A stretch of 15,113 nucleotides of DNA, from contig JAQGDQ010002096.1 in assembly GCA_030141605.1 (NCBI GenBank), positions 1 through 15,113 on the forward strand, given 5' to 3'. Positions 1 to 15,113 of the stretch are shown here, one piece after another. The stretch is from Tubiluchus corallicola. Lineage: Eukaryota; Animalia; Priapulida. The stretch's first letter is position 1, and each line of letters starts with the position of its first letter. The translations under genes and the position numbers were made by a program. The notes below the pieces were generated by a model. The model was not told where the DNA came from, made no database searches, and was given only the letters and a program-made list of their open reading frames with translations.

Positions 1-115
1 GAGGTTATAGCCTATAATTCCTATAAAACTTGATAAAACTATAAAAATGTCCTATAATTTCTATATTTTTTTCAAAAAATGTCCTATATTTTTGAAAAAT
101 AGAGTACCAGCCCTG
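1..115 (-). mobile_element. Partial copy (cut by window edge) of the CAGGG-ended MITE at 3597-3806, inverted relative to it
   Basis: Reverse complement of 1-115 aligns without gaps to 3597-3711 (7 mismatches). It has the terminus CAGGGCTGGTAC and internal TATAGGAATTATAGG sub-repeats. Confidence 0.8.
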
Positions 116-591
116 CTAATGCTCACTTAACTGTAGAAAAAATAAATTTTTGATCAAATGTCAGCAACTGTGGCTGCCAAATCTTGACAAATTCTAAAAC
201 CTTGGACATTAGCTAGACATTAATTTGGAGATGAAAGCATCGACAGAGTCACAAACTTGTTTCTTCTAACAACAAACCCATTTTAAGTCAATTAAAGGAA
301 AATGAATGGAACATTTACCTGACAGCTAGAATGTATTGTGACCTTTTGACCTACAGAATACTTCATACCAAACACCCATGATACTGACAAGTCCCCCATA
401 CCCTTGAACTTACAGTCTGTCAATTATTAAAGACATTGAGCTTCATGCACCTAAGATAAATCACATTTGAGCCAAATGAGTCCAAGGAAAATTTAAAGCT
501 TCAAAATCTTTTAAAGCGAAAGAAAATGTAATTTCAAAGCATGTCTCAAAACCTTTCTGTGTAAAATTGCATTCTTCAGCATTATGCTTAC

Positions 592-646
592 CCGTTTGGA
601 AGACATGTGAAACAAAATAAACTTTTTAATAATTTAAAGTGTTTGC
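592..646 (-). CDS. Candidate small internal exon of an unidentified minus-strand gene (G-KHFKLLKSLFCFTCLPN-G)
   Basis: Acceptor ccttttacCAG/CAG (NAGNAG) and donor GG|gtaagc. It is open in the phase left by the candidate exon ending at 2156. No convincing next exon was found. Confidence 0.25.
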
Positions 647-713
647 CTGCTGGTAAAAGGTCACTGTTTCACTATATGAGTGCACACAAAAGAATGCCAC
701 TCTCTGACTAATA

Positions 714-1087
714 CAGGGGTGTGCAAATTGCGGCCCGCCGAGAGAATTTGTGCGGCCCGCGAAGAGATTTGTCAACCTAATGAAAGTGCGGCCCGGGCGA
801 TTAATTGAGTGTATCCAGCTGAAGTCCGTGCCACGATCCCAAAGATAGTGCGGGTAGTTTTTTCTACTAGATCGGATGCCATTAACCCTTACAAGACGGT
901 TGTAGCTTAATGTCACTGTTCTACACAGACTGTGTGATACACATTACTAATATGCATTGTAGTGAAATTACCACTATCTGTCCTCAAAGTAGAAATATAT
1001 GGTTTGTAATATAAACTGCCCGTGGCCCGCAGGAATTGCGGGAAAGTTTAATGTGGCCCGGCTAGTCAGATAATTTGCACACTCCTG
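714..1087. mobile_element. Non-autonomous hAT (Charlie/Buster-type) MITE, 374 bp
   Basis: 16-bp TIRs CAGGGGTGTGCAAATT / AATTTGCACACTCCTG (15/16). Perfect 8-bp TSD GACTAATA (706-713, 1088-1095) with central TA. Subterminal GGCCCG repeats at both ends. Confidence 0.93.
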
Positions 1088-2155
1088 GACTAATAAATAC
1101 ATTAATCTTACTCACAAGATGAAGTAACTTACACTATTGCTTGGTTACCGACAACTGTGTTACAAATGCTCTAATTATTTTTTCAAACTTTGCACAAACT
1201 TAATGTTACATTAGCTTGTTCCAAACGACTTACCGTTAAAATGGCTGCATGTAACAGTCATCATGTGTGTTTAAATCTGCACGTTTTATACCGAGTTACT
1301 ACTAACACAAGCTCTATATGCAATAAGACGGCATGTAAATGATATAAAATTTCAAGACAACTGTTTAAATTTTATTAATGAAGAGTATTTTCTTGTGCTT
1401 TAAGGCTTCGAAACCTTTAATGGTTAAAACAAAACCGGATCCAATCTTAAACTTTAGGTCACAGTAATCTATTCTTTAAAATATTGAAAGGAACTATTTT
1501 TTCAAAAATGCTTACGTAAAAATGTTCGGCCACTAGTTTTCACTGTACATGATTCGCATTCCTATTAGAGGGCACTAGGCCTGCATTTGAAACCTGCACA
1601 AAAAAGGCTGTACCTCAGTTCATGGTTTTTGTACGAATAACAGTTGACAGCTCATGCGTACGCGGTAAATTTGAAATTTGAATCTTTATCTTAAAACTTG
1701 CCTAGTTTTAGTACAACACACTGAATATCTTACAGCACTGTATCAATTTTTGCTTTCGCAAACACGTGCAACACGCTCGTGAAACATTTTTGCTGTAGAA
1801 AATTATGTTAGTTTGTGACGTCAATCACTATTTGGGCTCGTTCGCCGTTAATCTATTAAAATTTTTAATCTATTATTTAATTATCAGAAACACTTTTGGA
1901 GTATTAATTTTGTTAAAATGTATAATTTTCATTGGACTTGAAAATGGGGTAGTATATGAAAAATCATCCTGCCTTCCTTTAATTAAGCACTTACTAGAGG
2001 CATGCAGCTTAGAGTCGGAGCCACTTAGTTATAAAATAAGGTAAATTTCCAAAACAATAAGACACGGTTATAATCATATTCTTGATCTTAAAAGAAACCC
2101 GTTTTACACACGTACAGACGATAAGGACTTCAAAAAGTAGGACAAATCAACTCAC

Positions 2156-2237
2156 CGATTGTAGCAACGATGGCCGTTACACCAAATATCATCAGAATCC
2201 TCATTTTCTTGAAGAACACAAAGTTATTCTGAGGCAT
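2156..2237 (-). CDS. Candidate first coding segment of a secreted or membrane-anchored protein (MPQNNFVFFKKMRILMIFGVTAIVATI-), within exon 2305-2156
   Basis: Strong acceptor ttttatttcttttttgcgcag| before 2305 and donor ATCG|gtgagt after 2156. ATG at 2237 is followed by basic residues and a hydrophobic stretch, ending at a phase-1 intron as signal-peptide exons often do. Confidence 0.45.
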
Positions 2238-2339
2238 TTCTGGGATCAACGATGATGCTTCTCACGACTTGGTTTGACCATCGTATTGTCAGACATCACT
2301 CAAACCTGCGCAAAAAAGAAATAAAATATGATCACGTAT

Positions 2340-3385
2340 GCTCTGAAGTTTTCCACACAAGTGAGGCAAGGCAAACAAGATACTTGGATTAATCAGAAGA
2401 TCACGCGAATTTTTAAATGGAATGACATTAAAACTGGTTATTTGTAGCATTAGTTAGGCCACATCTTGAGTATGGTATAACAGCATGGATGCCTAGGTTT
2501 TGCTACAGACAAGAAGCTGATCAAAGGAGTTCTTCACCGAGCAACTAGGATGGTTGCACAGATCAAGGAACTGTCTTGTGAGAAGGGTCTAAAGTCTTTA
2601 GAGTTGTTTAGTATGTGGTACAGACAAATCCAAGGTGATATGATAGAAGTATACAAGTTTACACACGGAATGTACAGTATGCATGTTGAGATCCTTCAAA
2701 GAGATAATCAGACAAAAACTAGGGGACAGTCATACAAGTTAAGAAAAGGTATAGTCGCACTGCTACACGACACAACGTCTTCAGCTTGAGGGCTCTAGAT
2801 CGCTGGAAGAACCTCCCCGAGAATGTATTCTCTGCAAACTCCATAACCTCTTTTAAAAGCAAACAAGTACAGAGGCTGTACCACCTGGTATTTCTTAAAT
2901 GTGCTCGCAGTATCTCGACATTAGGCGGAGAGCTGCACAAGCAGCCAACTGCTAGAGGGCGGAGGAGGTCAAGTGACTCAACTTCCAAATCAGGAGTGGA
3001 GCCCCGAAGGCGGACCAGTGCAGCATGCTCACTGACTCCGGCAGCTCCTGCAGCCAACCTGGTGCCAAACGTATCGCTCCGCTTTCCTTTGGACTACACC
3101 AGGGAGGAAGAGAGGGGGGTTCCTGTTGTCTGGACAACTCAGGATCTCCATACACCTTGCCCAGACGTGCTCCCTGGAGACGTTCAAGGATCGCACTGCT
3201 CAGCCACAGTCGACGCTGCAGCTCCATCAATGTGATCAATAACTGACTCTCTTGGCGCACACTCCATTGTCTTCTGAGACAGAAGGATGCCAACAAGGCA
3301 CCCAGTTATGAACGGTCAACAGGCAGAGATGCCTAACAACTAAGACTGAACGGATATGATATGGAATGATACAACGATATGATAT
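2340..3385 (+). mobile_element. 5'-truncated, decayed CR1/L2-clade LINE (ORF2 C-terminus, 3' UTR, microsatellite tail), interrupted by an insertion at ~2865-3240
   Basis: Frameshifted translation gives KANKILGLIRRS..., LFVALVRPHLEYG..AW, RATRMV..., GDMIEVYK, TRGQSYKL, RWKNLPENV..ANSITSFKS, all typical CR1 ORF2 C-terminal motifs. It appears to resume near 3241 and ends in (GATAT)n-like repeats at ~3353-3385. Confidence 0.85.
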
Positions 3386-3596
3386 GCAACATTGCAATAA
3401 ACGAAGCAGTTCCTGGTATGAAGAAACATTGTGGAATTTTGAACTTCTACAGCAGATTTTATGATCATGTTTTGATAAGGTGTTTTCAACTAATTCAAAG
3501 CATTTGTCAACAACTGATGACAAAGATATGGGGCAAAAATCATCACACAAAGGACAGTTTGGGATTGGGTTAATATTACAGTTAAGTCAGCATTAG

Positions 3597-3806
3597 CAGG
3601 GCTGGTACTCTACTTCTCAAAAATATAGGACATTTTCCTAAAAAAATATAGGAATTATAGGACATTTTTATAGTTTTATCAAGTTTTATAGGAATTATAG
3701 GCTGTAACCTCAAAATATATTTGAGGAACTATAGGACGTTTTCAAAAAAATATAGGAATTATAGGACGTTTTCAAAAAAATATAGGAATTACAGGTACGA
3801 GCCATG
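3597..3806 (+). mobile_element. Non-autonomous DNA transposon (MITE, hAT-like CAGGG terminus), 210 bp
   Basis: Imperfect 12-bp TIRs CAGGGCTGGTAC / GTACGAGCCATG (10/12). Flanks CATTAG / CATTAC. Many TATAGGA sub-repeats and an internal 31-bp tandem duplication (~3730-3791). A second copy lies at 1-115. Confidence 0.75.
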
Positions 3807-3814
3807 CATTACGG

Positions 3815-4040
3815 GAATCAAGAGATTTAAAAAAACAAAAGGAAAAGAGGAAGAGCACGGGATTTCAAAATAAAGCTCAGAACTACATCGGGTCCAGTAG
3901 CCTTAAACAAAGTTAGGTTAATAAGCTTAGTACACGCATTACTGATCCTGAATTTAATGTCATTCATATAATCAGCATTCCAACCAGGTGAAGGAATAGG
4001 CAAGACATTATCATTGATTTCACGCATGAAGAAAAATGCA
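3815..4040 (-). mobile_element. Decayed LINE ORF2 fragment (region just upstream of the RT core)
   Basis: ORF 3827-4027 contains KLINL..FKATGPDVVLSFILKSRA, resembling the conserved K(A/S)xGPDxI...LK..A motif of non-LTR reverse transcriptases. Confidence 0.6.
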
Positions 4041-6505
4041 ACAGTGTAATTTAATGGAGAAGTAACTTACTGAGGACATACACATAAACTTTTTTTCCCA
4101 AGCACATAATACAACAAATCAACAATGATACAAATGGGGGAAATGTCATGTTACAGGTGCAGAGAAAAGGGCAGCGAGGGATCATATGGGCCATCGAGTC
4201 TGCTGCCTCAACTCATAAAATTAATATAGCATACTGCATTAGTGGACACTATGGTACGGATTACAAAATTAACAAATGAGTAAATGTAAGATGTTAAGAA
4301 TTCTAATTAAAAAACAAATATCAGTATTGTAAGCTTATTAAATAATATCGAATCACCGTGTTTTGGATAACTAGGACAAGTAACGATATATTCGTTAAAA
4401 AACATCTGCTGTCCAACTTTCTGGCTATTGTTAATGACTTCGTAATGTAAAGGCTTTTGGTGATATTGGCTAATCAGCCCATACAAAAGTTCTAGATATT
4501 TACGTTATTCATAAACATATTTATGTTATAAACATATACATTATTGACCGTAAAATTCCTACCATTGCTAAACAATTATTGGACGATTATTAACGTGACG
4601 AAACTGTACAAAAGTGTAAATTAAATAAGGTAAACAATGAAATTCCAATTAGGAAACATAAATAAACGCCAGCAATAGGGCGAATCTTTTACTGCTACCT
4701 TGGAGAACAAGGATCTTGTCCTACAATTTTCTCACTTCTTAGCGACACACTGCTTTCGTCCAGGTTTTCCATTGCAAAGAAAACAAGTTGTTAACAGGGT
4801 TAGCAGCTAGACGAGAAGTTGCGAACAGGACCAAGGCCTGACAAACAACCAGTGTAATAATGACATTTTTCTTTGCTTGCTTGTTTGAGGAGGTGATCCA
4901 TTATTCTGACGTTATTGCAGTAATGACGCACAAGCTTGTCAATTTTATAACACGTGAATTTTCACGTTCTATTATGACGTCATGTGGAATTAATAGTTTT
5001 CCTCTCAAAGCAATTTACTGAAAAGCAACAATACTAACTGGCCTTCCATCCGCAGTTGACATTCTTATTCATGGTAATTGTTTTGTGTTCATTGTGGATT
5101 GTCTTGAATTCTCAATTTTTTCCATAAATTTTATGATTTTTTCTTTCAATTATTTTTTGTTAAAACAATAGCCCTTGATTAAGACACAGATGTCAGGTAC
5201 TAATAAGTATGTACAGTTGCACACACAATTGTCGGATTCTCTTTGTTTCATCATGTTTTGCTATTAAATTTTGATTTTTACTCAGAATTTCTCGTTTTGG
5301 TAATGGCTGCTATTGTGAGACGCATGTACAGATAGTATAAGGATGCACTTTTGTTATTGTGATACATTGGGTTAAATTATACAATTACAATCTCAAAGAA
5401 ATGTAACACGTATATTTATGGTTAAAACTGTTAGGAAAATACAAACAGCTAACATTTCTTCACTTCAACAGTAATATTGGTTCAGTTTTTTATTATGATT
5501 ATAACTTTGAGGCATCCATTGAACTAAGAATTAAGTCTATTACATAGACACGAATAGTTTATTTTGTTTTAAATGCCCCATGTTAATTGATTTTATCAAC
5601 ACAGGTCACATTATGTACCTTGCCTGGCCTGTATTACAGTCTATCTACAGCAGTACCTAAAAAAATTAGTGGCCAGGACATAAATACTTTCTTCTTGACA
5701 TAACTTTGGGAATGAAAGTTAAAAAGTCACTGTCACACATTTGGACACCCATAATGACACCTAGAAGAATGCTTCAAGCCCTCTTTTCCTAACATAGCCA
5801 GGCTCTGAAAGACCCTTAAACCAAAGGTCAAATTCCGAACTAGCCACAGCAGTTTAGAACGGTTTATTATAAAAAACAATCAGCAAAACTGATGTGCAGA
5901 GATGTTAAGGTTGTTCAGTTCGTCTTCGTGTTTTCTCTACTCAGCGTGAAAAAGGATAGGAGCTGTCAAAGATCAAGGTGAAAGCAGTTTGGACTAAGCA
6001 TGGGTTAGCATCTTTGCTGAGGGAATTTGTCTTATTGTATGACGGGTTGATGGTAACTGTACTTTTGTTGCTGCACTTTGCTTACACCTGCTACAGATAC
6101 TGTTGTTGGTGTTGATGGTGTTCTCTGTGTTCAGCATGATTTAGCTCACTATTTGAAGGTTAATTTTAAATTTCAGCTTCGTTAGATTGTTTTCCATTTA
6201 ATTTGTTTTTCATTTAATTTTATTTTTATTATTTTGCACGTTTTTCTCATTTTGAATTATGCATGGACGATATGACAGCTTGAATCATTTTTATATTCAG
6301 TTGTACCACATTATTTGGGTTATAGTTTACCATTGCTTTTTGCTTGTCATTTTGTTGTATGTTTAGATATTTTTCATTGCATTTTCACCCTTCAAATATT
6401 AAAGTTGGTTAGAGAATTTTCAACAGATCAAGTTGCTAAATATAATTTCAGTCCTATTCACGAGTTAAATAGTTACAGTGCCATCCCAGTAAACACGTTC
6501 ATTTA

Positions 6506-6785
6506 CAGTTGTGGCCAAAAGTTTAAGCCCACCTGTGAATACAATGTGAATTTTGAGCTTTTTTGGTATTCAATACCATATATTTTCCCTCATGGTGGAC
6601 CGATGCGTACACACGATGGCTCATTAGGAAGGTAATTGAAAATTGGAAATAAATGTTTGTGTTGCGCATGCACAGGACTATGAGATGATGACGTCATCAC
6701 TTAGACGTGCTCTCGGCAGTAGCTTCCTCCCCAGGAAATAATCGCGTTGCAATCACAGGTGGGCTTAAACTTTTGCCCACAACTG
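6506..6785. mobile_element. Tc1/mariner-type MITE, 280 bp
   Basis: 33-bp TIRs CAGTTGTGG(C/G)CAAAAGTTTAAGCCCACCTGTGA (32/33), flanked by TA on both sides (6504-6505, 6786-6787). Confidence 0.92.
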
Positions 6786-6868
6786 TATTAAAGGATAGAT
6801 TGACTAGTTGACCTTTATGGTCTTTAGCCATCCTATTTCATTATGATAATTAATTTTCCATTATGAAT

Positions 6869-6982
6869 TTGGAAATAAAGCAGTTTTGAATTTGAATTGA
6901 ATTGTTCCATTGTTCTTTATTTGTTGGAAATAAAAGTAGTTTTGAATTGGAATTGAATTGTTCCATTGTTCTTTATTTGTTG
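6869..6982. repeat. Two-copy tandem duplication, ~55-bp unit
   Basis: TTGGAAATAAA(A)G(C/T)AGTTTTGAATT(T/G)GAATTGAATTGTTCCATTGTTCTTTATTTG starts at 6869 and again at 6924. Confidence 0.85.
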
Positions 6983-7832
6983 TCGTGGTTTGTTGTAATA
7001 CCATGGCAAAGGTAACATAGGTTAATTACTGATGTTAATTTTCTAATAATTTCCTTTACCAGTAGAAAGTCTCTATCTGCCCCATAGTCACAGAAGGTCG
7101 AGATAAAATGTACAAAATCAAAATTAGATTGTAAACAAGTAAATAATTATTGTATATTTTCTTGTTCTATAACAACATCTGATCAACAACAACATAGACT
7201 CTCAAATTTTTAAATAATCTAAATAAGAAATCAATGGTCAACTAAGGAAAATAAATTGTGCTTCACTTTCAATAATCTGCTGGTCCTAACTTTACTAATC
7301 TACTATCATAACTTATAAAGATTCAATGACTAATGAACCAACCATTAACAACAAGCCAAAATCAACACAAAGGCAAACAACACAGTTCAAATTGTGGATT
7401 ACAATTTCTTAGCATGAATAACAAAAAGTGACATAATGTCATATCAATGCTTTCATAAAACCCAAAATGGTGTAGAAATGATGCACACGTGTAGATACAA
7501 TACTGTAATGTAGCATTATGCCTACGCATTGATGAACAAATGATTATTTTATTAAACTCAGAATATGCGAGCCGATCACCTTTCCTTTTTACTTTTCCTT
7601 TATTGTTTTTACAAGTAAGTTGACAAACAAGGCTAAACAACCCCTGTGAAGCACTTGTGTTACCAGCAAGAAGCCAAATACTGATATGTTGTAAAAGCTA
7701 ATGAACAGTTTGTGGTGCAAAATGACATGAGTAACTCCACGTCCTTCTTGAAGATAACACACAGAGTTTATTTTACATGCATTCATTGTCCTCGTTTTGA
7801 GACATTACTGTGTCTTCCAAATCCTGTACTAA

Positions 7833-8370
7833 AGGAAACCCGGACGACTGATTAGACTCAATCTCATTTTAATTTGCTGTACAAAATATACATCATCGCA
7901 CCTATAAAAGTTAGCAGTTGTTTCTTATGTTTGAATAATTAGCTTGGAAAGTTAATTAACGGCAATCGAACACAAGTATTGCTTACATCACAAACTAACT
8001 GCAGTTTGTACAATAGTAGGCATTCTCCCTGCGCGTCAAGCACGTTTGCATAAGCGAAGATTGCTATAAGACTTTGATGTGATGTCACGAATTTGGGATC
8101 TACGCCATGCTGACGTCACAGACAAACAATACAGTTTATGATCAATGCTTGTCAAGGCACAGCACCTATTTGTTGGTCAGGTGAATGTGAAAAAAGATGC
8201 CATTGCCGGTCGTGGATTCGCTGAACCACGCGTACCTTTGAAATTTTTACAAAATTTAACTATCCCTGGTAATTATTATTTAATCTAATTTAAAATTGCT
8301 ATTGTATTTTTCAATATTTTAGAGCGTACTTCATTTTGAACTAATGTCTACGCAGTCGTCCGGTCTTCCT
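7833..8370. mobile_element. Kolobok-like non-autonomous DNA transposon, 538 bp
   Basis: 25-bp TIRs AGGAAACCCGGACGACTGATTAGAC versus AGGAAGACCGGACGACTGCGTAGAC (21/25). Flanks CTAA / TTAA are a degenerate TTAA TSD. Purine-purine termini favour Kolobok over piggyBac. Confidence 0.75.
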
Positions 8371-8864
8371 TTAAGCCACTACCACAGCAGATTGTACATC
8401 CATTATTAACCTTCCCAGACTAGAAACTTCTAATATGTAACCTCCATAGCTTTTCAACTGGTCTGCCATAAAAGCAAGTCCTTTAGAAACTGACTAAGAC
8501 TTCTAGGCCAAATTGCTGGCAATTAAATCACTAAAATTACATGTATTTACAAAGATCCCGGTTGACATATTACACGAAGACATATGCAAAGAAATAAAAA
8601 ATACAGTGATGTGCAAAAAGTGAAGTATTGCACTTAGATGTGCATTGGAGACTAAAAATCATTTCGATTTTGTTAAAAAATTTATAGTGAAACCACATTC
8701 TATCTTTCACATTAGACGTGTTACATTAGCAAATTTGGATAGTAGCATACCTGCTGCTTCTTTTCATGTACCGGGTGGGAGCAGATGTATAATATGACAT
8801 TGTTTAACGTTAACTGCATACGTGTCTACTAGCTCACCGAAAATGTTATGGAATCTTGTTCATA

Positions 8865-9020
8865 CAGCAAGTCCTAGCTTAACGACTCCCCGTTTAGTGA
8901 CGTTTTGTTTTAACGACGCTGAACATGAGACATCTTTTTCTCACTTAACGATGCATGTTTCTTATTAACCGAGATTTTTTTTTACTTTGCTCACAACCAT
9001 TTTTTTCAATTGACAACTTT
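8865..9020 (+). mobile_element. One end of a truncated pogo/Tigger-like MITE
   Basis: TA|CAGCAAGTCCTAGCTTAACGAC start followed by repeated TTAACGA motifs. No matching opposite TIR was found, so the right boundary is approximate. Confidence 0.4.
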
Positions 9021-9091
9021 TTTACGGCATTTGAAGCGTTAAAACGGCTCATATTGCATTATTCTGTTCTTGTTACACGTAGTTTGCGTTC

Positions 9092-9584
9092 GATGTTGGA
9101 GAACATTGGATGGTATCAATGCTTAGTTAGAGTCCTTGGATTGTGGCTGGCTTGTGAGCAGTACAATTTGTGTTTAATGTTGAGGAACATTGGATGGTAT
9201 AAATGCTTAGTTAGAGTCCTTGGATTGTGGCTTGCGAGCAGTATAGTACAATTTGTGTTTAATGTTGAGGAACATTGGATGGTATAAATGCTTAGTTAGA
9301 GTCCTTGGATTGTGGCTTGTGAGCAGTACAGTACAGTACAATTTGTATTTAATTTTGAAGAACATTGGATGATATAAACGTTTAGTTAAAGTACTTGGAT
9401 TGTGGCTTGTGAGCAGTACAGTTTGTGTTTAATGTTGAAGAACATTGGATGGTATAAATGCTTAGTTAGAGTCCTTGGATTGTGGCTTGTGAGCAGTACA
9501 CTTTGTATTTAATTTTGAAGAACATTGGATGATATAAACGTTTAGTTAGAGTACTTGGATTGTGGCTTGTGAGCAGTACACTTT
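9092..9584. repeat. Six-copy ~80-bp tandem array overlapping the DUSP stop codon and proximal 3' UTR
   Basis: Anchor TGTGGCT.. (core TGTGGCTTGTGAGCAGTACA) at 9142, 9226, 9311, 9401, 9481 and 9561 (spacings 84, 85, 90, 80, 80). Length variation comes from GGCT and GTACA micro-duplications. Confidence 0.95.
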
Positions 9585-10989
9585 TCTTTGTTCAGGTATA
9601 GTAATTGGAGGTGACATATTCTCGTTTGTCGGCGTCTGATCTCCGTCCTCTAGTGCTGGACGAGATCTTGTCATCGGCTCTACGTAAAACATGCTATTTT
9701 CTCCAACTTTTGTACCTCCGAATCCCACAAACGGTTCAACTTTAAACACACTGTCAGCACTTATACCCAAGCAGTCTTCGCACTTACAGGGACTAGGGCC
9801 AAGGCCCGAATCTTGCGAATCGCACGATAAGTGTCTCTTGTTAAGCGTAAAATTTGGCGATAGCTCTGAGCCTGCCCGGCAGTAGGGCAGCTCAGTTCTT
9901 AGTCCTAAAAAAGGATCACTATTGTCGCAGTGTAGAGTAGAATTGTTGTTATTCGTTGAACTGTCGGATGATCGACCGCTTGGATTTGAGGCTCTTTCAC
10001 ACTGTAACTGCCCTTGCCATTGACTAACAAACTGCTTGCGCACTTCTGGTGCAACACGAGACTCAGAGCATGTATTTGTTTGCTGCTGTTTGAAGCCGGG
10101 TTTGCACCAGTCAGGTTCAACAGACAATAATATGCTACTAGGACGTGTCGGATGCTCGCGAGCGTCCACGAGTGATGGTTTTAAATTCGTACGGTCGTCG
10201 GTTTCTGAAGAGGTTCGTCTCTCGATAGACTTTCCAAACACAAATAGTGGAGCTTTTGATGAATTTGGCGGATCTTGTTTTGGTGGAGGTGTGGCTTCTT
10301 TTGTTGGAGGTGCGGCTTCTTTTCTCTGCTTTCCTTTCACAAACTGCGGCTGAAACTTTGGAGGAGCAGACACGCTTTCTTGTACCGTGGCGCTACTCCG
10401 GAAAGGAAAGACAGGCTTGAGACCGGTGTCCGTCACCCGCGGAACGGACAAACCGGTTCCTCGGTTCAAGCCCGGAGCGCGCGAAACCGACAAACACGTT
10501 GGCTTCTCTAGATATTTAGTGCAAACTGACTTGGCATGTTTGTCCACTAGAGGGGTTCTTGAGAGAGACGTCGTGGTACTGGTCAATGTGGCTTCTATTG
10601 GACACGTAACCCGCACATGATATGTCACCGATTCGTCACCCGCACAAGTGATACTCAGCTTAGATGATGATAAAAACGACTTGCTCACTGAACATTCCTT
10701 TGTTAAACAAGGCATAAAACTGATCTTATCCAATTCGCACGTCGGAATCGATCTCACTGCCTTCTCTTCTAAGGTACTTCTAGGTTTGCCGACGTCTACT
10801 TTCAAGGTCATTGTATGCGGCGACTTTACAGGCGCCGTGGGAGTTGGCGTTGGACTTGGAGTAGGACGTCGTAACGGCGTGCCGGATTGAATAACGTAAC
10901 CGTGACTTTGTAGGATTTTTTCCCAATCTAATAGCTGCCCGAGAAAGTTGAAATTTGGCGAAATTACTGGCCGCTTCTCTTTTACATAC
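9546..10989 (-). CDS. DUSP8/DUSP16: Terminal coding exon of a dual-specificity MAP-kinase phosphatase (DUSP8/DUSP16, MKP-7-like): end of catalytic domain plus long Ser/Pro/Thr-rich tail
   Basis: Acceptor ccgttcgcag|G at 10989. Reads (R)YVKEKRPVISPNFNFLGQLLDWEKIL and continues in frame into the 421-aa ORF, 480 codons to TAA at 9546-9548. SPNFNFLGQLL, a long tail and the terminal CSQATIQVL (compare ..IEVS termini of vertebrate DUSP8/16) fit this subfamily. The Met at 10811 is internal. Confidence 0.9.
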
Positions 10990-12978
10990 CTGCGAACGGA
11001 ATAAATTTTGTTGTATTTAGTTGAAGTTAGTTACATACAATGAGAGAAATTTTAGTAGCCATCTTAAATGGAATGTATATAACAATGATGAGCAAAGGTG
11101 GCATGTTCAATCTAAGGTTTAGGACAAAGAAATTTGTATAAGAACAAGAGCACAATACACTGTCACTTTACCAGAGGTGTAGTCAGGTCCATTAAGGGGA
11201 GTGGTTGCTCCTCTTCCTCCCCTATTAGCTACGTCATTCCACCTCGCATGCTTGCTCACATTTATACAAAAGACAGTAGGACAGCATCGCACACTGCCAT
11301 CTATGTTTGACCAAGTGAAACAATCCACACTGTGCTATATATACACCATACACAAGCTTAGTTAACTTACCTGTAGGCATCGTCTGAAGATATTGCACAC
11401 TGCCATCTATGTTTGACCAAGTGAAACAATCCACACTGTGCTATATATACACCATACACAAGCTTAGTTAACTTACCTGTAGGCATCATCTGAAGATATT
11501 GCACACTGCCATCTATGTTTGACCAAGTGAAACAATCCACAAGCTTGGTTAACTTACCTGTAGGCATCGTCTGAAGATATCGCACACTGCCATCTATGTT
11601 TGACCAAGTGAAACAATCCACACCATGCTATATATACACAATACACAAGCTTAGTTAACTTACCTGTAGGCATCGTCTGAAGATATCGCACAGTGCCATC
11701 TATGATTGACTAAATGAAACAATCCACAAGCTTAGTTAACTTACCTGTAGGCATCGTCTGAAGATATCCCACACTGCCATCTATGTTTGACCAAGTGAAA
11801 CAATCCACAAGCTTGGTTAACTTACCTGTAGGCATCGTCTGAAGATATCGCACACTGCCATCTATGTTTGACCAAGTGAAACAATCCACACCATGCTATA
11901 TATACACAATACACAAGCTTAGTTAACTTAGCTGTAGGCATCGTCTGAAGACAACGCACACTGCCATCTATGTTTGACCAAGTGAAACAATCCACACTGT
12001 GCTACATATACACAATACGCAAGCTTAGTTAACTTACCTGTAGGCATCGTCTGAAGATATCCCACACTGCCATCTATGTTTGACCAAGTGAAACAATACA
12101 CAAGCTTAGTTAACTTACCTGTAGGCATCGTCTGAAGATAATACACACTGCCATCTATGTTTAACCAAGTGAAACAATCCACACCGTGCTATATATACAC
12201 AATACACAAGCTTAGTTAACTTACCTGTAGGCATCATCTGAAGATATCGCACACTGCCATCTATGTTTGACCAAGTGAAACAATCCACAAGCTTAGTTAA
12301 CTTACCTGTATGCATTGTCTGAAGATAATGCACACTGCCATCTATGTATGACCAAGTGAAACAATACACAAGCTTAGTTAACTTACCTGTAGGCATCGTC
12401 TGAAGATATCGCACACTGCCATCTATGTTTGACCAAGTGAAACAATCCACACTGTTCTATATATACACAATACACAAGCTTAGTTAAGTTACCTATAAGC
12501 ATCACCTGAAGATATCGCACACTGCCATCTATGTTTGACCAAGTGAAACAATCCACAAGCTTAGTTAACTTAGCTGTAGGCATCATCTGAAGATATCGCA
12601 CACTGCCATTTATGTTTGACCAAGTGAAACAATCCACAAGCTTAGTTAACTTATCTGTAGGCATCGTCTGAAGATATCGCACACTGCCATCTATGTTTGA
12701 CCAAGTGAAACAAACCACAAGCTTAGTTAACTTACCTGTATGCATCGTCTGATGATATCGCACACTGCCATCTATGTTTGACCAAGTGAAACAATACACA
12801 AGCTTAGTTAACTTACCTGAATGCATCGTCTGACGATATCGCACACTGCCATCTATGTTTGACCAAGTGAAACAATACACAAGCTTAGTTAACTTACCTG
12901 CATGCATCGTCTGACGATATCGCACACTGCCATCTATGTTTGACCAAGTGAAACAATCCACAAGCTTAGTTCACTTAC
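10990..12978 (-). other. Phase-2 GT-AG intron of the DUSP gene, 1989 bp
   Basis: Donor TACAG|GTAAGT (12978) and acceptor CGCAG|G (10990). Joining gives ...SSDDAYR-YVKEKRP..., a continuous DUSP catalytic domain. Confidence 0.92.
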
Positions 12979-13002
12979 CTGTATGCATCGTCTGAAGATA
13001 TC
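11286..13002. repeat. 19-copy tandem array of 81-bp and 106-bp units containing the duplicated exon end and splice donor
   Basis: Donor +1 equivalents at 11370, 11476, 11557, 11663, 11744, 11825, 11931, 12037, 12118, 12224, 12305, 12386, 12492, 12573, 12654, 12735, 12816, 12897 and 12978 (12 spacings of 81, 6 of 106). Confidence 0.97.
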
Positions 13003-13102
13003 TGTAAATGTTTCATGACATATCCAATCGCAAATGTAGGAGATCGAGATATTCCAGCCATGCAATGCAACAACACCGAGGCGTGCGATTCACGTACTTT
13101 AT
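12979..13102 (-). CDS. DUSP8/DUSP16: Catalytic-site exon (124 bp) of the DUSP8/DUSP16-like phosphatase
   Basis: Acceptor tattatttcag| and donor |gtaagt. Encodes DKVRESHASVLLHCMAGISRSPTFAIGYVMKHLQISSDDAYR with the intact HCxxGxxRS PTP loop. No upstream DUSP exon was recognised in the window. Confidence 0.93.
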
Positions 13103-13310
13103 CTGAAATAATACCAGAGGTGTTTAAGTAGGAAAACATGTTTACTGAGCATAAAATTTTACGCTGGTAGAATAAACACGATAAACAGAATTTAAAACAA
13201 ACCATCAATTCTCTTAGAGCCACACAGAAACTGGTTTCAGTCATAGCTCTGTTTAAGCGGTTCAAAAACAATTCATTTCTGATTAAACGGGAAACCGTTT
13301 ATAAGTGGTG

Positions 13311-13808
13311 CAGGGATGAGATTGACAAATTGCAAAAAACTCTGAAACAGGCCGGGGGTTTGGGGGCCGCATAGGCCCCCATGGGGGCGAAGCAACAAAT
13401 TGCAATTTTGTGACCATAGAGAACCTCTATGTGGACTTAAAATATCAATTACCTTGTTTCATGCATAATTTAAAATACCCAACTATCAAGGATACATGAT
13501 ACCTAATTGTCTCAAAAACGCCTAAGTACTGGCCGCTCCTATGCAAAAGTATATAAAAACTGTCTGCAATTGACTCAAATAACTCCGCACAATTGATTCT
13601 ATATTTTTATACATAGAGATCTACACGTGGTTACACTGATGTACACGATGTAAACAAAGTGACGGCCTGCCACCTAGCCGTGAGCTTGTGAAATAATGTA
13701 CTGGGTCCGTAAAAATTTTCTCAACGAATTTACGTGATTTACAAAATGGCACTACTGGTCTTCCAAAAACTAGGAATTCTGCGTATCCGCGGGAAATTCT
13801 CATCCCTG
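13311..13808. mobile_element. Non-autonomous DNA transposon (hAT-like MITE), 498 bp, in the upstream DUSP intron
   Basis: 11-bp perfect TIRs CAGGGATGAGA / TCTCATCCCTG. Flanks GTGGTG / GTGGTA. Internal GC-rich GGGGGCC..GGCCCCC hairpin. Confidence 0.8.
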
Positions 13809-14119
13809 GTGGTAATGAATGTCCAATTGCCCATGTGGATCATTTTGACAAGTTCCTTAACTTTGGTTGATTTGAAGATATAAACCAGGTGAATTCAACT
13901 CGTTCAGTGAGTGAAAGGCGATACTTCAAAATGATTGATCGTATAATAAACCTTTTATTAATACGGAACCATTAGTCCACGTCACAAGTATGCGTCTTAT
14001 AATTATTTCTGTAAGCTTTACTCACAGCTAAACACCGATAAAACCATGAAGTAACACTAAAACGACACTGAACACGGTGAATTCGTCACCGATCGTCCGG
14101 TCTCAAAGACATTTCTTTC

Positions 14120-14488
14120 TGTTGTGTTGTGTTTCTCTCGGAAGGCTCGTAGAGAAAACCAGAAAACACTTCGTCAAATTAAACCAGTTTATTAAGCGAG
14201 AATTCTACAACACAAAAGTATGAAGGAACACGAAATGATTTCAGTAAACGTGAAAATCTGGAAAACGTTTAAGTGTATCTGAAAATACAAGTATACAAGA
14301 GAATGTGTAAGTGGCGTCCGTGTGAATCTGCGTGTCCGTCTCAGCGGCCTGCTTCGCCTTATATAGGGTGCCAGGGAACATTCTAGACGAGTCTTTCTAG
14401 AACATTCTACAAGGTAAGACGATTATTCTAATGCAACATTCTACAATGTTCTATTTAATTCTAATAGATGTCAGCGATCTCCACAACA
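14120..14488 (-). mobile_element. Solo LTR of an LTR retrotransposon, 369 bp, same orientation as the DUSP gene
   Basis: TGTTGTG...CACAACA inverted termini and perfect 5-bp TSD CTTTC (14115-14119, 14489-14493). On the minus strand TATATAA (14365-14359) precedes AATAAA (14193-14188), giving U3-R-U5 order. Confidence 0.88.
14359..14451 (-). promoter_or_regulatory. LTR promoter: TATA box with adjacent heat-shock elements
   Basis: Perfect three-unit HSE TTCtaGAAcaTTC (14395-14407), near-perfect GAAcaTTCtaGAc (14376-14388) and degenerate CAAcaTTCtaCAAtgTTC (14434-14451), all immediately upstream of the minus-strand TATATAA. Confidence 0.6.
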
Positions 14489-14880
14489 CTTTCTCAAGTG
14501 ACAACGCGCGGTAAAACGTGGGCGGATGGTGTGATAAGTATAACCAACTAAAAATTTGAGGATATTTTCAGTACAACTTCACAAAATTCTATTGTAAGTT
14601 CTACACCCGGGGAAAACTAAGCCACAGATCTTCAATGATAAATCAGCCTCTGTCACTGTTACACCGTTCAAAAGCGTTTCTGCTACTTTGAAGTTGTCCC
14701 AAACTGTCCAAAATGCGATGAGCCTCTTTTGGTACATGTTTGCGGGATCTTATGCTTCTGGAAGAGCGTATTAATTACATTTCTCCTAATAAACACTGTA
14801 CATGTTCAACGATACATGATTCATTAACCAAATACGATGGATTATAAACACAGATTATAGATAAATTATATATATATATG

Positions 14881-15113
14881 CAGTGTTCCCTCGCTACTTC
14901 GCGGTTCGTTTATTGCGGACTCGCTACTTTGCGGGTTTTCAAAAATATTAATGTAAAATATCTATCGCGGTATTTTTGCATTTTCACGGGTTTTTGCAGT
15001 ACTCCTTCTAAAGTATTTTTGCACATGCGTAGTACGTATTGTACAGTAATGTATAGATCTGATGAATTTTGCATAAAAAAATCACAAAATGTATAAAAAT
15101 ATATTAAAAACAT
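14881..15113 (+). mobile_element. Left part of a pogo/Tigger-like MITE inserted in a (TA)n run
   Basis: Begins CAGTGTTCCCTCGCTACTTCGCGG after tatatatatg, with an internal repeat CTCGCTACTT(C/T)GCGG. The other end lies outside the window. Confidence 0.6.

What the first reader, a model, noticed from the sequence alone, without database searches (positions are those of the whole stretch)
11286..13002. Intron built from 19 tandem copies of the exon end and 5' splice site: decoy donors or a recursive-splicing ladder
Seen: each unit contains the last 24 nt of the catalytic exon plus GTAAGT. Of 18 extra donors, 14 keep CAG|GTAAGT, one is TAG|GTAACT and three have lost GT (11931, 12573, 12654). Extending the exon to any extra donor includes AGG-TAA in frame, truncating at ...DDAYR* before the SPNFNF motif (likely inactive and an NMD substrate). 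Each unit also reads GT...CAG|GT, an 81/106-nt intron with a zero-length exon whose removal regenerates the same junction. Established: AG|GT duplication is a proposed intron-gain route and AG|GT is the recursive-splicing signature. Inference: copy number could act as a splicing rheostat for a JNK/p38 phosphatase. Polypyrimidine tracts in the units are weak.
Basis: partly seen in the sequence, partly recalled or inferred. Interest (0 to 1): 0.8.

Follow-up and report, generated by a model that had tools for sequence, protein, structure and literature searches.

The report
Repeated splice donor in worm phosphatase
The end of one exon of a MAP-kinase phosphatase gene, likely from a priapulid worm, is repeated 18 more times together with its splice signal in the next intron; this repeat type is already known from human, lancelet and chicken genes, and the cell likely still uses the first signal, so the copies are likely a harmless by-product rather than a control device.

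Summary
There are 19 tandem units (12 of 81 nt, 7 of 106 nt) at 13002-11289, minus strand. Each holds 24 nt of exon end plus the donor. Of 18 extra donors, 14 are CAG|GTAAGT, 1 is TAG|GTAACT and 3 lack GT; any read-through meets TAA at once. The gene is DUSP8/16-like; the closest named relative is from Priapulus caudatus. DNA contigs show the tandem joints, so the array is real. This is a known class: human F7, CBS, 6-16, LMNB2 and PDGF minisatellites, amphioxus 'mirages', chicken 'exon stuttering'. This scan noted the same arrangement in other genomes. Function looks unlikely. Donor positions mutate at the background rate (4 of 28 alleles in 9 of 80 sites, p=0.55). The copied AGs have a competing AG 15 nt upstream, against 44 and 75 nt for the real acceptors. 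Three copies would be dead ends in a ladder. A second 80-bp array spans this gene's stop codon with no donor. No RNA covered the junction, so donor use is untested.

The parts
12979..13102 (-). Catalytic exon (124 nt) of a DUSP8/16-like MAP-kinase phosphatase, with HCMAGISRS active-site loop; acceptor TATTATTTCAG at 13103
   Evidence: Pfam DSPc 45.2 bits over cutoff 33.5; best PDB hits DUSP16 4yr8 and DUSP8 4jmk; 41 of 42 residues identical to P0001 by eye
12972..12981 (-). Authentic donor CAG|GTAAGTG (+1 at 12978); the only copy with G at +7
   Evidence: U1 duplex -12.9 kcal/mol against -12.1 for the 14 intact copies
11289..13002 (-). Tandem array of 19 units (12 x 81 nt, 7 x 106 nt): 24 nt of exon end plus 57 or 82 nt of intron start; the first unit is the real exon/intron boundary; GAT at 11288-11286 repeats the first 3 nt of the unit
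   Evidence: 'goes back 81' and 'goes back 106' joints in DNA contigs
10990..11285 (-). 3' part of the intron outside the array (296 nt): branch-like CTAAC with A at 11027, no other AG for 75 nt, acceptor TTCGCAG ending at 10990; holds a piece of a dispersed repeat near 11194-11236
   Evidence: loose ends and raised depth in three DNA runs
9546..10989 (-). Last coding exon: end of the phosphatase domain (YVKEKRPVISPNFNFLGQLL) and a long C-terminal tail, stop TAA at 9548-9546
   Evidence: 83% identical to P0001, 40% to Priapulus caudatus XP_014671182.1
9093..9578 (-). Second minisatellite (period about 80, about 6 copies) whose first copy holds the last codons and the stop of the same gene; no donor motif. 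Serves as an internal control

Best explanation
This is a minisatellite of 19 tandem copies whose first unit is the real exon-intron boundary of a DUSP8/16-like phosphatase gene; it likely arose by local duplication at a short microhomology and grew by slippage or unequal exchange, the spliceosome likely picks the first donor, and any rare slip to a later donor would give a stop-containing RNA that is likely degraded, so the array is likely tolerated passenger DNA. Shown: the unit structure, the intact first copy, the in-frame stop, the separate acceptor, background-rate change at the donors, a second array of similar period over the stop codon. Inferred: (1) origin by duplication between GAT at the exon side and GAT at the intron side; (2) the 106-nt unit is older and the 81-nt units come from loss of 25 nt between two near-identical TGTG(T/G)ATTGT words, since both possible products occur (4 with T, 8 with G); (3) first-donor choice, from the 124-nt exon with at least 2 kb of upstream intron (exon definition, established knowledge) and from F7 minigene results; (4) nonsense-mediated decay of slips, since the stop lies 77 nt or more before the junction.
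For: Class precedent: F7 pseudo-sites are functional but unused while the first donor is intact; only the authentic donor is used in LMNB2 (100-bp unit, 10-15 copies) and PDGF (81-bp unit, 16-18 copies) (PMC1557585). Amphioxus mirages do not disturb splicing (PMC3087553; PMC3902484). No sign of selection on the copies: 4 of 28 derived alleles fall in the 9 donor positions of 80 (3.2 expected, p=0.55); zero would have had probability 0.035; two different changes hit +1G. The first donor pairs with U1 at least as well as any copy. A second ~80-bp array straddles the stop codon and has no donor. A relative's 761-aa protein on a 3514-nt contig reads ...VSSDDAYRYVKEKRP..., the junction predicted from the first donor.
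Against: No RNA from this organism covers the junction, so first-donor use is inferred, not seen. The 14 intact copies are perfect consensus donors, and in F7 perfect-consensus pseudo-sites did compete, though against a weaker first site. In CBS and 6-16 the next two donors are used, and here the three nearest copies all keep GT. The selection test has only 28 alleles and treats copies as independent, so weak selection would be missed. Whether the relative behind P0001 carries the array is unknown.
Confidence: 0.72

Rival explanations
1. Leaky decoys with a dose effect: the nearest copies are used often enough that repeat number measurably lowers functional mRNA, as reported for human CBS. It could be a side effect or a selected rheostat on MAP-kinase signalling.
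For: 14 of 18 copies are perfect donors with U1 pairing within 0.8 kcal/mol of the first. All slips stop at DDAYR*. Predicted accessibility does not single out the first donor. CBS precedent. A 93-nt joint in run X2 that matches no unit of the window hints at allelic variation.
Against: No conservation of donors above background. F7, LMNB2, PDGF and amphioxus cases show first-donor use. The donor-free array at the stop codon shows the locus makes such repeats anyway.
Confidence: 0.19
2. Recursive-splicing ladder or dual-specific sites: each CAG|GT serves first as acceptor and then as donor, so the intron is removed in 81/106-nt steps, giving the same mRNA as one-step splicing.
For: 15 of 18 copies keep YAG|GT. 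Step lengths are large enough for an intron (established knowledge). Tandem AGGT sites are used both ways in human UBC (PMC10809524). Recursive splicing occurs over a range of intron sizes (PMC10156609). The organism's real acceptors are themselves pyrimidine-poor (12 of 20), so weak tracts do not exclude use.
Against: All 18 copied AGs have another AG at -15 and one or two more within 40 nt; the real acceptors have none within 44 and 75 nt. The one YTNAY shared by all units is at -52, upstream of those AGs; the real acceptor has CTAAC at -38 with no AG between. The three copies with AG but no GT would give DDAYR* or DDAYS* dead ends. 0 of 18 match the Y5+N0-4YAGGT search motif of PMC10156609, but both real acceptors also fail its pyrimidine part, so that test alone is inconclusive.
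Confidence: 0.05
3. Assembly artefact: a single boundary was expanded by the assembler.
For: No laid contig spans the array; runs X1 and X2 may be the sample the window was built from.
Against: Units differ at 23 of 80 columns in patterned ways, with higher-order blocks. Contigs of X1, X2 and X3 show unit-to-unit joints. Summed depth over one unit in X2 is 4244 against 176-239 on the flanking exon; the tool warns this is no copy number, but it fits a many-copy repeat.
Confidence: 0.02
4. Intron gain by AG|GT duplication created this intron.
For: The spliced junction itself reads CAG|GTATGT, a proto-splice-like site; duplication of AG/GT sites is a proposed route to new introns (PMC3087553).
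Against: The acceptor and branch motif lie 296 nt outside the array. Removing 18 units leaves an ordinary intron of 381 nt (1989 minus 1608). The copies are about 95% alike, so the array is young and sits inside an older intron.
Confidence: 0.02

Closest known systems
Human junction-spanning minisatellites: F7 intron 7 (37 bp, 5-9 copies), 6-16 intron 2 (25 pseudo-sites), CBS intron 13 (15-20), LAMIN B2 (100 bp, 10-15), PDGF intron 4 (81 bp, 16-18). PMC1557585: abstract, passages and part 1 of the reference list read; the primary papers were not read
   Same: First unit spans the exon-intron boundary; the donor is reiterated down the intron; unit length and copy number match PDGF and LAMIN B2 closely.
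   Different: Different gene and phylum; here the donor is a perfect consensus with an in-frame TAA at +2 to +4; two interleaved unit lengths; donor use not measured.
Amphioxus 'mirage' minisatellites (Adh3, troponin C, globins BflGb6 and BflGb9, PGBD5). PMC3087553 and PMC3902484: passages read
   Same: Invertebrate tandem duplications of exon/intron boundaries; many but not all copies keep splice signals; already discussed as a possible route to intron gain.
   Different: Those have RT-PCR evidence of normal splicing and shown length variation; neither is shown here. No priapulid case appeared among the 10 of 251 papers listed.
Chicken 'exon stuttering' (236 introns, 115 genes; 1-44 copies; median span 1751 bp). 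PMC12954441: passages read
   Same: Direct tandem repetition of an exon edge with its splice site inside the adjacent intron; the 1.7-kb span here equals their median.
   Different: Theirs is tied to GC-rich dot chromosomes; this array is about 40% GC.
Dual-specific splice-site arrays of human UBC and VCX3A. PMC10809524: abstract, passages and section 7 read
   Same: Tandem repeat with AG|GT in every unit.
   Different: There both splice sites lie in the repeat and units are coding; here the acceptor lies outside the array and the units are non-coding with an immediate stop.

Membership tests
Junction-spanning minisatellite (F7/CBS type, mirage, exon stuttering) | First monomer spans a real exon-intron boundary | tested here: met
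   Unit 0 is 13002-12922: 24 nt of coding exon plus 57 nt of intron
Junction-spanning minisatellite (F7/CBS type, mirage, exon stuttering) | Direct tandem copies reiterate the splice site within the adjacent intron | tested here: met
   18 further copies, 15 with GT
Junction-spanning minisatellite (F7/CBS type, mirage, exon stuttering) | Source exon and reading frame left intact | tested here: met
   Open 521-codon frame from the exon start to the stop when the first donor is used; matches P0001 and P0002
Junction-spanning minisatellite (F7/CBS type, mirage, exon stuttering) | Length or composition varies between alleles | tested here: inconclusive
   One contig of X2 shows a 93-nt back-joint at depth 96.8 that fits no unit in the window; contigs cannot give allele lengths
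Junction-spanning minisatellite (F7/CBS type, mirage, exon stuttering) | Authentic (most upstream) donor dominates in mRNA | not testable with these tools
   No RNA record covered the junction
Recursive splice site | YAG directly joined to GT | tested here: met
   15 of 18 copies
Recursive splice site | Pyrimidine tract before the YAG (Y5+N0-4YAGGT, PMC10156609) | tested here: inconclusive
   0 of 18 copies match, but both real acceptors also fail the pyrimidine part
Recursive splice site | Branch motif with no competing AG between it and the acceptor (established knowledge of 3' splice sites) | tested here: not met
   AG at -15 in 18 of 18 and further AGs within 40 nt; shared YTNAY only at -52; real acceptors AG-free for 44 and 75 nt
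Recursive splice site | Lariat or nascent-RNA evidence of stepwise removal | not testable with these tools
   No raw RNA reads were offered
Dual-specific-site intron in a tandem repeat (UBC/VCX3A type) | Both splice sites lie in repeat units, so intron length is a multiple of the unit | tested here: not met
   Acceptor at 10990 is 296 nt outside the array
DUSP8/16 (vhp-1-like) MAP-kinase phosphatases | DSPc domain with HCxAGxSRS loop, nearest to DUSP8/16 | tested here: met
   Pfam PF00782 over cutoff; top PDB hits DUSP16 and DUSP8; named homologues DUSP8-like, DUSP16 and vhp-1-like
DUSP8/16 (vhp-1-like) MAP-kinase phosphatases | N-terminal rhodanese-like kinase-binding domain | not testable with these tools
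   Upstream exons lie outside the window and no genome is held; P0001 and P0002 carry PF00581

The most novel reading that the evidence does not exclude
The array is a working ladder of 81/106-nt recursive steps or a selected, copy-number-tuned decoy bank that sends part of the phosphatase mRNA to decay, or yields a kinase-binding but catalytically dead protein, and so sets MAP-kinase signal strength. Unit-specific SNPs would let each rung be read directly.
Probability: 0.06. Interest if true: 0.7.

Novelty: new member of a known kind. Interest (0 to 1): 0.17.

Why it matters
As it stands it matters little: it is one more case of a repeat type described in humans, lancelets and chickens and met many times in this scan. 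Its modest value is as a natural test of donor choice in a little-studied animal group, with 15 near-identical perfect donors in a row that SNPs can tell apart. It would matter more if later donors or internal lariats proved common, because repeat number would then tune a signalling phosphatase.

Tried and rejected
No genome is held, so I could not count how common such arrays are in this organism, train a splice-site model or see the upstream exons. Run search: no RNA holder listed; this is no evidence either way. X6 (RNA by guess) gave one contig on the last exon (9728-9993, 19 differences in 266) and one 54-nt match on the catalytic exon with 9 differences and unrelated flanks, probably a paralogue; neither reaches the junction. 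X5 had no cover of exon or unit. X3 reads through the acceptor to 10995 without mismatch and holds a unit joint, so it behaves as DNA; its near identity means it may not be an independent animal. RNA-structure masking of the copies: local folding at three window sizes gave no consistent advantage to the first donor (mean unpaired 0.42, 0.38, 0.37 against ranges 0.32-0.58, 0.18-0.47, 0.17-0.49), so I dropped it. A 13-nt micro-exon between the inner TCAG and each donor shifts the frame and has weaker pyrimidine context (8-10 of 20); no support. Shared intron position in paralogues could not be read from contigs stopping at 10992, because exon end and intron end both finish in CAG. The trial splice was off by one base and its spliced translation is wrong; one search corrects it. 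Turri 1995 was not held. PMC10078293 passages added nothing specific.

Full report
What is there. The finding lies on the minus strand in the intron after the catalytic exon of a dual-specificity phosphatase. The exon (13102-12979) scores 45.2 bits on Pfam DSPc, positions 69-108 of 133; positions 109-132 lie in the next exon. The best solved relatives are DUSP16 and DUSP8. A search with the last exon found 10 proteins; the best were an unnamed 761-aa protein (P0001, 83%) and Priapulus caudatus DUSP8-like (39%). The animal is therefore likely a priapulid. That DUSP8/16 act on JNK and p38 is recalled, not tested.

The array. There are 19 units, twelve of 81 nt and seven of 106 nt, from 13002 to 11289. 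Each is 24 nt of exon end plus 57 or 82 nt of intron start. Unit 0 is the real boundary. Fourteen of 18 extra donors are CAG|GTAAGT, one is TAG|GTAACT, three lack GT. Mean pairwise identity is 94.6% over 80 shared columns. The intron runs 12978-10990; 1693 of its 1989 nt are array and the last 296 nt are outside it. First-donor splicing gives an open frame to the stop at 9548-9546; every later position gives ...DDAYR* with the stop 77-1604 nt before the junction.

Is it real? Six runs were listed, four holding the last exon, none on record as RNA. Contigs show 'goes back 106' joints in X1, X2 and X3 and a 'goes back 81' joint in X2. Summed depth on one unit in X2 is 4244 against 176-239 on the last exon; the tool warns this is no copy number, and X1 and X2 may be the source sample. 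One X2 contig has a 93-nt back-joint that fits no unit of the window, a weak hint that the other allele differs. No record spans the array.

How it likely arose (inference). The unit begins with GAT in the exon and the array ends with GAT in the intron, as expected from a duplication at a short microhomology. The 106-nt unit has two near-identical words, TGTGTATTGT (TGTGTATGGT in the last two units) and TGTGGATTGT, 25 nt apart. The 81-nt units carry one or the other (4 with T, 8 with G), the two products expected from losing the 25 nt between them. Periods of 187 and 268 show later block duplications. The array is thus young and grew inside an older intron of about 381 nt. It did not create the intron.

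Is there selection on the copies? Among the 18 extra units, 28 derived alleles occur in 80 columns; 4 fall in the 9 donor positions (p=0.55), two of them different changes of +1G. Zero changes would have had probability 0.035, so strict conservation is not seen. There is also no clear purge: the three nearest copies keep GT and the excess at GT is not significant (p=0.15). The test is small and copies share ancestry. As a control within the gene, a second array of period about 80 starts in the last codons and repeats the stop codon six times with no donor motif. The locus makes such repeats at coding edges whether or not a splice site is included.

Recursive ladder. Fifteen copies keep YAG|GT. 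But all 18 copied AGs have another AG at -15 and more within 40 nt, and the only branch-like YTNAY shared by all units is at -52, upstream of them. The two real acceptors are AG-free for 44 and 75 nt, and the downstream one has CTAAC at -38. Three copies keep AG without GT; used as acceptors they would give DDAYR* or DDAYS*. Against my reading: pyrimidine content does not separate copies (9-12 of 20) from real acceptors (12 of 20), and the real acceptors fail the published minimal motif just as the copies do. Human UBC shows tandem AGGT sites can be used both ways (PMC10809524, section 7 read), and recursive splicing occurs in introns of many sizes, less often in short ones (PMC10156609, passages). 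I leave 5%.

Which donor is used? Not observed. The first donor pairs with U1 at -12.9 kcal/mol, the 14 intact copies at -12.1, the damaged ones at -5.4 to -6.4 (U1 motif recalled). Folding does not favour the first donor. P0001, on a 3514-nt contig too short to hold its coding sequence plus an intron of this size, reads straight through DDAYRYVKEK, but it comes from a relative whose intron is unknown. The expectation of first-donor use rests on exon definition (established knowledge) and on published cases.

Known class. PMC1557585 (abstract, passages, part of references) describes minisatellites whose first monomer spans an exon-intron boundary. F7 uses only the first donor, and later ones only if it is mutated. 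LAMIN B2 (100 bp, 10-15 copies) and PDGF (81 bp, 16-18 copies) use only the authentic donor. CBS and 6-16 use two extra donors. A review passage reports lower CBS activity with more repeats (PMC5188458). Amphioxus mirages do not disturb splicing and were already proposed as a route to intron gain (PMC3087553; PMC3902484; passages). Chicken exon stuttering covers 236 introns (PMC12954441, passages). So the arrangement, the decoy idea and the intron-gain idea are all in print. This scan holds 137 notes matching the search words in at least 40 genomes; the 8 shown describe the same arrangement (unreviewed notes, used as leads). I saw no priapulid case in the 10 of 251 papers listed; that is a narrow search. 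No supplements were read.

Verdict. A real, accurately described feature and a new member of a known kind. Most likely a tolerated passenger (0.72); a measurable leak is possible (0.19); a ladder is unlikely (0.05). Interest 0.17.

Noticed in passing
window 9093-9578 (-): Second minisatellite, period about 80, whose first copy carries the gene's last codons and stop; each of six copies repeats ...ATIQ(V/G)L*.
   Followed up: partly
window 13292-13808, 14106-14549, 14846-15113: Very high-copy dispersed repeats in the upstream intron: summed depth 0.07-2 million in X2 against about 90 on neighbouring single-copy pieces. Probably transposon-derived; not classified.
   Followed up: no
window 2481-2786 (+): Stop-free stretch whose translation (…LHRATRMVAQIKELSCEKGLKSLELFSMWYRQIQGDMIEVYKF…) resembles the end of a CR1/L2-type LINE reverse transcriptase; this is recalled, and Pfam gave no supporting hit.
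   Followed up: partly
window 1-135 and 3577-3711: Inverted repeat of 135 nt, 94% complementary, 3441 nt apart, with internal 30-nt subrepeats; could be the ends of a DNA transposon.
   Followed up: no
window 6504-6787 and 7830-8373: Short elements bounded by inverted repeats of 51 nt and 28 nt, MITE-like.
   Followed up: no
window 10989-10982 (-): The last exon starts GTATGT after CAG, so the real acceptor and the spliced junction both read CAG|GTATGT, a donor-like site (U1 pairing -9.9 kcal/mol). It is fixed by the codons for R-Y-V.
   Followed up: partly
window 10920-10992: Contigs of 4.2 and 5.3 kb in X1 and X2 match this stretch with 13 differences in 73, pointing to a second DUSP8/16-like gene, as Priapulus has (P0002 and P0006).
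   Followed up: no
window 10330-11155: An X2 contig differs from the window at 14 of 827 letters while the X1 contig of the same sample is identical, suggesting about 1.7% difference between the two alleles.
   Followed up: no
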